Shown: in pieces, positions 1 through 64,000 of the stretch
Position numbering within the stretch: the first letter of the stretch is position 1
Layout of the letters: every line of letters begins with the position of its first letter
From: Trichoplax adhaerens
Lineage: Eukaryota; Animalia; Placozoa
DNA length: 64,000 nt
NCBI RefSeq assembly: GCF_000150275.1
Contig: NW_002060943.1
Span: forward strand, 4,980,008-5,044,007
Direction of reading: 5' to 3'
Translations under genes and position numbers: made by a program
Notes under the pieces: generated by a model
Told to the model about the DNA's origin: nothing
What the model saw: the letters and a program-made list of their open reading frames with translations, nothing else
Databases searched by the model: none

Positions 1-2581
1 TTATATAATTATTTATTTACGAAATAGGTCGTAATATTCTCACGACGAAAGATTGGTGTTCTATGGCTAATGAAGCATCGTTTATAAAATGAAAGGAATC
101 ATGGCAATACAAGATTGTTACACTTTGTTGTCTATCGTAACAATAATTTAATAGTCCAGTAGGGCTTGAGTACTGAACAATCACGAGTCCAATATAGCTT
201 AAGTACCGAACTAACTTTATTATGCGTTAGGAGCCGTTATGTATAAGAGACAATTACCAGTAATGTGCAATAACGGACATACCATGAATGTTAACGACAA
301 TCTTATCTTATTCATAATAAGATAACAACTTATTTTCTTAGATATGCTATCTAGGACTTAATCGTCATCATTACAGAACAACTGCAGAAATATACTGAAT
401 AAACAGGCTTATTCAATATGATAGATCTTATCGATACTATGTCTACAACGACTGTATTATTTCGTAACAAAGATGCAGCGCAATAGAAAAGTTTCTTAGC
501 TTAAAAATTATCCAGTAACAAAACACCAATCAAAACTTTCAGTTCCGTTCTCAGCGTTTAAATATTGATCGCACATTTATGTATTATTAATCGCTGCATT
601 AAATTTTCTTTCATAGTTATCAAGATAAAATGCAATTAATGGCATGATAGTATCCAGCAAGGCGATTTACTACGATAAAAGCAAATAACAGAAAAGACTA
701 AGAATATAAGCAGGTAGGTAACTTATACAAGCTAATAACAGCCAACACTTCATCCTATCTCGATAGGTTCTACTCTTTAACTAAATCACACTGGATTGCA
801 CCGTATCAAATATCAGCAGCGGCATCTCATCCATTAAGTACATTTTTCATCTCCTACAAAGTAGATAAAATAATTTCTGAGCTTTAAATCACATTTAGTG
901 ATATAATACACTCCCAATTTCAGAACCATCCTAACTCAAACATCGAAAAACTGTAATTAAAATACTTTTCTGCCTTATAGTATCATAGCAACATCCCATA
1001 TACTATATGTTATATCTGCAATTACCATCATTTGTAATATAAAATAATTGTTAATTCACACTGCAATCAAACTTAAACTACCTCCAAGAAACATAGCAAT
1101 TTCTCTTATTTAAATTAATCATTAACTTCTTGCTATTCTGAAAAAAATTAATGTAATACACAAGCTAGCACCTCCTCGATACCATTACGTTCCCGAATTT
1201 ATTACGATCATTTAAAATTTAAATCCAGATAATCGTATATTTGATCTCCCAACTAATAAAACGACATATCATGAAGACAGCAATTTTTGTACATATATAA
1301 TAGCAGATAGTATTTAAACGTACCCTTGATGTCTACCGTAATCATTGTAAGGAGTTGATAGCTGCTGAATAGACAGGTTTTTTTGATAAAAGCACTGTAG
1401 AATATTAAGTAATATCCCATAATTTAACGTGTCATTGGATTATATTATGGCTTATATGAGTGAATAGGTTGACGGAAAAGACAAACAGAATTTAAATATA
1501 ATATCAATAAGAAACTGCAACTACATGCTGGATACTCATTGATGCAGAACAACTCGACTAATAATGCAACTTTTATCGTTTAATGCCCCTTTCATCCAGG
1601 AAGACGATCGATAAAAACAAAGTAAAGTGTTTTGAGTTTCATAATATTTACTATTGTAAAACCCATCAGGATCTTGGCTTACTTTTTGCTCCTCATCCAT
1701 AAATGAATAGTTACTATTAATAATTTATACACCAAAATATTACTGAACTTATATCCTTAATAGAAAACGAATCAATATCTATAAGAAACTGCGTTCATAA
1801 TATTAATCGTATAAACACATTTAGTGCGAATATTTTTCTTAAGTATTCCAATTATTTTGCTTAAAATCTCCCATGTTGTCAGTTAAGCAATTCAGTAAAG
1901 TTTTTGAAACTATATTTGTTAATGATAAACTCAAAATTAAAGAAACGTTATGTAATAGCTTCCACTATTACGCTAGGTCCTAAGTTTATGTCTTACGTAG
2001 AATGAGTCTAAGTTACAGCATGTACTCCAGTTGATCGTATCATCACGTGCCCGTTAATTTATTAGACTTAGGTAATCTTAGTATTATCGTTAATACGACT
2101 TAACGTCACTTTTCTACACGTGGCTAATCAATAGCAGCCGATAGTTATTGTTGCAACCACTTTTTGTAATATAGAAGCTGCTTCTAACAGCAGTTGAGTA
2201 TAGACACCAATCTTCGCTAAGATTAAGACTAGAACTCTCTTTATTTTAAAAGTAACTCGCTTTTATGCCTTCTATCTATTTACGAGCAAATATATATTCT
2301 TATATCTAATTTAGTATAACTTTAAGCTCTACTTTAAGATACGTTAAAATATGCACACAACATGAGATAAACCACTATCAGAATACGATCTGACCTTCGA
2401 GCTCTCTTATAAATTAGGTACCTAACTAATTACTAACAATCTATATGCCTGATTTCGCAAATTGCAGTTAACATATATAACATAACTCATCGCGATGCGA
2501 GTAGCGTGCCATTCACTTTTACTAAAATTCCAGCCAGAGGATCGAAATTTAGAATTAGAGACGATATAATGCATCTACATT

Positions 2582-2910
2582 AGATAGAGAAGACCTGGAC
2601 CCCCGCGAAAAATAATAACAAAAAGATAATAAAAGGAAATAAAAAATGAAACACTAAAAATCGGATATATACGCCGCTCGAGCGCAAAGAAATATATATA
2701 TCGTNNNNNNNNNNNNNNNNNNNNNNNNNNNNNNNNNNNNNNNNNNNNNNNNNNGCATAAATCTATATAGAAAATTTCAGAGTCGAAACGATATATATAT
2801 TTCTTTGCGCTCGCGCGGCGTATATATCCGATTTTTAGTGTTTCATTTTTTATTTCCTTTTATTATCTTTTTGTTATTATTTTTCGCGGGGGTCCAGGTC
2901 TTCTCTATCT
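2582..2910. mobile_element. TIR transposon insertion with 6-bp TSD, Polinton/Maverick-like termini; interior not assembled
   Basis: 2582-2704 is the reverse complement of 2788-2910 (123 bp, one mismatch). Termini are AGATAGAGAAGACC...GGTCTTCTCTATCT. TACATT is directly repeated at 2576-2581 and 2911-2916. A 50-N gap (2705-2754) lies between the arms. Superfamily assignment rests on termini and TSD length only. Confidence 0.8.
2705..2754. other. assembly gap (50 N)
   Basis: Run of 50 N; a fixed placeholder length, so the true size is unknown. Confidence 1.
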
Positions 2911-3758
2911 TACATTATCGTTACTATTATCGCATTTATATTCAAGTGAAAAAGTAAACTGACTAGCCAATAATGACAATCTCATATTACGTTAGTTGTG
3001 GTTCTTCATACGAGGTATCTATACTAAGGGTTGGTAGTCTGAATGTACTTCGAAAGCTTGTCCTTCTTAATAAACTGAAAACGTTTGCTAAACCCATACT
3101 AAGGCTTAGCATTCTTTTTCAATCGTGAAGTAATTCCTTTCGCTTTATGTTAGTTTCCTACTACCATAAGCTAGGTTAACGACCAATTAGATTTTGCACC
3201 AGTACCCTTTATGTAAAATTTGTCTCATACTGGACTGTGATGGGAGACACATGTCCTCTTCATTTGGATCTATCATCTATCAACCACAGTTTTTTTCCCC
3301 TTGCAATGATTTAGATGGGCAATTAAATCATAGTTGCTATCTCTGCAGCCTTTCTATCTACAAGATCCTGCGATAAATTAGGAGAAGAATTCAAAATTCA
3401 AAATCCGCATAATCTCTCTTCGATACGGTGTTGCCTTGTCATTAGGATAGTTTAATAAGTACAGTTGTAGCTAGTATGGAGAATTGTTACAGTGTTACAT
3501 ACTGTATTAGAGTAGAAATATCTATGTTAGGATAATTCTGTTAGACTATTCTTATTTAGTTAACTTCTAATTTGGATATACTGTGTTTTAATATAGCACT
3601 GACTTTTTATGATAATGACACTTATACACATACTGAAATTAATAGTTATAGTAGGGAATACAAATCATCTACTTACAGTTCGATTCATTGCGATTGTAAT
3701 TTACTTATGGTAGATTGTAAATTATCGTGGAAATGTTCCGTGATAGGACATATCGTAA

Positions 3759-4114
3759 TCTGACTATTCTGTATTAGTCATTACATATCTATGTTCGTAA
3801 ATACTGTTGTCTGCATTAAGGAAGCAGTAGCTAAAATTAATATCTAATTCAGAAAACGATTCCAATGTTAATTGTATTAACTATGCTCATGAAGTATTGA
3901 GGAATAGTATATAAATGCAGTATATCGTAAAATAAAGAGAATTCTCAAACTTAGTATTTAACGTAAAATACGAGGCGTTTAAGTCTTTGTGTAGTCTACT
4001 AGTAGAGCAAAAGTGTTTGTGATAGTGCAGATATCGTTCCTTGATACGTGGTTCAAGGAATTGACTTATTGATCGTATATTACGTTATCTTGTTGCAAAG
4101 CTGTTTTGTGACAA
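3759..4114 (+). repeat. dispersed ~355-bp repeat, copy A
   Basis: Reverse complement of 15715-16070 at roughly 90-95% identity by eye. Contains the hairpin TTCCTTGA-N8-TCAAGGAA (4037-4060) and the palindrome TCTACTAGTAGA. Confidence 0.92.
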
Positions 4115-7100
4115 GAATATTTATATTTGTAGTGCTAGGTAAGATAAGTAATGCCTTAACGTGAATAATGTTTGTGATAGTTCATTACGTATTTGATATT
4201 GAATGTTAATGTGTGATAGATAGCAGTAAGATGATTCAAGTTCTATTTGATGATAGTTGATTTAGACAACCTACGAGCTTAGATTAAGATTAAGTATGAG
4301 TAAGAGATTCAAAATATTTACAGATAGAAAAGCTATGTAAGGAACATCTCAGTTCGAGATGTTTCTTCTAGTAAGGTATAATAATAATACTGTTGTTGTT
4401 TACAAATTAGACGGTTCCTATAGAAATGGGAACATTTAAGTTGAGTGGTGTGGTAAAAAGTTGTAGATGTATCTTTGTTAATAAAAGTTTCATATTTACA
4501 GTATTTGCTGTGTGTTCAACGCTAAGTAAAAGGGCGTTTAAGTCAGTAGCTACTTATAGACTTTTACTGTACTTTACCTTGTGGCAGAAGTGAAATTGTG
4601 ACACTCTTCTATGGCATTCATATTGTATATTAATAAATTATCTACGCTTTCACATTTTTACACTAAGCTTACTAACCGACTCCATCTAAAAATTAGAACT
4701 TAGATACTAGTCTTTGTAACAAGCCATAGGGATATTTTACGTTAGTGCCTTATAGTAACTCGTCAATTTTCCAAATGTACGGTACTTAATCCCTTAGGAT
4801 ACTTATTTTAAAGTTCAAAGGTTACACTTTGCCTAAACATTGATGTTATTAGATACGTGATTATTCATGCGCAATATACTATGCATATATATAATTCATG
4901 TGTAATCTTATTCAAGATTAATTAATTATCTAAATAATTGATTGATGAATCCAAAAATAAACTGTTGAAAAAAGTATCCATTAACAAAACAATAACCCTT
5001 CAAGAACAACTTTCTTATCACGAAGCGAATTTACAATTCGAAATATGCACAGGCAGCAGTTATTAATGCGCCAGTAGCCCAATAATACTATCTGTTATTA
5101 TATTAACGTATGAATGGAGCAATTAAATCTTAGGTTGCCTTGATTAATTGACCGTATGTTAACATCACCTTGATTAAAAATAAAAATTAGAAAAAGATTA
5201 AGTCTTACTGTAGGTTTTGGTCGATATATTTAATGTGCGAGAAAATCGTTATTTTTAAAATATTAACTTACAATAAATCAAAAAAATGTACAAATTGATA
5301 TGTAAGCCTTCAATGCATCATATTAGTCATAAAATGATATCATACATCGAATTTTAGAGATAAACTAAGCCTTAATCGATTCAATCAGTCATCGAATTTG
5401 TGATCAAGTGAGTATCTAATAAGAGACAAATCTAATTTTTTTGCTAGAACTTACTTAAATCAATTTATCGGAAACTTTCTAAATTTTGCTTACAATTAAT
5501 CGTTGAGAAGACAAATCTTATCTTTAAATGCGTACAATATAACGAGTTTAACCCCTTTTCTATAAGTTTGCCATAGTATCTTAATTATAATTAATAGTTG
5601 AATTAAATTACAATATTACTACTAAACAGCGTACAATCGTTTTCATGATGGCAGGATAGGTTTTAACTTTGCAATTTCTAGTCGATAAACAAAACACATT
5701 GTATAGTGTGTATGTACAAGGTCATTTGCTCTAAAAAAATTAAACTTGTTGTTTGTGGCTTCTCCTACAAGTCTTAGTAAGAATTTTTAAAAGCAGGAAC
5801 AATACTTATTTTCGACGGTACACTTTGGACATAGTCTGGTTTACAAGTGCTCAATAATATAAGATCAAGTGTGATGATGAACATTTCCAGTTACTAGATC
5901 GTTTGTAAACAAATATCATCTGATATAAATTTTACTAATAAATGATTCAGACATTATCACTTCGAAATTTCTGATTACCGGTACTGTATCTTTTTTTGTG
6001 CTTTACATGAAATAAAGTATACGAAAAATCCTTGGTAACCTCATAATAACAAAATTAACTGACCTAGAAAAACATTTAACATCAATATGATCATATATAG
6101 GAGTCTTTGCCATGAAAATATTATTAGCTTAAGAATATTGCATGAGATTAACTTGACAACACTATTAAATATTTTTAAGGATGTTTACTACAATTTGACG
6201 CCTGTCATTAAATAGAAACTGACAACTGAGTAACAAGCAACATCCAATGTGATATATAAGTAAGGCAAATAAACATGTAACGATCAAGCTTAGCAATGTT
6301 TCAGTAACTGCGATACATTTGATCTCTACTTTATTCATCACTAAGAATAACATAGCTGAAGTAAATAAATTTATAGCAATTAAAAGGGTTAAATTGATTT
6401 TCCTTAAAAACTTCTGGCCACTTCTTATGTCATCGCTGGATATAATTATTAAAAGTGGCCAAATTTATAACTCATACTGAAATAACTTGTAGATGTATCG
6501 GTTAATTATTCTATATAAGGATAAATTAACAATACTCATAAGAAACATATCATATCCAGCACGGTAACTAAATTACAGTCAAAGCATAAAAATATTTACT
6601 AGATAATTAATTAATTGTTGATTTTGCTATAATATTGATCCGGTACCATAATTAAATGTTTATGCCATTCGAAGATAATTTAGTTTAATACCATTAAGCC
6701 ACTACTGTAAGAAAATTCCGTCAAATTTACTCATGGATCCATCTATTTAATTTATGGTACCTTGATATCGTCTAGTATCTGCGAAGTATCTTGTAAAATT
6801 ATATAGGCAATAAGACTTCTCAAAAGTATTTTTATAATTATTTAGAAACTATACTTGTTATTTTATTTCCTTATCGCTACTACGCATTCCAACAAGAACT
6901 TTCACGTCCATAATCTTTCTATAGCTTTATCTTGAAAATTCTCACGTAACTATATCTAACAAAGAAAAAAGGCTCTTTATGATAATGAGTAGAAATTTCA
7001 GATGATATATTAGTTATTTATCATTATTTACTCTGCCGATCATTATGTTGTCTTTGAAATTGTAGTACAATATGCTAAGCAAGCAATTCTTTAAATTATG

Positions 7101-7892
7101 ATGTACTGTAGTCATTCTAGTCAGCAGCTAGATCAAATCTTTGCATAAATTCAGAAAAAAATACGCAAAAATAGCAGACCTAGCTATATAATTATCAACA
7201 GTTAAGTAAAGCGCATAGACATAATGAATCCAGTAAGCTAAAGATAATAAAGTTTTGGGTCAATTTACGAGTTTGAAATAATATTTACTGCCGGTTTATT
7301 CGCTTCAAATTCCGATTTAGAATAATAATGTCAATAATTAAATTTTTATGTCTTTTCCAGAACACTATTGCAGTTATATTCGACCGCGTAAAGTAGTTAA
7401 CAATTATGTTAAAAACTAAAGTAGCTAAGTCAAATTATAAAGACAACCATTTCTTATCTCAATTTCAATTGCCTTTGATCCGTACAATACATATTAATAT
7501 TTTAACCTTATCAGTAGTTACTTCAAACAGCGCATCAATAATTATATAATTAGTATGAGTTACAATTATTTTCAATACAACTAATATGCAAGACATGCAT
7601 CTTTATTATGAGTAGAATACGTTAGTAATAAAAAATATAGCATAATATTATGACACGACCACCAAATAAATTTACAAATTTCATTTCACGTAATCAATTT
7701 CAAAAGCGAAAGTCATTAGTTCAGAGGCAAAAAGGACTTCATTTATCTGATAATATTTTTATGATAATTTTATATCGCAAATTGGTGCATTTCCTGTATT
7801 AATCAAATGATTATCGAATGTAAGAACAAGAAAGTATTGTTAAGAAATGGAATTTAAGAAGCAGCTAGGATTCATTTCCCAAAACACCCATT

Positions 7893-7942
7893 NNNNNNNN
7901 NNNNNNNNNNNNNNNNNNNNNNNNNNNNNNNNNNNNNNNNNN
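7893..7942. other. assembly gap (50 N)
   Basis: Run of 50 N. The flanks are near-identical (CAAAACACCCATT / CAAAACCCATT), which suggests overlapping contig ends. Confidence 1.
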
Positions 7943-10482
7943 CAAAACCCATTTTAGCTCTTGCTGTACAGCTAGCATGCTAATTTAATATTAGTAAATA
8001 ATTTAATCAACAATATTGATAAAAAAAAAGCATGACTTGAGAAGTAAATCCTCAAATGTAATGCCTATTTATAATTTAAAGAAACTTTAAAAGATACGAT
8101 TTTTAAACCATGCCACATTTGTTTACCGTGTATTAGGAAAAAGGAATCCTATATTTATTTAATATCTAATAATGAGAAAGACTCAACTTATAGAATATGT
8201 AACGTTATTTTCTTATTTACTGTATTAGATCAAAGTTTCATTGCAGATTACGAAATAGAAAAGAATAATTCTGTAATTGGTTCTCTCAGTTATATATATA
8301 TCAAATACGAATAAAGTTTACTATGGCTTATTCATAAGCCATTCCAAATGAACAATAATGTTGTCTTACCACTAAATTCCATTTAATTACTTTCATAGTA
8401 TAAGGTAATACTAATAGAAACACGTTTTTATTAAAATCTTGGACATTTTGTAAACATTAAAATCGGTAGCAATTCGAGATCTCTCAGCTTTGAAGTGCCT
8501 AAAGTCTAATAAGTTTTACAAATTAATAATGTATTCTATAGATGTGGACTGAAGCAAAATAGGTTGAAAATATGCATGTGCAGTTGATGGCATCTATTTC
8601 TGAACAACAAAACGATTCTCAACATAATCAATTACAGTACGCGTTATAAATCAACCTGATAATTCTGTAATATTTTAATTTCTGATATTAATTGACGAGT
8701 CAAAGGATCAAGTATTTATCATAAAATCAGCTCGAATAAATAGGAAACTAGCAAAACTAACAGAATATTAATATCAGTTGTTATCCTTCACGTACATTGA
8801 AATAAAATATAACTCATACATTATTTATGATTTATATTGTCCTTTTCCGTGAAAAAAAGATGATTCTTCGACAAAATTCAATTACACTGTTCGTAACACT
8901 ATTCTAATGACCACTATAATAGTCAATAAAGGTATAAATTAATGATAATGTATTCATATAGGCAGAGCTTTTAATTTGTAGCGATCTGTTCGTAGTACAA
9001 AGCGTGAAATTGTGCCATTCAAGCAGATTTGCATTCGGTTCTTAAGATTCCATTATTTCAAGTAAAATGCTTACCGTGCTGATTTCATCATCATTTTACT
9101 GTACAATATCATGTTACTAGGCCTTTAACAATACATCAGACAACGTATATAACATTGGTATCAAGCTAATGGATATTAAGTTTTTCTCCTAGCACCATTT
9201 ATAACAATTTAGATAATAATTAAATAATTTCTTTAGATAAAATGGGTACATTATATAATCCTACTTCGCTTAACAATATTATATCCGTAAAATATTTTAT
9301 TCCATTGTATACTTTCATTTATAGTTATAATATCATTCATTTAGATAGAATCAATACGTAGCCAACGCATTACGATTTTTACTTCAATATTACAAATATC
9401 TTATCACATTAGTTTGATAATCAATAACAAAGCTACTCCAATTATAATAGCATAAATAATTCGATCAGCATATTGAAGAATGCTCAAGATATTTGATTTC
9501 CTGTCATCTTTTCCATTCTATGGTGTAATTTGTATTTTAAAATTAATATAATTAAAAATTTTCCACTACCAATAGCAAACTAAGACTAAATTAACTGACG
9601 TCAAAATCTCCCACTACTAATATTAAATTACTAATAGTTCACAAAATATAAAAGACTCTTTTCGTTTACTGGCAGATGTTTATAAATGTTAGTCGGACCC
9701 ATAAACCACTGATACAACTGTAGAAAATTTTAATTCATTATCAGATATCTTAGCTATACGCGTCTATTTAGTGAGCGCATTAGTCTACGGCTGACTAATT
9801 AGTAATTAATTCATATTCGCAAAGGATAATTTAACAACACTGGATATCGGTATCTATCTTTCATTACCTAAAGCTAGAAAATTCTTAATTGTCAGTTTCA
9901 TTTACCTAAAATTCCAGTCTACGTTAAATTTTCAAACCATTTTGATGTTACAATTTTTAATTTTCTAACGAATAAATTACTGGGCCCTTCTACCCAAAAT
10001 TACTTCCAGGTCAGCAAATCAATATATTATTTGATCCAAAAGGAATCGGTATAATATAGTAATTATTTTTTTAAGGCGTTTTGAAATTATTTCATTTTAA
10101 AATAAAATAATATCTGACGATATTTGTAGATTTCTTGTCGGCTTCTCAATTAGCCTCGGCGTTGGTATATTCTCAGTTATTTTGTCTTAAAATTGTCTGC
10201 AGGTAAAGTAAATTTTTATCAACAATCATCTTTAAACTAAATTGAGTATTACTATGTCATCATTCTGTTGAAATAAATAATCTTGCTAGGATAACGAATT
10301 GTTAATTCTTTTTCTATGTCATTTTTTATGCTCTGTTACCGTTCTTTCACCAGGAGTATTCTTCATAGCACAAGTGATCTTTATATCAGTTTGATTTATA
10401 GTCGTCTCAGGATATTCTTACAAGACTAGCTAAGATAATTATCAATTTCGTCGAACTAATCTTCCAGTATATAGTGATCATC

Positions 10483-11613
10483 ATGTCTACCAACAACACA
10501 ACTACTGATTTACCATGGTATCGAGCTTATACTTTGCACAGCTATATCACTATGGGCATTATTGGAAGTTTATCCGTTATCACTAATTGTATTATGACCT
10601 TATTAATCGCCTATCACAAAAAACTAAGGACTAGAACTAATATCATCATACTTAGTATGTCATTATCCAATATTGGACTTGCCATATTATTTATCTATCC
10701 ACAATACGTTGTTCCATATTGGCCAGAACGATTAGGACCTTATTGCAATGTCCTTGAACAAATAGGTTCCTTATTTATTGCCAGTACAAGTTTTCATCAC
10801 TGTGCAGTATCTATCGACCGTGCATTCGCCATTAATTTTCCCATAAAATATGGCTTATATTCTAAACATCTTCATACGACAATTCTGTTGTGTTCCGTTT
10901 GGTTGTGCGCATTGCTTTTAGGATTTATGCCTATATTCATATTACGACGAATTACTGACAATGCTTGCATTAACCCGAAATATGTCAGTTTAATCGATCT
11001 ATACCTTTATTATAGAGTATTTTGGGGTATAGTCCTTTTCTGCCCGGTATTAATTACCATTGCATGCTATACTGACATTTTATATAACATCAATTCACCT
11101 ATCCGAAGACAAGTTTACTTCTGTAATTCAAGGATATCCAAGACTAAACTAATGCAAAATTTGAAGACAACATTACAGATGGCCATTATGATAGGTGCCT
11201 TCATTGTAACTTGGTCTCCCTTCATCATCATGCATTTTTACATTAGCTTTAATAAATCTCAAGATATAACGAGAGACTTATTGATACTTGAAATTTTACG
11301 ATTTGTTGCTTTTAGTTATATAATATTCTGCCCGATTCTACATGGTCACTACCTTAGAATGATACGAGAGACATGGTTAAGAGTAATTCGCTGTCGTCAG
11401 AATAAAATTGAAGGTGGTCATACCAGCAGCTTTGCACAAAGCCAAAGTGGTATAGTAACTTATAGTCTACGTTCAACTAGATCAGACGCTAGAATATATG
11501 CTGGTCTTAAGGCTAAATCTGACTCTCAAAAAGATCCAAAGTTCGGTTCCATCTCCAGCACAAACTTACTTAATAAATCAGATTCAAAACAAGAAGATAA
11601 GCCAGTAGATTAA
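10483..11613 (+). CDS. class A (rhodopsin-like) GPCR, orphan, 376 aa, single coding exon
   Basis: Seven hydrophobic segments; N-terminal N-glycosylation sequons (NNTT); ICL1 'KKLRTRTN'; C3.25; TM3 'SIDRA' followed by 'FPIKY'; TM4 W; TM5 'FCP...CY'; TM6 'FIVTWSPF'; TM7 'FCPILH'; Ser/Thr-rich C-tail. The first ATG is at 10483 (the ORF track starts at an upstream GTG). Confidence 0.93.
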   Translation: MSTNNTTTDLPWYRAYTLHSYITMGIIGSLSVITNCIMTLLIAYHKKLRTRTNIIILSMSLSNIGLAILFIYPQYVVPYWPERLGPYCNVLEQIGSLFIASTSFHHCAVSIDRAFAINFPIKYGLYSKHLHTTILLCSVWLCALLLGFMPIFILRRITDNACINPKYVSLIDLYLYYRVFWGIVLFCPVLITIACYTDILYNINSPIRRQVYFCNSRISKTKLMQNLKTTLQMAIMIGAFIVTWSPFIIMHFYISFNKSQDITRDLLILEILRFVAFSYIIFCPILHGHYLRMIRETWLRVIRCRQNKIEGGHTSSFAQSQSGIVTYSLRSTRSDARIYAGLKAKSDSQKDPKFGSISSTNLLNKSDSKQEDKPVD

Positions 11614-14600
11614 TCAGATACCAGAAAGCAAGATATCATTATTTCTATCATATACATTAAAGAATAAATTTCATTCGATGGGCTCAATGAACTCTGAAAC
11701 TATTCTCTAACCAAATATCTTCCTGTAGAATATCTCTAAAAGTGTTAGAAAACGATTAGAACTACTTTTAACGGATCAAATATGATCTGGCAAAACGTTT
11801 CCAGTTAACGTAAACTTTTCCCAAAAAATAGATTTTAGATGGTAAATGTAGAATTAGATAAAATTTTTACGGATTATCATTCTATTATTATCATCTGATC
11901 CATTAGGAGAACCTTCAAATATTAACATTGATGTATTCTTTCTAATTTAATATATATTAATATTTTTAGTTGCAGAACTACTCTTCATCTATAATCGATT
12001 TTTAGCAAATATACCCGTCGCTATAACATCCTCTGTATGCAACTGAAATCAACTCGAGCTGTTTAGAAAAATGAAAAACAACTTCTCTTGAACTGTGCAT
12101 AAAACTTTCTATGTGAAACAGTTTATTGCGACATGTGTAACCAAGTTATATATACTATCGTAGTATAGCATAATATCTAAATCTAAAGAAAAATAGGTCA
12201 GAACATCAATTGATATTTTAAATATACAAACGTAAAAAACATACTTTAATGATTGGAATGAAAATGACATTAAGTTGCTTTGTGATTGGATTTCCTATTT
12301 TCTCCTTTTAATTTATGACTGAGGATACTACTGCTATGCGTATTTAATATAAATTAATTAAATTTAATTCTATTTTAGTTCTATTAATACGGTATAAACT
12401 ACGCCTGCCACTATGAATATCATGGTATTCTGTGGTTATTTAACTATTGGCTAGTAAACCTAAAATATCCTTCTTCTAAGACTTAACATCGCCTATTGAT
12501 ACTATCATAACTACTATTATGTAATAACCTTATAAATCCATCAATTATATGTATTGATGTACTCATCATACAATTATTGTAGTTTGCTTGCCTACTTGAA
12601 CACAATTTAGAACTTAAATATTAGTCAATATCACCTTTTCAGCAGTAAGCACGAAGTTATCAGTTAATAACGCTTATACAATCAGAAGTTCGCGGCATAA
12701 TATTAATTGCTTGAGTTTTTACCGAGCTGTACCCAAATTCTAGCTAAATATTATACGTAATAATAATATTATAATATAATGATTTCACTAGCACATTTGA
12801 ACACAGTCTATAAGCTGTCAGTTCCTGTGCTCAGTACTTGATATAAGAGCAAATACCGTACTTCACCGCTTTATCATCGGCCACGGCCCACTAACATACT
12901 TTATTTTATGCAAAATATTGCAAATGTAAATCATTATAAGACACTAAAGAAATAGCCCAATTTTACATATTTTAATTTTAACACACAAAATTATTCGAAG
13001 AGTTAAAAGCTATTATTTGCGTCTGAAAACTCCCAATTGTACTTATACATTCAAAAATATTGATATTTAGAGTATGCATACGCTAAAGTCACAATTCATA
13101 GTGTATACTAATTGTAATAAGTGTGAACGTTGTCCATTATCTAAAATTAATGACCAAACAAATGTTGTAATAATAATTTCTTCGACATAATTTGCATTGA
13201 ACTGAAACTGTATACCTCGACACCAAATGTTAACAATTTATCTTATAATCTATATAAAAATATTCAAAATATAAACAAGTACAATACATGCTCAAATAAC
13301 CAAAACAATTAATGAACGTCCTAGATCAAAATCTATAGCAAAAAGAATGAACTAGGCCGATAATTATCTTGCAAAGTTTGTTATATAATTTAATTATACT
13401 AGGCGATGTAGTCTAATTTATTAATCTACTTGATCTGAATGTCTTAAATCAGGCTGACAAAGAATTTACCGTAGTAGAAATACTGATAAACATAACGAAA
13501 TAGCTTTAAATAATCATCCAATACGTACAATGAAACTATTGTTGAACATTATTTGTCGTATTTATCATGATCTGACTGGATATTAATAAATGAAATAAAG
13601 AGAATTACACTTATTTTAATGGATCTTTTCCATTTAGTGATAAAATTTAATTTTACTTTAATCTTTCAATCGAATCATTTTCAACCTAAATCATTTTATT
13701 GCATGCTCATTCTTAAATGGCAATTATCAATCGGGTTATGATTTTAATAATTAATAGTTTAGAAAACTACCGTAATTTTAAGCTTGCCAATTTTTGTTGT
13801 ATGATATCTATGACATCAACAACTATTGAGAGGAGAAAAACAAACTTTTAACATCTGTCAAGGTACCACATACTATAGAAAAAATGGGAATAATAAAATC
13901 ATGCAATCTAATTACCTTATTACTTTTCAGTAATGAAGGCTACACCTGTCTTTCCATTTGTTAATAGTATCATCATAGCCAACACTCATACTTACCAGTT
14001 TGATAGATGAATTTAGGAATCAAGTCAATAATAATAACTCTATTTCACGAAATAATTTTACTTCTTCAATCATGTGAGCCGGCGCGTATCAATGAATGAT
14101 ATTACGCAATATCCTCGGACTATTTCTATGCTCCATACGTAACACAACTCTACTCTAGCCGAATACTACTGCTAAAGACTTCTAGAACGAACTAACAGAA
14201 TAATCTAAAGTTGCATGCTTTTATACTTTTCGTAGCATTCACAGCTACAATCCGCATGGCAACCTTTTACCTTATTTTACACATAGTAAATTATTCTTAG
14301 TAACACAATTCTACTGCGGACCACCATTAATCCAATATGGATACGACTACAGTACTTACGTAGACATTATTCACACCAGCCAAAGTACAACGAATTAACC
14401 ATATCCTAATATATGATTTACAGTTCTATTTTTACCTATAACCTTATTAGTAACTCAGCACCTTACTGTATATAGTCATCTATACTCTAGCATAGAGTCT
14501 ATACCACTACAGTCTATAGTTATAGCTACCAAATATCTCTTAGGATAATATCTACCGTACATTATACTAAACATGGCTAACAGTCTACAATCACAATACT

Positions 14601-15714
14601 AGTTACATTACAACCTACATATAAAATCTCCCTTTAACGAGAATAGTTAAGATTAGGATACGCAAATAATATAAATAAAACTTTCTAATTGGCAGTAATC
14701 TAGCATGCAATTTTCTCAATTAGTGTTCAATAATTTTTTAGGGGACTCTTTTAATTCTCACTAATACTATATATTTTGATAGATGTAATAGCTTAATTAA
14801 TCTTCAATGAACTTTCGCTACATTTTACTGCTACTATACTTATGACATAAAAGCGAATACAGTATGTATGTATTAATTGCAGTTATCTTCTATTAGTAAA
14901 GCTACTCTAATGGTCTTCTGTAATTCTTTTCTACAAAAAAAATATACACTAAGTATATGGCAAATAACTAAAGTAGCGCTAACATGATAGCACCTTCAAA
15001 ACGGAGTACACCATTTTCTTAAAATAAGCTCACAGTTAAATTTTTCCTAGACTCTATAATGCTTTTTGTAAAATATGACTGAGATAATTAACTCATTTTA
15101 GCCAGATTACCTTATCTACCCAAATAATCTCTAACCACCGTAAACTGAATGATTTAACACGAGTAGAAAAGTATGCTGCAAAATGTGTCGTAAATAGATA
15201 ACAGTATTTAGGCTTAGTTAAACAGCACTACCGTTAAGTAAGCATTGCTATTTACCCGTATCATATCGCTTTTAAATTGTCCTGGCATACGGTCATGCAG
15301 TATCATCCAATGTAAAATTAAACAGCATTCACTGAGCATCGTTTATAAAGAACTAAAGTTTTTCTAACAAATGTAATTTACATCTAACGTCAAATTTATA
15401 TACACACATGTAGTATCACTAAAGACCATGTTATCCTACTAGTTGCAATTCAGATACAATGTAAATGAATTTTCGTTTATTTACTATAAAGGAGAACTAT
15501 TTTCGTATTTTTTTAATTAACACTACCTATACATTAGCTATCAAGGATCAATTTATAAACTACTTGATTTATTATACTGGTCCAGTTAATTATAGCTGTC
15601 AAGTTTAGGAGCTATTTATAAATTGATAATCACTGACTAAATATTTTCTATAAAATGGAAATGAAAATGTTACAAATCGAAAATTGGAACCAGGTAGTAG
15701 ATACTATTAGTACT

Positions 15715-16070
15715 TTGTCACAAAACAGCTTTGCAACAAGATAACGTAATGTACGATCAATAAATCAATTCCTTGAACCACGTATCAAGGAACGATATCT
15801 GCACTATCACAAACACTTTTGCTCTACTAGTAGACTACACAAAGACTTAAACGCCTCGTAATTTACGTTAACTCTAAGTCTACGAATCCACTTTATTACA
15901 CGATATACTGCATTTATATACTATTCCTCAATAGTTCATGAGTCATAGTTAATACAATTAACCTCGGAATCATTTTCTGAATTAGATATTAATTTTAGCT
16001 ACTGCTTCCTTAATGCAGACAACAATATTTACGAACATAGACATCTGATGACTAATACAGAATAGTTAGA
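15715..16070 (-). repeat. dispersed ~355-bp repeat, copy B (inverted relative to copy A)
   Basis: Reverse complement of 3759-4114, including the TTCCTTGA/TCAAGGAA hairpin at 15769-15792. Confidence 0.92.
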
Positions 16071-16868
16071 CTATAGTGTCAGAAATTATTACTCAGCAAA
16101 TTTACTGTCAGGTTTGCTCTTCCAACAAGTACATAAAGTACAATTCTATATAGTGACGATCTCTCTACAGCCAGAAGGTTACAGTAAATTTTATATTGTC
16201 TACCGCTGCTTAGTAAATAGTTCGGTAGCGAAATAGGTCAATACATTTTATAAACATTTTTTTGATAAACTCTTGATGCAGCGGATACTCAAGAAATTAG
16301 AACAATCCTCACAGTTTGTATGAATGTAATTGCTCTAATAATATTCATAACACATGATCGATTAGGAATTTACAGTCTATTATACGAAATATTGTTTTAC
16401 GTTCATAATTGGAAACATTGTGAATAATTAAATCATTCGAATTTTGCCTTAATTATTAGCTTTTTACACCAGTAGTGATTGATGAGCATGCTAATTTCAT
16501 TTTTTTATATCATTCTCAGAGAAAGTTCCTCAGAGAAAAAGTTTATAAACACTAGCATTACCAGTACGTCTGAATGGCTTTGCGAATTTTCATTTACCTT
16601 GAAGACGTGGTTCAAAACTATGTCTTATCTATGAGTATAGCCTTTTATGTAATCAGTAATTTTACGAAATGTACGATTAGTAATCTACCGGTACTCATGC
16701 AAATCAAGCATGCATAGCGCGCTACTCTGGAATGACAGATGGAAATGTTACTCGATATCCTAAAATTTCTTAATAATATAAATCAAAATCTAATGTGACA
16801 ACTAAACGTAGATTTACGATTCCAACGTTGTTCTATTTATAGCAGATGTGACAACAAATTACTGGTGT

Positions 16869-17135
16869 GTCACAAACCAGCTTCGTGACAAAGATAAAGT
16901 AAAACAAATCTCTAAATTATTATAGTCTCCGGGATTCAGTATCCCTTAACTACCTCACAAGAATTTAGACGCCTTTGATTCTACGTTAAACTCAACTAGA
17001 CAATTAAGTACTACTTTATTCTACTATCTGACGGGCTTAGATACCCTTTTACAGCAGCTAACATTCACGAGTCCATCTTATAAAAATACTTAGGTGAGAA
17101 CTACAATATGTCCATTCACAGAATCATTTCAGTGC
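16869..17135 (-). repeat. diverged third copy of the same repeat family
   Basis: GTCACAAACCAGCTT...AAGATAA and CACAAGAATTTAGACGCCT...TACGTTAA match copy B. ATATGTCCATTCACAGAATCATTTC at about 17106 matches the reverse complement of about 3730-3753, just left of copy A. Confidence 0.6.
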
Positions 17136-18683
17136 ACATTACAGCACAGCATTAAATTTACTGTAACACATTTATAATTAGAGTAATTCCTATTGTAAGT
17201 AACTAGTGTAATATTTTATCACTATATTATATTAACCAAATTTAGATAGCTATTTCTTCACGGTAGTTCGTACCGTGACATGGTGCTAGCAGCAATAGTT
17301 GACTGACAGTAGGATTCTTTTATATCTTAAAACAACGAAAACTTTGCAAATATCCAAGACGTAACGATGAAATCAAAGCATAAAATATTAAAGAAAATCA
17401 TTAGTATTTATGATAGAAAGTGCTTTATTTAATCACTAACCAGTGTAAGCCCGACTACACCAGGCTTTTCTACTTAAAACGAGCAAGTCTATTACTTCAC
17501 TCAAAAACATCTATATGGCATTTATATATACACAATCCGAATAGCCGAGTATTATCGCCAAAATTTTAAACTGTTCACCATAGAGTTTAGAAGTTTAGAG
17601 GTTGAAACTTTTTATCAAAGTTCTTTCGCCTTTTTAAAGTCGACGAGGACCATTTACGCTTAATGCTAATTCAGAAGATATGCATAGTTTCCCCCTCTCA
17701 CTCTCTGTTTGGCCGTAATGCTATTACAAAATAATCGGCTTCCACTTATGTATACGCGTACGTATAGATAACTAATATTGCTGATATCCAGCTTAAATAC
17801 GGTATATGAAAGCATACACTCCTGGCTAGTATTCGTATTACACGGCAAAACTGTAAATTTTTCAGTGCATTGCCGCTATCTACAAGACCTATAACTTGGA
17901 AATAAGGCCTAGAATAAATTCGAAATACTGATTAATACTCAATTTCGCGCTACTAGTTAGGCTATTGGAAATATAAAAACACTTCACTTGGAATACCCGT
18001 ATTTATAGATCGTAATCCAGCTACAGGATACTCAATCTCTATAAACTTGAATGGAAGTCCTCGCTATTGGAAAGCCTGCTCCATTCTGGACGTCTAAATT
18101 TTATATTTGAGAAGCGTTACTTAACCTGTGCAGGCAAACAGATAAAAAAAATAAATTGTATTGCAAATAGATCAATTCCCAATTTACTCCACGTACCATG
18201 TTAGACATACAAGATAAAAGGATAACCTGCACACCGTAATAGAACAAATTGAAAGATTTCGATATGCTACGTCATTCCATTTTTTAATTTATTCTACCAA
18301 GAATGACAATGCATGTGCGGTGCCTACTGTGATAAAATAAATATTATCCAAAAATGATGTATGAAATTGCACGTCTCCTAACTTGATGTTATTATAAATC
18401 AGATTAGCAAAGTATTGACGCGCAATCTTGACATATTGATGCAGAACGAATAAGCATCATGCAGTAAACTAATTCATCTGCTATTCACCGTTTGACCCAT
18501 GCAATATTGATAAATGTAGAGTAATTCGATGTAATTTACCAATTGTGACAGAATTAATATAATTTAACGATATATTGAATTATTGCCCTACCAGTTTACT
18601 ATAGTCAGAATATTAATGATAAGCTATGTGCAATTAGTAATTACCAACTGTATCAAAATGTACGTTATGTATCATTACTGAAG

Positions 18684-19183
18684 TACTAAATTGTTTATAC
18701 CTTAAAAAATTTGCTCTAGCTTAAAATGTTTAATAAGTAGAGAAAAAAATGTGTCTCGTAGTCCGTAATAAAAACAATCTCGGCCAGAAAGCTACTGATA
18801 TTCGACGTGCAAATCGGGATAAAGGGAATGATATATCCTGTAGTATGTCAAAATATCAAATTATATACTTCTTAATTTATTTCTAGTCTTACTATTAAAT
18901 AGCTACGGACTGATACGTGATATGTAATTGCTTATTTATGTACTAAATTGTTTTATCTCTTAACAAATTTACTCTAGCCTAAAGTGTTTTATATACAAGC
19001 CCGTGATAAAAAGATTATACGTTAGCCAGTAGGCTACTGATGTGCGATATACAAACTGTGATAAAAGGAACGATATAGCAATAACGAGATACCAAATAAT
19101 TTCATTTCTTAATTTATTTCTATTCTTGACATTCAATAGCCAGGGCAATGATACTTGATATTTATTGTAATTGCTTACTCATG
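18684..19183 (+). repeat. diverged tandem duplication, ~257-bp unit x2
   Basis: TACTAAATTGTTT...TTTGCTCTAGCTTAAAATGTTT at 18684 recurs at 18941. Shared internal blocks include GCTACTGAT, GATAAA(A/G)GGAA, TTCTTAATTTATTTCTA and TGTAATTGCTTA. Confidence 0.85.
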
Positions 19184-19429
19184 ATTAAAATCACGAGTAT
19201 CGGGATCCTAATTACCCATCTTTCAATTTATCTAGTCAGATCGTTAGTATGATATATAAGCCATGTTAAATGAATTTATCATAAAGTACATTATTGGTGA
19301 ACTAAGTAGTTTATCTCTTAGTTTACTCCATCTTCTCAATAAAATAGTTAGGATGTTCATAGGGGGTCTCTATTCCTCACTTTACAGTACAAGTGTACAC
19401 TGTACTGTATATGTACAGTACTGCACACT

Positions 19430-19442
19430 GTTGCTAAGCAAC
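19430..19442. promoter_or_regulatory. RFX X-box upstream of BBOF1
   Basis: GTTGCTAAGCAAC: perfectly palindromic half-sites with a 1-nt spacer, starting 236 bp upstream of the ATG of a ciliary gene. Confidence 0.75.
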
Positions 19443-19665
19443 GGATGTTGTTGCGTGGACCATGATAGAGTGTAGAGTGTACTATAGTAACGTAGTTGAA
19501 TTAAATATCATCTAGTGTGATACAATCACTCCTCAAAATTGAAATCGACGCTAATTTGACTTATCGTCAGACCAAATCGTGAACAGAGCTACATTACATA
19601 ATTTATATTTGACGAATTTAAGGTTTTTTAGATATTAAGTTTACTCAACAAGCCAAAATTAAAAT

Positions 19666-22600
19666 ATGCCCAAGAAATCGAAATCCAAGTCGGGTAAAAG
19701 AGGCAGCGGGAAGGGTAAAGGAAAAGGAAAAGGAAAAGGGTGAGTAAAATGCTTAATATTATAAGTGTACGAGCCGCAATGTTATGGCATTACGAATATC
19801 TATTACAGTCGTATAACAATATCATGGTATATAAACTGTAAAGCTCTGAACTACTCTTAGCTATCGATAGTAAATGACCATAAAAGTACTTTTATAAAGA
19901 TACCCTTCAAATTTAGCGTAAGACAGTAATCAGATACAGCAAAATTACATTCAGAATTTTAATATTGAGCTTCCTTTCTCGTGTAACTATTATGGGTAAT
20001 GATAATCAAATCTATAGAAAGAAAAGCTCTTCCAAAGCTAGCAGAGACACCATAGTTCAACAAGCAGTTAGCAACGCAAAATTATGGGAATCAAGGCTTG
20101 ACATAGCAGAGAAAAACAGAAAAGATCTTAAGTAATTAACTTTACATATCAAATTAGTAATTCTAAACAGAATAACCCATTTACATATATATCTTTACCT
20201 GTTGGTAATCATCATTATCTTCATCGTATTTTTTAATTGGGTTAGAGTTAACGTTAGAGATTTATCAAGTGAAAATGAACTTCTACGAGATAAAATGGCA
20301 CAGGTAAGAATTTAATATCAAAAATAACTTTTTACAAGCATTTCCAAGTCAATAGCTTGACATATTCGTGTATTACGTATAATACATGCAAGGAATATTA
20401 TAGCACTCTTAATGCTAACCGAATCTCATCCAATTCTAAAATGATTTAATAATAACCATAAATAGACTGAAAAGGACACCATTGAAGTCATTTCATTCTT
20501 AAAGCACCAAGAAGATGTTAAATCTGAAGAAGTAAGCCTCTACTTTAACATAAATTATATTTCGAACTATTTGTTAGCTTTTAAGTTTTCGAATTGGTTT
20601 TACTATTTTAAGAACTAAAACTATGCTAGAGATGACCAATTTTGATAATCAATCAGATATTAAGTAGAAATCTATTTTGGTACTTAATTTTAAAGATTGA
20701 CCGATTAGAACAGCATCTCAAAGATATTCGCAGAGAGGCACGTAAAGAAAAAGAAGCCATGGTAATAATGTCTAGAGTATTCATACTAAACGCTATAATA
20801 ATATACACATATATACTGTAGTAGTCTTAAAAGTACATTATCACTTTTATCATTTATATGTATTTATTAAATTAGATGAAAGATTATTCGCAAAAACTTG
20901 ACAAAATGGAAGAGGCAATCAATGAGAAAGATCGAGATGTAAGTAATGCTCCATCAGCTTTTGTTAGGTTCATTTTCACTTACGATTACCTATTCTGATC
21001 CAAATATGAAATGGTCCCTTTAGATTAGACTGATGCAGTCGGAATTGAAGCTCGTAAAAGAATTCCGCCGTAAGCGGGGACAAATGCAAAAGGAACTGGA
21101 TGAGGTTAATTTCTATTTGTTATAATTCAACAAATCATTACTTCTCAACATTCAGAATTCAGTTTCAACATTAGAATAATTTGAAACTATTTCAATCATT
21201 AGATTAAAGACAACTTGTACGGTGCGGAAAGACAACATAAACAAACTGTTTCTAAAATGGAGCAAAAATTTTTTGAGGAGAAGGTATAATTTAAAAAATC
21301 TAGAGCTTTTTGGCAATAATTATAAGTATTAAATGGACAATTGTAAACATTAAATTGTTTGCGCTCTTGGCAATCACTATAGATTCATTTGCAAGACGAA
21401 GCTAATGCGAAAATTGCAGAACTAGCAGAACGAGCTCACAAAGAGGCAGTAAAGTAAGTGAAAAATTTTTGTTGATTAAAATTGCATTTTCTTTATTAAT
21501 TCAATACCATGACTACATAATCTGACAGTAAACTGGATGAAACAACAAAATCTGTATATAAAGAAAATGTGCGATTAGTGGAAGCACTCAATTATCACGT
21601 TAAGGAAGGAAAAGACCTACGCAAAGTCAGTCTATGAGTTATTTCCTCCGCAACTTTACGATTACAGTATATAGCTAATTGAATACTTCCTTCTATTAAC
21701 CAGCAATTGGAGCATGTGCGGGAGGATTATGATGCAATCCATCGTGAAAGAGAGTTAAATGACATTATTATGAGAGAGAAAGTAACACAATCTAAACAGC
21801 TGCAAAAGCTAGTCAGTGAGGTACGGTAAAGTTTAGCGAAATATTGAACCATTTTATAACATTAGTTGACGCTGCATTTCCAATATAGCCTAGAAATATA
21901 CCATAATAAGATATCTTAAAGCAACATACTAAAACAATACATCTAATTCTATGTAGCAAAAAGAAAAGGTTCACAATTTAGAATTATCTCTGAGCCATGT
22001 TGTAAGAGAATTTGAACACGAACGAGCTAGTCTACATAGCCGAATAGAGCAAGAATTGGAGGCTAGCAGGTACATTCAGGCCCTTTTATTAATTATAGAG
22101 GTGTAATTAAACTACTTTGTGCTGGAATTAAAATATACAGATATACATAGCCAGTGGTTAACTCAGATGCAATATTTTATGATACCTAATGCGCTATTTA
22201 CAGAATGGAAAATGAAAAACTCAAGAAAATTTTAGACTTAAAAAATAAAGAATTAACTAGGATTAAACGACTGGGAAAAAATATATTAGACCAAGTAAGC
22301 TAATGAATTCCTCATCACAGTACCGCATACATAGCCGTATTTTAAAAAGATGCAATTCATACGTAATACATTAAAGCTAGTTATATGTTGTTTTGCAGAG
22401 AACTGAAATGGAGCAGTTCTTTTTAGAGGCTCTGTCACACATCAGAAATGAAATCGTTAGAAATAGGTATACTCAAGAATTGTTATATATTTTTGTATTT
22501 AATTAAATATCTTATTCGACTAAAAGTGGCTTTATGTCTGTAATTTAATAATCGCTATGCTTTATCATTTTAGAACGCAATACAAGCATGACGCTCAAAC

Positions 22601-23495
22601 TGTATACAATAGGAAAATGTTAACTGCTCATACAGGAGGAATCAATTATCCTAAAGTTAGAACATTCCGGTATGTTTGGTCTATGATAACTACTTTACTG
22701 ATCTATTCTCGATATGATATAACCTAGCTTGTAGACAAAGTCAATGATTTAATTGCTACATCTTTACTTTTTACCATCAGCCCCACTGATACTAGCACAA
22801 ACAACGTTTATGAAGATTTAGAGAAAGCAAGAGACTGGTAATAATTTATCAGCAAAGTTACTATAATGTAGAAAGTACTATCGTGCATTACAGATTAACA
22901 CAAAATAACAAAAGATCTCAATGATGATAAGTAGTCAAAAGCCTTAGATTATATGAAAAATTTTTGGATTATTTTATTAGGACGCATATGCCCAAAGATA
23001 TTGATATAGGAGATTTGACATGGGAACAAAAAGAAAAAGTTATTCGATATTTGTTTGCGAAAATGAATGGTTACAAGGGCAGGTACATATGAGATGAGGC
23101 GAAGACTTATCAATCTTTACTAGATCGATTTCTGTAACTTAAATTTAAATATAATTCTATACAATTTAAAGGCAAGTAGATCCTAAGTCAAATCAGGAGA
23201 AACAAACGAAACTTAGTATTACAAATGGCAAGGAAATTATAAGGTACTCATTACTATTTAAAATTCTCTTAATTTTTAAAACTTATTTCACTACGACCAG
23301 AGAGCGAAACTTTAAAAAGCCGTCTATTTCTATTTTATTAGTCCAATACAAGATGATCTAAAAGAAATTGATGAATCCGCATTCGATGAAAACGGAACTG
23401 CATTCTTAACACAGTATGATCAGACTACGATAGAACAAAACATTTCGCTACCTGATATCCGCGATTCGCGTAAAGAAGTTACTACCAAAATATAA
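19666..23495 (+). CDS. BBOF1: basal body-orientation factor 1 (CCDC176), 19 exons, ~546 aa
   Basis: Phase-consistent GT-AG exons: 19666-19739, 20018-20131, 20246-20303, 20466-20531, 20696-20761, 20876-20938, 21024-21104, 21203-21283, 21383-21453, 21529-21625, 21704-21820, 21957-22069, 22204-22294, 22399-22466, 22574-22669, 22781-22837, 22981-23082, 23172-23243, 23342-23495. The translation has a Lys/Gly-rich N-terminus and the motifs NAKLWESRL, KFFEEK, ELAERAHKEA, KNILDQRTEMEQFFLEAL, YPKVRTF and DIGDLTWEQKEKVIRYLFAKMNG, which I recognise from vertebrate BBOF1. Confidence 0.93.
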
Positions 23496-25250
23496 TCAAT
23501 AGATTTAGTTATTTCTATTTGTTGAAATTCCCCACGCTATTTAATGTATAATATGATTGTAATTTTGTGCTTAAAGGTTACAATTATTGTATAATCAAGC
23601 ATTCAGACCATGGTGAAGTCTAGGCTCTATACTACTACAAATTGACTTACATAACTTAAATGGACCAGCAACATCAAATAATAAACTGTATATTGAGCCT
23701 GGTGATCTTTAAATTCTAGAATAGTAGCTATAAAATATGTATATAAATGTTTACTTGCAATTTTTTTACGAAATGCAGCAACCTTCATAACTAATAAAAT
23801 AACAGGCATAATTTTAACCAAAAATTTTTAAAAAACTTATTTATTGGTAAGGTAACACATTCTTAATAAAAGGATGTTATTACTTGGTGTGATGGAGGGT
23901 TCGAAGAGTCAGATAATGTGGTTTTAGTTGCCATGCAGAGAATTGCACAAGGAGCTTAAGAAAAGAGGATACTTTATTGTAGATAGTAGTTAGGTACAGT
24001 GTGATAATTACGGTAGGTCAGTGTGGTAGCTGCCGTGAGTAAAGTGTGAATACTAACTGTAACTAATAATGCAACTTAACAAATCTAAGGTAGAAAACGG
24101 CAGCATTTATAGCTATGCATTAGAACACATGCAGAGAACATGATTGTAGGATTAGATAGAACATATACCATAACAGGTTATAGAATAGCAGATGATTGTA
24201 GAAAATAGCGAGGACTGTAATAACTAAATGTATTAAGCCATATTTGAATGTAGAGCGAACAGACTGTAGATATGTCTAAATATAAGATCAATACAACATG
24301 TCTATATTTAAGAGTAAAGTATAGTTACAGTACATTCTAAATACACTACACTTGGTATGATGGAAGCTTTAAAATGCAGACTACAAATATGTTGGTAAAA
24401 GCTTTCGTTCAGACATTGATATCATCTGTGTTTCTGGCCCAAAAATTTATCTGAGTAATGCGCTGGTATAAATTGAAAGAAATCAGGCTTAAAATTATAC
24501 TCGTTCCGGAAAGAGTAAAAAGTTGGCTACCTATGCCATATGTATTTATTGAAACATGATTCATCGCTGGATACATAATTTATTATTACAGATGGCTATC
24601 CATCAATAAAATCTTATAATAAAGTATATTACAACTTCAGGGATTTTAAATAAGATCCTCGTATAGGCGCTATTAAGCTATATTAAATGTTCAGAGGGTA
24701 TCGTACCGAACCGTAATCTATGGATAAAATGGCCTTAATATATCAGAAAATTATTGTCACTAGCAATAGTGGCTAGATTGAACGGCTTATCAAATTATTA
24801 TTATTATCAAGCTGCCAAAATAAGAACAATGTAAATATTTAAGTTTAAAAGCCATAATATTCGCTTCAAAATATCCACGTATGAAGTTATATATTGCAAG
24901 TTGCAATATGGTAAAACAACCGTATTCTATAAAAGTATAGGTATGAATGCTTTGAGGATTTGGCATAACGTTCCAATTATATAATTATTGATTGATTGTC
25001 CTATTGCTAGTTCGAACTATAACGGCTAATATACACCTACTGAAGATTAGGTTCATCAGTTTACATAGGTCATTCATACACTGCTTATGTCTCTAGCCAT
25101 ACGAATCAGACACAGTACTGTATTACTATTCGAATAAATCAGTTACATAATAGATGGAGTATATAGACACTGAGAATACAGAAAAGGCTATAGAGTACCA
25201 TACTAAAAGGTAGGATCGAATTTTAAGCATGCGCATTATAAATTGCTTTA

Positions 25251-25264
25251 GTATCCATAGCAAC
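25251..25264. promoter_or_regulatory. RFX X-box upstream of CFAP61
   Basis: GTATCCATAGCAAC fits the 14-bp X-box consensus GTHNYY-AT-RRNAAC and starts 317 bp upstream of the ATG. Confidence 0.75.
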
Positions 25265-25567
25265 TAACTCCATCAATGCTCGGCTACAGATTTATCCCAA
25301 GTTAAGGTTTAAAATTTTGGAGAAAGTAAACGTAGAATATTACGTCTAAGCATCATCTGCCGCTATCAAATACTTTGACAAACGCTGGTCTATTACGGTC
25401 TGTCATAAACAGCAGCTTTCTACTTTAAAGCCATATAATAACACGAATTCCAATCAGACACTCAGCTCCAATTATAAGCGAATTTGCAAGTCATTTCTGC
25501 TTACTAACGAAAAATCTAAACTCGATCAAGATAGACATTAAATATAATTGATTGGTATGAGAATAAC

Positions 25568-28500
25568 ATGGCATCTACAAGCAACACTGGTGAATTAGAT
25601 ATAAATGTGCGTCGCACGGAAATATCTGATGCTACAAAGATTATGCAATTATTTAACTCCTCGACTGAAAAAATTTTTGGCCGCGTTAATGTCGTTCACT
25701 TGATGTAAGTATAATATGAGTAGATGTAGTATCCTGCTTAGCTTACACAATATCTTGATTCTTCTATTTCTAGAGAAAAATCAGTTCTTTCTATCACTAT
25801 TACGGATGATCAAGAAACAATGATTGGACAAGCCTCTTTTTATGATTATCCTAATATTCAGTCACACGTAGTCGAAAGATGGGAAGACTTAATAATCTCC
25901 AACCCAAAACTGGCACACTGCTCGGTAATTAAGTCTATACTTAAGTTACAAGATAGCAATTTACTTACCTCGAATAACATCTTGATTCATATTATCAATT
26001 TTACTCCTTTAGCCTCTAAATACTTTATTCCTTCATCATTTCGTCGCCCTTGAAGGCTACGCTAAAGGAGTAGCAAAAGAGATTTTTAAGTAAGTATTGA
26101 GCTCTTCCAGAATTTTAATTTTATTGATCACTTGTATAGATCAAGAGTCATTAAACCATTTATCTATCTCTTTTTATTCCATCAACATCGTAGGACATTC
26201 TTTAATGCGACACCTTACGTTCACTACTGTTTGTTGAGCGTTAAGAAAGGCACAGCTATGGGTAACTCAGCTATTCTATTAAAATCTTATGCTTGAAAAT
26301 TTGTGCTAAAATTGAAGCTGTATTAAATCACATAATCACAATAGGCGATTCCTTAAATGAAATTTTTTCGCCGACTGGATTTATCTCAAAGTTGGAGGGA
26401 AGTGAATACGAGATATTAATTTGTCACCGTCATGACCATTGCCCAACTTTACATATACGCCCTGCAAAGTACGAAATATACGGGAGACAATTTCTCGAAT
26501 GAATGATTAAATACATATGATTACAAACGCCGTAATTATTTTATCGTACTTTAATAAATTAGGGTCGAAGATCATGATGACTTAGTACCCATATTTAATC
26601 GGCAGAGTGAAGTTCTAAAAGAAACTTATGGTAAATTTCCTACCAATCCTAAATCCGTTATTATTATCAATCATTTGATGCTATACTGTACAGTATATTA
26701 TTTGGAAAATTAACTTAATGCCGCTATTGTTATTACGTACAATCCAATAGGTGATTATTTTCTAGCGGAGTTAATAGAAGCTCAAAATGAAAATAACAAG
26801 TGCATCGTAGTAGACGTAAGATCGAAAAAATAAGTATTATGAATAAAAGATAGTTATCAATGTATTATAAGACCTATTAAGTATGTCATTGTTAATCACT
26901 TAGGTTAAGGGAACTGCAGTTGGGTTTATGAGTCTGAGTAAAAACGTTAATATAGATATATTAACGTCATGCTTTGAGCTATCGCCATTTAATGGTTTGA
27001 GAAGACCTCCTGAATTTAGTAACGCTGAAAATGACGATGGAAAGCAAGCATCTGAAACCGAAGAGCCAACTGATACACCTGCTAAGACATCAAGGTATTG
27101 CGACCGATATATATGAAGGAAATATAATCTTGCTGGAATATGATTTCTAACTTAAGATTTGATAAATACTAAACTATATTTATTTTAATATCATGGATTG
27201 AACAGAGTTACATCGATCATTCAAACCGACGGTAGATATTGAATTATTATCATATCTAGACCTACAGTATATTGCTCATTAACTCATTTAATGTTTAAAT
27301 GTTTTTTTTATCGCAATGATCAAAACTTGTCAAAAAATCAGACCATGATTCCAAAAAGGACGATAGGAAGCATTCCACTAAAGGGTAAGTTAATTTTAAT
27401 TACTAACTGTTCAAATTTATAAACCTATAAAGAAATACCGCCACCTGTATTTGTTTCATAATGTAACATCTATTAAATGACTTTCAGACTCCATGATATC
27501 TTTTCACGTCCACCAACTAGAGGTTTGTATTTTTATGTAGTGTAAGACATGAACTAGACGATACTGCTGAATAGCAAATCTGAAACTAAAGAAAAGTATG
27601 ATCTATCTAATCTATAGGAAGTACTATAACTATTGGAACAGATACTAGTGACGTACACTTTAAATCAAAACTTGCTGATGTTTATGACGACGATGACGGG
27701 TAAATGTGTTAATAAAGCAATATAGCTTAATCTCGCTTATTTTATCAATCTTAACATTATTTTATATCTCAATACTCCTTTCTAACGGATATAAAATTAC
27801 GATACAAATTTATAGAAGTTCTTTTGATGGCAGTGAGGAATTCTCTGAGCACAGTGGCTCAGAATCAGTCCAGGTACATAAATATTTCTAGAAAATTGTG
27901 TTTTCGAATCACTAACTTCGGCATGAAAAATGCCTTTAAATTTTAGTCACTAAGATCACGGAATGATATGGAAGCTCAAGCTCTGGTGAGTTAAAAAATA
28001 TATCTGTAATTATTAAGCACTATACACTAAATCTATTATCCTTAAAGAGTTTGACACATTCTTTGTTAATACATATACGCTAGCAATCAATGCACGGAAA
28101 ATTTAAAATACTTTTTATTACAGGATATAAAAGGAATTGATCGCGCATCTAGTGCACCAGTCTATCAAGGAACTCCGTCCGTTATTTGCATTCAATTATA
28201 TTGTATAGACGAAAAGTATGAAACAAGGTAAGTCGATTATTAAAGGGTAGTATATAACGGCATTTAATTATAATCACTAATGACTGAAATTGAATATAAA
28301 AACAGATCACTAGACTTCATTACAGCGGCTTTTGATTTCTTCCCGGTATGTACCCTTAATTTAAAATTTTTATCCTGCTATTTGATATCTAATTTGACAA
28401 AATTAATAATTTTATGGACTAGAATGTCGATTATTGCGTCATCACTGTACCACATTTGGTTCCGGAATTTCCTTTACTGCAACATTTCACGGTAAGCTAG

Positions 28501-31500
28501 GAACAGTAATTTAGAAAGCAAATTGTAGAAATGGCTGATTTCTAAATATTTTACGCAGAGAGTAACTCCTAAGCCTAGAAGTACCTTTCCTCAAGAACTC
28601 TATCTTTTTCATCACTATGGTTTAATCAAGTAAATAGTAAATCACAGCATTTGAAATGATGTAAAAGTCCGTGATCTAACGTTCATCTACTTTATTGTTT
28701 AGCTCCATGAAAGTCAGAAACGTAAAAGTCGAAGATGTTGAAACTATTTCTAAACTTGTACAAAACACAACAGGCAAAGACATGCTATTAAGGTATTAAA
28801 ATACCGTGCACATTCATGAAATGATCTTGTTAATTCCCACTAATCTTCCATCAATCTGATCACTTTCTAATAGGGACATTAATTTATACAACATGGCTCG
28901 CCGCGATCCGGTGAGTTGACAACCTTTATCTTTAACATCAAAATATTAAAATATTGCCTTAAAATTTATTATACTGATTTGATCCTAAGTATTTGGTAGA
29001 ACGACTTATAATGACTTAATAGATTTTAGCAAAATTTCCAAAATTGTTTATTTTAAAACCATTAAACACAAGCCTTGAATAATGTTAAATAAATAAATTT
29101 AACTATATTACCAGGATGGAACAGACATCAAAGCCTATGTTGCTGTCTGTCTAAATCAACCTGTAGGTGTTGCAGTTATTAGAAAGGAAGAGGTAAAGAT
29201 TTATATGATATTAAAAATAAATGGCGAGTTGTAATGCAAATGTTAGCTAAATTCAATGCTAATGACGCTTTCCAATTTCATATTACTTTCAGAACATAGA
29301 GTATATTCGATCCCACTACAACATCGAAGATTTTATTTATTATAATCATTATATGAGGGAGGAACACGGCCACTTACATCATTTCGTCTTGAATCCCATC
29401 TACTCCCACTTTTCCAAATACTTTATTCAGGTAATAATCATCTACAGGTTAAGAAATTTATAAGCAGTTGCAGATCAATACTGGTAATCAAAAATTACTT
29501 AATAATTTTTATGGGGTATACATTTCAACTGGAACTTTAAGATTGAAAAGCTACGATACTTCGCGAATAATTATCGAGACAGAGAAAAGTAAATCTTAAC
29601 CTTGATATTCTCTCTATTAATTAGGAAATTTTGCGATTATCGAAGAAGAATGCTATTTATTACCCGATATATCCACCGTATGTTCAGTTAAACGAAACCA
29701 AGCCTCATTCATTAGCATCATGTTTAGCTAACATGGTGCCCATTAGGTATGGAGGATGAAAACTGCTTTTACCTTGTATTCATATTCTATCAGCATTTGA
29801 TACCGTAACCATGAATGACTTTGTCTAATTAGGGCTCGAAGACAAGTTCAATACGTAGTCGATGAATTAAAGCATAACGCTCCGTCTAATCGAATTTTGC
29901 AACAAATGGTAATCAAGACCAAGATGCAATTACAATGTTAACATTAGTTTGGTCTAATGAAACAATATTAAATTAATTAAATCCTTTGTTATTATATCGC
30001 AGGATAACTACATGTTGTTTCACATTAATAAGAAGTTGGTCATGGAACCAAAGATTACGATTAATGCCAGAATCATCGTTGTTGGAGCATCTGATGTGGG
30101 TGTATCTTTCCTGGAAAAACTTATTTTTAGGTACTGTAGTATAGGCTAATATCCATAGAACTCAAACTTTTAGCCCAGCTTCTTTTAAAATGCAATAGAA
30201 CGATCCTTGAATATTTTATTTAGCCCCCACATGAGATTTAACAATCTCAAACTGATCAGCCCTAATGGCATTCCAGGCCAACTAAAACCTAATTCGTTAA
30301 GGAATCAATTTTTAGCTGACAGGTAAGATATATGAGTAATAGCCACGTATTTAATATTAATAAAGATCTACAAATATATATATAAAATTGATGAGTTTAA
30401 ATGGCTTAATCTGATTTAGCTACTGTTATACGCAACAAAACTACGACCAGATCGCTTTACATTCATGGGTTAGCGTTATAAAAGGAGAGGTCAAAGCCAT
30501 AAATAGGTTAAAAATCAGCAAAGATGAATACTATTCAGTTCTAACTATACATTTATCTTGTAAACATTTAAGTGCTGCACTGCTCAATCTACTTAATTAA
30601 ACCTTAACAAATTTGCAGTATAATACTGAAGTAAGTTTATTATTCTTAATTACAATCAATCTTATATTAGGAAAAGTAAATATGTGGTGGTAGGAAACGA
30701 TACGAAAGTCATGTATGATCATTTAATCTTGTGTACTGGCTGCCGCTACCAATATTCATGCCCTACTGGTGTTAATGTCGATGAGAATGTCGTAAACAAC
30801 GAAACTACTGTACCTTATCGATATTTCGGACCAAAATATAGCAATATTTTCACATTAAATGATCAGTTCGATTGTCAAGCATTTCTTGATTGGTTAGAAG
30901 AACAAGACTTTATCAATCGTCGAGGTATATTTTACTTAGGTTGCTATAGCTATTAAATAATTTTTTATCTGCATAATATTAATTGAGCTATATTAATAAT
31001 ACTCGTAAATATCAGTAGAGATAGGTATCAATTACGTCTTGTTCACTCTATTAGCTCATAGTTACAATGCTTTAAAACTCATAATTAGGCAATTTTTCCA
31101 TTTGCACTTATAGGTAATGTTAACTCAGCCTTCTTAATACTCGTAAAAATTAGTAGAGATAGGTATCAAGTACATCTATCTAATTCAACTAATTAGTTCA
31201 TGGCTACAGTACTTTGAAACTTCATAATTGCATAATACAATTATCAAACATTAATTAATATAAGGAGCTAGATGATTCTAGAGACGATTGTTATATTAAA
31301 ACTATATCATATTGCCAAATTTATTTCAAAGCAATTATAATTCGTTAGCCAATAAACGAGTCTTATAAATTGTCTAAATAACACCAATAGTGGTACAGCT
31401 TCCCTTTTGCTATGGTATCATAGAGTTAAACTTGTTATTATTATGTAATTATTTATGATTTAATATTACACGATATTTAATGTGGACGATGCATGCAGTA

Positions 31501-33781
31501 ATGAATAATTCCTTTTCTATTTAGATCACGTATGCATTTACGGCAGCACTATTGATGCTTATACCACAGTCCAAGCTTTACTAGAATACGGAATCGAAGG
31601 CTCAAGAATTATTCTAATTCATCCGCCGGCAGCATCTCCTATAAATTGTTTCAATAACAGTATAGTAGAAGAAGTAGTTTTAAAAGGATTGAAAGAAGCT
31701 GGTAAATATAGGACATAATTTAGTTATAAAATGCTGTAGCAATTCGATAATCTACTTGAGATTATGAGAACATCTCGTTCTAAAATTTGGATATCTTTTT
31801 CATACTTCATAAGGCATCACAGTACATCATGACTTGATATTGGCTAGATGGGAAATTGATGAATCTAACGAAACAGTGGTTGGCGCTAGTTTTACTTCTG
31901 ATAATAAACCAGTCCAAATCTCATGTTCGGCTTTCATTTGCTTTAGCAAACTTGGCATTGACTACTCTATTTTTAAAGGTTTTTATTTCATCTTATTGAA
32001 TCTTTACAACCAACTATAGTGCAGATAATTCTTGAATTTAAATTCAAAAGACTCACCATTATGCCTAATGATAATCAATTCTTATCTACGTTACTAGCTA
32101 TCAACGATTCATGCTTGGTCTACGATGGGAGATTAGTCATTGATTCTAGCTATCGAACAAATGATCCTTGCATTTGGGCCGCTGGACCAATGACCAAGTT
32201 TGCACGCAGATATCATGCAGAGGCTTGGACTCATGCTAATTTTAATTCTAAAGAAGTTGGACTCAAGGTTGAAATAGCAAATCTAATCGCCTTTTTCAAT
32301 ATATGATTAACTGATTTAGCGAAATTAGCGAATACGGATCGCTATATCTTATTCTTTATTGCATTATATTCTTACCCTTTCTTTGCTAGTTGGCTGAAAC
32401 CGTTCTAAGCATATTAGACCCTATGCTTGAATCAGAAGCTCCAGATGCACAACCTGATATTATCCCGGTATATAACCATCCGAAGACATTCCTTACGAAA
32501 CTACCAGGTAGCTTAATCTATTAATTGAATTGTCAAAGTTTTAAAAGTACAAATTCCGCCATACTATAACAAAAATTCATGGCAAATTCTGTATTTAAAT
32601 TATTTGATACCCTGAAGTAATGGAAACTTTTAAGATCTAGCAGTGGATGGATGATATATAACCAATATATTTGTTTTAAAATCTTAAACAGGAAATTACA
32701 CATATCTTCATACTGGTAAACCTTCCCTAAATATATCTCTCGATTCAATGATGGTCCAACCAAATTACGTAAGTTAAAGACTTTAGAAGAATCACAAATA
32801 GCTTTTGTTATCTTATACCAAATAATTAAAGCTAGGAATATATAACTTCATCTTAGGGCCATGTATTAGTCACTGGTAGCCATACAGTGGATACTCAAGG
32901 GTATTTTAGACTGCATATAAATCAATATCGATCAGTAGAAACTGTAACCTGTTTGAGCAAAAATGTAAGCTACTCTGTGGATAGAACATGCTACACTGCA
33001 TAAAAACATGATTAAAATAGCCTAAATCATCCTTAAGTAATGGTAAAATAATCTTGTAATTCCTTTTTTATAATAGGAAATTAAAGTAAATAACCTGCTA
33101 TCACTTTATGGTATTCATGAAAAGTTTCTTAATAACGTTCTATCACGTTATAAAGAAGGCCTTGTTTCCGACTTTTATCAGTAAGGAGTAGAACCTGTTA
33201 TAACAACTTACATTTATCTCCTCAACAATAGTATAAAGAACATGGCGCTAAATTAAGCTTTAAAATATTACAAGTTTAGATAATAATTCCTTGTTATTAT
33301 ATTGAAAGGTACTTCAATGAACCGTGGGCTACAGCAATCTTTCATGACCGCTTTCATGATTTCCGTGAAGAAATCAAAGAAATCCTATTTAATAAACAGG
33401 TAGACTTATTTATTCGAGCTAAATAATCTAGTAGTGGGCTATAAACTGCAATTTCCAGAATGAAATAACAGAATCTTTAAATAATAATTTCTTCTTAGGT
33501 TGAAGAAGAATCGGACGAAACATTTGAACTGAAAATACGCAAACTATTGGACGAAGATTTTACTGTAAGTTATCTTCTCTATAACTAGAATAAATTTAGT
33601 TTTTAACATTAAATTTCACCGTTCGGTTCCCTTTCTTTCGCAGTTTACCAAAAAAGAACTACAACAACTTGGTGAAGATTATATTAAAAGTTGCAAGAGT
33701 TCAACAGAGAAGCGCTTATTAACATATTTAAGTTATAACACCTATCACTTGCCCATGTATGCGAAACCAGGAATAGTTTAA
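25568..33781 (+). CDS. CFAP61: cilia- and flagella-associated protein 61, ~38 exons
   Basis: ATG at 25568 (MASTSNTGELDINVRRTE...). The spliced frame stays open through 38 GT-AG exons to TAA at 33779-33781. Recognised motifs: QASFYDYPN, PLNTLFLH, ICHRHDHCPTLHIRPAKVEDHDDLVPIF, ETYGDYFLAELIEAQ, YIRSHYNIEDFIYY, EPKITINARIIVVGASDVG (Rossmann-like), YDHLILCTG, AINDSCLVYDGRLVID, IWAAGPMTKFARRY and C-terminal YHLPMYAKPGIV. It accounts for the ORF-track fragments at 25820, 26293, 26928, 27706, 28280, 30684, 31834 and 32019. Confidence 0.95.
30997..31229 (+). repeat. intronic direct duplication (~90-bp core x2) in CFAP61
   Basis: TAATACTCGTAAA..AGTAGAGATAGGTATCAA...CATAATT at about 30997 and about 31136, inside the longest CFAP61 intron. 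Confidence 0.8.
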
Positions 33782-35938
33782 AATTTAAATGAAATAATGA
33801 TCATCTCGATTAGCTTACTAAATGAGGTAATAAGAATTTTGATGGCACGATAACTTAAGGAAAGAGCAATCTTCAAATCTTATCAATGTCTCCTTTCCAT
33901 TAGAAGTAAAAGTTTACTTTATTCATCAGTAATTCTTCTACTAAAATTCCAGTGACGTCTACGTCACTTAACTAAGTAAAATACTTACTTACTTAAATCT
34001 CAAAAAAGAATTTTAATGTATGTATAACTAGCAAGTTTAAATAATCAGATGGCTTTAACGCGAATCTGCGTAAATTAATCTTAATTCAATTTCGAACGTA
34101 TATCGAGTAAATTAGTTATTTCAATGCAAACAATTGTGCCTTTTCTGATGCAATGATTTGAAAAGAATTGAATAGCTTTAGATCAATTTTTAGCTCGAAA
34201 ATGGCTTTTAATGTTACCAGTGTTAAAAAGTAGGGATTTTAAGCATCGTTTTTTCTAATAGTAATTTACATCATTTGTTTGTCGTTACAACTTAGTAAAA
34301 ATTAATAAAGTAGAAAATTGGCTTTATGAATAAATTCTATATATATTTAAATTAGCAGAATGCAGTATTATTAACCTCAAACTACTAGATTTACATTGAT
34401 AAATTCTGCATAATAGTCTGTCTAGCAGGTAATATGCTTACGTAGGCATGTTGGCTTCAGACTTTTTTGTTTCTCTAGTTAAGAACTCTACTTTGCAACT
34501 CCGATAGATTTGGAAAGTATTATAATCAATTTATGAATTTATTGGAAATTGAGGAATGATCATTTTATCCGTATTTGATCTGAATAATAGTCAGTCTTTC
34601 ATTAGAGGATCAATTGGTGCTTAGATAACTACTACGTTTAGAGTGTATATCTTACTTCGGTAAGAAATATGCGTTTAACTGTAATACCTAGGTAGTAACA
34701 GGGTTGTTATGGATCGAAATTGGCAGTTAAGATGCCAAACTGTAGGCGGACAGTACCAGTAAATTAGTTGTTTCTTTTGACGCTAAAACTTAATATATAA
34801 TAGCTGTAGATTTGACAGAATTTTAGATTCAAGTAATGCTTGTCATTTTCTTTTCTAATTATGGCAATTAAGCCAATTCCATAAAAAAAATTGCTACAAC
34901 AGTACAGCTTTTCTTCCCTGTAATAAACTACACAGATCCAGATTCTGCTCTTTTGAAGGAGAATTAATTATAAGAGTGCCACACAATCTACATGCAGTAT
35001 TAACACTATGATTTCGTTTCTCTCCAAAGCCTAATCATAAAATATATTTACTTATTGTCCTATAAAGTCATACAGCACTTTTAAACTGACGATGTAAATA
35101 TATTTCAACCATCATGACTGAGTAAATCTATTACAGATGCATGTAATATAAGAAAGAAGTAAATCCATTAGTATAATTTTTGCATTATTTTATTGTACAG
35201 ATTAATTGCGGCCGTCATTTACTAATAGCGTACAAAGCAAATAAAATATAGAACATCAATAAAAGATACGGTACCCGCTATGATCCATGATAATTTTGAT
35301 TAGCTTTAGGTCAAGGCAAACAATTATGTTGATTTTCAAATGGTCACTATTCATCATTAACTAAGTAAGTATTATATCTTGTAAAGGAATAATAAGAAGC
35401 TTCCAGTAATTACCTTAACTGAAGTACATTTAGTTGTTAATAAAGGCACTGCTAGCGTAGAACGCAACGAAAAGCTAGAATGTTTGCAACCTTAACTTGC
35501 TAAAATCAATTGAAACTCTATGACTCTAAGATATTTTAGTACTGCCAGTAGTATCACGTTCATTAAACAACTTTTGGATCTGCAAACTAGTTTTGAAAAA
35601 TGATCACGTCATTCTACCCTTATTTCATCAATTATCGTCATTCTGGAAGAAATTTTTGAAACAGAATTAATACTGTTGGAATTACAAGAGATTCGCTTTC
35701 CTTATAGATGAGCCTTTCAGTGGCCAAATTGAGAACAGAAGAATAGATAAAAAAAATTGGACACCAGCTGAACAATTGTTGAAACTACAGAAGTAGAGCA
35801 CGTTAAAATTTGAAATTAAAGCGATAGTCACCTTATACTTGGACTATACCCATTTGAGTCACATTAATATCGTTAATAATGAATAAATCAGTAGCAAAGC
35901 ATCAAGTAAATTATTTGGCAAAAACTAGCTGGAAACTT

Positions 35939-38900
35939 TTAACCTTCTTTATCGGTTCGAACTTGCTCTAATTCAGTTTCATTAGCTGGAGCAACCGATG
36001 ATTTCCTGATTTCGTCCCATCGCATTTCGATGAAAAACATGTACATACCACCACCAACAATAGCTCCGAGTATAGGTCCGACAATGGGCACCCAGAACCA
36101 ATAATTTCCATTACTAAACATCATCACACGGGTAGAAATGAAGAATATATTATATTATTCCTTTTCGCTTTATACTGTAGTTTAATCAATATGATACAGA
36201 GTGAAAGATATCGAAACTAACATATAGTTTTATCAAAGAAACGAAGTACTGCAAGGTTATCATCTCACTTATATTGTTTTACGCCAATATTTATCTAACA
36301 TTGAACAAGTAATAACTGCAAATAAAATATAATTTTATCGGAGAAAAGAATACTGCAAGATTATCATTTCACTCATATTACTTTACGCCTATATTTATCT
36401 CTTATTGAGTAGATAATTGTTATCAATCAAATGCTATTCGGTGAGAACGTAAAAATGCTACAAGCTCATCATCTCGTTAGTATTTACTGTACGACATAGA
36501 TGCAGCTTTAAAAAGGGATAATTGATTACTAGTAGCTATTGCTAAATTTTGATAGTGCACGAAGTAAAGAGGTTAGGGTTAGGGTTTGCAAATATGAATA
36601 CCATTTTCTTTACCCTATTTTAAGACTAACTTAGATATAAATCCGAATTAAGCGTATTTAACTACTAGTATATAATAGAGTGCATATAAGCTTGTATGTT
36701 TGCTTAGCTTATGCATTTGCTGCTAACTTCGCAGAAGCAATAAGCGTTGATTACAAACAAATTAAAGAATCCAATTATAGTAACAATCCAGTGGTATACA
36801 ATCAAAACTATTCAATATTTTAGGTTTAAGGCATATATGAAAATCATAAACTTACACAAAAGTGGGTGTACCCCAACCAGCAATTAAAGTCCACAATCGT
36901 GGTGCAAAATCACGAGCAGGATTGATGGCATAACCACAATTTAAGCCAAAAGTATCGCCAATGTTCAAAACAACAAAGCCAATAAGTAAAGGCTTCAAGT
37001 AATCTGGAGGAGCCCAGTTTTTATCATCAACCAATGCAAAGACACATAGAGCTAATAGGCCGGTACCAACAATCTAAATAGAATAATTACAATTAGACAG
37101 AATTACTCCAAAAAACCAGCAGAATGATAACTGCTTGAGTCTTATTACTCATATAAAATTGTCAAATTAAACTCAGTTTCTATTGTAATCTAAATATACC
37201 AGAACTAATCCTGGCCATAAGTAAAATATGATAAAATGTTATCTCTCTAGAGTATTCATAGTTTAATCATTGCTACAGCCTTAAAAAAGATCTATAGCCA
37301 AAGAAGAATAAAAGCTTTAAGCCATAAATTTGCACTCTGGAAATAATCTCTTACACCAATCTGTGTAAGAGACTTAAGGCCATTTACTAAATATTGCAAC
37401 ACTATAGCTGATGCCCCACTGTAATACTATTGTATAAGATATTGTCGAGAAACAAGACCTTATACAACGTTAAAATTTGTAAGATTGTCATAATACGTGG
37501 TAGAAACTCATCACTTTGATTATGTTCACATTAAACTATGTAAATTTCGACTTCATCAGCTAAAACGAACCTGATCGAAAAATCCTGCAGCAGTACTCAA
37601 ATAGGGTTGTGGATATGTTGCCCAGATCTGAGCGGTAGCATTAACATGGGGTGGCGTTTGGCGAACTCCACCATCATAAGCATTAATACCCTCTGTATAA
37701 AACAATTGAATAAAATTAATTATTAACGGTAAATATCCATCTCTAATACAACAGAATCGATTATAGATCCGCAGATCGAATTTCCGTTAAGGATAGCTGA
37801 ACGCTGGCTAAACTATCACACGACTAGAAATCGATAAATTGTGCGTAAAAATTTGCTTAAACTATTCTTCAAATGAAATAATTAAATTTATCGCTAATTA
37901 CCGATATAGATGGCATGGCAAACCGCTGATGCAATGAATGAGCCCAACATTTGAGCTGTAATGTACATCGGAACTTTTCTCCAAGGAAACTTCTTGTAGA
38001 CAGCTAAAGCAATAGTCATAGCTGGATTCATATGAGCACCAGTTACATTACCAGCTACATAACAACCAAATGTTACACCCAAGCCCCAACCAAAATTAAT
38101 GGACAAAAAGTCACCGAAATTGCCCTTTCCTAAAACCACTTGAGCCACAGAGCCAATACCAAAAGTCTTAAATAAATTAAAAATTATTACTTGAATCAGT
38201 TGATATCACATTATCAATTCCACATCTTTTCATAGGTCAAAATCGTATTTTCTGTAATGTAAAAACACGTGTATCACATTTTAACTATTAAGTTCACCAA
38301 ATTAAAGTTATATAGCAATTCACTAGTAAATGAAAATACTTTTAATCATATATGCGTATTTATGTAATCATTCATTTTTCCTGGTTAGCACACAAGCAAG
38401 TATACGGCCAGCTATTGATATTAAAACTGTACGCAAAATTAATTTCATATATTCTTTTACTCGCTATAGACTACACGTAATTCCAGTTATATTAACGCTA
38501 AATAAACGTTTCTATAACAGGAAATCAACATCGCATAGGGATTTATTCTGAAAAAACACCTGCGTAAGGCAGAGCTTTTTCCAACTTTACTAGCGTTATC
38601 CGCAAAATAAATAATAAGAAATAATTCATTCGATATATTGATAAGCTGATTATGCAATCATCTCTAGCTCCAAAGCAAATAAATGCTCAGATAGCAAAAC
38701 TAAAAATTTCGCAACTATGTATTTAAAAATTGGTTTCCTTATATAATTTGGCTAACTCTAGCTAACGTCGTCACAGTTTGTCAATATTCATTAGTTAGTT
38801 CTACAATAATATTGATAAATAGCAAGCCTTACACGCCTTGTATATCACGTAGCAACACCTAAATTTATTTACATATAGGTACTGACTCGAATACAGTAAT

Positions 38901-41900
38901 TTCATGACATATTAAAAACTAAAAGATAAATCGACTATATTTGTTCAGCTAGGAGTATATCCGTATATTCTGCATTCCTATTAAACTAACATCATCATTC
39001 CAACTCCATTCAAGTGGAAATCTTTGCTCAAGTAAAAGTGGTAGCAAGTATCCACAGTATTCCTAACTTTACTCCCATAATAATTAATATATCCTATGTA
39101 TCAACTTATATTTTAGTCAATTTAAATCGATATGGACAATGAAAATATAAAATGCACAAATTCAATTAATAATATCTTTCATCAGGCTATTCTACTTCAT
39201 TAATCATAAAAGAAAATTTTAGAATAATGTCAACTTTGATCTTGTTTATTTGTAATTTTACGAATGATTCCAATACTGTGATGTAATCAAACCTGCACAA
39301 ACGTCTATAATATTAATTTCATACACTGATTATGAAGTAACCGACGATATTATGTAGTAAACAATTCGACTACCGTAATTGCGTAATCCCAGGATACGAT
39401 ACTAGTCTTTTATTAACAACGTATTCATTAATGCAATAAACAACCCAAAAACTACCATTGTTTGCATTGCAAGGTGGAATCTTTGCGTACATGATTAAAA
39501 TATAGATCTATCAACGACTTGTTTACGTAAACTGGGACAGCCTAGCTTTTTTCTGTTACGAATTTTGATCAATAACATTTCTAGAACTATTATCACATTA
39601 ATGAGCACATCAGCTCATTATTAGTAAGCTATAAATATAAAACCTTAACAGACATGAATTATAAAAATTAGCTCAGTCTACCCCAAACCTCTGATAAATA
39701 CCAATCAACACTATTATATAACCGTTGGTTAGCATGTCATAAATCCTATCGATTGCATATTCAGGTATGATACAGAAAGCTCAGTATTTATAGATTTACG
39801 TGCAGATATTAGATCCATCAAGCCTGTAAGAAAAATACTGGTTAACATGTAACGTGCTGGTAATTTTAGCAATAACGAATTTATCCAATTTAGAACCTTC
39901 ATATACGAGAGCTTATCAATTTTCTAAAAATTACCCAATTAAAACTTTTACGATAAATGCGATCAAGCAGGCTATCAACCTTTTCCTTAAGATTTTTATG
40001 ATATAATAGTAGCAATTGTCAATTGTGTTTACGAAAATTAGCTCAAGTTAGCCCTTTCCCCGATAAATAACCGCCAACATAATCATGTAATAATAAAAAA
40101 AAGCATTGTCAACCTTGCGATAATGGGTTTACAATATTATAGTTCAACATATGTCAGCTGGATTCTAGAAAACTAGCCCAAACTAAAACATACCCTAAGA
40201 TATATAATTATATATTACCATTTTAATCGTATGACCATTAAAACATTTAATTGAAATCGATCTATTAATCATGCTTATTCTTGCATATTGGTCAAGAATC
40301 TACATTAGTTACGTTCTCTCGAGTTATTTGAGTGTCGTTTCAAGTTTAAAAAAAAACATAACAGCTCACTGATCTCATTAATCGAGCAATCGATTTATCA
40401 TGTTTTTCAAACCATCTGTAGCCCTACAGTGCTTCTAAAAACAACATCGGCTATTTAATACTATACTCTGTTTTTATGAATAGTAAAATATCATGATCTC
40501 GACTATTAAAAGCGTACTCTCAGTGCAACTTTTATTTTTAGGTTATGCACTAAGGGATGCCAAACACTCTGCTAATTTTATATTAATCATCGATCGCCTA
40601 TAATTAATTAATATCGGCATATTAACAAACTAACAATCAAGTAATTACAGTGCCTTGTCTCCAATCTAATGCACTATTTCTGAAAACACAATAGTTACGG
40701 AGAGAACTAAAGAATTCCGTATAATAATAAAAATTCACAGCTGCTGATTAATCCTTCCCACGATCCATTAATTGATAGGCTGATTGCTAGAGATATGCAG
40801 CCCAACCATAACACAGTGCCGATAATGATTAAATAACAGGACAATAAATGAATATTAAAGAGTAAGATGAAAGTTTACCAAATTTGAGAATAGTAAAACT
40901 GACTACTTTAAATGATGACTTTTGACTATGGACTTATATCTTACCAGCCAACATATCATCAGTATAAACTACGGTAGTAATTAAGTGTCAGAATTGCAAA
41001 AATCGAATACACGTTACTTTCTACGATTCACTGATCTATATTCTAATCACTAAATATCTACTCTACATATTCGCAATATTAGTAATAGCGCTGAAGTTGA
41101 TGAAATATCGGCATAATAAAATTACCATAAGCACTACTCCTAGTAAGCAAGCATAGTATGTCTTGAGTCTTTCAAGGTGCAACATATGTTTTGATCTAAT
41201 GTTCATAACATACTATTTCGATAATATATTAACGATTTAAGGCTAATATTAATTATAATTCTTTATAGCTTTATATTAAACTGACAGATAGTAAGTCAAA
41301 ACTAGAAAAAAAATAACTTGAATCTTCTAACGGATAATACATTCTGGTACCGTGATTATAGAAACGATATGAAAATTTAGCAAGTATCATTTACTTTTCC
41401 CAGGCAATTAGATTTACTACTAGTTCATCCGTAGATTGTTAGTTAAAACGCCGAAAGAAAATAAAAGCATAATTATTATTATCTGCATGGTCTTGCAAGC
41501 CGTTGTGGTATGGGATATCAATTATTATACTGTTTCGTATACAGGTCCCACAGTGTGTAATAGTCATTACCTAGATCAATCTTCTATATTTCTTGTGATT
41601 GTAATTTCAAGCCTCCCAATTATGTCCCACCATTATTTATTTATTGAAGTATTAAAATTCCTTATTTTAAAAATGCAATACAGTCTAGTTGTGCGTTACA
41701 TGAAATATTCGCTTTTAAATTTGATCCTACATTTGTTTTTAATAGAATTTCCTGATGGCAATTTAAGCCAATCTTAAACTAAAAAAATTAAGGATATAGT
41801 AATTTATTAAATTTGCCATTCGAGTCTATCAGGTGCGATCTACCAATGTACTTCAATGCTACAGTAACAAATAATCATAACAGTATGACTAGGAAATAGA

Positions 41901-44900
41901 TTCAATCGGACATTAACTATTAACTTGTGTTATTTAATGCTCCATCATGTAGCTGATGTTATGCATTTGTATAATTCAAAGCCATTACAATATAGAAATC
42001 ATGAAATTACCCTCTCAAACTGATTTAGCTAGATACTATATCAAGTACGTTTATCTTAATCAACTAATGCTTAATCGAAAATGAACGACAAATAAAGACC
42101 ACTAATATCATGTATGACTAGACATCGTTCATTTACATGTTGATCTTGTAATATTTGATAGCTGACAGTCGTTTATTGTCATTATTGTAGCACATACAAA
42201 GTACTATTGACAGAGCGTCAACGAATCCCCGTATCAATAATTAGCTTTATGAATAGCGAGATGAAATTAACGTATTGCTCCATCCTGATCACAACGATCA
42301 CTACCAACAATTAAGTAGCAGCATTTATCGAATTGATAAAATTGAATTAATAGTCAATATTGGGTTGTTTACGAGGTAAATGAACAATTTGTCATAACAT
42401 TAAGAACATTTGATAAAATGGGAAACAATTTTGGGACTTTGTGGTGGAGTATACTATGCAGCAAGAGATATCGACTCCAAATTGATTTTTATATACAAGA
42501 ATTCAAATTTACAATCTACGTTAAACTTTTTTTTTCTCTTGCTACGTAAATTCCATTTCAAGCAGATCTGATAGCTGTACTTTAATTCTGTCAGCTGCGC
42601 TATTGCTAGAATGTTAAAGTTATTCTCAATTTAAGCCTTACGCAGGCAAAAAATGCGAGAATATATATTTTATACATTTCCGTTCTCAACGAATTGCGAT
42701 TTTTTATGGAACAATCAAAATCACTGTCATTTTATAAGTGCCGTGTAATATCAAAATCCATCCAAGTAAAGACTCATTCGTGCCCTTCTAAAGATATTAT
42801 AATTGCTGATAGTAGTTATTGCTATATAGCCTTAAATTTTATATACTATGAATAAATGCCGAAAAATAAAATAAACTTATAAAATTTACTCATCTAAGAG
42901 TAATATCAAATTGCTAAGATCTTATAAATCATACGTTTGAAGTGTTAACCCATAGACATCGCAGATAAGCGTATTGCTGGTTCTGTTAACGATCTTATTC
43001 AATCTAAGATACAAATGAAGCCGATGAAAAACAACTAAACTATTACCCCAAATTTAACGACATACGGATTATAATACTGTCTTTTCGACAAATATAAATA
43101 CCCAACAGTACTTGCTACATGAGCTCAGTCGATATTTCATTCTGTCCATAAAATAAGATCTATAAATCGAATACAGGCATATACGAGTTTGGTTGAATCC
43201 AATTAATCTGGTTACTAGAATAAGAGAGGAATTACCAGGAAATAACTGGTGATAAGATGAAATTAATACCCAGAATAATATGAATTAATTTAATCATTTT
43301 TATCGATGAGAGGAAAAATTTAAAAGTTATACATGTATACGATAATTAATGGCTTAATTTAATCCCAAATTATCAAAATTACAGCTAAATTTATAGCTGA
43401 CGGTAGACCTTGGAATACTATTTCGATTAGATCCGTTAAGCTCTTAAATTAAGATTTTTAAAATAATATAAGGTAAAGATTTATTATTTGCCACGAAAAT
43501 CCCATGGATATCAAGGAGAATTATATTAAATTGCATTGCGTAATATGAATTGAATCTATCTCATCATTAAAATCTTCATGTCAACTAATACGAAAGCGAA
43601 CTGTTTACAATGGAATACAACATACTTCCATTTTTATTTTTATTCTATTGATATAGTGATTTTACTTTCTCAACATTTTTTAAATGTCTTACTAAAAGAT
43701 ACTAATATGCTACATTTTAAATAGTTTAGATCTATTAGGACCTGAAAAAAAGTTAGAGTAGAAATACAGTAGTCAAAGAAAATAGATACAGTAAACCAGT
43801 AAGCAAAAATTAGACTCTAAAACATAAATTTCTATTACGAATGCTAAGTTTTTGTACAATACGAAATAAACTAGATGATCCTGGCGCAAAACTGTGTGTT
43901 ATTCCTAATATAATCATACATGTACTTGAGACAACGGATTCGTAATCTCTCAGGATAAATGTTACTATACTAAAAACGCTAATTCTGACCCGTTTGCTAT
44001 AAATATTACTTTATTTTCAGTCAATTTTTGATTATTTAATACCCATTAATGTTAATCGATTCATGTTAAGACACCCTAATATCAAGATAACTCAATTATA
44101 GACTCATCGATTAGATACAAACGTATGGAATAGCTTGACTATTAGCAAGATAGAGGAGAAGATCTACTACTAATTGCCGATTTTAAAAATCGCTACAATA
44201 CCAAAGAAAGAATACAGTATACAGGACGTAAGATGAGCAATAGAAACAATATCTGTGCCCACTAATTTAGGAAATTTTACAATTATGATTGCTAGAACAC
44301 TACAATCATTAAGTCTGATTTTTCGCATTCTAACAAAATTTTATTTGACTACATGTAGTATAAAACTACAAAAAGAGTAAGAAGTTAATTTCATATAGTA
44401 TAGTAAGTTTGGAAAGGCAATATCATTAATCAAGGAGCAGTATGAATAATGAATCTAAGTACATGAAAACTAGGTTCAGTTATCTTTCGATACTCATCAC
44501 ATTTACCGGCAAAATTAAAAGTATTCCAGGATCAAAAAGTCTATTAAAATAAACTGCTGCTTTTTTTATCATTAGGCTACTTCTGTAATTGATATAGCAT
44601 GGATAATTTTTAAAATAGAAGTAAAGGAAAATTGATAAATCCAGCACTGCGCATACAGTATTTTTTGGTAGCTGCACTAAAATCTTTTCTTACTGGCTTC
44701 AATATCATCATTATTCAATTCTTAAGGCGATTAACAATGGTGAAAGAATGACGAGTTCACAGAATCTCTACTTAATGCAGTACCGTAGTAACCCAAAATT
44801 CTCATTCCTATTCCATCTATGTTAGTAATAACATACGGACATAAATGAGAATCCAGATACTAGCAACTGTATACTTCAAAGAACTCTGATAGGCACTTTA

Positions 44901-47049
44901 ATCTTGGAAATTTAGACTAACTGTAGCAAAAGCTATCTTTATACAGGCAAAATAAAACTGGTAGACGTTTACAAATAGATGTCTACACTTGTATAGTAAC
45001 CCCATCATCAGTAATTAAATTGCTCATCATGAGGGTTACGCTAGTTGAAAATAGAATACCTGCATAATACCTAGTTATCTACAGGTAACAATATATGAAT
45101 TCTCATCCCTATTCCATCCTTATTAATAATAACAATATACAGATGTAAAGCGAAAACTCATACCCTAGCTACACTTCAGAGAACTCTGGGAGACACATTA
45201 ATCCTGAAAATCCAGGCTAATTGTAGTAAAATCTATCTCTAGACAGGAGAAAACAACACAGATGGATATTCGCACTTGTATAATAGCCCCTAACATCAGT
45301 AGTTAAATTGCTCATCATGCGGGTCACGCTATTTGAAAAATAGGATATCCTCATGATAACTAATTGTCTATCGTCAATCATTTTGTAACCACCGGTGAGG
45401 GAATAATCTATTATAGATTACCGTAAAATTTACAATAGTCCAACATAAGTAATTTAGATAGCAAGTGGCGTATAATGCAATCACAACGATCCACTTCTGT
45501 AAATTATTTCCAATAGATGAAATAGAGTCTATTCATGAAAAGATGACAGATAGGGAAAATGTTACGTATTGTGGACATCTTCCGCTATATATTACCTTGC
45601 TGCTAAGATCAATAATAGCATCGACCATTTTACCTAAACTATTATAGCTATTGTAAGATACAAATTCAAACTAGAACTTCCATTTTCTGTTAATATCATG
45701 GCTGTAAGATATTAAGAGATCTTTTTGAGAGATCTCTTAGAATTAACAAATGATTTTATCTACAACAATCACAGTAATAGGATCGATTTTTGAAATTTCA
45801 ATTTCTCTTCATTAGTACACTATTACAGTAATGCGGCCGACTTGTAAAGTGTAATATGGAACTTTTGATATATTGAAAGTTCTATGTAGTAAATAAATAA
45901 CCACAAGTAGCAGATACTGTAATGATAGAACTGATTTTGGAATAGGAATTGGACAATTTTATACATCAGGAAGTGCAGTTTAATTAGTACGACGACCAAG
46001 TCTTGTAATAATCGAATGAAGAATTTTCTCGAATCACTGACTCAAACTAGTAACTGTAGCCAGGGCTTAGATACTGAATCGAAAATGCAAACTTTTAGAT
46101 TCTAGAGTTCTACAGTAGTGTGCTGTAAATATAACAAATGATTCTGTTTAGCTATAATTATTGTGACAAAATCAACTCTAAAATGGAATTTGAAAATCTC
46201 TCAATATTTAGAATTTTAGTTAAAGTAACTCCCTTAGTAACAATCGAGTATTAGGAAAAACTTTTAATTGGGAGAAAAAATTTCTATCATGGAATGGCCA
46301 CTGCGTAATCGATTTATATTGATGTAATAAAAAGCATAATATAAACCCAGGTTACTACAGCAATAATGTTTATCACTACGTAAATTAGTTTCAAACAAGG
46401 ATGTAAAACGTGCGACGGATTTTTTAAATATTGAAGCTATTTTACCCTTAATAATATACTATTAATTTGTGGTCTTTTTCATATTTTAAATTACTTCTAC
46501 AATGATAATTTTCAATTTGAAACGAAGTATGCGTACTCTAAACTTCCACAAAATTATAAAAATTATTCTTTTCATATGATCTGTGTAGCAGCTATGGCGA
46601 TAAAATAAATCCCAAGCATTTTATTTTATATCGATATTATTTGTAATGATTGATCATTTGAATTAATTTTTTAAATATTTTACGAGATCATACTATCAGA
46701 AATAGATAAATTCATTAATCCTATTTTAAAACTTAAATGTAAGCAATAAGTTATTGATCAAAATTTCATTTATGCCTAAAATCAAGCAGGATTCAATTTC
46801 TACGACTGATTTTAGCACGGAACATTTTCTGTTTGTTGAATTAAATTTTTGCGTGTTGAAAATAATTCTTTTAAGTGTTTTATTACCTCTCATGCTATTT
46901 TACTTTCTAAAAAATTTCGAACTAGCGCATTTCAATTCAGTTCGATCGTGCATTAATGTCAAACTTACCATTAAAATGAACGTTGCTAGAAATTCTCCCA
47001 TGGCTTCGGGATTGAGCCATCTGAATATCGGTCGCAATCTTTCCTTCAT
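35939..47049 (-). CDS. aquaglyceroporin (MIP family, AQP3/7/9/10-like), 5 exons, 286 aa
   Basis: Minus-strand exons: 47049-46969 (MKERLRPIFRWLNPEAMGEFLATFILM), 38166-37902 (TFGIGSVAQ...GAHMNPAMT), 37692-37571 (AYDGGVRQ...ATAQIWATYPQPYL), 37073-36856 (GLNCGYAINPARDFAPRL) and 36113-35939 (YWFWVPIVGPILGA). All introns are GT-AG and phase-consistent; 861 nt in total. NPA...NPARD is the glyceroporin signature. Confidence 0.93.
36230..36495 (+). repeat. diverged tandem repeat, ~105-bp unit x2-3, in the last aquaglyceroporin intron
   Basis: TACTGCAAG.TTATCAT.TCACT.ATATT..TTTACGCC.ATATTTATCT at about 36247 and about 36351, with a weaker copy at about 36455. Confidence 0.75.
44798..45372 (+). repeat. 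diverged tandem duplication, ~300-bp unit x2, in aquaglyceroporin intron 1
   Basis: ATTCTCAT.CCTATTCCATC at about 44798 and about 45099. Shared blocks include GAACTCTG, CACTTGTATA and CATCAGTA.TTAAATTGCTCATCATG.GGGT.ACGCTA.TTGAAAA. Confidence 0.88.
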
Positions 47050-50000
47050 CTTACTTTCGTGAATCTATCAATGTAATAGGCGATTTAAAATTTAGCTCAG
47101 ATTCAATGGATAGGGCAAGTCAATCAGGATATACGACAAACAATTAATGACTGAATAAAAAGTGAATTTGATTCATTATTATTACGATGTATTGTTGGAT
47201 TATATGTCCTATCCAATAGGTATTTTCTAATTAAAATCAGTAAAACCAACTCAAAGTGAAGATAAGGTGACGAAGATGATGCGAACGTTACTATACTAGT
47301 AATTTAATTTGAATTATACCCTAGTTACTTCATCATCAACAATAATAATATTTATCATGCTTCCCCAATGTCAATATCATTATTTTTAATAGAATTGAGA
47401 TTTGAACTATAAAAAAAGTGAGTCCCTATAATAATGCTTTATACTATATCTTATAATTTATTTCAATGGCCATCTAATATTTTATCTAATACTTAATTTA
47501 ATAATCGGAAAATAACAAGAATTCGTCATCATTTCCAATTAATTATTTAATGCACTTGCAGGCTCATTTCGACAAATGTATTATTGATTACCAGTTAATA
47601 GACGGGATCATATCATACATGGTATGGTGCAATATATACGAAGTTTGTATCACCAGCAGTCTGTGATATTGGAACAGGTCAAGTATAAATCGAGTATAGA
47701 AGACAGATTCTCATTTATCAGTTTTATCTACCCTAACGCCCTGCCTATTTAGATATTTAAATAGTAATATTCACATATTTTGGTAGATTTTGATTACCTT
47801 CTGCTTATATTGCATCATTCGATTTACGGTTACGAAGAAATACAGAGAAATAAATAAAATATGGCAGTAATAATAAATTGAATATTTATTGGAAATATAG
47901 TTGAAATAAAAGAGTCTAAAAGAATTGAATCCACCCTGTTTTATGATATAACTTTCATGGCCATGTTAATCAATAGCATGAGATGAATTAAACGCTTTAT
48001 TATACTCTATCGAATTATTTCATGTGCTAATTTACTTTTTATTCTTCTAACAATTCATATAAATAATACATAATTCAAAACAGCTGTATCATAATTTGAT
48101 TGGATCATCTATTCTCGACATAGAGGATAGAAGTATTGTCAGTTTTAAATAAAAGGTACTGCTAACAAATATGCTATAGTCTTTCAATAGATTCTAAAAT
48201 ATTGATAGAGTATTAGCGAACTAAATAGAGAAAAGTACATGAGGTTAACAAGAACATCTATCATAGATTATCCGATACTATATTAAATTACGCACGGAAT
48301 CCATTTATAGGAATTAAGCACACGTATGTATTTATGACTAAAACATGCCCTTGCAGGATTAAAATATGTAACATAGTATAATTTACGCCAGCTATGGGCT
48401 AGAGTAATTGTCATCTGCCCTACTACTATTATCCATGTCAATATCAAGTAAAATTTTATATGTAAATCAAGAAATTACGTGCGATATAATTTCAAGACGA
48501 AGCTAATAGAATAATATACTAGACATATATTCTGCTATTAAATTAAGATATAACAGTATAGCACCTAGCATAACATCCGCAGTAAAGATCCGTTAATTTA
48601 AATAGTCAATTCGCAGAAATAAAAGTTTTAATCAAAGTTAATTAAATTTACTTGGAAATTATATGGCTTTCTAATACGGGTACAGTTTTATAACTAATTT
48701 CTAATTAAATATATCAACTACATCAACTAATATTAAAATAGCAGTTAGCTAAAATCAGTCTCTATAAACGACTCATAATGATCACATCTCGGTATGAAAA
48801 TCTTCCTATAGACTCCTCATAAGAAGTACTAGCAGGTGTAACTAAGCAGTACTTCCCAAAGAATGTCATATTACACCTGATGTTAAAACTTGCAATATTT
48901 ACCTCTACTTAACATGCAATGTGATAAGCATGGGACTGTTTTTCAGAACAGCCAAATATCTGCACGGCTCTGATCATATGAATACAATTAGCGACCAGTT
49001 ATATATAAATTCCACTTATATAAACACCCATTGACAATCTTGACTTGTACTGTCAATGTCAATGATTAAGCGAATTGAAATGATAACATGTTCAACATTC
49101 ACAACTATAGCATAATTTGGTTTAGCAACAGTCAGATTGGAATAAAATACGTAGACATCCGTTTACATAATTAGGAATTTATTCATTCGATTGACGACGT
49201 TTATCATATTTCATCAATAATTGCTCGTTTAATAATGCTTATCAAACACTATATGCAAATAGTAGTGGAGATCATTTCAAAATTTATTTTGCTATTAAGA
49301 TGGCTATGGTTCTTAAGACTTCGTGCATAACTTTCTAAATCTTATTGGATCGAAAGCACTGAAATAATTTTTTCGTTGTACCATAGACTTTAGCAATGCC
49401 ATAGGTATTATTATGATATACTTTGCTTTATAGCTACAGAAATATTATAGCTACAGAAATATTTAGGCTTTACATCAATGAGGCTGCTGCTGTAATCGGC
49501 TAACGATATTTGTTCAAAGAAGATCAAGAAATTCTAAGATGAAGTGTACTTTTAGTCTATCTTAACTATAGCACATTTTATTTGTAATTTAGCATTAAAA
49601 CTGGTTCTACGGAATAGTAATGAGCGACAGTACAGGCGAGAAATGCTCTAAACTCTGTACTACTAACTACTGCCAATAACTAGATATCGTCCGTAGGTAA
49701 ATAATACCACATTTTGTGCGAGTGTCATAATTAAAAAGTAGTGTTGCTTAGCTAAAATCTAATACGGTCATACGACGATTAATATTTAAAATACCGTATT
49801 TAATACAATTATTCAAAAAAATGTTAATAATTCAGTCGTATGAAGTATTGATTTCTAGAAATAAATGTATAGTAGGGTATTTAAGAATAAGAAGAACGGC
49901 ATTTAAAATGTTTTAAAATACAGCCATACAAATGTCTGTGACTGAATCTATCTATTAACTTTGATAATTAATTTATGATGTATTAAGTGTATCAGCCATA

Positions 50001-53000
50001 GTCACATTCCGAAAACTATCTTGGTCTAGTGTTGCCAGCATCTTATCCTAATAACAGTAGACTCGGAAATAATATAATTATAATAAATTTCAAGATATAG
50101 AATCTAGCTATTAACTTAAATTGTTATTTTATAATAAATCAAGGCCTATAAGTAGTCGTCACGTCCTTATGACTCTATCGTTATAGCATTAAATAGTCCA
50201 TCTAATTCTATTAACAGTCAATTCATAAGTAAATGAGCTGTATTAAAAATGTTAAGGCGTAGATGTCAATAATTAAAGATAAAATCTATATACGTAGAAT
50301 TAATTAAAATTTTAACGGAAATTATACCTCCACCATCAAAATAAAATCAACTCTGAAATTAAGCAATTAAATGTTGAAACAAAGTTAAGTTAATAATTTA
50401 TCACTATCTAAGTAGGCACATAAATGTCTTATGGCTATACCATCTGATTGAGATAATTGCAACGCAACAATGGTAGGCACAGATTTATTCTCATTATGAT
50501 TGGAAGATCTAATAGTTATTGCAAATTATCGCGAATTATTGATTATAAGTCATACAAAAAGTCGTCTATTTTTCGTAATATTAATCAATAACCCTGGAAT
50601 ATCGCTATAAGATTAATGTTTAAATAATAAATGTCAAGCTGATTTCTAGTCATATTGTATACCAAATTTGTAACTGATTTACTGATATAGCATATTACAG
50701 TATGCTGGCTTTGGAATATTATACGTATACATTCACCGTATATAATACGCTATGACTAATAACAACGCCATAATTGACAAATTTTTCATCACTAAAATAA
50801 CGATAGAATAACTTATGATCTGATTCTTCTATTATCATAATCGATACTAAGTGAAGTAGCAAAAAGAATGATTATCATGATTGAAGTAATTAACAAAATT
50901 CAGCTTTGATTACAATCAAGCTAGGTAAATCACAGTTGTAAGTGGTGTTTTCATACTGTTCTTGATTTATTACTACATTTAGCAAATAATTTCGCAGTAG
51001 TCAGTCATTACTTTCTGTAGAGTAAACTATCTAAACTAACATTAGCATAAAATCCTGCACTACTATCGTTAGATACAGTATATTATAACTGAGATAGTAA
51101 TCGACAAGAATACCAGTGATAAGTATCGAGCTTAAGATACCAAAAGTGTAGAAAATGGAATTTTCTAATATAGTTCATAGCTTACTGGTCAGCTAATACT
51201 TTCACCTGTCCTATACAATATATTGATTTACACAGGCTTGTGGTAAGAACAACTATTCAATCAGGACAATCAAAGTAAAATTTAATCGTAACGATCAACA
51301 TTCAGCGACTTTTATTCGTTGAATAATTCTCTCTCCTCGAATAGTTACTATCTAAGATATCTACTAATGCCTTGTAAAATTAAAAATATTATTCAATTGT
51401 ATCATAAAATTAATTTAAATTTCTTGATGATGGTTATATACAGATAGTATACAATTCTTAACACATTAATATGCCCTCTAACTACTCATCTTGATTAATC
51501 ACGGCCACCAGATCAAAATATCCATCCTATGTATAATAAACTTATGCACGTTCAAAGATACGTACAGTAATATTGTGTAGCAAATAATCGATCTAAAATA
51601 CACAGAAACACTGAAGATAAAATGACATTGAATTTGGCATTGTTTGATAAAGGAAATCTTTTCACGTTTGGCTTAGCAACGGTAATACCCAAGCCATGGC
51701 TCAGATAGTAAACACAAGAACTGGGCTAAAATTCTGTAAACTTATGATCTATTCAAGTAGAATCATTGTGTAGAAATAATACTCTATAGTAATTGATAAA
51801 TTATGAAGTTTACAGATGGAGGTACTCTATTCTATTTACAAATTTCTACTACGAATCATTACGTGGTAGAAACGATAATCTAATTCATAATTTATGTAGG
51901 TGGGGATACTCCATCTCGTTTACAAATTCCTACTGTACCTCGCCATAAATGGCATCACTAGCCTAACTTGCTAGAGATGCAACAGCTATTTCTAACTAAA
52001 AAAATTTCGTACCCTAATTTTATAATTTACCCCTTCACATGTTTAATCTTTCGCTAGAGCATTTCGAATATATGGCAGAACAAATTTGTTCTAGCCTGGA
52101 TAATTCTCCTATTTTATTTTATATTCAACCTGAAATATAATATCTATTCTCGGAAATGCTAGCCAATGTCTTTCCAATCATCGAATATCATTGCATGCTT
52201 ACAAACGAAATCGCCTATAAAATGCACTGCTTGATTCTAGGGCTATCAATTAATATACCTTCTAATCACTTAACAAGATTAAACGCTAAAACACGAAGTT
52301 CTATCAAATGATTACAACGCTTTCAAAATCTGTTACCGACCAATATGATACCAATAGCGAGCTCAGAAAATAAAACCTCACGTAGTTACCCCACTGTTGG
52401 GAATGAAACGATCATATTTAAATAAATTGGGTAACAATTAGGAAATATTTTAATGTTATTAGTAGATTCTGCGTGTACTATAGAACCGCATGCACGAACA
52501 AGGGGAGGGGCAATTTTAAGACAGGGTGCCTCTACGGTTCTGTGATCGAACTGTCTTAGATATATTGTAGCAAGAACTTTAATTTCTTGTAAAAGCTTCA
52601 CTTTACTATTTAAATTAGTTCTTCAAGTAAATTATCAGGGACTACCTAGGAAAAGACTATGTTACTTACGGTAAGTAGCGTCGACGAACAGTTACTTGTA
52701 AAATCTTATAATCTAACATAAAACTTGAACTATACTCGCACAATCTTGCAGTCTTAACCTTAAGCACCTTTTGAAGACGATACTATAGATTCAATTATCC
52801 GTAACAAGCAGAATTTTATGAGGCCTATTTTATTCTATTGATCGTGGTTGTAGCGAATCTTTAAATTCTACAAATATCTCTAGTGGCAGAAAGATACGAT
52901 GAAATTAACCGTAATCGATTCATTCATTCCAGTGCCGCTAAGAAGTAAGCTGAGTACAGTATATTAGGATATGAATATGGAAATGGAGCGCCGTTTACTA

Positions 53001-54699
53001 ATACTATTTATAATCAAGTTTCTTAATATTTGTTGCCACTTTAAGTAGAGAATACAGCAACTTTTAGCTTCCATAATACTCCATTCTAGCGGAAATATCG
53101 AAATGGAGAAATATTATGAAGAGATTTAAAAGGCTAGGGCAAAGCTTAAGGGATAAATCCGTTAAGCCAACTACCGTTTTAAACCTCATCCATTACCAAA
53201 CTGCTTGATATTAGTTACCAACTGTTCCATACAGCATCTGATCCCAACTATAGCAAGATTTTGACTTTTACAATAATTTAATCATACTTGTATAGTAATA
53301 AGTTCTTATAATATTATCTAAACTAGTGATTAATCCACTGCGTTGCTAAAGTATGAATCAGTCGTTATTTCCATGAAATTTGGCTTTCAGAATTTAATTT
53401 GAGTAGGAATACCTATTTAGCTATGTCTCTTAATAATAGGAGATTATCGGCATTTTGAAAATTACAGCAGACAAGAACACATAGGTGCTATAAAGTCGTT
53501 ATTATTTTTACTACCGTTACAAAATCTTCATTTACAGCAAACGTATAACGTAATAATCTTAGCGATAGTCCCTAACATATACGAAAAGCGTATTTTAAAT
53601 ATTGGTCATCTGCTTAAAGTTATTAACTTCAGTATTAATCATGCAAAGGCAGAACATAAATGATATCAGGTCGAGGAGGCTTTTGAACTATCCATGGTAA
53701 ACTAGTCTGATGTAAAGTCAATCTAGAATGTTTATTCATTTAAGACTGATTTTTAACGAGATTCTCTGGTGATTGACATTTAAAGCAATCATAATCAATT
53801 TATCTGAAACTCAAATGGTATTTGACTTTTTCGTACACAAACAGACTACAAATCTATTGGAAGTACATCTTGCAACAATAATATAACGATAACTTCTAGC
53901 TTAAACTAACAAAACATCAACGGATGAAGACCATCAGATCTGATTTCATGTTAATTTAACCTGTTGATCAAATCAAGAAATATATGAAAGGAGATTTAAT
54001 ATTTGAAGTTTGTGTCAGGAAATAGACTAGAGAATTGACCCTACATGCGCGTTTGTGAGACTAACAGAATCCTGACTGACAGCTTCGTTAACAGATGATC
54101 TAAAGGGTTAATTTAGGTCTTGTCAACTATGATAAGTCATTATCCTCTACCTGCATAATCTTACTTGTAAGCAAGTAAACTAACAAGGAAGTTTCGCAGT
54201 TATTTTCAATCCACTACTTACAGCTAGTAAAAATTTAAGCTTAGCTCATTCTTGGTTGGTTGATTATAATTACTGAACAATTAGTACAACGCTAAAATGA
54301 TAATAAGATTAAAAATTAATGGCAAATGATGTTGTCAATCTTAAATTATTTATAAATGGTGTAGGAAGAGGTAATACTGTCAAAGTAATTCGTAAATTAA
54401 AACAAATCAAGAGTTCTCACCCTTCTGTTATCAATACCAATAATTAAACCAGCTAGTACATAGACAACGGCTAAAGCATGATTTTAGAGATTTTGTTGAC
54501 TGCAAAAATCTCTTTAATTAAGATGGCGTATACAAGTGAAGATTTAAAGTAGTAAAGCAAGTGCAGCTTTTCTTCTCGATGGAATAAGCAAACTTGGAAA
54601 TGAATTAATCTAGAATTAATGCTTAAACCCAAGATTGCAACAAATATTTGACAGATCGATTCGCGCTTGTCCTCCTATGATATATGCTGTCATCCATAT

Positions 54700-55043
54700 G
54701 GAATTGTATCCAATTCTGTTTTAGCCTAGTCCGCTAATTTAGCAAATAATTCTAAACTGATACAATCAAAGGCAGTAATGGTATCTAACATGGTACAGTA
54801 TAATCAATAGATACCAATCTATGCCAACTGAATTTATTTCTGTATCAGCCTAGTCTACGAACTTAGCAAACAATCCTAATTTGATATAATTGATATAATT
54901 AAGACAGTAATAGTATCTAACATTGCATAATCGATAGGTACCCATCTACGCTAACTGCATCCATTTCTGCATCGCCTCAGTCTACTAACTTAGAAAATAA
55001 TTGTTAATTGATATAATCAAAGACTGTAATGGTGTCTAATATT
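54700..55043 (+). repeat. diverged tandem repeat, ~125-bp unit x~2.7
   Basis: GCCTAGTC..CTAA.TTAGCAAA.AAT...TGATA.AAT.AA...GTAAT.GTATCTAA recurs at about 54724, 54848 and 54974. Confidence 0.85.
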
Positions 55044-57195
55044 GAGTATACACTCCTTTTAAATTAGTCGTCATGATCAGTTAGACTAGCCTTAGCCTGT
55101 ATAGAAATTCATCCATATTGTGATGTAATAAATAATACGATCATTGCACCAGTAATTGCAATCATCGTAAAGCAGTTTATTGACGACAACAATTGGAAAT
55201 ATCTTGAATTTAGTGATGCAGCTTATAAGAATCATTATGACTAGGATAAGCAGCTTATGAACAATAAACTACCTAAACTGGTTTAAAAATAGTTTTACCT
55301 AAGCTACATAATATTGTAGCCAATTTTAATATTGTGGATTTCTTTTTGTTAATATTTAGTTAATCTACAGTCAGTCAGAACAATTAGTTTGGGACTAATT
55401 TCAAGCATGAAGACAACAAATTTTCCCTTATTTTCGCAAGAGCCTATGTAACTCAATACTTAATAACGAAGTATCGGCTTAAATCTCTACAATTCACACA
55501 AGCAGTATTATACTGTAGTTAGTATTAATCGTTCTAAATGTTATTTTAGTAGTTTATTTTGACCATTTCCATATTTTACTACCCCTTTCTCACTTATTAC
55601 GTTAAAGGTCATAAAATTTAGATTTAACGTCTTGAAACTTTACCGCCCATTCCAGTGATCGATATAATCATGCAATACCAATCAAGTTATTGTCAAGAAA
55701 AATTGACCACCGTCGATCGAAAAAAGTAGAATAGTCATCAAGAGAGAAAAATAAGATGAAACAAGACTTTTATTGCTTTGCAAAACAAAAAAAACAAAAA
55801 AGTTTTCCTCCTGACCTCTGTCTCAGCCATGTTGAATTTTTCCTTAATTTCAAATCGATGTACTTTGCCCACTAATAGTAGCTTACAAGACAGGAATACA
55901 AGAATGATTTAATCGCTAAGGTTAACCCCTATAAGTTATTGCACCTGCTGCTGATTTGAACACATAGGTGGGAAATAATTCTACAATAAGTTCGTTCGAT
56001 ATATTTAAAATTAGATAGCCAATAGCATTCCACGTTATTCCACTCTTGTTGACAAAATTAACTAGGCAGCCATGCACAGAATTGTTATGATAACAATGAA
56101 ACATCTGTAGCATTTGGCAATATCCAATGCACGCATAAAGGAGAAAATAAATAGCGTCTCAAACGATTCAAGGTAGTAAAAAGACTCAAAGCCAATACAA
56201 TCAAAATTTCTCAAATAGTAATCATTCAGGTATTGAGACACCATATGTAAATATTTTCTAGATTTTTTGCAGATATGACTGCGCCTAGGACTCCTTTACA
56301 AGAAAGGATCAATCAGGAATTATGTTACATTTTGTTTCTATACGAAATTGCGTACCTAAACTGATGATATTCCTAAATCTTTTGAGTCTAGCCCAGTTCA
56401 TCCCTTCAATTCTAAAATATTCGACTCTAGTGAATTTGAACTTTACGTACATGGACGACTAGACGGCATAGCTGATTTTTTACTACTCGATAATATTATT
56501 ATTAAGCAATATGGTACGTAGTAAAAATTTAAAACATTTTAACCAGGTGGCTGATGTTCAATGAAATGCCATACAGTAGATATACTAGGAATATCATCGA
56601 AGACTATTCAACATGGCATCGAATTATATACAACTAAGCTCTTAATGGATAGGCATGGTTTAGATTAATTATCAACTTTTTCAGCCAAAAGTCAGATAGT
56701 AAAAAAGTTCTTAAGTAATTGATAGAAAATTAAATTAACCATTTCCACCTTGTGCTATAAATTACGCCCGCGTGAGCTGAGGATCCAATTTAATGGCACC
56801 AAGTCATAATGACATAGTAAAGCAGTTATAATTACATTTAGATACTTCATAATTGCATTAAGAGCCAATTCTGACTAATCAAATGACAAAATAGATTCAA
56901 GGAAATTACATTATACGCTATTTTATTACATTCTTAGGTCTACCTCCTTGTTACAATACTGTAGCGTTTAAAATTTTCAAAACTGTTGCTAAATCTATAC
57001 GTAATGGGTATTACTTTCCAATATTGCAAATAACATTTTTAAATATTAAAATCTTAATCTATTCTTGGTTAATCAATCTGTAAAGAAATAAATTATGATC
57101 GACCACATCCCTTTGCACAAACAGTAAAAAATTTATTTGTTTGTATAAGCAGCATTTATGAATTAATCATTAGATCAATAATATAATTTAAGACT

Positions 57196-57722
57196 ATAGT
57201 ATCAACTATTCTGGTAACTAAATCTATTTAGTAGCTGTTTAGCAAAGCGAATAAAAATATCCTATAAAATGTCTACTTAATGCATGGTACAAACATTTCA
57301 ATTCTACAGAAAGTGAGACTTCCATAGCAAAATGCTCTGTGCCATGAGAATTTCCTTTGACAGTTTAATATCGGTGAAAATAAGCCTCTAATATTCATGT
57401 AATTGTAAGCCGTATAAAAAAGCTACCAAAACAAAAATCTAAAGTAATCTATCCATAGATTTATAGTATCAACTAATCAGGTGACTAGAGCAATTTCGTA
57501 GCTGTTTAACTAAGCAAAAAAATCGTAAAATGTCAACTTAAACACGGAGTGCAAAGATTCCAATTGTACAGAAAATGGGACTTTAATAGTAAAATACTTT
57601 ATACCAGTAGAATTTCCCTTGTTAGTTTAATCTCTGCAGGAATAAAATCTCTAATATCTATCTAAATTGTAAACCTGATAAAAAGCTACCAAAATAAAAA
57701 AAATGGAATGTAACCTACTATA
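57196..57722 (+). repeat. diverged tandem duplication, ~266-bp unit x2
   Basis: TATAGTATCAACTA at 57196 and 57462. Shared blocks include GTAGCTGTTTA, TAAAATGTC.ACTTAA, AGAATTTCC and ATAAAAAGCTACCAAAA. Confidence 0.88.
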
Positions 57723-59076
57723 GTCACAAATCTAGTCAAAATTAAAATATTTTCATACACTGTGAAGCTCATAGAAAATATACAAAAAATCTAGACTACC
57801 AATCTAAAGCTGTAAATGATATTAGAATCGTCTGAATATAATTTAAAGCACCATGAAATACTGATCCAGTTCTTAGAATTACAGCTTTTCAGCCTGATTA
57901 AATTAGTCAAGTTGATAACCATGATTATCATTATAACATGCACTTATATTTATATTTAGCTTGATGGTCAATGGATTATTGAATTATACAACGAATAAGG
58001 AGTTAATAGCGCGAAATTAATTTAATCTCCTGATAGAGAATTATTTCCACTTTAGCCTATCTTTTCCATGTAAAAGCATGATCCTAATAAAATATTTTTC
58101 TCCATTTCTCACTGTAGCATTATAATGTAACTCGATCTCTTACAGGTAGCGTCACTAACCACAAAATTTATGCGAATTCGCTTTAAAGTTCCTTTTTACA
58201 AGCTGATAAGTTCAATTTAAAAAGTCAATCCGTATAGTATCTAACTGGTTCAATAATTTAATAAATAATACTTTAGCTGCTTTAACATGAATTGAAGCTT
58301 ATTTCCTGCATCAAAATAAAACAATGTTGTTGAATGCTAGTTAATATAATAATCAGTCGCAGCAAGTCGTCATAGCATGTGACCATAATTTTATTCAGCA
58401 TTTTATGACCTTTGCCATGCCTTGTTGGTATTTCAAAGTAAAATAAATAAACGATACATAGGGAGTAAAGCTGATTTTTAAAGCTTCATTGAAGTCGTAC
58501 CTTGCAAATAAATGGCGTAACGGATTTTTATCGCTGTTAGAGCCAGTTTATTACATTAAGACGAATAAACGCGAAAATGACAGCCATATTATCACGACGG
58601 ATTGAGCAACACAATCAGAGTGAACTGAATAGCATTTGTGAATCAATCCCATACGTAATTTATTGAGTGCTAATATTTAGACTTCCATCTAGTTTACAAG
58701 ACTTAATGAGTGAGCTATAAAAAATCAGATTCAATATGCTCCTTTTAGGCTAAAATGTTATGATTCGATACTAACTACAGCAGATGGAACACCATGATTG
58801 ACTAACCAATGCATCTTTCTACATATATCATTCAAGGACTCTTTACGGACAGTAAACGGAGTCAATCTCCCTTAATTAGAGCATTGATAGAACAGAATTA
58901 GAATAAGATTGAGCTTAAAAGACTGAAAATAAATAAATTATGTATAAAAATAATGTTCAGTTTGGTATCATCTCAGGTAAACCAGATGAAACTTACAGGT
59001 GTACCAACCCCATACGCGTTCTACTGTACTGTACATACATCGTAAACTCTTTATGAGTATTGAGTGAAATTCATGA

Positions 59077-59383
59077 AGTTAAAATAGCTAAACTATGGAT
59101 AATAAATAGTATTATTAATTATCACTCAAGATTAAATTATCTCTATTCATAGTTCAATCATTGAAATCTAATTTTCAATAAGATAAGGGGGATAAGATAA
59201 TCTATCTACAGTATACAGTACAGAGCTTTTGATAAATAGTTAAAATAGCTAAACTATGGATAATAATTAGTATTATTAATTATCACTCAAGATTAAATTA
59301 TCTCTATTCGTAGTTAAATCATTGAAATCTAATTTTTCAATAAGATGATCTATCTACAGTATAGAGAGCTTTTAATAAATAGT
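59077..59383 (+). repeat. recent tandem duplication, ~160-bp unit x2
   Basis: AGTTAAAATAGCTAAACTATGGATAATAA...AGAGCTTTT.ATAAATAGT occurs twice with only a few substitutions and two small indels. Confidence 0.93.
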
Positions 59384-62300
59384 GTTTGGAATCTCTTCTG
59401 GAAATGAGGACAGTACTCCGGTGGTACTCCAGTCTGAGTCTTTCATTCACAATCAATGACCAAAGTACTGAAGATTCCTTTAAGCTCTAATTTAACATGA
59501 TCTAGGTACGCCGAGTACGTGTCAAACGTAGAAAATTATAACAATTATGTTGCTTAAATTAGCAAGACTTCGCAAATGAAGTAGCAGGAATAGCCTTCCA
59601 CATCCTCACATAGAATCATTGCCAAGGGAAAGCAGACATGAATGCCTATCTACACTAACATTTAATCTTCTCTTAGATGCAGATCCTCGATACACTTAAT
59701 ATATCAATTGAACTCTAAGACGATTTGCCAATCTTGCAGGCCATTCAAGAAAGTCAAACAGCATTCCTTGATTCAATATGTTTCATAGCTGCTATGCAAT
59801 ACTAACGAAACTAGATTCGATCTCAGGATCTAATATTCCATCTAATACCGCTACAGTATGTCTAAGAATTTGTAGTTAACTAGGTAAAGTGCTGTGAAAC
59901 GATATAGCGTAACGTGCTCGAAAAGCAACAAAAGAGACTTATGTAAAGTGTAAACAGAAAGTTGCAGCATGATCACAAGATTTTTATGTAGACTTGTCAC
60001 AGTAGGTTGTATTTAGAATTACATCGAGTTTACACGGATAAAAATGGATCAGCTTCGAAAATTTAGACGAGTATTTAGACTATCATTATATTGCATACTT
60101 AAAATCATGCTAATTTTAACTTCAGCCAACGAAAACTAGAATTGTCTATTAAAGCATACTCTACCGGATAAGGTATTACTACATTTAGCCTCTTCTTAGT
60201 ACTATAATTCTCCTTCAATCATACTCTTCAAGATAAGATATTACCGTACTAGCCTCTTACTTAGAATTAGATCTGGCCCATTAACATTTTAAATGAATAT
60301 ATTACAAATTTATAGCTTGCATTCGCATCTGATCATTTCAAGTACGGTATGATAATCAAAGAAATCATTCCATGCTTCAGAGAAAATAATCCTCATTTAT
60401 ACCAGAATGCTAGCATACGGCATAGCATAATATCAGTAATTTCAAGAAAAAGAAAATTACTTTACTGATCTTTTCTTTTCTTTTATTGGCGATATACGAG
60501 TACGCATGTACTGTACAACAGAATATTCATTGATATCGTTATTTCATGAGCATCATGTCGAAGTTTAAATTCTACCATAACTACATATCCTATTGTTAAT
60601 GATACTAATACAAATATCCACATGATGTATCTATCATGACATACATTTTCATCGTCTGTTTATTTAACGACATTTATGGTATTAATAATTATTATTATAC
60701 CATGATATTTTCACCCTTCCAAATAAGATTTCACATCATCATTCAATCTGCTTTGTCAATGACAAAGGGCGTCCAAAAAGAGAAGAAAATACTTCCTTGA
60801 AATTCTGTTGGATAATTCAAAAGTAAACCAAGCCAATATTGATTACAATTCCATCAATTGATCAAAGTTAACAAAAAACAACCAGAAAATATGACCATAA
60901 AGCGTACAAGAGCATATTCAGTTATCGGTAACCAGCGATAAACCAATCTTATTAGAGGGTTAATCACTTTCAACAACATTATCATGGTTAACCATTAAAA
61001 GAAATCAATTTTTGAATCAGTTATAATCATTATTTTGCCTAGCAATACTAAGAGTCTAGGAAAAACGTCATCAAATTTTAATATATATATATTATAAACT
61101 GAAAGTGATCAACGTAAACTAGCACTATGAAAGCGGTCATAATTACTATCCGTAAGAAATCAAAATCAAAATCATAACATAGTTTACTAGTTTAGATCCG
61201 CTTTACAGTTGTACAGAATAACCTGAATACTTTAAATCGAACTTTCGACGCTATTTCGTTCTATTTTAAAATTTAAATACTGGAGAGTATAAATCATAAC
61301 ATAGTATTACTTAAAATTTCTTTTCGTAGGAGTAGTATAAACAGATACGAAAAGTTGCAATATTGACGACCAAAAATGCTTTCATAATATTCGTTCAGTG
61401 CTTTTAAGATGACAACAGTAAGCCAAAAGAAATTCGCCTCATATCAATATTTAAATCTTGATGGAGGCGTAATTTATAAATAACATATTGTCTTTACCTG
61501 GCTATTAGCTGTAACGCATATTAGCCCTTACTATATTGGTTATCGTAAAAGAAATCAGGAATGATATTGGCAGCTAATGGACAATATTGCGATATGGATG
61601 AAAATAACTTGACATGGCAGCGCCAGAGTAGAAATAAGCAGAAGCTAGTAATAAAATCAGTTTAATTTTCGATATTACCAAGTTTAAAAAGAGAAAAGAA
61701 ATATCGCATCCTTGTATAATGTAAGCAAAGCCATAACTTTACGTACTCGTACGGTATTGAATAGAAATATACATTTTAATGGATAAACCATGTTGTTATA
61801 GGGTATCGCTTAATTAAATGATGCTACCGCCCAATTAGTGGTATTAGATAAATTCTTAATGCTATCAAGCAAGGATAGATTATATTACCAACTCAAGTAT
61901 CATTGTACCGCCATAATCTTTTGGACTGTAATAACCAGGTTCGATGACATTGGAATGTAACAAGATTAAGATATAAATTTTCTAATAGCATACCTTGTAT
62001 CTAAGATTCTAATAGGCGAATACTTATATGGCCAAAAATAATCACAATAGGTCCAATTTAATTTACATCAATACTAAATTAAGGAACTTTACGGTTTATA
62101 CCAGAAGTGGTGTGCAATATAGTTTATTATAAGCCTGCTTCACAAACATTCACATTACTTTTGTTCAAAATGGATCAAAACTTCATCTTTTATGACATTG
62201 TATTATATATGCGGCAAGTGATCAATTCCACCCCTAGAGTATTGCCTAATATTCTGAGCTCTTCTCTCTGTTAATTTTTAGATCATAGCACCATTTTACC

Positions 62301-64000
62301 AAGATTTCAAATTCCATTCCGTTTATAAGTGATTAGGGGATTAAAAATCGATACAACAGGAGAAAAATATTTTTCAGTTATAGCATAAAATATACTAATA
62401 CCATGTTTCTTTATTATCACTAAGAATTATAGTTTTGGTTGGCTTTCAAAATTTCTTTCGAATATATTAATTTTACCATCTATACATACCGTACTCAACT
62501 TTACAGTTGTAATTTGGTTGTTTATTAGTAAGTACACGTATAATGTAAACGTTAGCTTTTCATATTTTTTTAAGAATTGTAAATCAAAATAAACTTTTAA
62601 ACTACGCACAAATTATCAATCAGCTGAATGTTTGGCTTAAAGACAATAATAAATGGTAGGTTTTATTTTAGGACGCTTATACCCTAGCCACTAATTCAAT
62701 TTAAACTAGTTTATTTACATCACCAACCTGCTTGGGGAGATTCGCTAGTTAGTTGTGGTAAATACTTAGTGTTTTTACGGACAGGATTATTAACATTTCT
62801 CTGAGTATTCGAATGAATTGGGACGCAGAATTAGTAATACTTAAAATATTTTTAGTATTATTTTCACATAACAGTCCTACTTCACTTCATTAGAAAAGCA
62901 TAGCATTGGCATAAAGTATTCAAATTTAAATATATATGACAATTGGTATAACTTACAGATTTTGTTCTTGTTTTAGGCATCTGAGAAGATGAAGCATGAA
63001 TAACTTTCTAAAAGATTTAAAAATATCGAAGAAATCACTATATAGCGTTTTTTGCTCGTAATTCTTATATACAATGCGATTTTTTGTATTTATAGCAATT
63101 TAAACTAAGTAAATTAAATTATAGTCTAGGGAAGATCATATTATCCGAGGAAGAATTTTTGAATTGATGAATATCTTATAGGATCACCTTTAATGAATTT
63201 ACTATGACCTTTAGATGCGCTACACTAACTGCACGATCTGGTCAAATGCAATTACTAGTTCTAAAGAAATGTTAGTATTCTATTTTTGAACCGAATATAG
63301 AGACTAAGTAGTACGAACGGATTCAACAAAAGAGCAACAATATAAAAACATCATTTACGAAATATAATCAAGCATTTAAGCTATCCAAAGCAATATTCAA
63401 TCTACCTGCAACTCCGGTTCAAACCATTCACGAAAACCATCAAAATAGCTATGATCTAATAACTGTCGACACGATGACCGAGATGCGGGATCCAATTGTA
63501 GACAATCCTATATATAATAGACAATATATAGCAATATTACTATTCACGTTTATTAAAATAATTTCACCGTCAATAAATAGATACATATACTTATAAAGAC
63601 TATATATTTCTTACCCTCATAAAATTAATGGCTACATTAGAATGTTTGATAAATTTTTGCTCTAAAGGCTCCTAAATTAAAGAATATTTTCATTAAAAAA
63701 ATTCTGTTATATTGTACTGTACTTCAAGCAACATAAATAAAATACCGTATATTATCTAATATTATCTGAATTTATAACTTTATGTAAAACTATAGACATG
63801 AGACTGCTTCCATATTGTATATGCGCCTATGCTACAAATATATACCCGAACTACGTTTGGTTTATGCCATTGGTAACTAACAGCCGATGGAGGTTGTAAA
63901 CTGCGAGATATCACTTTATTCAAAATTTACATCGAATATTTTTAATCCATTGTTTTGTACTAATTTGACCGATAACTATAGTCCTACGTAATCAGTAAAT

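What the first reader, a model, noticed from the sequence alone, without database searches (positions are those of the whole stretch)
2576..2916. Probable Polinton/Maverick (virus-like transposon) insertion whose body is hidden in an assembly gap
Seen: inverted arms of at least 123 bp (2582-2704 and 2788-2910) with one mismatch; termini 5'-AGATAGAGAAGA...TCTTCTCTATCT-3'; an exact 6-bp direct repeat TACATT on both sides; GC-rich sub-terminal blocks (GGACCCCCGCG, CGCCGCTCGAGCGC) in otherwise AT-rich DNA; and a 50-N gap between the arms. Established: 6-bp TSDs, long TIRs and AG...CT ends with short AG-rich terminal repeats characterise Polinton/Maverick elements. These are typically 15-20 kb and encode a protein-primed DNA polymerase B, a retroviral-like integrase, a packaging ATPase, a cysteine protease and jelly-roll capsid proteins. 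Inference: the intact TSD and near-identical arms indicate a recent insertion. The gap may hide a full endogenous virus-like element that collapsed because it is multicopy or heterozygous, or a short non-autonomous derivative. No coding sequence is visible, so the superfamily call rests on the termini alone.
Basis: partly seen in the sequence, partly recalled or inferred. Interest (0 to 1): 0.85.

Follow-up and report, generated by a model that had tools for sequence, protein, structure and literature searches.

The report
Small palindromic transposon, not hidden virus
A real, young-looking mobile-DNA insertion with long mirror-image ends sits at 2582-2910 in what is almost certainly the placozoan Trichoplax adhaerens. 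The unread stretch in its middle is most likely short, so it is probably a small gene-less transposon rather than a hidden 15-20 kb virus-like element.

Summary
Inverted arms of 123 nt (2582-2704 and 2788-2910) differ at one base. Their outer ends are sharp, 5'-AG...CT-3', and an exact 6-bp duplication (TACATT) flanks them. A 50-N gap cuts the left arm. This is a genuine transposon insertion, not chance or a misjoin.

The host is almost surely Trichoplax adhaerens, from its Sanger shotgun reference assembly.

The idea that the gap hides a full Polinton/Maverick is disfavoured, for three reasons:
- N runs in this assembly are sized, not fixed at 50.
- The window's other 50-N gap has contig ends that repeat each other, so 50 N is also written where little or nothing is missing.
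- The contigs enter the element by only 123 and 156 nt, far less than one Sanger read. That points to an obstacle at the centre of a short palindrome.

Best reading (about 0.55): a non-coding, largely palindromic TIR element of about 0.3-0.7 kb.

Among the described superfamilies I checked, only Polinton/Maverick matches the 6-bp duplication, long arms and AG...CT ends. No gene or second copy was seen, so membership is unproven.

I left out pattern scans of public collections with the termini. Interest is modest.

The parts
2576..2581 (.). left copy of the 6-bp target-site duplication, TACATT
   Evidence: only n=6 gives matching flanks; chance 5.7e-4
2582..2910 (.). the whole element as assembled (329 positions, 50 of them N); true length unknown
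2582..2704 (+). left terminal inverted repeat, cut at its inner end by the gap (at least 123 nt)
   Evidence: (pair I1)
2582..2607 (+). 26-nt terminal block: AG-initial, purine-rich end followed by the outer GC-rich block (2597-2607); mirrored at 2885-2910
   Evidence: only two matches in the window, 0.00 expected
2610..2659 (+). degenerate A-rich tandem unit of 11-13 nt, about 3-4 copies, inside the arm; mirrored at 2833-2882. Possible sub-terminal protein-binding repeats (inference)
2672..2685 (+). inner GC-rich block, holding the only arm-to-arm mismatch; mirrored at 2807-2820
2705..2754 (.). assembly gap (50 N) at or near the centre of the palindrome; true length unknown, probably short
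   Evidence: PMC6879607; PMC6057997
2755..2787 (+). 33 nt of internal sequence on the right contig with no partner on the left; either unique centre or a continuation of the arm whose partner lies in the gap
   Evidence: no other copy in the window
2788..2910 (-). right terminal inverted repeat
2911..2916 (.). right copy of the 6-bp target-site duplication, TACATT

Best explanation
The feature is one genuine insertion of a short, non-coding DNA transposon made almost entirely of its two inverted arms (a MITE-like or foldback-like element). Its true length is probably about 0.3-0.7 kb. It sits in intergenic DNA about 7.6 kb upstream of an intronless GPCR gene, in what is almost certainly Trichoplax adhaerens.

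How it got there (inferred): a DDE-type enzyme supplied in trans bound the two identical ends and joined them to target DNA cut with a 6-bp stagger. Repair of the stagger produced the TACATT duplication. The best candidate enzyme among described families is a Polinton/Maverick-type retroviral-like integrase, because only that superfamily combines 6-bp duplications, long TIRs and AG...CT ends.

Why there is a gap (inferred): the gap is not a hidden virus body. It is the unsequenced centre of the palindrome. Long palindromes are unstable in E. coli clones and stop Sanger reads (my own knowledge), so contigs built from both flanks end near the centre.

Shown: the arms, the ends, the duplication, the absence of any coding sequence, and the behaviour of the other 50-N gap in this window.
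Inferred: the element's size, the enzyme family, the mode of mobilisation and the age.
For: - The arms, sharp ends and unambiguous 6-bp duplication are confirmed.
- Host identity: the window's GPCR shares a 90% cluster with RDD45030.1 of Trichoplax sp. H2 and lies on a 13.26-Mb sequence.
- The Trichoplax reference assembly is Sanger shotgun and carries N runs of other lengths, for example 400 N on scaffold_1380 (PMC6879607).
- The reference holds 10.8 Mb of N in 104.6 Mb (PMC6057997). At 50 N per gap that would mean one gap per 434 bp, against one per about 32 kb here. So 50 N is a sized or minimum value, not a universal placeholder.
- The second 50-N gap (7893-7942) has contig ends that repeat each other, so 50 N is also written where little or nothing is missing.
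- The contigs enter the element by only 123 and 156 nt. With 600-700-nt reads at 4-8x coverage, the chance of that on both sides without an obstacle is 4e-3 to 9e-6. This is a simple model that assumes the Sanger assembly.
- Sub-terminal short tandem units lie inside the arms, as in many non-autonomous TIR elements.
- None of the 12 ORFs of 70 aa or more in the 64 kb has a transposase, integrase, polymerase or capsid domain.
- The Trichoplax genome holds only degraded Polinton-like fragments (10 hits, 14.8 kb in all) and a few low-copy non-autonomous DNA transposons (PMC2871265). Its repeats are generally small (PMC6057997).
- Family features: Polinton 6-bp TSD, TIRs of 46-1,447 bp and AG-type end motifs (PMC8097293, PMC8969392, PMC10045372).
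Against: - Nothing between the arms has been read, so the size is an inference from how the assembly behaves.
- If the insertion is heterozygous, clone pairs from the empty allele could have produced a small gap estimate whatever the real size.
- Polinton copies broken by assembly gaps have a precedent in the Anolis genome (PMC3014272).
- No second copy was seen, so repetitiveness, a defining trait of MITEs, is untested.
- The published survey found only one MITE family and no active TE in this genome (PMC2871265). That fits poorly with a young-looking insertion and leaves the source of the enzyme open.
- The terminus is AG-initial but is not the perfect (AG)3 or (AGT)2 iteration reported for vertebrate Mavericks (PMC8097293).
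- Near-identity of the two arms of a palindrome can be kept up by intramolecular repair, so it is a weak clock.
Confidence: 0.55

Rival explanations
1. One reading: a full or large Polinton/Maverick (many kilobases, with pPolB, integrase and capsid genes) lies between the arms. It is missing from the assembly because it is heterozygous or multicopy.
For: - The 6-bp duplication, long near-identical arms and AG...CT ends fit the superfamily (PMC8097293; PMC8969392).
- Polinton-like protein fragments exist in this genome (PMC2871265).
- Polinton copies interrupted by assembly gaps are documented in Anolis (PMC3014272).
- A heterozygous insertion could make clone-pair gap estimates come out near zero.
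Against: - N runs in this assembly are sized (PMC6879607; PMC6057997), and this one is at the same 50-N value as a gap whose contig ends repeat each other.
- Sanger reads anchored in the flanks should reach hundreds of bases into a non-palindromic insert, yet the contigs stop at 123 and 156 nt.
- The genome is extremely TE-poor with no intact element reported (PMC2871265; PMC6057997). A multicopy collapse is therefore unlikely, and a single-copy 15-kb insert should have assembled.
- No viral or transposase domain appears anywhere in the window.
Confidence: 0.12
2. A short TIR element of a different or still undescribed cut-and-paste superfamily that happens to make 6-bp duplications. It would be unrelated to Polinton-type integrases, for example an atypical member of Mutator, P or hAT, or an unclassified placozoan family.
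For: - Most repeats in Trichoplax are unclassified (PMC6057997).
- TIR elements annotated as Mutator are frequent in placozoan promoters (PMC12221973).
- The superfamily call here rests on termini and duplication length alone.
- The terminal motif does not match the published vertebrate Maverick end motifs exactly (PMC8097293).
Against: - The superfamilies I checked in papers that make 6-bp duplications fail other tests: IS3EU/GingerRoot has TA..TA ends (PMC10045372); Dada has no TIRs and inserts into small-RNA genes (PMC3706591; searches find no RNA gene here).
- Ginger1 and Ginger2, the main DNA transposons of Trichoplax, make 4-5-bp duplications with TGTNR ends (PMC2836005; PMC6057997).
- Mutator (9-10 bp) and hAT (8 bp) duplication lengths are from my own knowledge and do not fit.
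Confidence: 0.25
3. An assembly artefact: a fold-back chimera, or two contigs that each end in the same repeat and were scaffolded head to head. No such insertion would exist in the genome.
For: - The two arms lie on two different contigs joined only by a scaffold gap.
- No read-level data could be examined.
Against: - A misjoin would not give an exact 6-bp direct repeat abutting both sharp ends (p about 5.7e-4).
- A fold-back chimera would put both arms on one contig, and the arms would copy neighbouring host sequence. They do not.
- The flanks continue as ordinary unique DNA on both sides.
Confidence: 0.04

Closest known systems
Polinton/Maverick virus-like self-synthesising transposons
   Same: 6-bp target-site duplication. 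Long TIRs: at least 123 nt here, against 46-1,447 nt in vertebrate elements (PMC8097293). 5'-AG...CT-3' ends with a purine-rich terminus. Degraded protein fragments of the superfamily are present in the same genome (PMC2871265).
   Different: No pPolB, integrase, ATPase, protease or capsid gene is visible. The apparent size is hundreds of bases, not 12-25 kb. The terminus is not the perfect (AG)3 or (AGT)2 iteration. No second copy is known.
MITEs and foldback-like non-autonomous TIR elements
   Same: Small, non-coding and AT-rich. The arms make up most of the element. Short tandem units lie inside the arms. There is a clean target-site duplication. Mobilisation would be in trans.
   Different: Copy number is unknown (one copy in 64 kb). 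A 6-bp duplication is not what the common MITE-source superfamilies make (my own knowledge: TA, TWA, 8 bp, 9-10 bp). Only one MITE family was reported for this genome (PMC2871265), and I could not compare it.
IS3EU/GingerRoot
   Same: 6-bp duplications made by an integrase-related DDE enzyme; present in animals (PMC10045372).
   Different: Complete families end in TA..TA, occasionally TG..CA. This element ends in AG..CT.
Ginger1 and Ginger2/TDD, the main classified DNA transposons of Trichoplax (PMC6057997)
   Same: Integrase-related enzyme; TIRs of 40-270 bp (PMC2836005).
   Different: 4-bp or 4-5-bp duplications and TGTNR termini. Neither is met here.
Placozoan TIR elements annotated as Mutator, linked to promoter hubs (PMC12221973)
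   Same: Same host lineage; TIR elements whose arms carry a sequence motif.
   Different: The duplication length expected for Mutator is 9-10 bp (my own knowledge) against 6 bp here. The element is not at a recognisable promoter. The published motif is shown only in a figure, so it could not be compared.

Membership tests
Polinton/Maverick | 6-bp target-site duplication | tested here: met
   TACATT on both sides; only n=6 fits; p = 5.7e-4
Polinton/Maverick | long terminal inverted repeats (tens to more than 1,000 bp) | tested here: met
   at least 123 nt, 122 of 123 identical
Polinton/Maverick | AG-type iterated end motif, such as (AG)3//(CT)3 or (AGT)2//(ACT)2 (PMC8097293) | tested here: inconclusive
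   The ends are AG...CT and purine-rich (AGA three times in the first 12 nt), but there is no perfect terminal iteration. The published motifs are from vertebrates only.
Polinton/Maverick | [quoted passage not shown] | not testable with these tools
   The interior is unread. No such domain is found in any ORF of 70 aa or more in the window.
Polinton/Maverick | retroviral-like (rve) integrase gene | not testable with these tools
   The interior is unread; none is found in the window's ORFs.
Polinton/Maverick | capsid, packaging ATPase and protease genes | not testable with these tools
   The interior is unread; none is found in the window's ORFs.
Polinton/Maverick | length of about 12-25 kb (autonomous members) | tested here: inconclusive
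   Indirect evidence points to a short interior: sized N runs, the second gap's repeating contig ends and shallow contig penetration (PMC6879607; PMC6057997). The gap itself was not read.
Polinton/Maverick | further copies with the same termini and different 6-bp duplications | not tested
   No other copy is in the window.
MITE / non-autonomous TIR element | short, no coding capacity, TIRs plus a target-site duplication | tested here: inconclusive
   TIRs, the duplication and absence of coding sequence in the 279 read bases are met. Total length is unread.
MITE / non-autonomous TIR element | multiple dispersed copies | not tested
IS3EU/GingerRoot | TA..TA (rarely TG..CA) termini with a 6-bp duplication | tested here: not met
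   The ends are AG..CT, and shifting the boundary destroys both the inverted repeat and the duplication (PMC10045372).
Dada | no TIRs; insertion inside multicopy small-RNA genes; 6-7-bp duplication | tested here: not met
   Long TIRs are present. No Rfam family or tRNA is found anywhere in the window (PMC3706591).
Ginger1 / Ginger2 | 4-bp or 4-5-bp duplication and TGTNR termini | tested here: not met
   6-bp duplication and AG termini (PMC2836005).
Mutator-like (as annotated in placozoans) | 9-10-bp duplication (my own knowledge) and long TIRs | tested here: not met
   Long TIRs are met, the duplication length is not. The placozoan TIR motif of PMC12221973 could not be compared.

The most novel reading that the evidence does not exclude
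The insertion is heterozygous in the sequenced clone. The gap, sized from the empty allele, hides a complete and recently integrated Maverick/Polinton. It would be the first seemingly intact virus-like element in Placozoa, a phylum whose genomes are reported to have no active mobile elements.
Probability: 0.1. Interest if true: 0.6.

Novelty: new member of a known kind. Interest (0 to 1): 0.3.

Why it matters
Trichoplax genomes are described as nearly free of transposons and without active ones (PMC2871265; PMC6057997). An insertion with 122 of 123 identical arm positions and an intact duplication looks young. If other copies and an enzyme source exist, that picture would need a small correction.

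If the ends really are Polinton-type, this would be a miniature derivative carrying only the ends of a virus-like element. Such derivatives are seldom described.

If it is simply an unclassified palindromic element, the finding is ordinary. Its main use would be as a worked example that a gap at the centre of a palindrome in a Sanger assembly need not hide anything large.

Tried and rejected
Tried, without result:
- The look-up of encoding contigs with the window's GPCR, to read the same locus in other assemblies. This blocked the best available test, the orthologous site in Trichoplax sp. H2.
- Other copies of the arm in the window: none at up to 3 mismatches or by low-stringency blastn.
- Rfam and tRNA scans: nothing, so no small-RNA target.
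- Pfam on all 12 ORFs of 70 aa or more: only host genes, namely a GPCR, CFAP61 exons and an aquaporin exon.
- Full-text search for the 26-nt terminus: no paper.
- Kapitonov and Jurka 2006 is not held, so I cite its content through PMC8097293.
- Folding one arm plus the 33 internal bases alone: no structure of its own (z = +1.2).
- The TIR data of PMC12221973 are not among the held supplements.

Considered and rejected:
- Chance: rejected.
- Scaffold misjoin or fold-back chimera: the 6-bp duplication and sharp ends speak against it.
- Local inverted duplication of host DNA: the arms match nothing nearby.
- Solo LTR: the arms are inverted, not direct, and the ends are not TG..CA.
- The neighbouring 360-nt inverted pair (3756-4114 and 15715-16073) as ends of one large element: it has no matching flank duplication and no similarity to this element.

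Left out on purpose:
- Joining the two contig ends without the N run to fold the putative hairpin. Stringing segments of this region together is barred, so I did not do it.
- Any use of Polinton-like fragment sequences listed in the supplement of PMC2871265. One search printed one 219-nt fragment unasked; I did not copy, compare or use it.
- The prokaryotic genome-contig scan, as uninformative for an element inside animal DNA.
Full report
1. THE OBSERVATION

The repeat finder reports arms at 2582-2704 and 2788-2910: 123 nt, 99% complementary. Aligning the left arm plus flank against the reverse complement of the right arm plus flank gives 122 of 123 identical arm positions. Similarity begins abruptly at AGATAG, and the flanks are unrelated in inverted orientation.

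In direct orientation both flanks carry TACATT (2576-2581 and 2911-2916). Comparing the last n bases of the left flank with the first n of the right flank, only n=6 matches, apart from the trivial n=1. The duplication length is therefore not a matter of choice. With the window's base composition, a 6-bp match at a fixed place has probability 5.7e-4.

The 26-nt terminus occurs only at these two places in 64 kb, against 0.00 expected. The two GC-rich blocks are at 2597-2607 and 2672-2685, with mirrors at 2885-2895 and 2807-2820. The window averages about 31% GC. The gap is 2705-2754.

The gap truncates the left arm, so 123 nt is a lower bound. The right contig has 33 further internal bases (2755-2787) whose partner, if any, lies in the gap. 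TRF also finds a degenerate A-rich unit of 11-13 nt repeated 3-4 times inside each arm.

2. THE SURROUNDINGS AND THE HOST

The window is AT-rich, with CpG observed/expected of 0.93, and has no Rfam or tRNA hit. It holds only 12 ORFs of 70 aa or more. Those with Pfam hits are host genes:
- an intronless rhodopsin-family GPCR at 10483-11613 (7tm_1, E = 3e-23);
- exons matching CFAP61 at about 25.8 kb, with a weak Pyr_redox_2-like hit at about 32 kb;
- an aquaporin exon at 37897-38148 on the minus strand.

No transposase, integrase, polymerase or capsid domain was found.

The GPCR is identical to a database protein seen on a 13,260,704-bp sequence. It shares a 90% cluster with RDD45030.1 of Trichoplax sp. 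H2. The window is therefore almost certainly from the Trichoplax adhaerens reference genome, so the host is an animal (Placozoa). That reference was made by Sanger shotgun sequencing (PMC6879607). Its later chromosome-level version only rescaffolded the existing sequence (PMC12221973).

3. IS IT A TRANSPOSON INSERTION?

Yes. Sharp inverted ends that directly abut an exact direct repeat of host sequence are the signature of a staggered-cut insertion. The alternatives fail:
- A head-to-head misjoin of two contigs ending in the same repeat would not give the 6-bp repeat (p about 5.7e-4).
- A fold-back chimera would put both arms on one contig.
- A local inverted duplication would copy neighbouring sequence, but the arms match nothing else in the window.

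4. WHAT IS IN THE GAP?

(a) Gap lengths in this assembly are sized. Another scaffold has a 400-N gap (PMC6879607). The assembly holds 10.8 Mb of N in 104.6 Mb (PMC6057997). At 50 N per gap that would be one gap per 434 bp, whereas this window has one per about 32 kb. So 50 N is a small or minimum estimate, not a neutral placeholder.

(b) The window's other gap (7893-7942) is also exactly 50 N. Its two contig ends repeat each other over 11-13 nt with one 2-nt indel. So 50 N is also written where little or nothing is missing.

(c) The contigs enter the element by only 123 and 156 nt. In a simple model, reads of 600-700 nt start at random at 4-8x coverage and need 50 nt of unique anchor. The chance that no read carries the contig further on both sides is then 4e-3 to 9e-6. 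A symmetric obstacle is a better explanation. From my own knowledge, long palindromes are deleted or lost in E. coli clones and cause hard stops in dye-terminator reads. Both effects leave a hole at the centre.

(d) The genome is extremely poor in transposons. TEs make up 0.13% of it. There are ten degraded Polinton-like hits totalling 14.8 kb, and no intact element (PMC2871265). Repeats are mostly small, and only 12 ORFs pass transposase, integrase or RT profiles (PMC6057997). A multicopy collapse is therefore unlikely, and a single-copy 15-kb insert should have assembled.

Against this: if the insertion is heterozygous, clone pairs from the empty allele could force a near-zero estimate. Polinton copies broken by gaps have a precedent in Anolis (PMC3014272).

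I put a short interior (element of about 0.3-0.7 kb) at roughly 0.8 overall. That is the sum of the best explanation (0.55) and the other-superfamily rival (0.25). I put a large virus-like body at about 0.1.

5. WHICH FAMILY?

A 6-bp duplication together with long TIRs is the textbook description of Polinton/Maverick (PMC8969392; PMC10045372). Vertebrate Mavericks have TIRs of 46-1,447 bp and end motifs (AGT)2//(ACT)2, (AG)3//(CT)3 or (AC)3A//T(GT)3 (PMC8097293). Here the ends are AG...CT and purine-rich, with AGA three times in the first 12 nt, but they are not a perfect terminal iteration.

The other candidates:
- IS3EU/GingerRoot: 6-bp duplication but TA..TA ends (PMC10045372). Not met.
- Dada: 6-7-bp duplication, but no TIRs and strict insertion into small-RNA genes (PMC3706591). 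Not met.
- Ginger1/2, the main classified DNA transposons in Trichoplax (PMC6057997): 4-5-bp duplications and TGTNR ends (PMC2836005). Not met.
- Mutator-annotated TIR elements common at placozoan promoters (PMC12221973): the expected 9-10-bp duplication (my own knowledge) is not met. Their motif is shown only in a figure, so it could not be compared.

So Polinton-type ends are the best match among the described superfamilies I checked. However, every gene-based defining feature is untestable here, and no second copy was seen. Curators assign non-autonomous elements by duplication length plus identity of terminal positions 1-11 to a classified element (PMC4455052). I could not run that comparison. 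I therefore do not file the element as a member.

6. MECHANISM

The following is inferred. The element carries no gene, so it must have been moved in trans. An enzyme recognised the two identical ends, possibly helped by the sub-terminal GC blocks and the A-rich repeats. It joined them to target DNA cut with a 6-bp stagger, and gap repair gave the TACATT duplication.

A retroviral-like DDE integrase of the Polinton type is the leading candidate, because target cuts spaced 4-6 bp apart are characteristic of that enzyme class (PMC10045372).

The near-identity of the arms and the intact duplication suggest a recent event. But the arms of a palindrome can correct each other, so this clock is weak.

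7. NOVELTY AND SCORE

This is a new member of a known kind: a small TIR transposon. Its modest interest lies in a young-looking insertion in a genome said to have no active elements, and in the possibility of a miniature element with Polinton-type ends. The most novel reading not excluded is a heterozygous, complete Maverick in Placozoa (probability about 0.1).

8. LIMITS AND STEPS LEFT OUT

The orthologous locus in Trichoplax sp. H2 was therefore not read, although it would probably settle the matter.
- I did not scan the viral or metagenome contig collections with the element's terminus. I could not tell whether the bar applies, so I left the step out and referred it.
- One search printed one 219-nt Polinton-like fragment from a paper's supplement without my asking for sequence. 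I made no use of it.
- The host identification rests on one protein cluster.
- The Sanger-based arguments depend on the window being the T. adhaerens reference assembly.

Noticed in passing
window 3756-4114 and 15715-16073: A second inverted pair of about 360 nt, 88-98% identical in blocks, 11.6 kb apart. It encloses the second gap and the intronless GPCR gene. There is no matching flank duplication for one large element and no similarity to the finding's arms. It is probably two copies of an unclassified interspersed repeat in opposite orientation.
   Followed up: partly
window 7893-7942 and its flanks: The second 50-N gap has contig ends that repeat each other over 11-13 nt with one 2-nt indel. 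Little or nothing appears to be missing although 50 N are written.
   Followed up: yes
window 10483-11613 (+): An intronless rhodopsin-family GPCR (Pfam 7tm_1). Its near-identical Trichoplax sp. H2 counterpart is named 'Octopamine receptor beta-2R'. The only other relative found was 57% identical, from a Logan assembly, which suggests a lineage-restricted receptor.
   Followed up: partly
window about 25820-32306 (+) and 37897-38148 (-): Exons of host genes. One is a CFAP61-like gene (N-terminal domain hit, plus a weak Pyr_redox_2-like hit further on). The other is an aquaporin (MIP) exon on the opposite strand.
   Followed up: partly
window 1-64000: On the + strand, 24 of 32 2-kb bins have negative GC skew and 27 of 32 have positive AT skew. 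The cumulative GC skew ends at -1.80. The cause was not examined.
   Followed up: no
window 57195-57700 and 59077-59336: Local duplicated blocks: units 161-267 nt apart, 73-97% identical. They look like short tandem or segmental duplications in non-coding DNA.
   Followed up: no
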